Source: Deltaproteobacteria bacterium
GTDB taxonomy: Bacteria > SAR324 > NAC60-12
Reading direction: 5' to 3'
DNA length: 41,612 bases
NCBI GenBank assembly: GCA_002726945.1
Contig: PBTB01000073.1
Coordinates: forward strand, 1 to 41,612
Under the pieces are notes generated by a model that saw nothing but the letters and a program-made list of their open reading frames with translations, was not told the DNA's origin and did not search any database. This document shows positions 1 to 41,612 of this stretch, one piece after another. A program made the position numbers and the translations under genes. The stretch's first letter is position 1. Each line of letters starts with the position of its first letter.

Positions 1-158
1 ACAAATTACTTCCCAAATACTTTGTTCGCATCTCGCCAGCCAGTTGTAGCGGGTGAACTATTCAGCGGGAGTTGCCTTAGCAGGCGTATATCTGCCAAGG
101 GTAGCCCCTTACTGAAGGAAATACAAATATTTTAATCTCTTCCGGGGGTCTAATTTCC

Positions 159-172
159 CGCAGCTTGCTGCG
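159..172. repeat. REP-like palindromic hairpin motif CGCAGC-TT-GCTGCG, copy 1
   Basis: GGGTCTAATTTCCCGCAGCTTGCTGCGAATCAA in the non-coding stretch upstream of cheB. About 26 of 30 nt are shared with the copy at 38951-38980. Confidence 0.6.
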
Positions 173-201
173 AATCAATAAACCTAATGCCATACCTGCT
201 A

Positions 202-221
202 CCCCGCAGCTTGCTGCGGGG
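202..221. repeat. REP-like palindromic hairpin CCCCGCAGC-TT-GCTGCGGGG, copy 2
   Basis: Perfect 9-bp stem with a TT centre, 30 bp downstream of copy 1. Same GCAGCTTGCTGC core. Confidence 0.6.
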
Positions 222-383
222 CAGTTCATTTCGGCTATAGGATGAGGATGAGAAAGGAAGAGGTTCTTTCCTTGCATTGCAACCCGCAAGTTTATACCGT
301 GCTTTCCGAGTACTTGGGCACCCGGTTCCAATGAGAACTTTCCCCTGATTCTTTGCGAGTAGCACTCTGGTTTTCTCTCCTTG

Positions 384-1460
384 ATGGCTGACCCCACCCG
401 CGTTCTGGTGATTGACGACTCGGCCCTTGTCCGCAAGCTGCTTTCCGAGATCCTTGCAAGCGACCCGGACATTGAGGTGGTGGGCACGGCTCCGGACGCC
501 AAGGTGGCGCTCAAGAAAATCCAGAGCCTGCAGCCCCACGTCCTCACACTGGATGTGGAGATGCCCGGAATGGACGGGCTGACCTTTCTGGAGCGACTGA
601 TGAAGTCGCAGCCACTGCCCGTGGTGATGGTCAGCGCCTACACGCAAGCAGGGGCTCCGACGGCGCTGCGGGCGCTGGAGTTGGGTGCCGTCGAGGTGAT
701 TGGCAAGCCGCAGTCCGGACTGCGGGTGGGCATGGAGGAAATCTCGGTGCAGATCATTGACACCGTCAAGGCTGCCCGTCATGCCCGGATCAAGGATAGT
801 CGGCAACTCTTCCTGCGTCCAAAGGCGAAGCAGTCCACAGACGCGGAACTGCCCAAGCTGATGAAGCCACTGCGCACCGGATTTCGGGAAACGGTGATTG
901 CGGTCGGAGCCTCCACCGGAGGAACGGAGGCTCTGCTGGAATTGCTCCAGCCGCTTCCGGAGACCATGCCGGGCATCGTGGTGGTGCAGCACATGCCCGC
1001 GGTGTTCACGAAAAGCTTTGCTGAGCGGCTCAACCAGCAGTGTCGGCTGGAGGTGAAGGAGGCGGAAGCTGGAGACGTGGTGCAATCCGGACGGGTTTTG
1101 ATTGCACCGGGCGATCAGCATTTGCTGCTGGAATCGGCGGAACGCGGCTATCGGGTACGTTTGCAGGACAGTCCGCTTGTCAATCGGCATCGCCCAGCGG
1201 TGGATGTGCTTTTCCGCTCCGTCGCGCAAGTCGCGGGCAGGCAGGCGATTGGGGTGATCCTCACCGGTATGGGCAACGACGGCGCAGACGGAATGCGCGA
1301 AATGCGGGATTCCGGTGCCCATAATTTGGCACAAGACGAGGCCAGTTGCGTGGTCTTCGGAATGCCGAAGGTCGCAATTGAACGCGGGGGCGTGGATCAG
1401 ATGCTGTCGCTGGAGGCCATATCCGTCCTGCTGATGCAACTCACCCACGAGCAAGGGTGA
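384..1460 (+). CDS. cheB: Chemotaxis response regulator protein-glutamate methylesterase CheB
   Basis: N-terminal receiver domain (VLVIDDS, DVEMPGMDG) plus C-terminal CheB methylesterase domain (GASTGG, VVVQHMP, LTGMGNDG). ORF track 381..1460. ATG at 384 preferred over TTG at 381. Confidence 0.92.
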   Translation: MADPTRVLVIDDSALVRKLLSEILASDPDIEVVGTAPDAKVALKKIQSLQPHVLTLDVEMPGMDGLTFLERLMKSQPLPVVMVSAYTQAGAPTALRALELGAVEVIGKPQSGLRVGMEEISVQIIDTVKAARHARIKDSRQLFLRPKAKQSTDAELPKLMKPLRTGFRETVIAVGASTGGTEALLELLQPLPETMPGIVVVQHMPAVFTKSFAERLNQQCRLEVKEAEAGDVVQSGRVLIAPGDQHLLLESAERGYRVRLQDSPLVNRHRPAVDVLFRSVAQVAGRQAIGVILTGMGNDGADGMREMRDSGAHNLAQDEASCVVFGMPKVAIERGGVDQMLSLEAISVLLMQLTHEQG

Positions 1461-1472
1461 ATCCTATAGCGA

Positions 1473-1504
1473 CAGGACTTACGCAAAATTTTGCGTAAGT
1501 CCTG
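1473..1504. terminator. 32-bp perfect palindrome CAGGACTTACGCAAAA/TTTTGCGTAAGTCCTG, possible bidirectional terminator or protein-binding site
   Basis: Every base 1473-1488 pairs with 1504-1489. Lies 13 bp after the cheB stop and is followed by the T-containing tail GAACTTTCTGAATTT. One half recurs at 26352-26370. Confidence 0.4.
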
Positions 1505-1518
1505 AACTTTCTGAATTT

Positions 1519-1625
1519 GGGCACTCCGTTCGCCCTGAGACTCTGTCGAAGCCTGTCCTGAGCAGAGTCGAAGAGGGTGAGTCTCGTCTTAGCTTCGACA
1601 CACTCAGCACGCACGGGGAGTGCCC
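1519..1625. repeat. 107-bp imperfect inverted repeat (long hairpin) in the ClC leader
   Basis: Pairing checked by hand. 1519-1527 GGGCACTCC pairs with 1617-1625 GGAGTGCCC. 1535-1539 CTGAG pairs with 1603-1607 CTCAG. 1544-1552 TGTCGAAGC pairs with 1592-1600 GCTTCGACA. Confidence 0.6.
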
Positions 1626-1649
1626 GATCACAAGATAACAACACACACA

Positions 1650-3953
1650 ATGAGTTCCTCTGCACATCCCCTGCTTTCCCGCTTAGCGCTACCAGCTTTG
1701 CGGAACTGGCGTCCGGGCGCGGGCAGCGACCCGGAATCCGCCTCCATGTTGCTGATTGCCGTCGTGGTCGGAATTGGGGCTGGTTTGGGTGCGGTGGTGT
1801 TTCGTCACCTGATCAACGGCATCCGCGAGTTTTCGTATGGGGATGTGGCGGGTTGGCTTTCCGGCATGGGCGGCTGGCACCTGCTGGTGATCCCGGCCTT
1901 GGGGGGCGCCATCATCGGGCCGCTGATACACCGCTACGCCCGCGAGGCCAAGGGACACGGCATCCCGGAGGTGATGCAGGCGCTGGAACTGCGGGGCGGG
2001 CGCATTCGCCCGCGAGTTGCCATCGTCAAGGCCATCGCCTCCTCCGTGTGCATCGGCACGGGAGGTTCAGTGGGGCGCGAGGGGCCGATTGCGCAAATCG
2101 GCTCGGTCCTCGGTTCGTGGCTGGGGCAACTGCTCAAGCTCTCCGATGATCGGCTGCGGACGCTGGTGGCCTGCGGAGCGGCGGGCGGAGTGGCCGCGAC
2201 CTTCAACGCGCCCATTGCCGGAGCGGTGTTTGCGCTGGAGGTTTTGCTGCGGCGTTTCGGCAGCGTTTATTTCGGTGCGGTCGTGATCTCAGCGGTGACG
2301 GCGGACGTGGTGGCGCACTACTTCGAGGGGGATTCCCGCACCTTTGCGGTTCCCCAATACGTCCTCAACTCTCCATGGGAACTCGGACTTTACCTCGTGC
2401 TGGGCCTGATTGCGGCGGTGCTGTCGGTGGGCTTCACGCGACTGCTCTACCTCTCGGAAGACCTCTGGGACAAAATCCGCGTGATTCCGGAGCCGGCCAA
2501 GCCCATCGTTGGCGGGGTGCTGCTGGGCGTGTTGGGCGTTTACACCTTCCAGCTTGATGGGATTCCGCGCATTTTCGGAGTTGGTTACGAAACGATCACC
2601 GCCGCGCTTTTCAGCGAACTGACGCTGCAAATGACGCTCGCCCTCGTCTTCCTCAAGATGCTCGCCACCGTGCTCACCCTCGGGGCCGGAGGTTCCGGAG
2701 GCGTGTTCGCCCCCTCGCTCTTCATGGGCGCGATGCTCGGGGCGTGTTTCGGACAGGCGGCGGGGTTGCTCTTTCCCGGGATCGCCGCGCCCTCCGGAGC
2801 CTACGCGCTGGTCGGCATGGCGGCGTTCTTCAGCGGGGCAGCCCATGCGCCGATCACGTCCATCCTCATCCTCTTTGAGATGACGGGGAACTACGAGATC
2901 ATCCTGCCGCTCATGCTGGCGACCGTCGTCAGCACCCTGATTTCCCGCAAGATCAGCCGTGAATCCATCTACACCCTCAAGCTGAGTCGGCGTGGGGTGG
3001 TGCTGCAACAGCAGCAGGAGGTGGACCTCATGCAGCGTGTGACCGTGGGGGAGGCAATGCACCGCGACGTGGAAACCGTACCAGCCATTCTCACTTTGGA
3101 AGAACTCTCTGATCGCTTTGCCCACACCCATCGCACCGGATTTCTGGTGGTGGAAAACGGCAACCACCTCGTGGGCGTGGTGAGCATTGGCGATTTGGAA
3201 CGTGCGCTCGGCAAACACGATTCGGAAACCCGCACGGTGCGGGACATTGCCACCACGGAAAACCTGCTGGTGGCCGCTCCGGAAGAACCGATGTGGGTGG
3301 CGTTGCGGCGCTTGGGCATCCGCGACATTGGACGCTTGCCGGTGGTCCGGAGCGAGTCGGACTGGACCGTGGTGGGTGTGTTGCGGCGTATTGACATCAT
3401 CCGCGCCTACAACCACGCGGTCAATGAACATGCCCTTGAACAGCACCGCGATGAGATGTTGCAACTCCGGCATCTCGACCAAACTGGGCTCATCCAAGTC
3501 CAGCTTCCCGCCAATTCCCCGGTTGTGGGGCGGCGGGTGCGGGAGTTGAGCCTTGGTGAGGATTGTCTGCTCGTCTCGGTACGGCGCAGGGGGCAGTTGC
3601 GGCTGGTGCGAGGCGAGACGGTGTTGCAAACCGGGGATCAGGTGACCGTGTTTGCCGAGAAACCCCAGACGGAAATCCTCCGGAAGCAACTGCTGGGTGA
3701 GGCACCGATGGAGGAGAAAACCCAAAACGGCCACGTCCGGCACTGCGAGGTGAGCATCCCGGCGCAGGCCGAGGTCGTGGGACGTCCGGTGCGCGAGTTG
3801 CAACTGCCGCAGGATTGTGTGCTGGTGCGGGTGTTGCGAGGTTCGGAGATCATTCTGCCTCGGGGCGACACGGTGTTGCAGGCGCTGGACCGCGTGGAAA
3901 TCTTTGGCGTGGACGAGCGTTTGTCTGAAGCCGAACAGTGTTTGATCAAATGA
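1650..3953 (+). CDS. ClC-family chloride channel / H+-Cl- exchanger with C-terminal CBS pair and two TrkA_C (RCK_C) domains
   Basis: ClC motifs GHGIPEV, GREGP, GGVFAPS. Then two CBS-like repeats (VTVGEAMHRDVETV..., TVRDIATTENLLVA...). Then two RCK_C-like repeats (VGRRVRELSLGEDCLLVSVRR..., VGRPVRELQLPQDCVLVRVLR...). ATG at 1650 is in frame with ORF 1620..3953. Confidence 0.9.
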   Translation: MSSSAHPLLSRLALPALRNWRPGAGSDPESASMLLIAVVVGIGAGLGAVVFRHLINGIREFSYGDVAGWLSGMGGWHLLVIPALGGAIIGPLIHRYAREAKGHGIPEVMQALELRGGRIRPRVAIVKAIASSVCIGTGGSVGREGPIAQIGSVLGSWLGQLLKLSDDRLRTLVACGAAGGVAATFNAPIAGAVFALEVLLRRFGSVYFGAVVISAVTADVVAHYFEGDSRTFAVPQYVLNSPWELGLYLVLGLIAAVLSVGFTRLLYLSEDLWDKIRVIPEPAKPIVGGVLLGVLGVYTFQLDGIPRIFGVGYETITAALFSELTLQMTLALVFLKMLATVLTLGAGGSGGVFAPSLFMGAMLGACFGQAAGLLFPGIAAPSGAYALVGMAAFFSGAAHAPITSILILFEMTGNYEIILPLMLATVVSTLISRKISRESIYTLKLSRRGVVLQQQQEVDLMQRVTVGEAMHRDVETVPAILTLEELSDRFAHTHRTGFLVVENGNHLVGVVSIGDLERALGKHDSETRTVRDIATTENLLVAAPEEPMWVALRRLGIRDIGRLPVVRSESDWTVVGVLRRIDIIRAYNHAVNEHALEQHRDEMLQLRHLDQTGLIQVQLPANSPVVGRRVRELSLGEDCLLVSVRRRGQLRLVRGETVLQTGDQVTVFAEKPQTEILRKQLLGEAPMEEKTQNGHVRHCEVSIPAQAEVVGRPVRELQLPQDCVLVRVLRGSEIILPRGDTVLQALDRVEIFGVDERLSEAEQCLIK

Positions 3954-3969
3954 AACGATTAGGAAAACG

Positions 3970-5853
3970 GTGACAACAACGAAAAAGTGGATTCTCACCA
4001 TCCTTGGAGTGGTGATTGTGCTGGGAGGTGCTTCCGGATTTGTGGTGAGCTATTTTGTGGGACAGCGAGTGGCGCAACGACTGTCGAACCCCGTGGAGCG
4101 TGGCGGCTGGACGCTCACGCCCGGACCTTTGCAGCACCAGTTGGGCTACTTCAACAGCCGCACGGTGGTTTCCGATTCGCGGTTGCAGTTTGGGGAAAAC
4201 GAACTGGCGATTCCAGAGTTCACCATCACGGTGCAACTCGATGGGGCGGAAGTCCACGCTCCCGAAATTTCCGGAAACCTCGTCCGGCCGGAGGGGCTGG
4301 CCCTGAAAATTGGCGATGCGCGGGTGCAGTTGCCCACGGACAGCCTGCGTCCGGAGGCTCCGTCACGTGAGGGGAGCTTGACGATGAGGCAGGTGGACCT
4401 GACTTCCACAGAGGAAAGTTTCTCGTTGGAGGATGTGACCCTCGACGCCACGCAGGCGCAACATGCGGTTTGGGACACGCTGAAGGTGCTGGTGGCGAAA
4501 CTTGGCTTCGATACTCCCAATGTGGCCGTGGTCGCCCAGTCGGTGCGGATGCAGCAGAATCACGATCCACTTGTCGAGAATCGCCTTGGCGTCATGGTGC
4601 AACTGGAGGTCGGCGAACTGAACGTCCGGAACCTCAGAAGCGAGGCGGCGCTTGACTGGAGCAATGTTGCCGCCAACGTGGACATGGAAATCAACGGTAC
4701 CCGCCGCACGGTGTTCTGGAACACGCTGCGCATGCCCAGCAACCAGCAACCAGCAACCGACTGGTGGGAGCATTACTCCGCCCAGTACGCCCCAGACGTG
4801 AAGCGGATGACGCTGCAATCGGGAACGCTTCAGTTTGGGGACAGTGCCGTCGAGTTGAACTTTGCACGTTTCAATGCCGAAGGGGAAAACACGGCGGAAG
4901 GTGACAAGACGCACACAAACTTCTCCGGGATGTGGGAAGCACTGAGCGCGACTTCCAGCGCGGGAGTGCAGGTGGGAGCCGAGCGTTTCACGCTGGAATC
5001 CGAAGGACGCTACCTCACCAAGCACTATCGCCAACTTTCGCGCTTGCTGGAGCAGGAACAGCTCTCCTTGTCCTTGGATCTTGTGAATACGCTCTATGCC
5101 TATCTGGAGGAAGTCCACTCCAACTTCCGCATGAACCTCACCAACCTGAGCTTCAAGAATGCCACCCAACCCGAACCGCTCATGGTTGATGAGGGAACGT
5201 TGGAACTGGACCTTCAGTTCAAGGACGGGGTGGGGGAGTTTGAACTGCGCCCAACCGTGCGCATCAGTCAACTGTCTACGTTGCAGCCCTTCGTGCCCGT
5301 GCAGATTCCCTTTGCCGCGCTTGCTCAGGAGTGGCGCTGGTACGGCAAGCAGTTGGACGTGTCGGCGTTTCAAGCATGGCTCACCGCAGCGGCAAAGGCA
5401 GAGCGTCTGGAAACCACGCTCGGCAGCGCTGATGACGGGCTGCGCACATTTGTGCAGGCACAACCGGACTCAGGTTTGAGTGTGGTGCTGAAAACGCAGG
5501 GGGGCCCGGAAATCTCCCTCTCGACACAACTGGTGCTGGACCAGCCGTGGCCGGCAGATTTCTCGCTCCAGCAACTCCGCCACGGAAGCGGTCTGCTCAA
5601 GCAGGCGTTACTGGAGGCCAGCACCTTGCGGGTGGAAGCAGTGGTGGATGACTCTGCAAAACTCGGCAGCATGCTCGATTACATGATGGGCGGTGGAGCC
5701 GGGCAGTTGTTCCTGCTGCAACTGCGGCCCTACACAAAGGTGCAGGGCAACGAGTTGCGCAGTGAACTGCTGGTGCAGCGGGGGCAGGCGAGCCTCAATG
5801 GACGTCCGGACGAACTCATCACTCTCATGATCCACGGGATGCTCGCCAACTGA
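3970..5853 (+). CDS. Membrane-anchored hypothetical protein, possibly YdgA/DUF945-like
   Basis: GTG start after AGGAAA. N-terminal TM helix ILTILGVVIVLGGASGFVV. The C-terminal ...LLVQRGQASLNGRPDELITLMIHGML resembles the YdgA C-terminus (...NGQITLNGQKMSLEDFVGMF) as I recall it. No catalytic motif seen. Confidence 0.6.
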   Translation: MTTTKKWILTILGVVIVLGGASGFVVSYFVGQRVAQRLSNPVERGGWTLTPGPLQHQLGYFNSRTVVSDSRLQFGENELAIPEFTITVQLDGAEVHAPEISGNLVRPEGLALKIGDARVQLPTDSLRPEAPSREGSLTMRQVDLTSTEESFSLEDVTLDATQAQHAVWDTLKVLVAKLGFDTPNVAVVAQSVRMQQNHDPLVENRLGVMVQLEVGELNVRNLRSEAALDWSNVAANVDMEINGTRRTVFWNTLRMPSNQQPATDWWEHYSAQYAPDVKRMTLQSGTLQFGDSAVELNFARFNAEGENTAEGDKTHTNFSGMWEALSATSSAGVQVGAERFTLESEGRYLTKHYRQLSRLLEQEQLSLSLDLVNTLYAYLEEVHSNFRMNLTNLSFKNATQPEPLMVDEGTLELDLQFKDGVGEFELRPTVRISQLSTLQPFVPVQIPFAALAQEWRWYGKQLDVSAFQAWLTAAAKAERLETTLGSADDGLRTFVQAQPDSGLSVVLKTQGGPEISLSTQLVLDQPWPADFSLQQLRHGSGLLKQALLEASTLRVEAVVDDSAKLGSMLDYMMGGGAGQLFLLQLRPYTKVQGNELRSELLVQRGQASLNGRPDELITLMIHGMLAN

Positions 5854-5862
5854 GCTTCATGT

Positions 5863-6290
5863 TCAGGGCAGGGAGTGCGACGCCTCACTGAGGTTGCAGA
5901 GTTTTTGCAAAGCGAGGTCGTGTTCCGGGTAGCGGACGAAGAGCGGCTCATCGATCTGGATATGCCAGCAGCCCGCTTCGGCCAGGCCGAGGATTTTCTG
6001 GTTCAACGCCTCAGCTATCGCCTTCCCTAGCGCGTTCAAATCCCCGTAATGATCGTCCACAATCGTGTCTCCGACCGTCAGCGGGCTGGGCATGGTGATC
6101 TTCATGGAACGGTCGGTGGCTTGCTGTGCGTTGCCAGTCGCTCGCGAGGAAAAGATCGCGGGGCTTGAGCGTCCATCGCCTCGGCCCAGCCGACGGTGGG
6201 GTCTGGAGCATCGGGGTCGTCAAACCAATCCTGAAGTTTCACATACTCGGATTTTTGGTAGGCGCCAATGGTGGTGGTCCGCAGGTTCAT
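5863..6290 (-). pseudogene. Decayed cobalamin-independent methionine synthase (MetE C-terminal-domain family, COG0620-like) remnant
   Basis: Two short ORFs in different frames. 6102..6290 gives MNLRTTTIGAYQKSEYVKLQDWF... 5863..6105 gives ...MPSPLTVGD...LGKAIAEALNQKILGLAEAGCWHIQIDEPLF... These match the N-terminal TT(V/I)GS(F/Y)P-type and the central iQiDEP motifs of the family. The zinc-binding C-terminal half is absent. Confidence 0.6.
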
Positions 6291-6310
6291 GTTTGATGTG
6301 GGATGGAGGG

Positions 6311-7192
6311 TCAGGCACAGCCCCCGGCACGGAGACCAAGGACGATTTTGGAATAGTGCGGATGCTCCGGCGTGAGGATGCCGTACCGCACAAAGAAGTC
6401 GATGATGACGAGATTGCAGTTGAGCTTGATTTCATCGGTTTCAGCGACTAGATGAACCACGTCCTTGATGGGCAGCAACTCAAAATCCTCGACCTCGCCA
6501 TCCATGTTTTCCGGTTCAAAATCTTCCGGGAGTTCCAGATCGTAGGTAAAGAGCAAGTCGCGCTTGATGAGGCCGTAGTGATCCATGAAAACGGTGACGA
6601 ATCCGTTGGGGCGGCAGCGTTGTGCCAAGGACTCCGGGATTCCGGCTTCCTCCCAGCACTCCCGGATGACGACCTCCCACGCGCTTTGTCCGGCGGTGAG
6701 TCCTCCTGCCACAAGATGATCGAGGTAGCCCGGATAGTGCGGGCGATCTTTGGCACGGCGGGCGATCCACATCCAGAGCCCCTCGGACTTTTGGACGAAG
6801 CCGTTGAGGTGAACACCGTAGCTGCAAATCCCCAGAAGCTGTGCGGCGGCGCGTTCCACGAGCAGGAGCGGTTCGTCGTCAAAGCGAGTGGAAACGCGGT
6901 ACAACTCGTCCCGCCATCCGGAAACCCAGCCGCGTTTCTCCCACTCCACCAGTACCTCGCCCACGGCACTCGTCCGGGCTGCCGGCGTGTTGAGATGGCC
7001 CTGTACCCAAACCTCGGCGTCCATCACTCCAAACACCGTGTGGTGTTCCCGGAAGCGGGACAGGTGGTCCTTGGGCACCCAGCCGATGACGGTGTCGCCA
7101 ATGTGCAAGGGGGCAAAGCGCGTGAGGTCGCGAGTATTGCAACGCTGCACCCAACGCTTGAGGTTGTACTCGGGGTGGTGGAAGTCGTTCAT
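6311..7192 (-). CDS. NUDIX hydrolase (DUF4743-type N-terminal extension)
   Basis: Nudix box GGLTAGQSAWEVVIRECWEEAGI. ORF track 6311..7243 starts at GTG. The internal ATG at 7192 (MNDFHHPEY...) is preferred. Confidence 0.85.
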   Translation of the reverse strand: MNDFHHPEYNLKRWVQRCNTRDLTRFAPLHIGDTVIGWVPKDHLSRFREHHTVFGVMDAEVWVQGHLNTPAARTSAVGEVLVEWEKRGWVSGWRDELYRVSTRFDDEPLLLVERAAAQLLGICSYGVHLNGFVQKSEGLWMWIARRAKDRPHYPGYLDHLVAGGLTAGQSAWEVVIRECWEEAGIPESLAQRCRPNGFVTVFMDHYGLIKRDLLFTYDLELPEDFEPENMDGEVEDFELLPIKDVVHLVAETDEIKLNCNLVIIDFFVRYGILTPEHPHYSKIVLGLRAGGCA

Positions 7193-7411
7193 AAGCAGCT
7201 CGGTCAATTTGAAGAAACTGTAGGCAGAATCCGGAAAAAGCACAATGAAAAATCCTGCGAAGGCGCTGTGCGAGAGAGGGGGGGCGGAAGCCCTGAAACA
7301 ACTTGCGATATTGGTGTTGAAACCCTACGCTTGAACAGTGGGCAGCCATTTGCAGAGCCACAGGTGGAGCCATCTTTCCCTGCCTTGCGAGACCAAGTCC
7401 AACAAGCGCTC

Positions 7412-7750
7412 ATGAAGTCGTTGCTCCAGCAGCGGGTACGCCAGTTTCTCGTCCACTCCTTTTTGTACTACCATTTGGGAGACTCCGTGATCTCAGACAC
7501 GCAGTATGACCGGATTTGTCAGGAACTGGGAGTACTGCTCCAAGAGCATCCGCAGCTTGAGGTGCCGTACCGTGATCTCACGGAACAGGCTTTAGGCACT
7601 GAAGCCTCGGGCTACACGATCCGCAAGTTCCCGCCCCCGCTTGTCAGTTCGGCCCTTCACCTGCTTTATCAGGCCCACTACCGGGCACATCTGACTCTTG
7701 CCGAGTTTCTTGCGCGGCAGGGTTACCGCATCGCAGAGGCTGGCACATGA
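7412..7750 (+). CDS. Small standalone protein resembling NAD-dependent DNA ligase domain Ia (LigA-related)
   Basis: Last 112 codons of ORF 6452..7750; the rest is antisense to the Nudix gene. FLYYHLGDSVISDTQYDRICQELGVLLQEHPQL parallels LigA [33 protein letters not shown]. Stop overlaps the rodZ start (ATGA). Confidence 0.6.
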   Translation: MKSLLQQRVRQFLVHSFLYYHLGDSVISDTQYDRICQELGVLLQEHPQLEVPYRDLTEQALGTEASGYTIRKFPPPLVSSALHLLYQAHYRAHLTLAEFLARQGYRIAEAGT

Positions 7751-8817
7751 GTGAAGCCGTGTCCAAAACCCCGAAAACCGAAACCCTTGAACAGCTTGGC
7801 GCAGAACTGTGCCAGCGTCGCAAGCAGGCCGGCTACTCGCTCAGTGAAGTTGCGGACGCCATTCGGATCAATCAAGAGGTGCTGAAGGCGATTGAGTCCG
7901 GTCGGGTTGACTACGGACCTGGACAGACCTTCATCCGAGGATTCATGCGCTCCTACGCCCGCTTTCTCGACATGGACCCGCAGGTGCTTCAGGAACGGCT
8001 CAACGCCATCCTGGGCACAGAAAACAAAACCGTCCCGCACCCGATCCTGCCCGTGCAGGACATCAAGAGCGACAGCCGCTCCCGGAACCGTTGGGTTTGG
8101 GTGTCTGCAACAGTCGTGATCGTGGGAGTGGCGGTTGCGTGGTATGTGATGGAGTACCAGACCAACGCCGGACCTTCGGCAGCCGCAGTCGTCGTGGAAC
8201 CAGAGCCGGCCACGGAAGCGACTCCGGAGCCGCAAACCCAAGCATCGCAGGTGACGGAAACCGCAGAGGCCATGGAGACCATTGCCGAGCAGCAGGCCGC
8301 TGTTGCTCCGGAAACCGCCGCAGAACCAAGCGCAGAGCAGACAGCCCGTTTTCCAGAAACCGTTCCTGTGGAACCGCAAACCGTTGAAGGCAGAGACACC
8401 GTTGCAGAACCGACTTCCACTTCCGAACCAACCGCGCAAGCCGAGGAGAGTGAACCCGCCGAGGCAACGGCGGCAACCCCTCAAGTCGAAGCAGCAGCGG
8501 TGATGACGAAAGAGACGATTGCCGCAGAAGCCACAGCCACAAGCATCGCGGGTGCCCAAGCCCCACCTCCCGGATTGCAACTCACGGTTGATGCCCGCGA
8601 GCAGGTGTGGATTTCGCTGGAGATTGACGGGAAAACCGGGGTGGATGTGCTGCTGGAGGCAGGAGACACCTACGAATGGGAGGCCGATGAGAGCTATGTG
8701 CTGACGGTGGGAAACGTCCGCAGCGTGGAGGTGAAGCTCAACGGCAAACCCCTGAAACTCGACCTGTCCCAAGACCTGCTGCTCAACCACGTCCTCAACG
8801 CCTCGCTCCTGAACTGA
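7747..8817 (+). CDS. rodZ: Cytoskeleton protein RodZ-like (XRE HTH + TM + DUF4115)
   Basis: N-terminal HTH (RRKQAGYSLSEVADAIRINQEVLKAIE). TM segment WVWVSATVVIVGVAVAWYV. Long E/A/T/P-rich linker. C-terminal DUF4115-like LTVDAREQVWISLEIDGK...VKLNGKPL. Confidence 0.85.
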   Translation: MSEAVSKTPKTETLEQLGAELCQRRKQAGYSLSEVADAIRINQEVLKAIESGRVDYGPGQTFIRGFMRSYARFLDMDPQVLQERLNAILGTENKTVPHPILPVQDIKSDSRSRNRWVWVSATVVIVGVAVAWYVMEYQTNAGPSAAAVVVEPEPATEATPEPQTQASQVTETAEAMETIAEQQAAVAPETAAEPSAEQTARFPETVPVEPQTVEGRDTVAEPTSTSEPTAQAEESEPAEATAATPQVEAAAVMTKETIAAEATATSIAGAQAPPPGLQLTVDAREQVWISLEIDGKTGVDVLLEAGDTYEWEADESYVLTVGNVRSVEVKLNGKPLKLDLSQDLLLNHVLNASLLN

Positions 8818-9846
8818 ATGCGCACCAGCCCTAGACGACGAGTAACGAGCAACGAGCGGGCGAACCCCGTCGACCCGCCCCAATTCCTGCATGGCAAACG
8901 CTACCGCCCGCTCAGCCAGCACTACCGTGAGCGCTTCGGCACCAAGGTCTTCAAGGTCAGCGTTTCAGCGGCCGAAACCTGTCCCAATCGCGAAGGCTTG
9001 GGCGGGATGCGTGTGTGCGTGTTCTGTGACGAATGGGGGTCCGCCGCTTACCACCAGCACCGCGATCTGCCCCTCCGCGAACAAATCCGGGTGAACCGCG
9101 AGGCGATCCGCCGCCGTTACCGAGCCGAGCGTTTTCTCGTGTACTTTCAAGCGTACACCAACACCTTTGGCCGCATCCGCATCCTCCAGCAGCTTTACGA
9201 GCAGGCCCTGGCAGAGGAAGACGTGCTGGGCGTGGTGGTGGGCACCCGTCCGGACTGCCTGCCGCGAGCGGTGCTGCGCACGATGGAGGCATTTGCCCGT
9301 GAACACTACCTTTCCGTCGAGTTGGGTGTGCAAACACTGGATGACACGCAGTTGCAGTTTCTTGCGCGAGGGCACGACTCTGCTTGTTCGCTGGCGGCGA
9401 TCCGCAAGCTCAAGGCGCTTCCGGACGTGAACCTGTGTGTCCACCTCATGTTCGGACTGCCAGGGGAGACGGATGCACAACTGCGGAAAACGGCGGAGTT
9501 GCTTTCGGAACGGGGGGTTGATGGTGTGAAGCTGCACAACCTGCACGTTTTGCAAAACACACCGTTGGAGCAGCTTTATCGGCAAGGGGAGTTTGCGCCG
9601 GTCGGTTTGGAGGAATACTCCCGCAAGGTCGCCGTTTTTCTGGAGTACCTGGCTCCGGGCATCGCAATTCATCGGTTGGCGGCAGTGGCATCGCGCTGGG
9701 ATGAACTGGTGGCTCCAGAGTGGACGCGGGAGAAGATGCGCTCCACGCAGTTCATCGAGGATCATTTGGCCGCAGCAAACACATGGCAGGGGCGTCTTTG
9801 GCCGCCCGCATTGTCGAAACAACACACTCAGCAAGGAGGGATTTGA
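8818..9846 (+). CDS. TIGR01212-family radical SAM protein
   Basis: CPNREGLGGMRVCVFCDEWGS cluster motif and overall YhcC/TIGR01212-like sequence. ATG directly abuts the rodZ stop. Confidence 0.88.
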   Translation: MRTSPRRRVTSNERANPVDPPQFLHGKRYRPLSQHYRERFGTKVFKVSVSAAETCPNREGLGGMRVCVFCDEWGSAAYHQHRDLPLREQIRVNREAIRRRYRAERFLVYFQAYTNTFGRIRILQQLYEQALAEEDVLGVVVGTRPDCLPRAVLRTMEAFAREHYLSVELGVQTLDDTQLQFLARGHDSACSLAAIRKLKALPDVNLCVHLMFGLPGETDAQLRKTAELLSERGVDGVKLHNLHVLQNTPLEQLYRQGEFAPVGLEEYSRKVAVFLEYLAPGIAIHRLAAVASRWDELVAPEWTREKMRSTQFIEDHLAAANTWQGRLWPPALSKQHTQQGGI

Positions 9847-10199
9847 CGCTGGAAGGAGAGGATTGGGTCGCAAAAATCATCGAAGTCGCCCGCAACGCAA
9901 AAGCCCACAACATGGTGCAGTTCGACGTGCGGGGCAAATCTGTACTCACCGATTACGTGCTCATTTGTGAAGGGCGCTCACAGGCGCATGGCCGGGGGGT
10001 GTGCGAACGGGTGCGCGAAGGACTCAAGGACGTTGGGGTGCGCCCGGAGGGGTTGGAAGGCGAGCGCGAAGGGAATTGGATTCTGATGGACTACGGCGCT
10101 GCACTGCTCCACATCTTCCATCCGGAAATCCGCAGCTACTACGATTTGGAAAAACTGCATGTGGGCTGTCCTATGACGACTTGGGAAGACGAGGAGTAG
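9843..10199 (+). CDS. rsfS: Ribosome silencing factor RsfS (iojap/YbeB family)
   Basis: DVRGKSVLTDYVLICEGRSQAH...WILMDYGAALLHIFHPEIRSYYDLEKL. ORF track 9720..10199. Proposed TTG start at 9843 overlaps the upstream TGA. Start uncertain. Confidence 0.85.
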   Translation: MTLEGEDWVAKIIEVARNAKAHNMVQFDVRGKSVLTDYVLICEGRSQAHGRGVCERVREGLKDVGVRPEGLEGEREGNWILMDYGAALLHIFHPEIRSYYDLEKLHVGCPMTTWEDEE

Positions 10200-11213
10200 A
10201 TGCCGTCCGGAGCCGTAGCGGTGGGGGCTGTCCGGAGGGCGCCCGTAGTTCCGGATTGGCGAACGGCGCTTGCTGAACTGCAGCTGCACTCGCGGGTGCG
10301 CTGGGACGAGTCACTGAAACGCCTCAACACTTGGCGCATTGGGGGCGCGGCGGATTGCGTGGTTGATGTGCAGTCGCTGGATGATCTCGCGCAGCTCCTG
10401 CCCTTCATCCGGGAGCAGCGGGTATCGTGGGCAGTGATTGGCAAGGGATCGAACCTGCTGGTGCCGGACGAGGGCTGGCGGGGGCTTGTGCTGCACTTGG
10501 GCAAGGGCTTTAAGGGTTGGGCACCGTTGGAAGCCCCCCGGACGGTGCGGGTCGGTGCGGCGCTTGCCGATGTGACCTTTGCCCAGCGTTGTATCGAACC
10601 CGGTTGGGGCGGGATGGAATTTCTCGTCGGGGTTCCCGGAACCATTGGGGGCGCAGTGGCAATGAACGCTGGAGCGCACGGTGGTGAAAGCGTGGATTTC
10701 CTCCGGGAGGTCTGGTGGCTGGACATGGGCGGCAACTTACGTCACGCTCCTGCCGAGGCCATTGAATTCCGCTATCGTTTTTCGGAACTCAACGCCCACA
10801 ACGGAGTGGTCGTGACCCACGCCACTTTCGAGCTGCGTGAATCCCAACCTCCGGAAGTCCGCAAACAAGTGGACGCCTGCTTGCGCTTCCGGGAGGAAAA
10901 GCAACCGCGCAACCAACCTAACTGCGGTTCTGTCTTCAAGAATCCGGAGGGCGGCCACGCGGCTCGGTTGATCGAGGTGTCCGGACTCAAGGGTGCGGTG
11001 CGCGGCGGAATGCAGATCAGTCCGCTGCACGCGAACTTCATCGTTAACCGAGGCGAGGGTACGGCAGCGGACGCACTCGCCCTGATTGAGCAGGCGCAGG
11101 AGCGCGTATTCCGGGATCATGGCATCCGTTTGGAACTGGAAGTGCAGCACCTCAAGCGCTTGCCTTTTGAAACGCTTGTGCCGCCTCCGGCGTCATCCAG
11201 TCCTGTTTCCTAA
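10200..11213 (+). CDS. murB: UDP-N-acetylenolpyruvoylglucosamine reductase MurB
   Basis: FAD-binding N-terminus (WRIGGAADCVVDV..., GKGSNLLV) and MurB C-terminal domain (SVFKNPEG...AARLIE). ATG abuts the rsfS stop, preceded by GAGGAG. Confidence 0.92.
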   Translation: MPSGAVAVGAVRRAPVVPDWRTALAELQLHSRVRWDESLKRLNTWRIGGAADCVVDVQSLDDLAQLLPFIREQRVSWAVIGKGSNLLVPDEGWRGLVLHLGKGFKGWAPLEAPRTVRVGAALADVTFAQRCIEPGWGGMEFLVGVPGTIGGAVAMNAGAHGGESVDFLREVWWLDMGGNLRHAPAEAIEFRYRFSELNAHNGVVVTHATFELRESQPPEVRKQVDACLRFREEKQPRNQPNCGSVFKNPEGGHAARLIEVSGLKGAVRGGMQISPLHANFIVNRGEGTAADALALIEQAQERVFRDHGIRLELEVQHLKRLPFETLVPPPASSSPVS

Positions 11214-11246
11214 CCCGCATTGCAGCAAGGACGCTGCAAGCCATCC

Positions 11247-12197
11247 ATGCAGGATCTGAAAGCATACACCAACCGACGAACGACCCGCCATCCGAAGTCG
11301 CGCGTACGACTCAACCTCAAAGGGGGTGAGTCTGCGGTGATCGCAGGTCCGGCAAAACGCCGCACCCACGTCATCTCACCACTGTCGAAACCGTTCTGGA
11401 CGCGGCTGTTTGCAACGGACGATCCGGTTGAGTTGCGGTACCTCATCCGGGGGTTGATGCTGACCCTCAGTTCCACGTTGGTGCTGGCTGCAGTGGGCTG
11501 GATGGCCTGGGGCACCGCACTGGTGGCGATCCCCTACTTTCAGCAACCCCTTAAAGACATCCGCATTCATGGACTGCATCGGCTCACCGAGCAGGAACTG
11601 TTAAGCGGAGTTGGCCTGAAGCCCGGAGAGGCCCTACTCAACATCGACCCCTACGAACTCGCCACCCGGCTGCGGGCGCATCCATTGGTCCACGAGGTGG
11701 ACTTGCGCCGTCAGTTCCCCCATCGTCTGCACCTGAGCATTCAGGAACATCAACCCGCAGCTCGCCTGCAAGTGGCCAACGAGGTGTTCCTGATCGATTC
11801 TGAACAGCGCGTCCTCCAGCGCATCGCCACTGGGCGTTTTTCTGCGGAGGATGCCCGCCTCCTCTTGGTCACGGGGCTGCGCCCCCAAGCCTTGCAACCC
11901 GGAATGCAACTGCAATCTTCAGTGCTGGCGCAGGGACTGAAGATTTTGCACGAACTCGCCGCGATGCCACAGGATGCCCGCACGGTGTTGAGGGTGGATT
12001 TGTCGGAACCACAGAACCTCAAGCTGGTGGTCTCGGTGGACGGAAGTCGCAGGCCCTTGGAGGTGCAGCTTGGGGGATTCGGGTTTGCCAACCGTGTGGA
12101 GCAGTTCCGGAAGCTCTACCCCTCGTTGCTGGGGACACTGAAGAAACCACAGATGGTCGATCTCCGACACCCCGACCGTGTGAGTCTGCTCCAGTGA
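11247..12197 (+). CDS. ftsQ: Cell division protein FtsQ (POTRA domain)
   Basis: Single TM (LMLTLSSTLVLAAVGWMAW), then POTRA-like IRIHGLHRLTEQELLSGVGLKPGEALLNID...VDLRRQFPHRLHLSIQEHQP. ORF track starts at TTG 11220. First ATG is at 11247. Confidence 0.82.
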   Translation: MQDLKAYTNRRTTRHPKSRVRLNLKGGESAVIAGPAKRRTHVISPLSKPFWTRLFATDDPVELRYLIRGLMLTLSSTLVLAAVGWMAWGTALVAIPYFQQPLKDIRIHGLHRLTEQELLSGVGLKPGEALLNIDPYELATRLRAHPLVHEVDLRRQFPHRLHLSIQEHQPAARLQVANEVFLIDSEQRVLQRIATGRFSAEDARLLLVTGLRPQALQPGMQLQSSVLAQGLKILHELAAMPQDARTVLRVDLSEPQNLKLVVSVDGSRRPLEVQLGGFGFANRVEQFRKLYPSLLGTLKKPQMVDLRHPDRVSLLQ

Positions 12198-13744
12198 GCG
12201 ACGCCGATGGCGATACTGGATTGCTGGAGGGGTTGATCCAGCAGAACCTGCTCAATGAGGAGTTGCTGGGGCAGCTTGGCGAGCATGCCGACCGACTTCC
12301 CGATTTGGAGCAGCTTCGGCAGTTGCTGAGGATGGAACTGCTTGCCGAAGACGCCCTCCTGCCCATGCTCTCCGAACGCTATGGCCTGCCCTTGCTTGCA
12401 GAGTCAACGGCTTGCCTGTCCCCATTTCCGGAGGCGGACCGCTGCCGCGAGGTTTACGCGCAAACCGGTATCGTACTCATGGGGGAGGAGGAGGCACGGA
12501 TTGGGGTGTTGACGGTGCAAGCGGACTGGCTCGCCATGAATCGGTTGGAGTTGGAGTCTGGAAGCCCGATCCAGTGGCGACTGACCTCCCACGCCCGCTT
12601 GAGTTGGTTGGTGGCCACGATGGCCCACCCGCAGCGCCCGCAGAACGCATCCGCGATTGAGGCGGCGGCACCCAAGCTCCAGTCGCTGTTGGAAGAGGCG
12701 GTTCATCACAGGAGTTCGGACATCCATTTGGAGTCGGTGCCGGAGGGAGTGCAGGTGCGTTTTCGGGTGGACGGCATTCTTCAGCCCGGCCCGCTGCTTC
12801 CAAAGCCGCTCCAGCCTTCGCTCTTCTCCCACATCAAGCTGCTGGCGGGCATGGATATCGCCATCCGGAGGCGCCCACAGGATGGGCATTCCACCTACCA
12901 CGCCCGCAGTGGCCGGGAGTTTGACCTGCGGGTTTCGAGTATGCCCGGAATCAACGGGGAAAAGCTGGTGTTGCGACTGCTCGACCAAATGCCCGTGCAG
13001 CATCGGCTGGAAGCTCTGGGCTTTCTCAAGCAAGATATGAAGGTGCTGGAACAAGCCAGCCAGACAACTCATGGGCTGATCCTCATGGTGGGACCGACGG
13101 GCAGTGGCAAGACGACCACGCTCTATGCGATTCTCAACGCGCTCAACTCCCGCGAACGCCACATTTTCACGATTGAAAACCCGGTCGAATATCAGGTTTC
13201 CGGAATCACTCAAGTATCGGTGAATCCGGAGCAGGGGTTGGGCTTTGCCGAGGCGCTGCGGGCTTCCTTGCGACAGGATCCCGACGTGATTTTGGTCGGG
13301 GAGATTCGAGACGAGGAAACCGCAGAGGTGGCTGTCAAGGCTGCACTGACCGGTCACTTGGTGTTGTCCACGCTCCACAGCGGCGATGCCGTGACGGCCG
13401 TGCAGCGTCTGTTGAACTTGGGAATTGCGAGTGACCTGCTCGCGGACACACTCACGCTGATTGTTTCACAGCGACTGGTCCGGAAACTCTGTCCGCATGA
13501 GGAGGAAAGTCCCGACTGCCCGCGCTGTCAGGGAACCGGCTATGCCGGGCGGATTCCGGTGTACGAGTTGCTGCGGGTCAATCGGCTGGTGCGGGACCGC
13601 ATCCGCGAGGGGCACACCGGACGGGAACTGGTGGATCCACATGAGGATTTACACTTTCAGACGATGGAACAGACCGCCCAAAGGCTAGTGCAGGAGCAAC
13701 TGACAAACTGGCGGGAGGTGCGGCCCTTGCTGCTGGCGACATAG
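12194..13744 (+). CDS. GspE/PilB-family secretion ATPase (T2SS/type IV pilus assembly type) with T2SSE_N-like N-terminal domain
   Basis: Walker A GPTGSGKTTT, Asp box and Walker B ILVGEIRDEETA, His box LTGHLVLSTLH, partial Cys cluster LCPHEEESPDCPRCQGTGYAGR. GTG start overlaps the ftsQ stop (GTGA). Confidence 0.88.
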   Translation: MSDADGDTGLLEGLIQQNLLNEELLGQLGEHADRLPDLEQLRQLLRMELLAEDALLPMLSERYGLPLLAESTACLSPFPEADRCREVYAQTGIVLMGEEEARIGVLTVQADWLAMNRLELESGSPIQWRLTSHARLSWLVATMAHPQRPQNASAIEAAAPKLQSLLEEAVHHRSSDIHLESVPEGVQVRFRVDGILQPGPLLPKPLQPSLFSHIKLLAGMDIAIRRRPQDGHSTYHARSGREFDLRVSSMPGINGEKLVLRLLDQMPVQHRLEALGFLKQDMKVLEQASQTTHGLILMVGPTGSGKTTTLYAILNALNSRERHIFTIENPVEYQVSGITQVSVNPEQGLGFAEALRASLRQDPDVILVGEIRDEETAEVAVKAALTGHLVLSTLHSGDAVTAVQRLLNLGIASDLLADTLTLIVSQRLVRKLCPHEEESPDCPRCQGTGYAGRIPVYELLRVNRLVRDRIREGHTGRELVDPHEDLHFQTMEQTAQRLVQEQLTNWREVRPLLLAT

Positions 13745-14072
13745 TGCAATCCGCTTCCGGCACCACCAGTTCCACAAGCGCGTTGTGGATGTGCCTGCGG
13801 TCTGCCTCTGTCATACGCTTGTAAGTCATATCGTCCTTCAGGTGTTCGATCACACGAAGAACATAACTTACCGCGGGGCCTTTTCATACAACAGGTGTTG
13901 CAATAGCCGGTGGAATGCGGGTCCGGTTTCCGCTCCCGATACTGGCGATCGGGAAGGATTTCACCCCAACTTGAAGCAGAAAGCGTTTTAGTCCCCAAGG
14001 CATCTACATTTTACCCGTTTTTGGTGTCCATCCAAATCGGGCACACCTGAGTGAAGCGTAGCGTAGCTACCG

Positions 14073-14807
14073 TCAGTAACTTACGCGCAAAAACTCCTCG
14101 GCTTGCGGCACGTCTTCCGGGACATCCACCCCAACACCTTCATGCTGAGCTTCCACGCAGAGCAGTTTTTCCCCGTGTTCAAGGATGCGGAGTTGCTCTA
14201 GTTGTTCGGTCTGCTCCAACGGAGTCTGCGGCCAGGCGTGGTAGCGCAGCAGAAACTCGCGCCGAAAGAGGTACACGCCGAGATGCCGCCAGGCGACAGG
14301 GGGCGTCTCCGACACTTTGCGCGGAAAAGGAATGGACGAGCGTGAGAAGTAGAGGGCGTTGCCGTCCGGCGCAACCACGGCTTTGACGATATTGGGGTCT
14401 TGGATTTTGGCGGGATCGCTGATCCGGAAGACCAGTGTTGCGGCCTGCACGTCCGGAGTGGCCTGCGTGGTTTCGATGAGGCGGGAGAGGTCGTTTCCAT
14501 CAATCGCGGGTTCGTCGCCCTGCACGTTCAACACCCACTCGGCGTCACGTCCCTCGATGGCTTCGACGATGCGGTCCGTGCCTGTTTGATGGTTCGGACT
14601 TGTCAGTAGCGCTTCCACGCCAACAGCCTGTACTGCCTCCAAGATGCGCTCATCGTCCGTAGCGACCAGCACGTTGTCAATCCCAGAAACACAGGAGACC
14701 CGCTCGCAGACGTGCTGGATCATCGGCTTGCCTGCAATCAACGCAAGCGACTTGCCTGGAAAGCGTGTGGAAGCGTAGCGGGCAGGGATAACTGCAAGAA
14801 CACTCAT
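14073..14807 (-). CDS. kdsB: 3-deoxy-manno-octulosonate cytidylyltransferase (CMP-KDO synthetase)
   Basis: VLAVIPARYASTRFPGKSLALIAGKPMIQHV, NVQGDEP. ATG at 14805-14807 overlaps the upstream gene stop (ATGA). ORF track 14073..14846. Confidence 0.92.
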   Translation of the reverse strand: MSVLAVIPARYASTRFPGKSLALIAGKPMIQHVCERVSCVSGIDNVLVATDDERILEAVQAVGVEALLTSPNHQTGTDRIVEAIEGRDAEWVLNVQGDEPAIDGNDLSRLIETTQATPDVQAATLVFRISDPAKIQDPNIVKAVVAPDGNALYFSRSSIPFPRKVSETPPVAWRHLGVYLFRREFLLRYHAWPQTPLEQTEQLEQLRILEHGEKLLCVEAQHEGVGVDVPEDVPQAEEFLRVSY

Positions 14808-15460
14808 CCCGGTTTCTGGATACAGAAAACGTGTTCCTCCAGCCACGCCAAGCCACGCCGGACCATCAGTGGTTCGGTCTCAGCGGTGTGGAAAACCCTC
14901 CCCAGTCGTTGCACATTGGTTTCTCCTCCAAACAACTCCGCAATTTCTTTGGGAGACACACAGTAGGGCGGCCCCTGTTCCAGGGCTTGGGGACCATGCA
15001 AGGTGATGAGTAAAATCACACCTTCGGGTTCAAGCAGGGAAAGCAGGCGAGTGGCGTAATCCGGACGTTCCTGTGGGGGGAGTGCAATCAAGGCAGCGCG
15101 GTCATAAATGGCCGGAAAGGTTCCGGCAAGTTCTGGAGTGAGTTCAAAGAAATCTCCCTCAATCACCGTGATTCTTCCAGATTGGTACCGTTTCAGGGGT
15201 CCCATTGTTTCAGAATTGGAGTCCAGCTTTTGTTCAGCAAAAAATGCTGTGACCGCCGCCGGGACCAGTTCATTTCCAACCACTTCAGGAACCCGCTCTG
15301 CCAGCCACGGCAGGTCCACGCTTTTACCACAAAGTGGAACAAACACGCGGTTTGGATTCTTGGCAAGCAACACCTTGGTGTGTTGCACAAGAATGGGTTG
15401 GACCTCTGTTTTGTGAAAACCAATCCGCCCCTCGCGCCAGCGTAGATCCCACTCTCCCAT
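14804..15460 (-). CDS. Thiopurine S-methyltransferase-family SAM-dependent methyltransferase
   Basis: WDLRWREGRIGFHKTEVQPILVQH...VFVPLCGKSVDLPWLAE...IYDRAALIALPP is typical of the TPMT family. Confidence 0.85.
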   Translation of the reverse strand: MGEWDLRWREGRIGFHKTEVQPILVQHTKVLLAKNPNRVFVPLCGKSVDLPWLAERVPEVVGNELVPAAVTAFFAEQKLDSNSETMGPLKRYQSGRITVIEGDFFELTPELAGTFPAIYDRAALIALPPQERPDYATRLLSLLEPEGVILLITLHGPQALEQGPPYCVSPKEIAELFGGETNVQRLGRVFHTAETEPLMVRRGLAWLEEHVFCIQKPG

Positions 15461-15466
15461 ACGATG

Positions 15467-16144
15467 CTACAACTCCAATTTTGAGCGCAGCACCCGGCGG
15501 TCGCTTGGTTTCAGATGCTCGTGGCGCCACTGGTGCCACGGCACCACATAGGCATCCTCAAAGGTGGACAACACCTCATCAACGAGCGTGGTGATTTCGG
15601 ATTTCAGCACCTCGGTCTCCAAAACATCCGATCCCAACTGAATGTTCTTGCGAGTGCGCAGCACAACCTTGTCGGAGGTGGGTTCCCGCAGGATGAAGCG
15701 GACGAGCAGTTGCTCTGGACCCTTGCACGCCTTCGTGCAGGGATAAACCTCCACCTGAAAAACGAGGAACTGCTCCACGCCTAGCCTCGGCATGAGTCGG
15801 TTCGCAAGAGCTCGGTCCGAGATGCCAGTGAGGATGAGCGTGGTCCGGTAGAGCCGCAGATCGGTGCGGAGCCCGGGGCTGGCCTTGAGGCGCTGTTGCT
15901 GCTGCTCCGGAGTCAGCAGAACCCGGAATGCCTTGTGTTGTGACAGTTGCACCTGCACCTGCGACACCAGCGTTTCCCACGCCTCCGCGTCCAGTTGCAA
16001 GGGCCGGGAGTGAATGAACAGCGCAGTGGGCTTGCGGATATGCGGGAGCAAATCGGATTGCGATTGCACCGCCACACCTTGGCAGCTTACAAGCAGGGTG
16101 ATCGCGGAGCAAGCGTTGATCCAGTTGAGAAGGCAACGTTTCAT
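15467..16144 (-). CDS. Hypothetical lipoprotein
   Basis: MKRCLLNWINACSAITLLVSC carries a lipobox-like LVSC. No recognisable domain. ATG at 16144 chosen inside ORF 15467..16180. Confidence 0.6.
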   Translation of the reverse strand: MKRCLLNWINACSAITLLVSCQGVAVQSQSDLLPHIRKPTALFIHSRPLQLDAEAWETLVSQVQVQLSQHKAFRVLLTPEQQQQRLKASPGLRTDLRLYRTTLILTGISDRALANRLMPRLGVEQFLVFQVEVYPCTKACKGPEQLLVRFILREPTSDKVVLRTRKNIQLGSDVLETEVLKSEITTLVDEVLSTFEDAYVVPWHQWRHEHLKPSDRRVLRSKLEL

Positions 16145-16261
16145 ACCGAACAAGCTACTGGACTCCCCGGAACCAATCAAGCGGGGACGAAGCCGCTTGT
16201 GCTTTGATCGCCCACTTCGTACCTTGCACGATTGTCAATCTTAACCGAAACGGCGGATTTT

Positions 16262-17366
16262 ATGCTTTCCGAGGAGCTCAGTGTGCAAGTCAACGAACTT
16301 GCTGAACGGCTGACCAGCCTAGAAGGGTATCTTTGACGTTGCGGACAAACGCAAGCGTCTCGATGAACTGAAAGAAACCTCCACCCAGCCGGACTTCTGG
16401 GAACAACCCGCAGCACAGCGCACGGGGGTGCTGAAGGAGTCCGCCCAACTTGAAGGCACGCTCACGGACTGGAAGGCGCTGGAGGAGTTGCATGAGAACC
16501 TCGCCACCGCTGTTGAACTGTATGAGGAGGAGGAGGACGCGGAACTGCTCGCCGAGATCGAGCAGGACTGCCGTAAGCTCTCCGGAAGTGTGGATTCCAT
16601 GGAAATCCTCAGCCTCTTTTCTGGAGAACACGACACCAGCGATGCGATTGTCGCCATCCATCCCGGTGCGGGCGGCACGGAATCGACGGATTGGGCGAGT
16701 ATGCTCTACGAGATGTACCGCCGCTGGGCCACCGATGAGGAGTACAAGCTTCAGGAACTCGACCGACTTCCAGGCGAGGAAGCGGGCATCAAATCCGTGA
16801 CCTTCTCAGTTCAAGGGTACCACGCCTACGGTAAGCTCAAGACGGAGATCGGGGTGCATCGTCTTGTACGCATCTCCCCCTTTGACGCACAAAAACGGCG
16901 GCACACCTCCTTTGCGTCCGTTTTTGTCTATGCCGATATTGAGGAGGACATCGACATTGATATCAAGACCGATGACCTCAAGGTGGACACCTACCGTGCC
17001 AGCGGCGCGGGCGGTCAGCACGTCAACACCACCGATTCCGCCGTGCGTATCACGCACCTGCCCTCCGGAATCGTGGTGCAGTGTCAGAACGAACGTTCGC
17101 AGCACAAGAACCGCTCAACCGCGATGAAGATGCTCAAGGCGCGACTCTTTGACTTGGAGGTGCAGGAGCGCAACAAGGAGAAGGACGTACAGAACGCGCA
17201 GAAACGCGACATCGCCTGGGGCAGCCAAATCCGCAGTTACGTCCTCCATCCCTACCAGATGGTGAAGGACCACCGCACCAACTGGGAAGCCGGCAACGCC
17301 CAAGGGGTGCTGCAAGGTGCACTCAACCCCTTCATCAAGGCGGCGCTTTCGCAGAAGGTATGTTGA
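16262..17366 (+). CDS. prfB: Peptide chain release factor 2, expressed through a +1 programmed ribosomal frameshift
   Basis: Frame 0: ATG 16262 ...TSLEGYL, then in-frame TGA at 16334-16336 within TAT CTT TGA C. Shifting +1 (CTT GAC) reads DVADKRKRLDEL... into ORF 16428..17366. That ORF carries SPF and GGQ motifs. Confidence 0.93.
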
Positions 17367-17432
17367 ATGGGTGGCTCATGTCTCGAATTTCAATAAGTAG
17401 CCCATTTTCTTTTCTCTAAACAAGGTTGAAGC

Positions 17433-18620
17433 ATGTCTATCGCCAAGGGAATCCAGGAATCCATCCTGCGTGCTTCGTGGGTCCGGGAGATGTTTGAGGA
17501 GGGGGCACGGCTGAGGGCGTTGCACGGTGCGGAGAAGGTCCACGATTTCTCGCTCGGCAACCCGATCCTGGAGCCCCCCCCGGAGTTTCGACAAGCGTTG
17601 CGGACTCTGCTTGAAAACCCAGAGCCGGGCCTGCACCGCTACATGCACAATGCCGGGTTTCCGGAAACACGGGAGTATGTCGCCGCACAAATGCAGGACG
17701 AAACCGAACTCGCGTTTGAGGCGAATGACGTGGTCATGTGTATTGGTGCAGGCGGCGGATTGAACGTGGTTCTCAAGGCACTGCTCGATCCGGGAGATGA
17801 AGTGATCGCACTGGCGCCGTTCTTCGTCGAGTACAGCTTCTACACGCAAAATCACGGAGGTGTGTTCACATCGGTGCCAACAACTCCGGAGTTTCAGCCC
17901 GATCTTGAGGCGCTTGGTGCCGCGATCAGTGCAAAAACGAAGGTGGTGATCGTTAACTCTCCGAACAACCCGACGGGCGTGGTTTATCCACAGGAAACGC
18001 TGGATCGTCTCGGGGAGTTGCTGGTACGCAAGGAAAAGGAAGCCGGGCATCCGATCTTTCTCATTTCGGATGACATCTACCGCCACCTCGTCTATGACGG
18101 AATCCGCAACAGCAACGTCTTCCTCAGCCACTGCAATGCACTGCTCGTCAACTCCCACTCAAAGGATTTGGGACTTCCAGGCGAGCGTATCGGCTACATT
18201 GCAGTGCATCCGGAAATGGAGGATCGCTCGGAAGTGCAGGATGGGCTGGTGCTGTGCAACCGCATCCTTGGTTTCGTCAATGCCCCGGCCTTGATGCAGA
18301 AGGTGCTGCCGAAACTCGGTGGTGTGCGGGTAGATGTCTCGACTTACGAAAACCTTCGCAACCGCTTCCTCGCGCTTTTGGAGGATTGCGGCTTTGAGAC
18401 GGTGCGGCCTCAAGGGGCGTTCTACCTCTTTCCAAAAGCTCCGGAACCGGATGATGTTGCGTTCGTGCGGCGGGCGCAAGGGGAGAACGTGCTGCTTGTC
18501 CCGGGAACCGGATTCGGGAGGCCCGGCTACTTCCGCATCTCGTTCTGCTGCACCGCCGAGGCGATTGACCGCGCCCGTCCCGCGTTTGAACGATTGGCTC
18601 AGCACTACGGATTGCGCTGA
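17433..18620 (+). CDS. Pyridoxal-phosphate-dependent aminotransferase, class I (aspartate aminotransferase-like)
   Basis: SLGNPILEPP, VNSPNNPTG, NSHSKDLGLPGERIGY (PLP-lysine motif), FRISF. Confidence 0.9.
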   Translation: MSIAKGIQESILRASWVREMFEEGARLRALHGAEKVHDFSLGNPILEPPPEFRQALRTLLENPEPGLHRYMHNAGFPETREYVAAQMQDETELAFEANDVVMCIGAGGGLNVVLKALLDPGDEVIALAPFFVEYSFYTQNHGGVFTSVPTTPEFQPDLEALGAAISAKTKVVIVNSPNNPTGVVYPQETLDRLGELLVRKEKEAGHPIFLISDDIYRHLVYDGIRNSNVFLSHCNALLVNSHSKDLGLPGERIGYIAVHPEMEDRSEVQDGLVLCNRILGFVNAPALMQKVLPKLGGVRVDVSTYENLRNRFLALLEDCGFETVRPQGAFYLFPKAPEPDDVAFVRRAQGENVLLVPGTGFGRPGYFRISFCCTAEAIDRARPAFERLAQHYGLR

Positions 18621-19609
18621 TGCCCTTCTCCGAAATCCTTGGACAGGGTCTCGCCCTCAAGGCGTTGCACCACGCCCAGCAGAGCGGGCGTTTACCCCAC
18701 GCCTGGTTGTTCACGGGACCGCCTCATGTGGGAAAATCCAAGACGGCGAAGGCGCTGGCGCAGTGGCTCAACTGCGAATGCGGAAATGGGGAAGATGCCT
18801 GCGGGCAGTGCCCGACGTGTTGGCAGATCGCCGAGCACAACTATCCGGATTGCATGGTGCTGGAGCCGGACGGCAAGAACATCCGTATTGCGCAGGTACA
18901 TCAGGCACTGCGCTGGTTGCAACTGCGGGCGGATCGCGCCAAAGTGCGGGTGTTGACTGTGGACGGGGCGCAGCATTTCAACCGGGCATCCGCGAATGCT
19001 TTTCTGAAAACGCTGGAGGAACCACCTCCGAGAACGCTGATTGTGTTGATTGCAGAAGCACCCGCGCAGTTGCTTGAAACACTGGTTTCGCGCTGTCAGT
19101 TGATGCGCTTCCGTCCACTTGCGGACGAACAGGTGCGCACGATTCTTGCGCAGAACCCGAAACTCAGCGAGGCGCAGGTCGAAACCGTCCTGCCTTGGGC
19201 GCTGGGCAGTGTGCCTGCCGGATTGATCGACGAGTTGGAAACACTGGAATCGGTGCAGCAACAAACGGTACACTGGTTGACCACCCACTCGGCCCCGGAG
19301 GCGCTGGAGGAAATTCTATGCGAGATGGGGAATTGGGGCGGAGCGAAGAGCGAGGCATGGCGTCTGATGCTGGATTTTCTGGAGCGTTGGTTCCGGGATG
19401 TCTCGTGGCTGCAACACGGTCTGCCTGAAACCCAACTGCTCTGTCCAGAATTCCGGGACTCCCTCGACGAAGGAGTGCAGCGTTTCTCGAAACGCTGGGT
19501 GCTGGAACTCCCGGAACGCCTGACACGTCTGCGCGAGTCCATCGAGTTGAATGCAAACAAACCTCTTGCCCTGGAGACGCTGTGGCTGCATTTGTTGAAA
19601 ACGGCCTGA
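18620..19609 (+). CDS. holB: DNA polymerase III subunit delta-prime
   Basis: RLPHAWLFTGPPHVGKSKTAKALAQWLNC, zinc-module-like CGQCPTCWQI, SANAFLKTLEEPP. ATG overlaps the upstream stop. Confidence 0.9.
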   Translation: MPFSEILGQGLALKALHHAQQSGRLPHAWLFTGPPHVGKSKTAKALAQWLNCECGNGEDACGQCPTCWQIAEHNYPDCMVLEPDGKNIRIAQVHQALRWLQLRADRAKVRVLTVDGAQHFNRASANAFLKTLEEPPPRTLIVLIAEAPAQLLETLVSRCQLMRFRPLADEQVRTILAQNPKLSEAQVETVLPWALGSVPAGLIDELETLESVQQQTVHWLTTHSAPEALEEILCEMGNWGGAKSEAWRLMLDFLERWFRDVSWLQHGLPETQLLCPEFRDSLDEGVQRFSKRWVLELPERLTRLRESIELNANKPLALETLWLHLLKTA

Positions 19610-19707
19610 GAGCTCCCCCCTCAATCCCCCCTTTGGCAAAGGGGGGAAGGCAAAGCCGTGGGGATTTCTACTTTTGGAAAAAAGCTGGAGGGCGGCATTC
19701 AAAACGT

Positions 19708-20169
19708 TTGCTGCCGGCAGTTGCGCTGGGGTTGCTGCTGCTGATCCAACCCACCTTTGAAACCGTAGCCCGGACTCCGACTCCTGCAGAGTTGAACTAC
19801 CTCTCGGAGCAGGCCAAAAGTGCGTTTGTCGAGTTCCTGCAACTCTGGCAGGAAGAGCGTTATTTCGAGATGTACGAACACGGCAAGCGGCAGTCCCGTG
19901 CGCAGCTCACGATGGAGGAGTACGCCACGCGCATGGTGGAACTCGACTGGGTCCCGGTTGGGCTTGAGCCGAAAATTCCAGTGGAGATTGACTACCAGTT
20001 CCGCACGATGCTCTATGTCAACGTGACGGTTCTCTTCCAGCACAAGAACTACTACGATTTGCGCTTTCCCCGCAAACAGTCGTTCCTGCTGATCTGGGAG
20101 GACAACGGCTGGCGTCTTGACCTGCTGCAAATGATCCGCTCTCCCTACTACGCTCCGATCCAGCATTGA
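19708..20169 (+). CDS. Hypothetical secreted protein
   Basis: ORF track 19582..20169. Putative TTG start at 19708 gives the signal-like LPAVALGLLLLIQPTFE. No recognisable domain. Start uncertain. Confidence 0.5.
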   Translation: MLPAVALGLLLLIQPTFETVARTPTPAELNYLSEQAKSAFVEFLQLWQEERYFEMYEHGKRQSRAQLTMEEYATRMVELDWVPVGLEPKIPVEIDYQFRTMLYVNVTVLFQHKNYYDLRFPRKQSFLLIWEDNGWRLDLLQMIRSPYYAPIQH

Positions 20170-20197
20170 ACCTCGGTGCATCGGCACAGCAGGACGC

Positions 20198-22399
20198 ATG
20201 CCCCACGACCAAGTCACCCTCACCGGAACCCTCCAGCGCATCGTCTATTCTCAGCCGGAGTCCGGCTTCTTGATTGGTCGCTTCTTGGTGGATGACACCG
20301 AGACAGCGATCACGGTCAAGGGCACGGTTTTCAACGTTGGAGATCACGAAACCCTGAAACTCAAGGGCCGCTGGCACGAGCACCCCACCTACGGGCCGCA
20401 GTTCGAGATTTCCGAATTCATGCCCGTCCGGCCCACCTCACTCGACGGCATGAAGCGCTACCTCGCCTCCGGAGCTTTCAAGAACATTGGCGAGGCTACG
20501 GCGCAGAAGATTGTCGCAAGATTCGGAGAGGACACCTTTGAGACCATTGACCGCAACCCGCAGGCTCTCCTGCGCAGCAAAGTCCTCAACCGCAAGCAGT
20601 TCAAGAGCCTGACGGCTAGTTGGGGCGAGCAGCGTGAACTGCGCGAGGTGATGAGCTTTCTGCACGGGCTCGGCATTTCCGCAAGTTACGCGAAGAAGAT
20701 TCACGATGAGTACGGGCTCAGTAGCATCGCCACGATTCAGGACAACCCCTATCGGCTCACCGAGGTTGCGGGCATCGGCTTTCTCACCGCAGACGGCATC
20801 GCCCGCCGCTTGGGCTTTGACGAAAACTCTCCGGAACGCGCTGCGGCAGGTTTGCTCTACATGCTCGATCAACAGGCGCTCAACGGACACACCTGCTATC
20901 CGGAACCGGAACTCTCCGGGCAAACCTCCTCCGAGTTGCGTATCCATCCGGACGTGATCGCCGGGGCACTCCAGCAACTGCGGCGGGATCGCTTGGTCAA
21001 GGCTATGGAACCGGAGGAGGGAAACCAGCAGCCGACCTTGATTGCGCGCCCAAGGTTCTACTACGCCGAGCAGCGTATTGCAGAGAACTTCACGCGTATC
21101 CTCAACACCAAAGGTTTCACGGATTTTCCGGACCCCGCCCCGTTGATTGCAGAACAGGAGCAGCGGCAGAAACTCCGGCTCGATCCCATACAACGCGAGG
21201 CGGTAGAAGCGGCGTTGCAGCACAAGGTGTTGATCATCACAGGAGGCCCGGGAACTGGAAAGACGACGATCATCCGCTTCATCCTCATGCTGCTGCGCCC
21301 GCACATTCCTGCAATTGCACTCGCGGCACCCACCGGACGTGCTGCCAAGCGACTTGCGGAAGCCACCGGGGCCGGAGCCTCCACGATCCATCGGCTGCTG
21401 GAGGCGAACAACTTCGGCTTCCAGCGCAACCGTGACGAACCACTGGAGCAAGAACTGCTCGTGTTGGACGAGTCCTCCATGATCGACACCCTGCTCATGG
21501 ACTCACTGCTGGATGCGATTCCGTCGCAGTCCCGGCTGGTGCTGGTGGGCGACGTGGATCAGCTTCCTTCGGTCGGGGCCGGGGCTATTCTGCTCAACTG
21601 CATCGAATGCGGACAGGTTCCGGTGGTGCGACTCGAACACATCTACCGACAGGGTGAAGGCAGCCGCATCACGCTCAATGCCCACGCCGTGCGGCAGGGA
21701 CAGCTTCCGGAACTGGAGCGCGTGGATGCCTCCGGGCCTCTCCGCGATTTCTACTTCATCCGCGAGCCGGAACCGGAGCAGGTGGTCGAGAAAATCCTGA
21801 CGCTCGCCACCAAACGCATCCCGGAGCGCTTCGGCATGGATCCGCTGTTTGACATCCAAGTGATCACGCCGATGCACCGGGGCGTGACAGGCACGGTCAA
21901 TCTCAACACCCGGCTACAAGCGGTGTTGAATCCAGAGGGCAAGGGGCTGGAGTATCGGGAGCGAGAATTCTGGATTCGCGACAAAGTGATGCAGCAGCAG
22001 AACAATTACGACAAGCAGGTCTTCAACGGCGACATGGGCGTGATTGTCGGCTGTGATCCGGTTTCCAAAAACCTGCATGTGCAATTCGATCAGGAGGTGG
22101 TCCAGTACGAAGGGAAGGAATTGGAGCAGCTTGCACTCGCCTACGCGATTTCGGTCCACAAGTCACAGGGCAGTGAATACCCGGCGGTGGTGATGCCGTT
22201 GACAACGCACCACTACGTCATGCTCCAACGCAACCTGCTCTACACCGCGCTCACACGAGGCAAGCAACTCGTGATTCTCGTTGGCACCGAACAGGCGGTG
22301 AAGCAGGCGGTTCGCAACGACCAGACGCTCACGCGCTACACGCTGCTGCCCCACGAATTTTCGCAAGCGACCACCCTGAAACTCGCTCTGGAAAACTGA
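20198..22399 (+). CDS. recD2: RecD2-like ATP-dependent SF1 DNA helicase (RecD/TraA family)
   Basis: N-terminal OB/HhH region. Walker A ITGGPGTGKTT. LVLDESSMID. VLVGDVDQLPSVG. C-terminal AISVHKSQGSEYPAVV. Confidence 0.9.
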   Translation: MPHDQVTLTGTLQRIVYSQPESGFLIGRFLVDDTETAITVKGTVFNVGDHETLKLKGRWHEHPTYGPQFEISEFMPVRPTSLDGMKRYLASGAFKNIGEATAQKIVARFGEDTFETIDRNPQALLRSKVLNRKQFKSLTASWGEQRELREVMSFLHGLGISASYAKKIHDEYGLSSIATIQDNPYRLTEVAGIGFLTADGIARRLGFDENSPERAAAGLLYMLDQQALNGHTCYPEPELSGQTSSELRIHPDVIAGALQQLRRDRLVKAMEPEEGNQQPTLIARPRFYYAEQRIAENFTRILNTKGFTDFPDPAPLIAEQEQRQKLRLDPIQREAVEAALQHKVLIITGGPGTGKTTIIRFILMLLRPHIPAIALAAPTGRAAKRLAEATGAGASTIHRLLEANNFGFQRNRDEPLEQELLVLDESSMIDTLLMDSLLDAIPSQSRLVLVGDVDQLPSVGAGAILLNCIECGQVPVVRLEHIYRQGEGSRITLNAHAVRQGQLPELERVDASGPLRDFYFIREPEPEQVVEKILTLATKRIPERFGMDPLFDIQVITPMHRGVTGTVNLNTRLQAVLNPEGKGLEYREREFWIRDKVMQQQNNYDKQVFNGDMGVIVGCDPVSKNLHVQFDQEVVQYEGKELEQLALAYAISVHKSQGSEYPAVVMPLTTHHYVMLQRNLLYTALTRGKQLVILVGTEQAVKQAVRNDQTLTRYTLLPHEFSQATTLKLALEN

Positions 22400-23628
22400 T
22401 GTCCCAAACTGTCGTGGGGCTGCCCCCCCGTGCTGCCAACCGTCCTGTCAGGACAAAAACCGCAGGCGCAGGCCATGCCCGCGATTTCATGAGTTGGATC
22501 GTGGGAGTGCTGTTTCTGTTTGGTTTGACGACCACTGCTTGGGCCGAACCCGGAATCGACGCAAGACGCGTGGTTTTGGGAAGCCATCAGCCCCTCACGG
22601 GTCCAGCGTCAGAATTCTCTGCAATCGGACACGCCGCACAGGCGTGGTTCCAATATGTCAATGATCTTGGTGGTATCCACGGCCGGCAGATTGAACTCCG
22701 GATTCGGGATGACCGCCTCCAGCCGGAACGAGCGGTTGAGGCAATCCGGACACTGGTGGTGCAGGATCAGGTGTTCGCGCTCTTTGCCAGCGTGGGCAAA
22801 CGCACCCATGCCGCCGCGCAGCCCGCATGGGCGAGTTTTCAGCTTCCGGATTTCTTCGTGCAGTCGAATGCTCCGGAATGGACCGATCCGGCGCGTCCGG
22901 GCGTGTTTGCCTTTGAGCCAACTCCGGAAGTCGAAGCACGGGTGCTGGGGCAGTATCTCCTCCGGAAACACGGTGGGGAGCGCATCGTGGTCTGGCACGC
23001 CTCGAAGTTCCGGGAAGCCGCGTTTATGCTGCTGAGGCATGGCTTCACCCCACAAGTCCAGCGCAAGGAAAGCGACACCTCACCGGAGGCGTTGCAGGGA
23101 ATCGTCAAGAGTCTGAAACAGGCTCGCCCCCAAGTGGTGGTGGCGCTTGCCGAGTACGGGGATTTGCTGCGTTTTCTTCAGGTGTTTGATGCCGAAGGGG
23201 GAACCGCGCTGGTGTACACGGGCACGGCTTTGGCGGATTCTGAAACCCCCAGGCTGCTCAGTCTGGCGATGCTGAAGCAGTTGCGTTTGTTGACCGCGTT
23301 GCCCCTCGCGCTGGAGCAGGATCATCCAGGGATTCAGCTGCATCGCAAGCTGCTGGAAGTCTATGCGCCGGACTTGGTGATGAGCCGCTGGACGATTCAG
23401 GGGCAAGCGGCGGCGGAACTGATGACCGCTGTGCTGGAGCGCTCAGGACGCGACCTCTCCGCCAGCACTGCCCTGCGCTCTGCCGAACGGCTGGATCTCC
23501 CGAAAAGCCATTTACTGCCCCCGGTCGCACTGGATTCGCAACAACATCGCGCCTTGACGAGCTTGCGGGTGATCCAACTGCATCCGGATCGGGTGGACTC
23601 CCTCTCCGATTGGATTGACGGTCGATGA
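22399..23628 (+). CDS. Periplasmic binding protein, type 1 (LivK-like branched-chain amino acid binding)
   Basis: VVLGSHQPLTGPASEFSAIGHAAQAWFQYVNDLGGIHGRQIELRIRDD. The alternative start at 22489 (MSWIVGVLFLFGLTTTAWA) gives a cleaner signal peptide. Confidence 0.8.
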   Translation: MSQTVVGLPPRAANRPVRTKTAGAGHARDFMSWIVGVLFLFGLTTTAWAEPGIDARRVVLGSHQPLTGPASEFSAIGHAAQAWFQYVNDLGGIHGRQIELRIRDDRLQPERAVEAIRTLVVQDQVFALFASVGKRTHAAAQPAWASFQLPDFFVQSNAPEWTDPARPGVFAFEPTPEVEARVLGQYLLRKHGGERIVVWHASKFREAAFMLLRHGFTPQVQRKESDTSPEALQGIVKSLKQARPQVVVALAEYGDLLRFLQVFDAEGGTALVYTGTALADSETPRLLSLAMLKQLRLLTALPLALEQDHPGIQLHRKLLEVYAPDLVMSRWTIQGQAAAELMTAVLERSGRDLSASTALRSAERLDLPKSHLLPPVALDSQQHRALTSLRVIQLHPDRVDSLSDWIDGR

Positions 23629-24326
23629 CTCCGTGCATTCCGTTTCCCTTCACTCCGGAAGACGAGGCGAGGGTGGTCCAGTGTCTCCGGGAGGATAGGC
23701 TGCTCGCTTTTCCAACGGAAACCGTCTATGGCCTTGGAGGCAACGCGCTCTCCGAAACCGTGGTGCAGCGAGTTTTCGCTGCAAAGGGGAGAGCGGCAGA
23801 AAAGGCGCTGCCCGTGTTGGCGACTCCGGAACAAGTCCGGGAACTGGCGGTTTGGAACGATGCCCGTGTTGATGCACTGATGGAGAAATTCTGGCCGGGG
23901 CCGTTGACACTCGTGCTACCCGCGCATCCTGAACTTCCGGAGTTTTTGCGGGGGCCAAACGACACGATTGCGGTGCGCCACTCTCCGGCTCCAGCGGTGC
24001 AGGCCTTGCTGGAACTTGGCGGAAAGCCGCTCATCGGCACCAGTGCAAACCGCAGTGGCCAACCCTCGTGCCGGAGTCCCAATGCCGTTGCTGGACAGCT
24101 TGGTGAGACGCTTGATTTGCTAGTGGACGGCGGTTTGGCATCGGAGACTCGGCCATCTACGCTTGTGCACTGGGATGGCGAATCCTTTGAGATTTTGCGG
24201 GAGGGCGTGTTATCTTCAGATGCTTTGGCTGCGTTTCTCTTGGTCGCGTTGGGCGGCCTACCGACGCAAGCGACCGATGCGGGTGTGCCACCCCGTGCTA
24301 TCCGAAAATCCGGAGACTCTCAATAA
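23625..24326 (+). CDS. tsaC: L-threonylcarbamoyladenylate synthase (TsaC/YrdC/Sua5 family)
   Basis: LAFPTETVYGLGGNA, KGRAAEKALPVL, WPGPLTLVL, TSANRSGQPS. Confidence 0.9.
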   Translation: MTPCIPFPFTPEDEARVVQCLREDRLLAFPTETVYGLGGNALSETVVQRVFAAKGRAAEKALPVLATPEQVRELAVWNDARVDALMEKFWPGPLTLVLPAHPELPEFLRGPNDTIAVRHSPAPAVQALLELGGKPLIGTSANRSGQPSCRSPNAVAGQLGETLDLLVDGGLASETRPSTLVHWDGESFEILREGVLSSDALAAFLLVALGGLPTQATDAGVPPRAIRKSGDSQ

Positions 24327-24543
24327 CTGGAGGATCACTGCTGTAGGTGTCAGTGGAGAGTGTGCACCAAGTCGTCGTGGCCCTCCTCTTCACTCAGCAA
24401 AGCCTTGATGGGAAACGGGATCATCTCCGTATTCCTGCTGGAAGGTTGTCAATTCAAAAGGATCATAATACACCAAAACAACACCGGATTCACCTATTTG
24501 CCGACATGGGCCAACATCGATTATCAGCGCAAGAGAAAGTGTG

Positions 24544-26247
24544 TTAGAGATTTGCGGATCCAACCTTGGAGTTACCGTTCCGCAAAATTTGTCCTGAGCG
24601 TTCTTCCGTGAGTTGATCATCCCTGAGGATAACCTGACCGTTGCAGACGGTCGCCTTGTATCCGGCTGCGTGCTGGATGAACCGCGGAGCCCCGAAAGGA
24701 AAGTCATGCACGATTTCCGGCATACGTTCTTCCAGCCGAGCCATATCAATGACATTGATATCGGCGCGCTTGCCAACCGCTAAAGTTCCTCGATCCTCAA
24801 GCCCCAAGACACTTGCCGGAACCGCACTTATCCGCCGAATCGCTTCCTGAATCGAATAGAGTCCGTTGTCCCTGTGCCAATGGGACAGGGTAAAGGTGGC
24901 CCAGCCTGAGTCAATCATCTGACTGACGTGGGCTCCGGCATCGCCAAGGCTGGGCATTGCCCAGTCTGTGGAGATTAAATCGGGTAGAGCCTCAAGGTCC
25001 ACATTAAAGAGCCGCATGTGAAACAGTGCTTTTCCATTGGTTTCATCGCTAATTCTCAGCCAGGTTTCCACCGGGTGCTCACCCGCTGCTTCGGCTAGAT
25101 CATACAAGCTCTCTGAGAGATTCTGTGTGTAGCAGGGCCGTTCTTCATCTCCCAGATAGAATGCGTTTTTCATCAAGGAGAGTTCCCTTTTCGAAAAAAC
25201 CATTAAATCCGCATCCTTAGCTTTTCCTTCTTCCACCAGTTTTTGACGAGTATCAGGGGTACGAATCGCCTGCATTCGTCCTTCAAGATCAAGTTCTTTT
25301 AACTTGCTCCATGCGGGTGATTTAAATGGGAAATTATTTGTTGAAATCCCGGTCAAAAAACCGCCACTGCGGGCAGGGGTGACTGAGGCGACGTTGAGGC
25401 CTTCGGCACGCATTTGCATCACGCGTTCGTTTGTGCGTTCCAGACCTAACTCCAGTGCAGAACTGAACAGCACCCCTCGTGCCATGCGGGCTTCATCGGC
25501 CAAGAGCTCCATTTCTGCATCGAAATCACTAAAATCTGAGACCGTTTGCATAATGCCTCCATGCACCCCGACTGCTTTTGCAATAGCCCGCAACTCATCA
25601 CGGTCGGCAAAGGTTCCGGGGATGGAACGACCATCAGGCAGTCGGTGTGCTGGAAACCGGTTGGTTGAAAAACCGATGGCACCTTCTTTGACGGACTGGC
25701 CCGCCAACTCGGCAATCTGTCGAATCTCTTCCTCCGTTGCAGGCTCCTCGACTGCACGCTCTCCCATGACGTAAAAGCGAATTGCACAATGCCCCACCAG
25801 CCCACAGATGTTGATTGAGGGTTTCAAGGTCTCAAGTGCATCAAGATAGCCCCCGTAGGACTCCCAGTTCCAGGGCAGTCCATGCAGAATTGCGTTTTTT
25901 GGGATATCCTCAACGGTTTCCATCATCCCTGCCAGGAATTCACGGTCTTTTGGCTTGCAAGGAGCAAAGGTGACCCCGCAGTTTCCAAGCAGGGCCGTGG
26001 TGACCCCGTGCCAACTCACCGAGGTGAGTTGAGGATCCCAGCCGATCTGCGCGTCAAGGTGGGTGTGCAAATCGATGAACCCTGGAGAGACGGTAAGGCC
26101 TTCAGCCCGTATTTCCTGTTTGCCCTTTCCATCGACTTTGCCGATCTCGACGATCTCGTCCCCGGCAATGGCGACATCTGCCTGAAACGGGTCTGCTCCG
26201 GTGCCGTCCACAACGGTGCCGTCCCTGATAATGAGGTCATGGTTCAT
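24544..26247 (-). CDS. N-acyl-D-amino-acid deacylase (D-aminoacylase), amidohydrolase superfamily
   Basis: MNHDLIIRDGTVVDGTGADPF...IAGDEIVEIG...PGFIDLHTHLD and family-typical length (567 aa). Confidence 0.88.
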   Translation of the reverse strand: MNHDLIIRDGTVVDGTGADPFQADVAIAGDEIVEIGKVDGKGKQEIRAEGLTVSPGFIDLHTHLDAQIGWDPQLTSVSWHGVTTALLGNCGVTFAPCKPKDREFLAGMMETVEDIPKNAILHGLPWNWESYGGYLDALETLKPSINICGLVGHCAIRFYVMGERAVEEPATEEEIRQIAELAGQSVKEGAIGFSTNRFPAHRLPDGRSIPGTFADRDELRAIAKAVGVHGGIMQTVSDFSDFDAEMELLADEARMARGVLFSSALELGLERTNERVMQMRAEGLNVASVTPARSGGFLTGISTNNFPFKSPAWSKLKELDLEGRMQAIRTPDTRQKLVEEGKAKDADLMVFSKRELSLMKNAFYLGDEERPCYTQNLSESLYDLAEAAGEHPVETWLRISDETNGKALFHMRLFNVDLEALPDLISTDWAMPSLGDAGAHVSQMIDSGWATFTLSHWHRDNGLYSIQEAIRRISAVPASVLGLEDRGTLAVGKRADINVIDMARLEERMPEIVHDFPFGAPRFIQHAAGYKATVCNGQVILRDDQLTEERSGQILRNGNSKVGSANL

Positions 26248-26390
26248 GGTGTGTCTTCAGTGATTATGTTTGGTGGTGTCCGAATCAAAACAGTGTCCAT
26301 TGTAGTGGCATGTATTGTATAAAACAATGTAATTCCCAATTCCTGAATGTCCAGGACTTACGAAAATTTTTTCTAAAGCACTGATATTAT

Positions 26391-26550
26391 GATAGTCGCC
26401 CTCTGGAGTGTTGTTCCTCTGAAAAATCGGGAACAATAACTGGAAACCGGGGGACACGCACCGGAAAACGCCGTCTCTTTGCAAAATCCCAACACTTGAC
26501 AGGGTGACCCCTGCTGAGGACAGGCGTCAACACTCCAGAGGGGGGCTGTC
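26391..26550 (+). mobile_element. MITE-like 160-bp repeat with about 24-bp terminal inverted repeats, copy A
   Basis: Left end GATAGTCGCCCTCTGGAGTGTTG. Right end CAACACTCCAGAGGGGGGCTGTC. The core differs from copy B at roughly 12 positions over about 120 bp (hand alignment). Confidence 0.75.
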
Positions 26551-26621
26551 CAGTTCTCAAACCCGAGTGCAACCCCGAACATTGCTAAAAACTCTCAAGT
26601 TCTTCACAGGGACGATATTTT

Positions 26622-27392
26622 CTAATCAACGCTAACCCCCTCCGCCGTCAGTACGGGTTTTCCCAAATACTGAACCAACTCCTGAAACGCTCCCAGAATT
26701 TCCGAATCTGACTCGGGATAGCGTAACCGCAGGCTAACCTGTCCCCAATGAGTTCCTGAGTGGGCGTAGATACCCAGACGTGCTTGCGGATAGTTTTCGT
26801 CAAACTGCCTCACGGCACCAGCAAGGTCGCCTTCCCGTGCCTCCAAGCGGACTTCGGCTCGTTTTGTTGGAATGGCGGCTTGCACTCTCCCAAACAGTGG
26901 CAGAATTTGTGGAACCATCGCTTTGAGCATCTTTGGAAATCCGGGAAACGCGAAAATGCCGGAGTGGTGGAACCCGGGGGCGCCATGGGGGTTCTTCAGC
27001 AATTCGCAGCCTTCCGGGAGCATCGTCATGTTCTGCCGACTCTCATTGAATTCTCCACCGTAACGTTCGGCCAGTAGCGCCCAGCAGTCCGGATGTGTGA
27101 CCACCTGCACTCCCAGCGCCGCAGCAATGCCTTCACGGGTGCAGTCGTCATGTGTGCCGCCGATGCCTCCGGAAACGCAGATCGGAAAGTGACTGGATCC
27201 CTTGAGTTGCTGAAGCCAGTGGGCGATCACCGCAATGTCATCCGGCAGGCTGAGTGCGACGTTGGCCGGGTGCCCCTGATCATGGAGCCAGTTGGTCAGC
27301 CATTGAGCGTTTTCATTACCCCGCTCTCCCAACACCAACTCATCCCCCACTGTTACCACCGCGGCACCAGCCTGATCCTCTTTTTTTGACAT
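26622..27392 (-). CDS. CinA-like MoCF-biosynthesis (molybdopterin-binding) domain protein, COG1058-like, without PncC deamidase domain
   Basis: VVTVGDELVLGERGNENAQWL...ICVSGGIGGTHDDCTREGIAAALG. True ATG at 27390-27392. The 51-codon upstream extension in ORF 26622..27545 reads through repeat copy B. Confidence 0.8.
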   Translation of the reverse strand: MSKKEDQAGAAVVTVGDELVLGERGNENAQWLTNWLHDQGHPANVALSLPDDIAVIAHWLQQLKGSSHFPICVSGGIGGTHDDCTREGIAAALGVQVVTHPDCWALLAERYGGEFNESRQNMTMLPEGCELLKNPHGAPGFHHSGIFAFPGFPKMLKAMVPQILPLFGRVQAAIPTKRAEVRLEAREGDLAGAVRQFDENYPQARLGIYAHSGTHWGQVSLRLRYPESDSEILGAFQELVQYLGKPVLTAEGVSVD

Positions 27393-27403
27393 GTTCAATT
27401 GCT

Positions 27404-27563
27404 GGTCGTCTCCCCCTCGAGGGTTGTTCCTCTGAAAATCGGGACCAATAACTGTAAACCGGGGGGAACGTACCGGAAAACACCGTCTCTTTGCAAAATC
27501 CCAACACTTGACAGGGTGAATCTTGCTGAGGACAGGCACCAACACTCAAGAGGGGGGGCTATC
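27404..27563 (+). mobile_element. MITE-like 160-bp repeat, copy B
   Basis: GGTCGTCTCCCCCTCGAGGGTTG ... CAACACTCAAGAGGGGGGGCTATC. Begins only 12 bp from the cinA-like start codon. Confidence 0.75.
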
Positions 27564-27758
27564 CAGATATTAAATATCTCTAATTTCACCGAGAGTCAAG
27601 CCCGATTGCACCATCCTTGGCGACTCCCTCCAACTGGAACCTCCGACCCTGCCGATTTCCCCGTTGACTTGCTCAAATCAAGGTGATACTCCTAAAGCCA
27701 AAGTACCGGGAGAAGAATCCCCATTGTCCTCAGAAAATTCACTTGACACTCGAACGGG

Positions 27759-28127
27759 GATAGTTCCCCTCTTGAGGGTTGTTCCTCTGAAAATCGGGAA
27801 AAATAACTGAAATCCGGAGCAACGCTCCGGAAAACGCAGTCTATCTTGTGCTTGGCAGAAAATTAGTCAACTACATGATATTTAATGGTATTCACCTATT
27901 TTCAAGAAACGAGGATTTTGGGGAAACTCATCAAAAATCCCATTTTTTGCTGATTTTGGCCATCTGAACACGGTATCAAACAAATCCTCATCCTGTTAAA
28001 TTCAAGAAATATCGTTTAATATCAGAAATTTGTGTATTTTATTCCAAGCACTATCTTGCAAAATCCCAACCCTTTACAGGATGAATTTTGCTGAGGACAG
28101 GCACCAACACTCCAGAGGAGGACTATC
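27759..28127 (+). mobile_element. MITE-like repeat, copy C, interrupted by a nested insertion
   Basis: GATAGTTCCCCTCTTGAGGGTTG ... CAACACTCCAGAGGAGGACTATC. Removing 27849-28058 restores a 159-bp element colinear with copies A and B. Confidence 0.75.
27849..28050. mobile_element. 202-bp AT-rich non-autonomous TIR element nested in copy C, with 8-bp target-site duplication
   Basis: Direct repeat CTATCTTG at 27841-27848 and 28051-28058. Ends are TGCTTGGCAGAAAAT... and ...ATTTTATTCCAAGCA, matching at about 14 of the first 17 nt as inverted repeats. 65 G+C of 202 nt by my count. Confidence 0.8.
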
Positions 28128-28250
28128 GACTTTTTACGAGCCCATCAAATGTAAAAACCAGAAGACGTTATAGCACGGTTGCACCTCCAGAAGACCGCTT
28201 TGAAGCCAGCACTCACTTCGGTCATGGCCGGAGCTTTCATGTCCTTCAGG

Positions 28251-28279
28251 TTGACGTTCGCCTCCTGAATCCATAACCT
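28251..28279 (+). promoter_or_regulatory. Candidate sigma70-type promoter for the peptide ABC operon
   Basis: TTGACG (28251-28256), 17-nt spacer, TAACCT (28274-28279). Lies just upstream of AAGGAG and the binding-protein start. Motif match only. Confidence 0.3.
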
Positions 28280-28296
28280 CAACAAGGAGTATGATC

Positions 28297-29874
28297 ATGT
28301 CCAAAAAAACCACGATCCTTGCCATCGCACTTGCGTTTTGCACGTCATTGTTCGCCGCGAATCCGGTGTCGGCAGAATCCACCCTCCGAGTGGTGATGCA
28401 CTCGGATCTGAAGATCGTTGACCCGGTCTGGACCACCGCTTACATGTCCCGGAACTACGGATACATGGTGTATGATACACTGTTTGCACTTGACAGCAAC
28501 CTGCACGTCCAGCCGCAAATGGTGGGGGATTATTCGGTGAGTGACAACAAACTCACCTACACCATGACTTTGCGCGACGGACTGATGTTCCACGACGGCG
28601 CACCTGTCACTGCCGCAGATGCTGTGGCTTCTCTCAAACGTTGGGGGCAAAAAGACGGGATGGGGCAAATGTTGATGGAATACACTGCCGATTTGAGCGC
28701 AGTCGACGACAAGACTCTGAAATTGATCTTGAAAAAGCCGTTCGGGCTGGTGCTGGACGCGCTGGCGAAGCCGAGTTCCAACGTGCCCTTCATCATGCCC
28801 AAGCGTGTGGCGGACACTCCGGCGTCGGAACAGATCAAGGACCACACGGGTTCCGGACCCTTCATCTTCAAGGAGGACGAGTGGAAACCAGGCGACCGCA
28901 CGGTGTTCGTGAAGAACCCGAACTACAAGGCACGGAGTGAGCCGTCGAGTTGGATGTCAGGCAGCAAGGCCGTGAACGTGGACCGCGTGGAGTGGATTTC
29001 CATCAAGGACCACCAGACCGCCGTCAATGCCCTGCTCGCAGGCGAGATTGATTACATGGAATCGGTCCCGCATGACCTGCTTCCGTTGCTGGACGCGGAC
29101 CCGAATGTCCAGACAGCGGTGCTGAATCCGCTGGGGAATCAGTACATGTACCGCATGAACCATCTGCATCCGCCGTTTGACGATGTCCGGGTTCGCCGTG
29201 CCGCCATGTGGGCTGTCAACCAGAAGGACTTTCTGCAAGGCGTGATCGGCAATCCGAAGTACTACAAGGAATGCGCCGCCATGTTCTTCTGCGACACCCC
29301 GCTGGCCACGGACAAGGGAGCGGAGATCATGATGCGCTCGGACTACGAAAAGTCGAAGGCACTGCTGAAGGAAGCCGGGTACGACGGCACCCCGATTGTG
29401 CTGATGCACTCCACCGACCTGAATGTCCTTGCCAATCTGGCCCCCGTGGCCAAGCAGAATCTGGAGCGCGGCGGCTTCAAGGTGGACATGCAGTCAATGG
29501 ACTGGCAGACCCTTGTCTCCCGGCGTTCCAAGCAGGATCCTCCGGGGAAGGTCGGCTGGAACCTCTTCATGACTTCCTGGCAATCTCTGGACATCCTCAA
29601 TCCTATCATGGCAGCAGGTTACCGGGCAAACTGTAACAAGGCGTGGTTCGGCTGGCCCTGCGACACGACAATGGAAGTTCTACGCAAGGCCTTTGCCGAG
29701 GAGCCGGATCCGGCACAACAGAAGGCCATCGCCGAGGCGATTCAGATCCGTGCTATGGAGTACGGCACTCACGGTCATGGAGGTCAGTGGCTGGATGTCA
29801 CGGCATGGCGCAAGGATCAGATTTCCAATGTCCCAAATGCTCCGCTTCCGGTGCAATGGAGCATTTCAAAGTAA
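28297..29874 (+). CDS. Peptide/nickel ABC transporter substrate-binding protein (family 5, DppA/OppA-like)
   Basis: Signal peptide MSKKTTILAIALAFCTSLFAANPVSA. Family-5 SBP-like sequence throughout. ATG at 28297 has better spacing from AAGGAG (28284-28289) than ATG at 28291. Confidence 0.9.
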   Translation: MSKKTTILAIALAFCTSLFAANPVSAESTLRVVMHSDLKIVDPVWTTAYMSRNYGYMVYDTLFALDSNLHVQPQMVGDYSVSDNKLTYTMTLRDGLMFHDGAPVTAADAVASLKRWGQKDGMGQMLMEYTADLSAVDDKTLKLILKKPFGLVLDALAKPSSNVPFIMPKRVADTPASEQIKDHTGSGPFIFKEDEWKPGDRTVFVKNPNYKARSEPSSWMSGSKAVNVDRVEWISIKDHQTAVNALLAGEIDYMESVPHDLLPLLDADPNVQTAVLNPLGNQYMYRMNHLHPPFDDVRVRRAAMWAVNQKDFLQGVIGNPKYYKECAAMFFCDTPLATDKGAEIMMRSDYEKSKALLKEAGYDGTPIVLMHSTDLNVLANLAPVAKQNLERGGFKVDMQSMDWQTLVSRRSKQDPPGKVGWNLFMTSWQSLDILNPIMAAGYRANCNKAWFGWPCDTTMEVLRKAFAEEPDPAQQKAIAEAIQIRAMEYGTHGHGGQWLDVTAWRKDQISNVPNAPLPVQWSISK

Positions 29875-29912
29875 GGCGCTCCGGAACCTTAGCGAAGAGA
29901 TCCCAACGGACC

Positions 29913-30854
29913 ATGCTTGGTTTTCTCGTCCGTCGTATTTTGGCCACCATTCCGGTCTTGGCAATGGTGGCCCTCTTCGTGTTTTTCATGCTGCGACTCA
30001 CGCCGGGAGACCCTGCTGCGATTCTGGCGGGAGACAACGGCGAGCCGCATCAAATCGAGGCCATCCGCGAAGCACTGGGCCTGAACGAACCCATCCTCAC
30101 CCAACTCACCATCTGGCTGGGCAACATCCTGCAAGGTGATTTGGGCGAGTCGTTCTTCTTCAACAAGAAGGTGACGGAACTGATCGCCATGCGGGTGGAC
30201 GCGACCCTCTCGCTGGCCATCGTGACGCTGATCATCACACTGGCGGTAGCGATTCCACTTGGAGTGTTGGCGGCTTACCGACACGGCTCGTGGGTGGACC
30301 GGTTGGTGATGGGCTTTTCCGTGCTGGGATTCTCCGTCCCCATTTTTGTGTTGGGATATTTTCTCATCTTCATCTTCTCGGTGAAGCTCAACTGGTTTCC
30401 GGTGCAGGGCTTCAAGAGCATCAGTGACGGCTTCTGGCCGTTCCTGCACCACCTGATTCTGCCTAGCCTCACCCTCAGCGTCATTTACATCGCACTCATT
30501 GCCCGCATGACCCGCGCCAGCGTCATCGAGGTGCTGAACGAGGACTACATCCGCACCGCCTACGCCAAGGGTTTGAGCAACATGGTGGTGTTGATGCGTC
30601 ATGCCTTGCACAATGCGGCGGTCCCGATCGTCACCATCACTGGAATTGGCGTCGCCCTGCTGATCGGCGGGGTGGTCGTGACCGAGAGCGTGTACAACAT
30701 TCCGGGCTTGGGGCGGCTCACCGTGGACGCTGTGCTGGGTCGGGACTACCCTACGATTCAAGCATTGATCCTTGTGTTCTCCTGTGTTTACGTCGTGATC
30801 AACCTGTTGATTGACCTCTCCTACACCCTGCTCGATCCGAGGATCCGGTATTGA
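29913..30854 (+). CDS. Peptide ABC transporter permease (DppB-like)
   Basis: MLGFLVRRILATIPVLAMVALFVFFMLRLTPGDPA is a typical DppB/OppB N-terminus. ATG at 29913 lies inside ORF 29643..30854. Confidence 0.9.
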   Translation: MLGFLVRRILATIPVLAMVALFVFFMLRLTPGDPAAILAGDNGEPHQIEAIREALGLNEPILTQLTIWLGNILQGDLGESFFFNKKVTELIAMRVDATLSLAIVTLIITLAVAIPLGVLAAYRHGSWVDRLVMGFSVLGFSVPIFVLGYFLIFIFSVKLNWFPVQGFKSISDGFWPFLHHLILPSLTLSVIYIALIARMTRASVIEVLNEDYIRTAYAKGLSNMVVLMRHALHNAAVPIVTITGIGVALLIGGVVVTESVYNIPGLGRLTVDAVLGRDYPTIQALILVFSCVYVVINLLIDLSYTLLDPRIRY

Positions 30855-31801
30855 GTGCCCCTGAGGAATCCCCCATAGCACTGGAGGTGGACAGCGCGGC
30901 CAGTGCTGCGGCAGTCTCCCGGCCCCGGACCGTCTTGCAGATGCTGGTCCGCAACCCCAGCGTCTGTTTTGGCGGTGTGGTGCTGGTGGTGATGCTGCTG
31001 ACGGCTCTGCTGGCACCGTTTTTGGGTACGATCGACCCCAGCAACATTGATCCAATTTACCGCAACAAGGTTCCGGGCACGGAGCGCATGCTGCGGCTGG
31101 ACGACGGCAGTGAGGTGCCGATCACCCACTGGATGGGAACCGACATGCTCGGACGCGACGTGTACAGCCGCGTGATTTACGGCAGCCAGATTTCACTTGT
31201 GGTCGGATTGGCGGTGGCGATTTTGAGCATCGCCGTCGGACTCACCATCGGCTTGGTTTCCGGGTACATCCGTTGGCTGGATGGCATTGTCATGCGCATC
31301 ATGGACGGACTGATGGCGATTCCAGGAATCCTGCTCGCGATTGCGCTGATGTCCTTGTTCAACGCGGGTTTGGGCACGGTGATTTTTGCGATCTTCATTC
31401 CGGAAATCCCACGGGTGGTGCGGCTCGTGCGCTCCATCGTGCTTTCGATCCGGGAGGAACCCTATGTGGAGGCAGCGATTTCCGTGGGCACCTCGGTGCC
31501 GCTGATCCTCATCCGGCATGTGCTGCCCAACACCATCGCCCCACTCATCGTGCAGGGGACCTACATCTGTGCGTCCGCAATTCTGGTGGAAGCGATCCTC
31601 AGTTTTTTGGGGGTGGGCATCCCCCCGGAGATTCCAACCTGGGGCAACATCATGGCCGAGGGCCGGATGCTGTTTCGCGTCTTCCCGCACAATTTGCTCT
31701 ACCCCGGCATCTTTCTCGCCTTCACCATCCTCGCAGTCAACGTGCTAGGCGATGGTCTGCGGGACACCCTCGATCCGCGCATGGCGAAGCGGTTGGGGTA
31801 A
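30851..31801 (+). CDS. Peptide ABC transporter permease (DppC-like)
   Basis: HWMGTDMLGRDVYSRVIYGSQISL and an EAA-loop region. TTG start overlaps the upstream stop. Confidence 0.88.
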   Translation: MSAPEESPIALEVDSAASAAAVSRPRTVLQMLVRNPSVCFGGVVLVVMLLTALLAPFLGTIDPSNIDPIYRNKVPGTERMLRLDDGSEVPITHWMGTDMLGRDVYSRVIYGSQISLVVGLAVAILSIAVGLTIGLVSGYIRWLDGIVMRIMDGLMAIPGILLAIALMSLFNAGLGTVIFAIFIPEIPRVVRLVRSIVLSIREEPYVEAAISVGTSVPLILIRHVLPNTIAPLIVQGTYICASAILVEAILSFLGVGIPPEIPTWGNIMAEGRMLFRVFPHNLLYPGIFLAFTILAVNVLGDGLRDTLDPRMAKRLG

Positions 31802-31805
31802 AAGG

Positions 31806-33428
31806 ATGCAACCTGTCCTGAAAATCGACAACCTCAGTGTGCAACTGCCCAAGGGCGCGGATCGGCAGCATGCCCTTGAGTACGTCAGTTTTGAGGTGCA
31901 TCCCGGCGAAATCCTCTGCCTCGTCGGGGAGTCCGGTTCCGGAAAATCGGTGACGGGCCTGAGCGTGATGGGCTTGCTGCCCAAGGGGCAGCTCACGCCC
32001 GTTTCCGGACAAATCCTGCTACAGGACGAGAATCTGCTCGAAGCCAGCGACGAGCGGCTGCGGGATTTGCGCTGCACCGGAATGTCGATGATCTTTCAGG
32101 AGCCGATGACGGCGCTCAACCCCGTGATGCGCTGCGGGGATCAGATTGACGAGGTGCTGCGCACGCACATCCGGCTTGCTCCAAAAGAACGCACCCAGCG
32201 CATCCTCCGGATCATGGAGGAAGTCCGGTTGCCGGAGCCGAAGCGTCTGATCAACACCTACCCGCATCAACTCTCCGGAGGCCAGCGCCAGCGCATCATG
32301 ATCGCCATGGCGCTCGTCCTCGAACCCGTGCTGCTGATTGCGGATGAGCCGACCACTGCCCTCGACGTGACCACGCAGGCGAGCATCCTCCAACTCATCC
32401 GGGACATCCAGCGGGATCACCAGACCGGGGTCTTGTTCATCACCCATGACTTTGGAGTGGTTGCGGAAATTGCTGACCGTGTGGCCGTGATGCAATGGGG
32501 CAAGGTGGTTGAGTTTGGGGAAGCCAAGCAGGTGCTGTCCAATCCGCAACACGCCTACACGCGCATGTTGATCGGCTCGGTGCCGAGCATGACACCCAGC
32601 CAACGGGAACGGGATGCGTCCGCGCAGGTGGTGCTGAACACCTCCGGACTTTCCAAGACTTACAGCGAACGTGCATTCTTCCGAAGCACCCGCACCGTTC
32701 ATGCCGTGCAGAAGGTGGACCTTGAGGTGCGGCGTGGGGAAACCTTGGGCATCGTTGGCGAATCCGGTTCCGGAAAAACCACGGTCGCCCGCTGCATCGC
32801 CAGACTGACCGACCCCTCCAGCGGCGAGATCTTTTTGGATGGCAAAGAAATCGGACGGCTCCGAACAGGACAACTGCGCCCCTACCGCCGTCGCATCCAA
32901 ATCATTTTTCAGGATCCATACCGCTCCCTTAATCCGCGTCGGGTGGTGGGCGACTCCATTATCGAGGGGGCGACCAACTACGGACTCCCACGCGACAAAG
33001 CTTTGGAGCGGGCACGGTCCCTGATGGAATTGGTGCAACTCGACCCCAACGTGCTGGACCGCTTTCCACACCAGTTTTCCGGAGGACAGCGCCAGCGCAT
33101 CTGCATCGCCCGCGCACTCACGATGGAACCGGAGGTCTTGATTGCAGACGAAGCGGTTTCCGCACTCGATGTTTCGGTGCAGGCCCAAGTTCTCAAACTG
33201 CTTGACGATGTCCGGAAGCACTTCAACCTCGCCCTGCTCTTCATTACACACGACCTGCGCGTGGCCGCGCAAATCTGCGACACCATGGCCGTGATGAGCC
33301 AAAGCAAGGTTGTCGAGTACGGACTCACTCGCGACGTGTTCACCAACCCTCAGCACGAGTACACCCAATCCCTGCTCAACGCCGCTCCCGGCAAGGGCTG
33401 GGACTTCGGCGCGTTCCTCGCGCCCTGA
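31806..33428 (+). CDS. Fused double ATP-binding protein of peptide ABC transporter (DppD/DppF fusion, GsiA-like)
   Basis: Two Walker A motifs ([18 protein letters not shown]) and two signatures ([16 protein letters not shown]). ATG at 31806 after AAGGA, inside ORF 31752..33428. Confidence 0.92.
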
Positions 33429-33490
33429 GCGAAAACCGCAGTCACGTTCAATCTCCCACTGAGAAAACCCTGGATAACAGTGTTCGGTTC

Positions 33491-34165
33491 TTAACGTCTT
33501 TTACTATCAGTCCGTCCGAGCGTCTGTCCGGTCTTGGCCCAGTCGTCGAGGAAGGCTTTCAGCCCCTTGTCCGTGAGCGGGTGGTTGAAGAGTTGGAAGA
33601 TGACCTTCGGGGGCGCAGTGAAGACATCGGAACCGATTTTTGCGGCAGCGAGGACGTGTTGCGGGCCGCGCACCGAGGCGGTGAGGATTTGTGTGTCAAA
33701 GCCGTAGTTGTCGTAAATCTCGCGGATGTCGGCGATGAGTTCCATGCCGTCCTGGCCGAGGTCGTCCAACCGTCCCACAAACGGGCTGATGTAGCGGGCA
33801 CCCGCCTTGGCCGCGAGCAGGGCTTGGTTGGCGCTGAAGCAGAGGGTGACATTGACCGGATGTCTGTCCTGACTGAGCGTTTTGCAGGCCCGGATGCCTG
33901 CCGGAGTGAGTGGCACCTTGACGACCATGTTGTCCGCGATTTCCCGCAACCAGCGTCCTTCTCGGACCATCCCTTCCGCCTCGGTGGAAACGGTTTCTCC
34001 AGAAATGTCGCCGGGACAGATCGAGCAGATTTCCACCAGCACCTCCCGGATGTCGCGCCCGGACTTGGCGATGAGGCTGGGGTTGGTGGTCACACCATCA
34101 ATGATACCCAAATCTTGGAGGACTTGGATTTCCTGGACCTCGGCGGTGTCGGCAAAGATTTTCAT
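33491..34165 (-). CDS. tal: Transaldolase / fructose-6-phosphate aldolase (short subfamily 3B)
   Basis: [36 protein letters not shown]...VKVPLT...NVTLCFS...YISPFVGR. Confidence 0.92.
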
Positions 34166-34230
34166 GAGTTGTTTGGGTTGGGGTTAGGAGCTTATGCATG
34201 AAAAAAGTCTCCTAGAATCGTCTTTCGTTT

Positions 34231-35766
34231 TCAAGAGGAATTGGCGCTTTGCTCAAACTGCGGGCAAAAACCGCCGTCTGCTTGCGGGACGAAGCGCAAA
34301 ATGCGGTCAATGCAGGTGAGGGTATCCTCGGAGGCGTGGGTGATGTACAGCACCTGCGTCGCGGTTTCGTGGCCGATGCGGTCCACAAGGCGCAGGATGC
34401 GCTCGCGATTTTGCGGATCCAACCCTTGACACGGCTCGTCAAGGATGAGCAACTCCGGATGCTTGACCAGCGCCCGCACGAGCAGGAGCAGCCTCTGCTG
34501 ACCGTAGGAGAGCTTTTGGTACTCGCCAGCGGCCAAGGTTTCCAGCCCAAGCGCGGCGACCCACGCTTCGGCTTGGGCGCGTTGGACGGGTGAGGCTTGG
34601 CGGTAAAGTCCGATGGAGTCGAAGAATCCGGAAAGGACAACGTGGCGGCCTTGGATTTCGTTGCGGTACTTCACCTGAAATTCCGAGGACACCAAGCCGA
34701 TGCGCTGCTTGAGATCCCAGATGCTTTCACCAGAACCACGTTTGTGGCCGAAAATCCGGATGTCATTGGAGTACGCCTGCAAGTGCTCCCCGCAGATGAG
34801 GTTGAGCAGTGTTGACTTGCCTGCACCGTTCGGTCCCACCACCCTCCAGTTCTCTTTGGAGTGCACCGTCCAGTCCAGCCCGTTCAGCACCACCTTTTCG
34901 CCATAGCGCACGGTCACGTTGCACATCACCACCGGAGGTTCGGCGAGCGGGGATGCGGTTTCCGGCAGAGGCAGCGGGCGTTTCAATTTTGCATGAGCAG
35001 AACCCTGCACAAAAGTGGGATCGTACAAACCCCGCAGCACCTTTTCGCACAGCACCTCCTGCTGGGAACCCTGCTTGAAAATGCGCCCCGCCTTGAGCGC
35101 AAGCACATGCGAGATTTCCGGGACCACCTCGTCTGTACGATGCGTCACCAGCAGCACGGGCAGACCGTTTTGGATGAGGGAACCGAGGGTCTGCTTGAGC
35201 CACGCGGTGCTGTTGGCGTCAAGTCCGTCAAAGGGTTCGTCGAACAGCAGCAACGCCGGATCGGCAAACAACGCCCGCAGCAGCAGCGTCTTGCGCAGTT
35301 CGCCATTCGAGAACTGCCGCAGCGGGCACTCCAGCAAATCGTCCATCTGGAGCTGCGCCGCAAGCAGTTCCAAGCGCTGCGGACCGGGGTTCGATTCCTC
35401 AGTGATCAATTCCCGGCAGGTGAGGCCCGCCTGCTCCTTGCCGCTGTAGTCCTCCCAGCGCTCCTTGCGCTCCTCGCGGGCGATGAGTTGCTTTTGTTGA
35501 TGGAGCGAGACATAGCCAATGCGCTCCGGCTTGAGCAATTCCGGATGCCGGCGGATGGTGCCCTGAAAGTATGGACGTCGTTGGAGCAGCACCTGCACGA
35601 GCATTGTTTTTCCCGCCCCGTTGGGACCAATCAGCGCCCAGCTTTCGCCAGTCCGGAAGGTCCAGTTCAGTTTCGATAAAACCTCGTTTGCACCGAGCCG
35701 GGTGGAGACGTTTTCCAATGCAAGCAGGGCCATTCCAGTTTGGAGGACAGACGCAGAATTGGGCAT
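34231..35766 (-). CDS. ABC-ATPase with two nucleotide-binding domains and no membrane domain (ModF-like)
   Basis: Walker A GPNGAGKTM and GPNGAGKST. Signatures FSNGELRK and LSYGQQRL. ATG at 35766 avoids overlap with the upstream gene. ORF track 34231..35841. Confidence 0.85.
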   Translation of the reverse strand: MPNSASVLQTGMALLALENVSTRLGANEVLSKLNWTFRTGESWALIGPNGAGKTMLVQVLLQRRPYFQGTIRRHPELLKPERIGYVSLHQQKQLIAREERKERWEDYSGKEQAGLTCRELITEESNPGPQRLELLAAQLQMDDLLECPLRQFSNGELRKTLLLRALFADPALLLFDEPFDGLDANSTAWLKQTLGSLIQNGLPVLLVTHRTDEVVPEISHVLALKAGRIFKQGSQQEVLCEKVLRGLYDPTFVQGSAHAKLKRPLPLPETASPLAEPPVVMCNVTVRYGEKVVLNGLDWTVHSKENWRVVGPNGAGKSTLLNLICGEHLQAYSNDIRIFGHKRGSGESIWDLKQRIGLVSSEFQVKYRNEIQGRHVVLSGFFDSIGLYRQASPVQRAQAEAWVAALGLETLAAGEYQKLSYGQQRLLLLVRALVKHPELLILDEPCQGLDPQNRERILRLVDRIGHETATQVLYITHASEDTLTCIDRILRFVPQADGGFCPQFEQSANSS

Positions 35767-35771
35767 AGCGG

Positions 35772-37604
35772 TCAAACAACCGGGGCAAGTTGGGACGCTT
35801 GTGGAGTTTCCGGAGCGGGACTCCCGTTTTGCAGCCGCCACATTTGCTGATAGTCGCCGGGTCGCCGGACGAGTTCGGCGTGGGTGCCCTGATCAACAAT
35901 ACGCCCTTCGTCAAGGACGAGGATATGATCGGCCCGCTCCATCGAGGTGACGCGATGCGAGACGATGAGCAGCGCCTGCACGAGTGCTTTACCGTCGGCG
36001 TCAGGACGCAGCAATTGGTGGACTTCGCGGAGCAGGAAACGCTCGGTTTCGTAATCCACAGCGGAAAGCACGTTGTCAAGGATGAGCAGATCGCAGGGTT
36101 CGGTTATCGCACGGGCGAGGCTGATGCGCTGCTTCTGCCCTCCGGAGAGCATGATGCCCTTCTCGCCGACCAGCGTTTCGGTTTGCTTGGGGAAACGCTG
36201 CACCTCCTCCTTCAGCGCGGCGGTGTGGAGCACGCGGACGAGAGTTTTCTCTGAACTGCCGTCTGCTTCCGGAAGCGTGAAGCGGATGTTTTCGCGCACG
36301 GTGTCCGAGAACAGAAACGGCTCCTGCGTGACCGTCCGGATGCTGCGGCGCACATCGGAAAAACTCAATTCGTCAAGCTTGCGGTCACCGAGTTTCACAC
36401 TTCCTGGAGGCGGGACGAGGTAGCGGTTCAGGCAGTTGACGAGCGTGCTTTTTCCAGAGCCGATGCGCCCGAGGATGCCGATGACCTGTCCGGGCTGGAT
36501 GGAGAACGAGACCGCCTGCAACACGTCCGAGGAGCCGTCCGGAAAGCGGTAGCTGAGATTTTGCACGGTCAGTCCACCTTTGGAAAACAGCGCACGTGAT
36601 TCGACTTCGGGCAGGTCCGGAGTTGCTGAGAGTGGTGTTTTTTCGGCAAGCACGGTGCGCACGCTCTCCAGCCCGACCAGGCCCTGCTGGATCATCGTCG
36701 TCACCCACCCCAGCGCCATCAACGGCATCGTCAGTAAGACGGCGTAGGTGATGAAGGCGGTGAGTTGGCCGAGCGAGAGGTTTTCCTGAATCACCAGCAT
36801 CCCGCCCACGAGCAGGATGAGCAGTTTGAGGAGGTGTTCGAGGTTGGAGAGGATCGGCATCATGAAGGAGCGCACCCACGAGATGCGTAACGCCCGTGTG
36901 ACCATCTCTTCGCTTTCCACACCAAAGCGACCCAAAGCCCACGGGGGCATCTCGTAACTCTTGATGACGTCGATACCGGAGAGCGAAGCCGCCGAGAACG
37001 CAGAGAGCCGCTGCAACGCCTGCATCCGTGCCCGCATGTTGCGGACCAGCACACGCATTCCCAGTCGGACGATGGCGAAGACCACGATGATCGGCAGGAT
37101 GCAGTAGAGCGTGAGCTTGGGAGAAAGCTGCCACATCTTCAGCGGCGTGAGCGAGAGCATCGTGGCGATATTGAACGCCTGCATCATTGCAAACCCGTAG
37201 ATCATGCGGATGCCCATGATGTCGTTGTTGACCTTGGAGATGATACCGCCGGAGGGGTTTTTGTCGTAGTAATCCTTCTGGAGCGCCATCAGCTTGTGGA
37301 ACATGTCGTTCTTGATCTGACACTCAATGGCGCGTCCGGGGTTGAAGAAGAGGATGCGCGAGAGCGTGCGCACCACGATCATGCTCACGGCAAGGGCCAG
37401 CATGATCAGCAGGTTGTCGGTGAGCCGTTGCGGCTGGTTGCTCAGGTTCTCCCCCAGCAGGTCAATGCTGACCTGGATGTAGTGGGGAATGCTGACGGCG
37501 ATCCAGTTGGTACAAATGATCGCCACCACGCCCAAGCTGTAGGAAAGCCAATGCTGGCGCAGGTAGTGAAGCAGCAGTGGGAGGGTGCGGTCAGCCGGGG
37601 GCAC
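35772..37604 (-). CDS. ABC exporter, fused permease/ATPase (MsbA-like / multidrug type)
   Basis: Six-helix N-terminal TMD, then GRIGSGKST, LSGGQKQRISLARA, LLILDNVLSAVD. GTG start. Confidence 0.9.
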   Translation of the reverse strand: MPPADRTLPLLLHYLRQHWLSYSLGVVAIICTNWIAVSIPHYIQVSIDLLGENLSNQPQRLTDNLLIMLALAVSMIVVRTLSRILFFNPGRAIECQIKNDMFHKLMALQKDYYDKNPSGGIISKVNNDIMGIRMIYGFAMMQAFNIATMLSLTPLKMWQLSPKLTLYCILPIIVVFAIVRLGMRVLVRNMRARMQALQRLSAFSAASLSGIDVIKSYEMPPWALGRFGVESEEMVTRALRISWVRSFMMPILSNLEHLLKLLILLVGGMLVIQENLSLGQLTAFITYAVLLTMPLMALGWVTTMIQQGLVGLESVRTVLAEKTPLSATPDLPEVESRALFSKGGLTVQNLSYRFPDGSSDVLQAVSFSIQPGQVIGILGRIGSGKSTLVNCLNRYLVPPPGSVKLGDRKLDELSFSDVRRSIRTVTQEPFLFSDTVRENIRFTLPEADGSSEKTLVRVLHTAALKEEVQRFPKQTETLVGEKGIMLSGGQKQRISLARAITEPCDLLILDNVLSAVDYETERFLLREVHQLLRPDADGKALVQALLIVSHRVTSMERADHILVLDEGRIVDQGTHAELVRRPGDYQQMWRLQNGSPAPETPQASQLAPVV

Positions 37605-37657
37605 AAAGGGTGAGGAGTGAAGGGTGAAAGAAGCCGTGAGCTAAGCAGGTGTGGAAA

Positions 37658-38122
37658 TCATGCGTACTCGGCCTGAAGTTCGCTGCCCATGCGAATGAGG
37701 TTGTGCATCTTGCGCTTCCAGACGATGCCCTCGCTGGCCCAGCGGATGGAGATGCGGACGTATTCGCGCCCGAGGCCGAGCTTGCGGCCCGTCGTGAGCA
37801 GGAAGTCGATTTCGTTGGTCCCCAGCACGTTGTCCGCGCAGACGATGAGCAACAGTTCAATGAAGATCTGCACCTCCACTTGGCGGGTGCCCTCCGGAAA
37901 GCGGTCGAGCTTGGGGAGTTTCTGATCCTTGACCGCTTGAATGATCTTGCTCTCCTCCGCCTTGGATTCGAGGAATCCCAAGGCCCGCTCCATGTACTGG
38001 ATCTCTTCGGGGGCGATGTTGCCATCGGCGGTGATCGCGCTGCAAATTGCAATCGCCAGCCAGTGTTTCTGGGTTTCGTTGAGCGTGTCAGGTTCCAGAC
38101 CTGTTGGCAGTTGCGTACTCAT
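37658..38122 (-). CDS. TerB-like (tellurite resistance TerB / DjlA N-terminal fold) protein
   Basis: WLAIAICSAITADGNIAPEEIQYMERAL and the second repeat ELLLIVCADNVLGTNEIDFL fit the TerB-like ADG/E pattern. AAGGA precedes the ATG. Confidence 0.55.
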   Translation of the reverse strand: MSTQLPTGLEPDTLNETQKHWLAIAICSAITADGNIAPEEIQYMERALGFLESKAEESKIIQAVKDQKLPKLDRFPEGTRQVEVQIFIELLLIVCADNVLGTNEIDFLLTTGRKLGLGREYVRISIRWASEGIVWKRKMHNLIRMGSELQAEYA

Positions 38123-38137
38123 GAGCTTTTCCTTGTG

Positions 38138-38881
38138 TCAGGCGGCAGCCGCCGGAAGTTCCCCGGCCAATTCCCGGAGTTGGGTTTCCACCTCGTTCAT
38201 CAGGTCCGCCCGCTGGCGGGAGGAGTAGCACGATGCGTCCACCGGACGCCCGATGTGCAGTTCCACCTCCTGATTCCAGTGAAACTGCAGCGTGTCCGCA
38301 GGCATGACCACGCCTGTGCCCCGGATGCCGACCGGCACGATGGACGCGCCCGCTTGCTGGGCCATCATGAAACCGCCCTTCTTGAGCGGCAACATTTCGC
38401 CGCCACGAGCGCGGGTGCCTTCCGGGAAGATCATCACGGCGATTCCACTCTCCATCCGCGCCATGGCTTCCTTGATGGAGGCCGCTGCTCCAGCAGGGTT
38501 CTTGCGATCCACCTTGATGAACTCTCCGGCTTCAAGCCCAAGCTTCCAGATGGGCAGCTTGAACAGTTCAGCCTTTGCGACCATCCGGAGTCCGTGAGGG
38601 AACGCCATGAAGAGCAGGGGGATGTCATAATAGCTGCGATGGTTGCTCATGACAACCCACGGGTGTCCGGGGGTGAGTTCCACGCCAAAGGGATTCTTGA
38701 TGCGGAAGCGTACCTTGAGGAGCGCCAGCAGGTCGCGTGACCAGTCACAGAGGATTTGGTCGGCCGCTTCCCGTGTCAGCCGCTTGCGCTGGATGGACAC
38801 GAGCGTGGCCACCACATACCTCAAGGTGGTCCAGTTCACGCGCAAGAGAACGCCAAGGCTTGACAGGGTGCGTATGATCAT
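38138..38881 (-). CDS. plsC: 1-acyl-sn-glycerol-3-phosphate acyltransferase
   Basis: HX4D motif NHRSYYD and FPEGTRARGG. ATG at 38879-38881 (MIIRTLSS...). The longer ORF 38138..39004 runs through a REP-like hairpin. Confidence 0.88.
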   Translation of the reverse strand: MIIRTLSSLGVLLRVNWTTLRYVVATLVSIQRKRLTREAADQILCDWSRDLLALLKVRFRIKNPFGVELTPGHPWVVMSNHRSYYDIPLLFMAFPHGLRMVAKAELFKLPIWKLGLEAGEFIKVDRKNPAGAAASIKEAMARMESGIAVMIFPEGTRARGGEMLPLKKGGFMMAQQAGASIVPVGIRGTGVVMPADTLQFHWNQEVELHIGRPVDASCYSSRQRADLMNEVETQLRELAGELPAAAA

Positions 38882-38958
38882 CAATCCTTTACAAGGTTTG
38901 CCTCCGGGCGTGGCTTGTTGGCCCTCGGAGTTGAGTTCAATCTCTTTCGGGTCTGATT

Positions 38959-38975
38959 CCCCGCAGCTTGCTGCG
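38959..38975. repeat. REP-like palindromic hairpin motif, copy 3
   Basis: GGGTCTGATTCCCCGCAGCTTGCTGCGTCAAGA has the same core and left flank as copy 1 at 145-176. Confidence 0.6.
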
Positions 38976-39016
38976 TCAAGAAATTCGCGGGAGGTCGCTC
39001 TCAATGGAGAAGCATT

Positions 39017-39054
39017 CAGGAGTCAGGACCCCCCATTTGGACTCCTGACTCCTG
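39017..39054. other. Perfect 12-bp-stem hairpin (CAGGAGTCAGGA ... TCCTGACTCCTG, 14-nt loop)
   Basis: 39017-39028 is the exact reverse complement of 39043-39054. Lies in the plsC/phoH divergent spacer. Confidence 0.6.
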
Positions 39055-39070
39055 CATTCTGGATTCTCAA

Positions 39071-39100
39071 GACCCCGCTGCTCTGCGGCGGGGTCGTTTA
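39071..39100 (+). terminator. GC-rich hairpin with weak T tail (terminator- or attenuator-like)
   Basis: GACCCCGC (39071-39078) pairs with GCGGGGTC (39088-39095) around a 9-nt loop, followed by GTTTATT. No upstream plus-strand gene to terminate, so the function is unclear. Confidence 0.3.
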
Positions 39101-39114
39101 TTAAAAAACCTAAC

Positions 39115-40026
39115 TTGGAGCCGCATATTCCGCAAGTTTTCCAGTCCGGTCCTGCCGAGGCCAGCGAGGCGTACTCGGGCTTCCGGACGCTCTCTGTGAA
39201 GCCAGCGCAGTTGCAGGAACTGGAGAGCACCGGGGCTCTGCGCTTGGACCCCAACCCTCCACTGCAACCCAACGAAGGGGTGCTGCTCCACTCCGATCAA
39301 CCCGATGCCGAAGCCCTCACGCTCTATGAGGCCACGTCCGGACAACTCCGCAAGCTGGAGGGCAGTCCCACGCTCTGGGGGATGGAGGCACGGAACCCGG
39401 AGCAGTGCTTTGCCCTGCACCTCCTGATTGATCCCAGCATCTCGATCGTCACGCTGAGCGGCAAGGCCGGAACCGGAAAGACACTGCTGGCCTTGGCTTC
39501 CGGACTGCATTCGATGCTCATGGAGCAGCGCTACTCCCGGATGCTCGTCTCCCGCCCGATCTTCCCGATGGGACGCGACCTGGGCTACCTGCCGGGAGAA
39601 GTGCAGGACAAGCTGGCACCGTGGATGCAACCCATTTTCGACAACCTCGAATTGCTCATCTACCAGCGCGGGGGGGACCGCAGGGGGCGGCAGGGGTATC
39701 AGGAACTGATCGAGCAGGGCTTGCTGGTCGTGGAACCCCTCACCTACATCCGGGGCCGCAGCATCCCCAACCAGTACATGATTGTGGACGAGGCGCAAAA
39801 CCTCACCCCCCACGAGATGAAGACCATTGTCACGCGGGTGGGCGAGGGCACGAAGATCGTCTTGACGGGCGACCCGCACCAGATTGACAACCCCTATGTG
39901 AACTCGAATTCGAACGGACTCAGCACCCTCGTTGAACGCTTCAAGTCGCACCCGATTGCCGGGCACGTCACCTTGTGTCAAGGCGAACGCTCAGAGCTTG
40001 CCGAGTTGGCTGCAAACCTTTTCTGA
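39115..40026 (+). CDS. PhoH2/YlaK-type PhoH-like ATPase lacking the N-terminal PIN domain
   Basis: GKAGTGKTLLALASGL, YLPGEVQDKLAPWMQPIFDNLE, MIVDEAQNLTPHEMKTIVTRVGEGTKIVLTGDPHQID. Only about 90 residues precede the ATPase core. TTG start, uncertain. Confidence 0.82.
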   Translation: MEPHIPQVFQSGPAEASEAYSGFRTLSVKPAQLQELESTGALRLDPNPPLQPNEGVLLHSDQPDAEALTLYEATSGQLRKLEGSPTLWGMEARNPEQCFALHLLIDPSISIVTLSGKAGTGKTLLALASGLHSMLMEQRYSRMLVSRPIFPMGRDLGYLPGEVQDKLAPWMQPIFDNLELLIYQRGGDRRGRQGYQELIEQGLLVVEPLTYIRGRSIPNQYMIVDEAQNLTPHEMKTIVTRVGEGTKIVLTGDPHQIDNPYVNSNSNGLSTLVERFKSHPIAGHVTLCQGERSELAELAANLF

Positions 40027-40137
40027 ACCCCTCAGCCCCTTTTGCTGAAAGCCGCTTGGAAAAGCGAAGCGTTCATGCTTGTATACGGAGTTTGACAAGA
40101 CACCCAACCTGCATGGAATCTTCACAAACACTCTAAC

Positions 40138-41379
40138 ATGGACTGGATTCAAAACCCACCGCCTTCCTCGGAACTTGCGGATCGCGACATCAAGCAGACC
40201 GGAACTCACCTTGCTGGCCAGCGCATCGCCCTGCTGATCACGGGCAGCATTGCGGCCTACCGCACTCCGGACCTGATCCGCGACCTGCGCCGCGAGGGGG
40301 CCGAGGTGTTCGTGTACGCCTCCCGTGAGGCACTGTCCTACGTCACCAAGCAGACCTTGGAGTGGACCTCGCTGCATCCGGTCTGCGATTCCTTCACAGG
40401 CGAGGCCGAGCACCTTTCCGAATCCCACCCGTTTGACGCCTACCTCGTCGCCCCGGCTTCCTACAACACGATCAACAAGGCGGCACTCGGCATCGCCGAT
40501 TCCGTAGTGACCACCACTCTCGCCTCGGCACTCGGACGGCAGGAAATGGAACAGGCGGTGGTGCTGTTCGCCCCGGCAATGCATGGAACGCTGCACAACC
40601 GCATCCTCTCCGAATCGCTTGCACGCTTGCAGGCACTTGGAGCCACCCTCATCCCGCCCCGGCAGGAGCAGGGGAAAAACCACCTTGCCCCGCTCGAAAC
40701 GCTGGTCGCCGCCACCATCCGCGCCCTCAGTGGCCAGCCCTTGCGCGGAAAAAAAATCATCGTCACCGGAGGCCCCACCCCGGTGCCCATTGACCATGTG
40801 CGACGCATCACCACCGTGTTCACCGGTGGCTTGGGTATCGAACTCACCTGCGAGGCGTGGCTGCGTGGCGCGAGCAGCGAACTCGTGCTGGGCAAGGGAT
40901 CCGCCATCGCTCCGGAGTATTTTCCGACCCACAACATCTCGACCTACAACGACTATGTACGCGTGTTGCAGGAACGACTGGACGCCGGAGGCATGGACTG
41001 GGGTATCTTTACGGCGGCGGTGGCGGATTACCAACCCAAGACGGTGTATGACGGGAAACTCCCCAGTGGGCAGAATTTGAACTTGCCGCTGGTTGCCACC
41101 CCAAAGGTCGTGCGGATGATCCGGGAACGCTATCCCAAGCTCGGCATGGTCGCCTTCAAGTACGAGGAGGGTCACAGCCACGAACACTTCATGGACACCG
41201 CCAAGAACTTCCTCGCCCAAGGGGGCTTCCAACTCGTGGTCGCCAACCGTGGAGAGGAATGCTCCGAGGCCGGGCAGCACATCGCGTGGTTGATCTCCCC
41301 GGATGCCCAACCCACCCGGCACCTTGGCAAACCCGCCATCGCTGCTGCCCTGCTCGACTGGATCGCAGCGCGTTCGTGA
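40138..41379 (+). CDS. coaBC: Bifunctional phosphopantothenoylcysteine decarboxylase / phosphopantothenate-cysteine ligase
   Basis: Flavoprotein N-domain (RIALLITGSIAAYRTPDLIRDLRREGAEV, APASYNTINKAALGIAD) and CoaB C-domain (IIVTGGPTPVPIDHVRRITTVFTGG, AAVADY). Confidence 0.92.
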   Translation: MDWIQNPPPSSELADRDIKQTGTHLAGQRIALLITGSIAAYRTPDLIRDLRREGAEVFVYASREALSYVTKQTLEWTSLHPVCDSFTGEAEHLSESHPFDAYLVAPASYNTINKAALGIADSVVTTTLASALGRQEMEQAVVLFAPAMHGTLHNRILSESLARLQALGATLIPPRQEQGKNHLAPLETLVAATIRALSGQPLRGKKIIVTGGPTPVPIDHVRRITTVFTGGLGIELTCEAWLRGASSELVLGKGSAIAPEYFPTHNISTYNDYVRVLQERLDAGGMDWGIFTAAVADYQPKTVYDGKLPSGQNLNLPLVATPKVVRMIRERYPKLGMVAFKYEEGHSHEHFMDTAKNFLAQGGFQLVVANRGEECSEAGQHIAWLISPDAQPTRHLGKPAIAAALLDWIAARS

Positions 41380-41383
41380 GGGC

Positions 41384-41412
41384 GTGTGTCCTGCTGGACA
41401 CACTTCGTTTTT
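41384..41412 (+). terminator. Rho-independent terminator of coaBC
   Basis: GTGTGTCC-TGCT-GGACACAC (8-bp stem, 4-nt loop) followed by TTCGTTTTT, 5 bp after the stop codon. Confidence 0.75.
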
Positions 41413-41429
41413 CCCAACTTCAGAAACCG

Positions 41430-41548
41430 GATAGTCCCCCTCTTGAGTGTTGGTGCCTGTCCTCAGCAAAATTCGTCCCCTGTAAAGTTTGGGATTTTGC
41501 AAAGAGACGGCGTTTTCCGGTACGTTTCCCCCGGTTTACAGTTATGGT
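41430..41548 (-). mobile_element. MITE-like repeat, copy D (inverted orientation, truncated or interrupted)
   Basis: GGATAGTCCCCCTCTTGAGTGTTGGTGCCTGTCCTCAGCAAAATTC...CCGGTTTACAGTTAT is colinear with the reverse complement of copy B for about 117 bp. Similarity then stops abruptly. Confidence 0.7.
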
Positions 41549-41612
41549 AAAAGCTACTAGTTATAGGACAAATTTAGACTGGGATACAAACAGTCAAACA
41601 ATTGATATTAAA

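Follow-up and report, generated by a model that had tools for sequence, protein, structure and literature searches.

We propose, with a probability of about 0.88, that the repeats found in the window (the whole stretch of 41,612 nucleotides that was analysed, from a Deltaproteobacteria bacterium) are copies of a 159-bp type II MITE that uses the ends of a 1.19-kb element encoding an IS1-family transposase. The four copies in the window, A to D, are members of a single family, 159-160 bp long and ending in terminal inverted repeats (TIRs) of 23 nt. The initial annotation, made from the sequence of the window, had described a MITE-like, TIR-bounded and non-coding family, and this description is supported by the further copies, target-site duplications (TSDs) and empty site that we found, as well as by an IS with the same ends.

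To delimit the copies, we used nhmmer with a search profile built from A, B and both halves of C. Copies A and B matched the family profile with E-values of 1e-50 to 1e-55; the match of A (26390-26550, E=1e-54) covered the full model. Copy C was recovered as two pieces, 27759-27856 and 28054-28127, with E-values of 1e-21 to 1e-25 for each half, and D was matched on the minus strand at 41430-41546 (E=1e-33 to 1e-36). The four copies listed initially were therefore borne out at their coordinates. The features considered here are the following:

26391..26550, plus strand: MITE copy A, 160 bp, with TIRs at 26391-26413 and 26528-26550 and no TSD.
26622..27392, minus strand: cinA-like (MoCF_biosynth) gene, Pfam PF00994, lying between copies A and B and outside the element, given for context.
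27404..27563, plus strand: MITE copy B, 160 bp, nhmmer E=7e-55, with degenerate TIRs and no TSD.
27759..27848, plus strand: MITE copy C, left part (model positions 2-89), nhmmer E=6e-22.
27849..28050, plus strand: unrelated 202-bp TIR element (TGCTTGGNANAAAAT...CCAAGCA) in copy C, with the 8-bp TSD CTATCTTG.
28051..28127, plus strand: MITE copy C, right part (model positions 87-159), nhmmer E=4e-21.
41430..41544, minus strand: MITE copy D (model positions ~42-159), nhmmer E=2e-36.
41545..41612, no strand assigned: start of a third element, a ~108-bp TIR element (T[A/G]GTAAAAGC...ACTA) in copy D, with a TA duplication, running off the end of the window.

Two of the initial calls were revised. 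The left part of C ends with the 8 nt CTATCTTG, the target of the nested element, and the right part opens with the duplicated CTATCTTG; the span 27759-28127 given for C stands, and it is now read as one 159-bp copy interrupted at 27849-28050. Likewise, D is inverted at 41430 as first described and is interrupted from 41545, not truncated, its remaining end lying outside the window, past the nested element. Each of the two copies is interrupted by a different, smaller MITE. An additional fragment had been placed left of C, at 27724-27745, and this claim is not supported: nhmmer gave no hit there, even when the 196-nt stretch was searched by itself at E<=10.

An alignment of many copies defined the ends of the family as G[G/A]TAGTC...GACTATC, and TIRs of 23 nt were present in every full copy. 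The terminal inverted repeat noted earlier is therefore real, but its length is 23 nt, not about 24, and the leading G of the proposed consensus is not conserved. Copies A and B share 87% identity overall and 90% across the 123-nt core, and they differ by 1-nt indels; the ORF list contained no ORF inside any MITE copy, in line with the earlier statement that the A/B differences include such indels and that the element is non-coding. The two TIR arms of A are 87% complementary to each other and match the left end of the partner IS described below at 20/23 and 18/23 positions, while the left TIR of B matches it at 19/23 and its right TIR carries a 1-nt insertion.

ORFs and public gene calls agreed with the initial view that all copies are intergenic. 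Copy A lies between the stop of the cinA-like gene and the start of an amidohydrolase gene, whereas C precedes a gene for a peptide-binding protein and D is found downstream of coaBC. The left end of B (27404) is located 11 nt upstream of the cinA-like ATG (27392), confirming that this copy adjoins a start codon, and some gene callers are misled by the repeat, extending the cinA-like gene ~50 codons into copy B. The window encodes no transposase, as had been noted.

We then looked for TSDs at the copies in the window and found none at any of them. The reported lack of a TSD thus holds for the window copies, but not for the family as a whole (see below). Since their TIRs carry 3-5 mismatches or an indel, no TSD is left, and C and D were split by later MITEs, copies A-D are probably fossils, old and immobile. 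It is from family membership only that we infer that they themselves transposed. Their present effects are passive, with B forming the sequence directly 5' of the cinA-like gene.

Contigs with 99.9% identity to the window were found in Tara Oceans metagenomes. The host, a marine bacterium, appears in public records under SAR324 cluster or Deltaproteobacteria; in NCBI genome-bin records, identical or nearly identical proteins bear the label 'SAR324 cluster bacterium' or 'Deltaproteobacteria bacterium'. The initial annotation had suggested searching relatives for further copies, and many were found. Among species-representative genomes, an exact 21-base core pattern occurred on 14 contigs, 13 of which belong to one Tara Oceans genome bin; this bin holds at least 15 family hits. 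In metagenomes, the 159-bp element was present on ~45 contigs among at least 120 loci matching the TIR pattern. Many of the hits in the bin, and several of those in metagenomes, lie at the ends of contigs, which is where a repeat that interrupts assembly would be expected. Our results give a name to an unannotated repeat that breaks the assemblies of SAR324-type genome bins.

Next, we analyzed ~40 distinct full copies with readable flanks. Eleven were flanked by perfect 8-bp TSDs, one by a 9-bp TSD and one by a duplication matching at 7/8 positions. These TSDs are 71% A+T, while the window is ~60% G+C. About two thirds of all copies had no clean TSD; these copies may be old or may have recombined with one another, or the short-read assembly may be chimeric across repeats. 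In addition, we joined the flanks of each copy and searched with the product for empty sites, a comparison that the initial annotation had also proposed. This gave one clean case: the filled site, in contig L076, reads ...GGTTCGAATCCC[159 bp MITE]CGAATCCCATTT..., and the empty site, in contig L085, reads ...GGTTCGAATCCCATTT..., with flanks 97.6-100% identical between the two. No tRNA was predicted at this insertion site. Together, the TSDs and the L076/L085 pair show the pattern that is typical of transposition with a staggered cut of 8 bp.

An IS with matching ends, the third thing that had been suggested as a check, was also identified. The matches to the TIR only among the first 28 loci revealed no partner IS; it was found in the metagenome scan, where 80 matches among the at least 120 TIR loci carried the 23-nt terminus without the MITE core. 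At 26 of the TIR matches, among those listed, the terminus is followed by an InsA-like ORF of ~145-170 aa with a CPN..C...C..C zinc-finger motif, and where we read the sequence upstream of this ORF it contained a promoter-like TTGA..(N)..TATACT stretch and a Shine-Dalgarno sequence. The inverted partner terminus lies ~1164 nt downstream. At least 22 ISs were complete, with lengths of 1183-1193 bp and the shared 23-nt terminus, and four of them had perfect 8-bp TSDs, equal in length to those of the MITE.

The first ORF of these ISs ends with ...NKGEKK across a conserved G-A7-G run. When read with a -1 shift at A7, an open fusion of 362-386 aa was obtained in 14 of the 22 ISs, and also in the IS of contig L087; this fusion frame reaches within ~30 nt of the IS end. 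A -1 frameshift on the A7 run is accordingly a prediction from the sequence. The organisation resembles the InsA/InsAB' two-ORF arrangement of the IS1 family (PMC8944449).

Several comparisons place the protein in or near that family. The NCBIfam model NF033558 (IS1 family transposase) gave E=4e-15 to 4e-18, with 55-66 bits against a cut-off of 100 bits; NF050000 (IS1/IS1595 zinc domain) scored above its cut-off; and Pfam DDE_Tnp_IS1 gave E=0.005-0.012, with 16-18 bits against a cut-off of 24. In tblastn, plasmid genes that carry the annotation 'IS1 family transposase' were 25-30% identical to the protein, with alignments spanning more than 90% of its length. With hhalign, the alignment to E. 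coli K-12 InsA had a probability of 90% (E=1.8e-6), and that to E. coli K-12 InsB a probability of 85% (E=6e-6), on the motif ER..N..R....R..RK(S/T)L.FSK. Because the scores fall short of the curated whole-protein cut-offs, the partner IS is best read as a divergent branch of the IS1 family and not as a typical member.

The likeness extends to the layout of the element. As in E. coli IS1 and ISAba3-like elements, the partner IS has an N-terminal zinc-finger and HTH ORF, and an A-run at the ORF junction is predicted to give rise to a fused transposase. Its C-terminal motif aligns with that of E. coli InsB, its TIRs are ~23 nt and start with GG, and its TSDs are 8 bp; for comparison, an IS1-family relative of ISAba3 has 24-bp TIRs and 8-bp TSDs (PMC6382973). 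In contrast, the partner IS is only 25-30% identical to annotated IS1-family transposases, lies under the curated HMM cut-offs and is longer than E. coli IS1A (1.19 kb against 768 bp annotated). Its ends differ as well. The 23-nt TIRs start with GG or, in some ISs, GA, and the ends read GGTAGTC. The ends of IS1 follow the rule GGnnnTG, whose seventh base is G; here it is C.

Contig L087 brings both elements together: besides two full MITE copies it has an intact IS of 1192 bp, and the left end of this IS agrees with the MITE consensus terminus at 23/23 positions. The first 2.2 kb of L087 are 97% identical to contig L165, which in turn matches the window at 99.8% identity across 7.5 kb, and these identities indicate that L087 comes from a close relative of the window strain. 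The L087-type IS is indexed in 81 blocks of a public assembly collection. We examined nine complete copies, all from marine metagenomes, and they had nine different flanks. Our analysis links the MITE to one particular IS1-family transposase, apparently intact and common in ocean metagenomes. The same 23-nt terminus is common to ISs with transposases ~51-56% identical to that of the L087 IS, and it is also found on at least 11 other MITE-like elements with unrelated cores, from other environments. This wider IS1 branch therefore displays one very conserved 23-nt terminus across divergent ISs and other MITE-like elements.

Similarity between the MITE and the IS ends ~25 nt from each terminus. 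A type II MITE is defined by IS similarity confined to the TIRs (PMC10969869), and on this basis the family is a type II MITE. Both MITE ends resemble the left end of the IS, not a left/right pair. The MITE therefore differs from IS1-family non-autonomous derivatives in sharing only the TIR with its IS and in having two ends of the left-end type. A simple internal-deletion derivative of the sampled ISs was ruled out, as the MITE core has no similarity to the IS interiors. We also rejected the idea that the copies are full ISs decayed in situ, since all of them share one core that is unrelated to the IS.

In our model the MITE, which encodes nothing, carries two 23-nt TIRs that would be recognised by an IS1-family transposase. 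The IS would produce an InsA-like zinc-finger/HTH protein and, after a -1 shift on the A7 run, a ~365-aa InsAB'-type DDE transposase. Supplied in trans, this transposase would bind the MITE ends, and the element would be inserted at AT-rich sites with duplication of 8 bp (rarely 9). Both mobilisation by an L087-type transposase and the chemistry of cutting and joining are proposed here on the basis of the sequences compared. Several observations weigh against the model: copies A-D have no TSD, and about two thirds of all copies have no clean one; the IS scores lie under the curated IS1 cut-offs and its ends read GGTAGTC; both MITE ends are of the IS left-end type; and the window encodes no transposase with these ends.

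We considered whether the repeats could instead be maintained as RNA, namely as a structured ncRNA or cis-regulatory RNA kept for its long hairpin and its conserved 113-nt core, for example in the 5' leader of cinA. The long hairpin foreseen in the initial annotation, should the element be transcribed, is indeed predicted to be strong (-70.7 kcal/mol, z=-4.8, plus strand), the core is ~90% conserved among copies, and B sits directly upstream of a gene. However, such a hairpin is a direct consequence of the TIRs: the two TIRs make up the outer stem, and they are just as conserved at the termini of ISs that encode proteins. Across 25 diverse copies, RNAalifold returned a covariation term of -0.16 kcal/mol, with no support beyond the TIR stem, and the one change seen on both sides of the outer stem (T/A to G/C, TIR position 15) marks a single subfamily. 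Comparison with Rfam, also suggested initially, gave no match to a catalogued family: there was no gathering-score match in the window, and a search at E<=10 gave none within A, within B or within the two MITE parts of C. Both orientations are represented among the copies, which lie upstream as well as downstream of genes, and the TSDs and the empty site speak for insertion by transposition. Moreover, one strain shares 99% identity with the window, yet its copy D is changed at ~13% of positions and has lost an internal segment, which argues against strong sequence constraint and for exchange between copies. Taken together, we regard an RNA function as very improbable.

Also hard to reconcile with the data is an origin as REP/BIME- or ERIC-like palindromic repeats, which would spread by a non-DDE route through a RAYT-type enzyme or be retained because they terminate transcription or stabilise mRNA. 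It is true that the copies are intergenic, palindromic overall and ~160 bp long, and that some of them lie inside palindromic host sequence (contigs L005 and L012). But 8-bp TSDs, a precise empty site and termini identical to those of an IS with a DDE transposase are not features of REP-type repeats, and A and B lack a terminator-like hairpin with a T-run. In our terminator scan none was predicted in A or B, and one weak hairpin appeared in C, on the minus strand; the promoter scan revealed no promoter-like site in any copy. In both scans, the counts were not above those of shuffled sequences. We thus consider this explanation to have almost no chance of being correct, and favour the type II MITE.

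A different question is whether A and B have acted jointly. In this reading A-cinA-B (26391-27563, 1173 bp) would be a composite transposon in which the outer TIRs of A and B were used together, with the cinA-like gene as cargo; we think it unlikely. A and B are direct copies, so that their outer ends are properly inverted relative to each other; the distance of 1173 bp is close to the 1192 bp of the IS, and both copies are present on every contig with this cinA protein. Yet both outer TIRs are degenerate, and we found no second genomic location of the A-cinA-B unit. The outer 10 nt (ctgatattat / cagatattaa) match at 8/10 positions, and only 2 of 1560 non-cognate flank pairs match at least as well; that this imperfect 10-bp direct repeat is the target duplication of a composite is doubtful, as the TSD of the family is 8 bp (9 bp once), not 10. 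The region also has a G+C content below that of its surroundings, and the reading would have an IS1-type transposase move the cinA-like gene into a low-G+C, possibly acquired islet, a scenario we likewise hold to be improbable. Strain variants alter one side each, the A side in L017 and the B side, with a hybrid B, in L018/L019, which fits recombination between copies and not a transfer of the unit as a whole. We used amidohydrolase homologues to search for an orthologous locus that lacks cinA, and found none: this protein has no homologues in the range between 100% and 80% identity, and the closest ones, at 79-80%, are in an unrelated context where checked.

The type II MITE family was next compared with known systems. 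MITEAba12 (113 bp, 9-bp TSD, TIRs of ISAba12) and Sulfolobus SM3A (164 bp), both type II MITEs, are likewise small, non-coding, TIR-bounded, multi-copy and gene-adjacent; they too have the TSD length of the cognate IS, with IS similarity confined to the TIRs. The 159-bp family differs from them in IS family, host lineage and sequence. The Correia elements of Neisseria are ~100-155 bp long, with 26-bp TIRs and a TA duplication. They share with our family a similar size, long TIRs, an intergenic location and a long hairpin when co-transcribed. In contrast to them, the 159-bp family has an 8-bp TSD at varied AT-rich sites instead of TA, a cognate IS exists, and no promoter or terminator function was detected in the 159-bp copies by our scans. 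In the literature searched and in Rfam we found no name or record of the 159-bp family, and no paper joining SAR324 and MITEs. Since no such paper was found and no catalogued RNA family matches, the family appears to be new, of an ordinary and well-known kind, and the present results leave the understanding of how MITEs work unchanged.

Finally, we analyzed how the copies vary between strains. The flank changes exactly at a MITE edge in L017, L018/L019 (at the hybrid B copy), L026/L027, L028 and L165, so that copies coincide with points where closely related strains differ in gene order. These edge changes may be short-read chimeras across repeats; two of the configurations were assembled independently by different pipelines. 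Empty sites for A and B were not seen, as every contig with this cinA protein has both copies, and the contigs carrying the amidohydrolase diverge at window position 26325, beside other ISs and not at a MITE edge. The same applied to C: among contigs with the substrate-binding protein, all those extending far enough upstream contain C together with its nested insert.

The nested elements recur elsewhere. The 202-bp element in C has a second copy at L137:1673-1864, with 93% identity. The ~108-bp element in D is present in L021, L022, L023 and L025 and its site is empty in L024; the rest of D is visible in longer contigs from the same strain, L021, L022 and L025, and D is uninterrupted in L024 and L028. 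Further copies of the ~108-bp element were found in L076, L100, L094 and L002.

At least 11 further elements of 139-225 bp, each bounded by terminal inverted repeats, carry the 23-nt terminus shared by the window's MITEs and their IS1-family partner and have unrelated cores. They lie on the comparison contigs L046, L069, L072, L075, L077, L098, L106, L111, L123, L128 and L140, which are metagenomic and do not carry the 159-bp SAR324-type element. The IS1 branch with this terminus has evidently given rise to MITEs repeatedly.

The MITEs also occur around a gene for a 538-aa DUF4277 transposase, which belongs to a cluster of 399 members. This recurrent 2.2-kb unit (order MITE, transposase gene, MITE) is ~97% identical between its occurrences and, in strain L165, lies directly left of copy A. 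On L087, the contig with the intact 1192-bp IS, an IS1-like element of more canonical form begins directly after that IS; it has the terminus GGTAGTGGCT, an InsA-like ORF at 4059-4373 and the InsB-like motif ...RWNNTLRQRVGRFVRETLSFSKK.

L087:529-2708, L110:97-2278 and L165:79-2257, MITE-DUF4277-MITE unit
L087:4040-4954, start of the more canonical IS1-like element

Two copies of the MITE in the window have themselves received insertions. The element within copy C is bordered by an 8-bp duplication, CTATCTTG, and a second copy with 93% identity lies on a different contig. It is unrelated to the host MITE and has the ends TGCTTGGNANAAAAT. The third element, within copy D, has the ends TAGTAAAAGC...ACTA and a TA duplication, a hallmark of IS630/Tc1-type elements, and its empty site is found in L024, a contig that is otherwise identical. 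Diverged relatives have inserted elsewhere: in L094 the identical TA of a different MITE copy was hit, in the opposite orientation, and in L002 the insertion lies where a canonical IS1-like element ends. The element or its relatives were also seen in L076 and L100.

27849-28050, 202-bp TIR element inside copy C (target-site duplication copies 27841-27848 and 28051-28058); second copy, L137:1673-1864
41545-41612, continuing past the window end, ~108-bp element inside copy D; also L021:11410-11515

Among strains, the flanking genes change exactly where the MITE ends (L017, L018/L019, L026/L027, L028 and L165, relative to window 26386-27570 and the part from 41430 on). The contigs concerned are 97-99.9% identical to the window, and one of them carries a hybrid B copy. 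Either MITE copies have recombined with one another in the population, or the switches are chimeras of short-read assembly. In other strains (L150, L151 and L152), homology to the window stops at 26325/26326, 65 bp short of copy A, and is followed by a shared replacement sequence of ~70 nt, which in L150 runs into a gene for a 448-aa DDE_Tnp_1_4 transposase. This breakpoint looks like another IS insertion point adjoining the MITE.

The G+C content of window 24000-29000 is 51-55%, compared with ~60% elsewhere. A search for homologues of the amidohydrolase (24544-26247) found none with an identity below 100% and above 80%; the next best matches are 75-79% identical and, where labelled, are assigned to Gammaproteobacteria or Pseudomonadales. 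This stretch may be a horizontally acquired islet with mobile elements at its borders. An imperfect 10-bp direct repeat (ctgatattat at 26381-26390, cagatattaa at 27564-27573; 8/10) surrounds the entire A-cinA-B segment. Some public gene calls lengthen the cinA-like gene to 305-307 aa (26622-27545, minus strand), with a start within copy B; the form in NCBI records begins at 27392 and has 256 aa. The extended version probably arose as an artefact of annotation caused by the MITE.

Two more small repeat families are present in the window, one containing GGGTCTRATTYCCCGCAGCTTGCTGCG and the other a perfect 34-nt palindrome, TCAGGACTTACGCAAAATTTTGCGTAAGTCCTGA, of which a degenerate copy adjoins MITE copy A.

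125-231 and 38936-38983, repeats containing GGGTCTRATTYCCCGCAGCTTGCTGCG; also L078:6190-6294
1472-1505 and 26352-26384, palindrome family; also L133:5600-5652

Follow-up and report, generated by a model that had tools for sequence, protein, structure and literature searches.

The Correia elements of Neisseria and the RUP elements of Streptococcus pneumoniae are bacterial MITEs, and both duplicate the dinucleotide TA where they insert. IS481 produces a 6-bp duplication at a palindromic NCTAGN target. Nested transposon insertions, from which the order of events can be read, are classic in plant genomes and are also known for bacterial insertion sequences. The element described here shares many features with bacterial MITEs: a size in the range of about 100–400 bp, a lack of coding sequence, inverted ends, a target-site duplication (TSD), a hairpin fold, and a dispersed distribution that is mostly intergenic but sometimes genic. 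It has, however, no sequence relationship to the Correia or RUP elements, appears to duplicate 6 bp of the form TANNTA, and every copy seen comes from uncultured marine bacteria. The duplication of 6 bp at a short palindrome containing TA is reminiscent of IS481, but the resemblance is in behaviour only, the target here being TANNTA and not NCTAGN. In most copies TA abuts both ends, as with MITEs of the IS630/Tc1-mariner type, but the TA-only duplication that defines the latter is not what is seen, since 6-bp repeats are present in three or four loci. As in the classic nested insertions, a younger element lies within an older one that it has split, and its removal in silico restores, or nearly restores, the outer element; unlike them, both partners are MITE-sized, the inner one is decayed, and another contig (L047, see below) shows the opposite juxtaposition.

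The stretch of DNA analysed (41,612 nt; hereafter the window) is the whole of one contig of a metagenome-assembled genome labelled "Deltaproteobacteria bacterium". Members of the matching 90% protein cluster belong to metagenome-assembled genomes labelled SAR324 cluster, and one in the neighbouring cluster carries the label Candidatus Lambdaproteobacteria. The window contains an insert of 202 bp (27849–28050), of which 65 bases are G or C (32.2%, compared to 58.8% for the window outside it), and the insert is bracketed by two copies of the 8-mer CTATCTTG, at 27841–27848 and 28051–28058. A recount confirmed the position of this direct repeat, and the length and composition of the insert, as they had been given in the original prediction. 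A third occurrence of the 8-mer, at 25842–25849 on the minus strand, has no relation to the insert. The insert starts with TGCTTGGCAGAAAAT and ends with ATTTTATTCCAAGCA, and these inverted ends match at 13 of 15 positions, after which the similarity stops (i.e., 13 of 17, slightly fewer than the 14 of 17 first estimated). When the window was scanned for 8-mer direct repeats lying 60–3000 bp apart and enclosing ends with an inverted match of at least 13/15, this site was the sole instance, and the same search of 200 locally shuffled windows, each of which still had around 2300 8-mer pairs, returned none. The longest ORF in the insert is 39 aa, no Pfam match was obtained at E ≤ 1, and no tRNA or protein domain matched it. 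Rfam gave no match at the gathering score in the window, and a permissive search of 26200–28400 gave only chance-level hits (E > 0.1). A size below 600 bp, terminal inverted repeats, a TSD, the absence of coding capacity and the existence of dispersed copies are among the features by which MITEs are recognised, and all of these were found. The nested insertion is genuine, and the explanation that best accounts for the data overall, to which we assign a probability of about 0.88, is that the segment is a copy of a MITE family that inserted in the centre of a pre-existing repeat and duplicated TATCTT.

The repeat that received the insertion is about 160 bp long, has inverted ends of 23 nt (GATAGTC...GACTATC) and a G+C content of about 55%, against 32% for the insert, and is present four times in the window. 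Copies A (26391–26550) and B (27404–27563), both on the plus strand, are uninterrupted, copy A having GTCTCTTTGCAAAA where copy C is split. Copy C (27759–28127, plus strand) is divided into a left half (27759–27847), opening with the inverted end of its family, GATAGTTCCCCTCTTGAGGGTTG, and a right half (28052–28127), closing with ...CAACACTCCAGAGGAGGACTATC. Copy D (41430–41545, minus strand) is truncated at its 5' end but intact at the insertion site. Alignment of the four copies confirmed that it is exactly the insert segment that divides C, while A, B and D are continuous. No obvious TSD accompanies the outer family at any of its four copies. Copies A, B and C are all in the plus orientation, within 1.8 kb of each other, and intergenic around a CinA-like gene. 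In copy D, homology is lost at ATAACTG and is replaced by AT-rich sequence (41546–41612) up to the end of the contig; this sequence has no match among the fetched sequences, and may mark another element that has interrupted a second outer-family copy.

Deletion of the insert plus one duplicate had been expected to restore the sequence of the uninterrupted copies, and this holds nearly, but not exactly. At the insertion site, copies A, B and D read GTCT followed by CTTTGCAAAA (...GTCTCTTTGCAAAATCCC), whereas copy C without the insert and one CTATCTTG reads ...GTCTATCTTGCAAAATCCC (GTCTATCTTGCAAAA), so that the restored copy has one surplus base and one or two substitutions relative to the others. 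An inexact restoration of this kind fits the identity of only about 85% between copy C and the other copies.

Copies of the insert were found elsewhere in marine metagenomes, showing that it represents a dispersed family rather than a locus-specific sequence. When stop-free translations of the insert were joined into a six-frame composite and compared with 5.8 billion proteins, seven ORFs (146–206 aa) were retrieved that end in or cross its translated sequence, with identities of up to 97%, and a search of 1.84 billion representatives with its 39-aa ORF added 14 further ORFs that read into copies. Altogether there are at least 21 copies beyond the window, each of the ORFs having a different upstream part, and this occurrence in unrelated contexts supports the core claim of the original prediction, namely that a small, non-autonomous element with inverted ends transposed into a pre-existing copy C. 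Nine contigs fetched as DNA (L045–L053) represent seven distinct loci, with copies that are 92–94% identical to that of the window. In L046 the copy lies inside an SBP_bac_5 gene and in L045 inside a gene for a SagB-like dehydrogenase, while L048–L050 show one and the same insertion, at a small gene's stop codon, in three JGI samples. The copy in L053 comes from a Tara Oceans assembly, according to the record name, and overall the sources comprise a Tara Oceans assembly, JGI marine samples and ENA assemblies. Copies occur in either orientation. One (P0156) lies inside another copy of the same element: the ORF runs out of one inverted copy and into the left end of a second, with ...AAAATA directly followed by GTGCTTGG, and the insertion site fits the target preference of the family. 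A 42-nt motif is shared, at 90% identity, by an intergenic part of the window (33466–33507) and L053 (4281–4322), where it lies within a 315-bp stretch of 32% G+C directly upstream of the MITE copy; it may belong to another small repeat family.

Several other searches returned nothing. There is no second copy of the MITE within the 41.6-kb contig, blastn of the insert against plasmids and phages gave no match, and viral contigs contained no match to a conserved internal 27-mer and only four chance matches to the consensus end. The pattern TGCTTGGMAKAAAATWMRYMAAY gave nine single matches in GTDB species representatives and 22 in JGI metagenome contigs, but none extended in blastn and they are regarded as chance. 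This pattern had been fitted to both ends of the window copy, with A fixed where the consensus has C (CCG, not CAG or AAT), and because it was built on degenerate ends these particular scans could not detect the family.

The consensus of the family is 203 bp (205 bp with a terminal G and C), non-coding, and 34% G+C. Its inverted ends, (G)TGCTTGGCCGAAAA, are perfect over 14–15 nt, as they also are in L046, L048 and L051, and weaker inverted similarity continues to about 45 nt. It folds into a hairpin over its whole length (−31.8 kcal/mol, z = −3.8), compared to z = −1.6 for the window copy. The latter differs from the consensus at 17 of 203 positions, with one change in the left end and four in the right, and is the most diverged copy seen, all others differing at only 1–7 positions (0.5–3.4%). 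In its 204-bp reading, which includes the terminal G and C (27848–28051, plus strand; 202 bp as first drawn), the window element runs from GTGCTTGG to CCAAGCAC. The left terminal inverted repeat, GTGCTTGGCAGAAAA (27848–27862, plus strand), has one mismatch to the family consensus GTGCTTGGCCGAAAA. The right one (28037–28051) reads GTGCTTGGAATAAAA on the minus strand; against the consensus right end, TTTTTCGGCCAAGCAC, three of its bases are substituted and one is deleted, and it is thus eroded. Judging from these changes, the window copy is probably an old, decayed and immobile fossil that a transposase would hardly recognise now. The low G+C content of the insert fits the family, whose consensus has 34% G+C wherever the copies are located, and is compatible with the foreign origin that it had been taken to indicate, but is no proof of one.

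The size of the duplication could be addressed only by comparing the family, because in the window alone the 6-bp, 8-bp and 2-bp registers are indistinguishable. The eight bases to the left and the eight to the right of TGCTTGG...CCAAGCA are CTATCTTG and CTATCTTG in the window, GTAAGTAG and CTAAGTAG in L048, TTAAATAG and CTAAATAA in L052, TTACATAG and CTAGCTAG in L046, and TGTACTAG and CTAGTTTG in L051. Left flanks are available for L045 (CTATCTTG), L047 (CTATCTAG) and L053 (ACTAATAG). On the left, the base adjacent to the element is G at all nine DNA loci, and on the right it is C at all five, and all the flank mismatches of L048 and L052 are at the outermost positions of the would-be 8-mer. 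Since the adjacent bases are invariant and the outermost ones vary, these alignments are most simply read as an element that includes the terminal G and C, which lengthen its inverted repeat by one pair, and a duplication of 6 bp: TATCTT in the window, TAAGTA in L048–L050 and TAAATA in L052. An ORF that crosses a whole copy (P0165) is flanked by SYL on one side and LSS on the other, which fits TATCTA on both sides and probably reflects a duplication of that sequence. By comparison with L048, L052 and P0165, the left TSD copy in the window is placed at 27842–27847 and the right at 28052–28057 (both TATCTT, plus strand), the latter within the 8-mer at 28051–28058. The perfect 8-bp TSD of the original prediction is therefore real as a repeated 8-mer, but the family comparison favours a 6-bp duplication and a 204-bp element. 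In two of the five full DNA loci, L046 and L051, the flanks are unmatched. The record name of L046 gives a coverage of about 1.2×, and we assume that these two cases reflect either chimeric, low-coverage assembly across a repeat or recombination between copies.

The flanks also point to a strong target preference. At each of 20 independent left ends, L or I (codon NTA or CTT) is encoded just before the element, and at 12 of the 20 the residue one further out is Y (TAY); being drawn from ORFs, this sample is biased against TAA and TAG in the place of the Tyr codon. As read from these flanks, the target is approximately (C)TANNTA(G), and insertions independent of one another are found time and again beside (C)TA(Y)NTA(G). 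The sequence CTATCT(T/A)G recurs beside four independent copies, and its recurrence shows that the preference is strong; the window repeat would reach 8 bp because the neighbouring C and G of the target equal the terminal bases of the element itself. Only in the window and in L045 is the element adjoined by TT rather than TA, and at both sites the native sequence also has TT: all the outer-repeat paralogues read TTGCAAAA at the insertion site, and an uninterrupted relative of the L045 gene (P0171) encodes EGYLVIDK, so that TATCTTG is native gene sequence there. The 8-mer CTATCTTG is native sequence in an unrelated SagB-like gene.

Two of the alternatives accept the insertion but differ about its boundaries. 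The same element could be 202/203 bp long, end in TG...CA and genuinely duplicate 8 bp at a CTANNTAG target. Many DDE transposons terminate in TG...CA, all eight bases of the window repeat agree, L048 and L052 match at 7/8 and 6/8 in the 8-bp register, and the finding of CTATCT(T/A)G beside four independent copies would suit this reading as well. It is nevertheless unlikely, although the most credible of the alternatives, given that all three mismatches in L048 and L052 fall at the outermost positions while the adjacent G and C do not vary. An element of IS630/Tc1-mariner type is a good deal less probable. It would duplicate TA only, or have ends that include TAG/CTA together with a 2-bp duplication, and the longer repeats would then be context. 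TA does adjoin the element on the right in 5/5 flanks and on the left in about 90%, L051 would be restored to ...GTACTAGTTT, which contains CTAG, and the ends loosely resemble the Tc1 terminus, CAGTGCTGGCCAAAAAG, a likeness useful as a lead only. But the repeats at three loci are of 6 bp and direct, not inverted, and a TA-only duplication would need pre-existing, periodic TAnnTAnnTA targets three times over. With it, the restored copy C would also exceed A, B, D and the copy in L047 by six bases, where the 6-bp model leaves a surplus of one, and both copies that adjoin TT sit where the native sequence has TT.

The remaining alternatives do not involve transposition into copy C, or see in the insert something other than a selfish element, and none of them is at all probable. 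A mobile functional module (small RNA, promoter or terminator cassette) that has been retained for the ABC-transporter operon downstream would agree with a position about 240 bp upstream of the SBP gene, with one weak promoter-like match in the left end, and with the window copy being unchanged at consensus positions 66–123 despite 17 changes elsewhere. The central region varies in other copies, however, Rfam offered no match, promoter and terminator scans were at the level of shuffled sequence, and copies lie inside coding genes and in either orientation, as expected of a selfish element; the copies are too similar to each other for any test of covariation. We think it slightly less probable still that an assembler spliced a community repeat into the contig of this genome. 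The window is indeed one entire contig of a metagenome assembly, marine metagenomes commonly contain the family, and two other contigs have non-matching, possibly chimeric flanks, but the flanks here are the contiguous halves of a single repeat copy, the perfect duplication is far below the k-mer size of assemblers, and 17 private differences from the consensus are not those of a consensus-like intruder. Least credible of all, and effectively refuted, is the reverse history, in which the 202 bp are ancestral to a longer outer repeat and copies A, B and D arose by deletion between the CTATCTTG repeats. Slippage between 8-bp direct repeats would leave exactly one 8-mer, and only one interrupted copy is present in the window, but the segment occurs alone, without the outer repeat, in L045, L046, L048 and L051–L053, its own inverted ends abut the repeats, and its G+C content of 32% is set against about 55% in the outer repeat.

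Under the preferred reading, that of a MITE inserted with a 6-bp duplication, the element would be moved in trans by the DDE-type transposase of a parent insertion sequence. Such a transposase would bind the inverted ends and cut with a 6-bp stagger at a palindromic, TA-rich target, and one copy would in this way have landed in the middle of copy C and duplicated TATCTT. Neither the fetched loci nor the viral contigs, plasmids and phages yielded an autonomous partner with the same ends.

The insertion is intergenic and disrupts no gene. Downstream of it is a gene for an ABC-transporter substrate-binding protein (SBP_bac_5; 28291–29874, plus strand), which opens an ABC-transporter operon and whose ATG lies about 240 bp beyond the end of the insert, and on the other side is a CinA/MoCF-like gene (26622–27392, minus strand). 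The region 24300–29000, which contains an amidohydrolase gene, the CinA/MoCF-like gene and three of the four outer-repeat copies, has a G+C content of 51–55%, compared to about 60% elsewhere in the window.

Comparison with related lineages did not provide a clean empty site for either element. Among relatives at 92–93% identity, L001 and L002 differ in their upstream synteny, while the contig of L003 stops 137 bp upstream of the gene; in relatives at about 80% nucleotide identity (L035–L044), only the operon is common to the window. The closest relative with data, L003 (87–88% nucleotide identity), lacks a block of 511 bp (27705–28215) in which the whole of copy C is accompanied by a further 54 and 88 bp, and the orthologous locus is therefore informative only in that the whole of this region varies between close lineages. 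The edges of the block in the window carry AAGCC(A/G) on both sides. A promoter-like TTGACT box is about 95 bp from the SBP ATG in L003 and about 620 bp from it in the window.

At this locus the order of insertion is unambiguous, with copy C first and the MITE later. The clear order of events that had been proposed stands to that extent, but it does not carry over to other sites, as the opposite arrangement is seen in L047 (JGI 3300006013). There, at 497–734, a complete copy of the outer family (93% identical to copy D) is joined directly, at precisely its left end, to the first 73 bp of the MITE, whose continuation is absent from the far side. Either the nesting was reversed here and part of it then lost, or the assembly is a chimera formed across repeats. 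Whichever reading of L047 holds, both repeat families co-occur in related genomes. The two families had been described as active in this genome; their co-occurrence is borne out, but activity of the inner one is not, given that the 41.6-kb contig has a single, decayed copy of the MITE with an eroded right end. The start of L003, the ends of L045 and L053, and the end of the window all lie in or beside copies of the two families, which suggests that assemblies of this lineage recurrently break because of these repeats.

At this locus itself the insertion is of little consequence, being a probably old, non-coding insertion in an intergenic repeat. Its wider value lies in the recognition of a marine-dispersed MITE family that has a sharp target preference, interrupts genes in some populations, and co-occurs with a second family of short repeats with inverted ends, the two being adjacent or nested, in both orders. 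The MITE also creates spurious ORF calls, and all 21 of the ORFs by which copies were traced (21/21) are artefacts of reading into the element. No prior description of the family was found in the full-text literature, whether by its terminal sequence or by SAR324 together with MITE. The contig flanks of near-consensus copies (0.5–3.4% from the consensus) range from 34% to 58% G+C, those of L046, L048–L051 and L053 having 52–58%, like the window, and those of L045 and L052 only 34–38%, and the presence of such similar copies in such different backgrounds hints at spread between lineages. It is a tentative proposal, and one that we hold to be possible rather than probable, that this hitherto undescribed MITE family, with an unusually strict palindromic target, (C)TANNTA(G), and a duplication of 6 bp, has in recent times spread, possibly by horizontal transfer, through bacteria of the sea that are as yet uncultured. 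If true, an unrecognised or unusual transposase would be active in ocean bacterioplankton, and the MITE could be used as a marker of gene flow between lineages.
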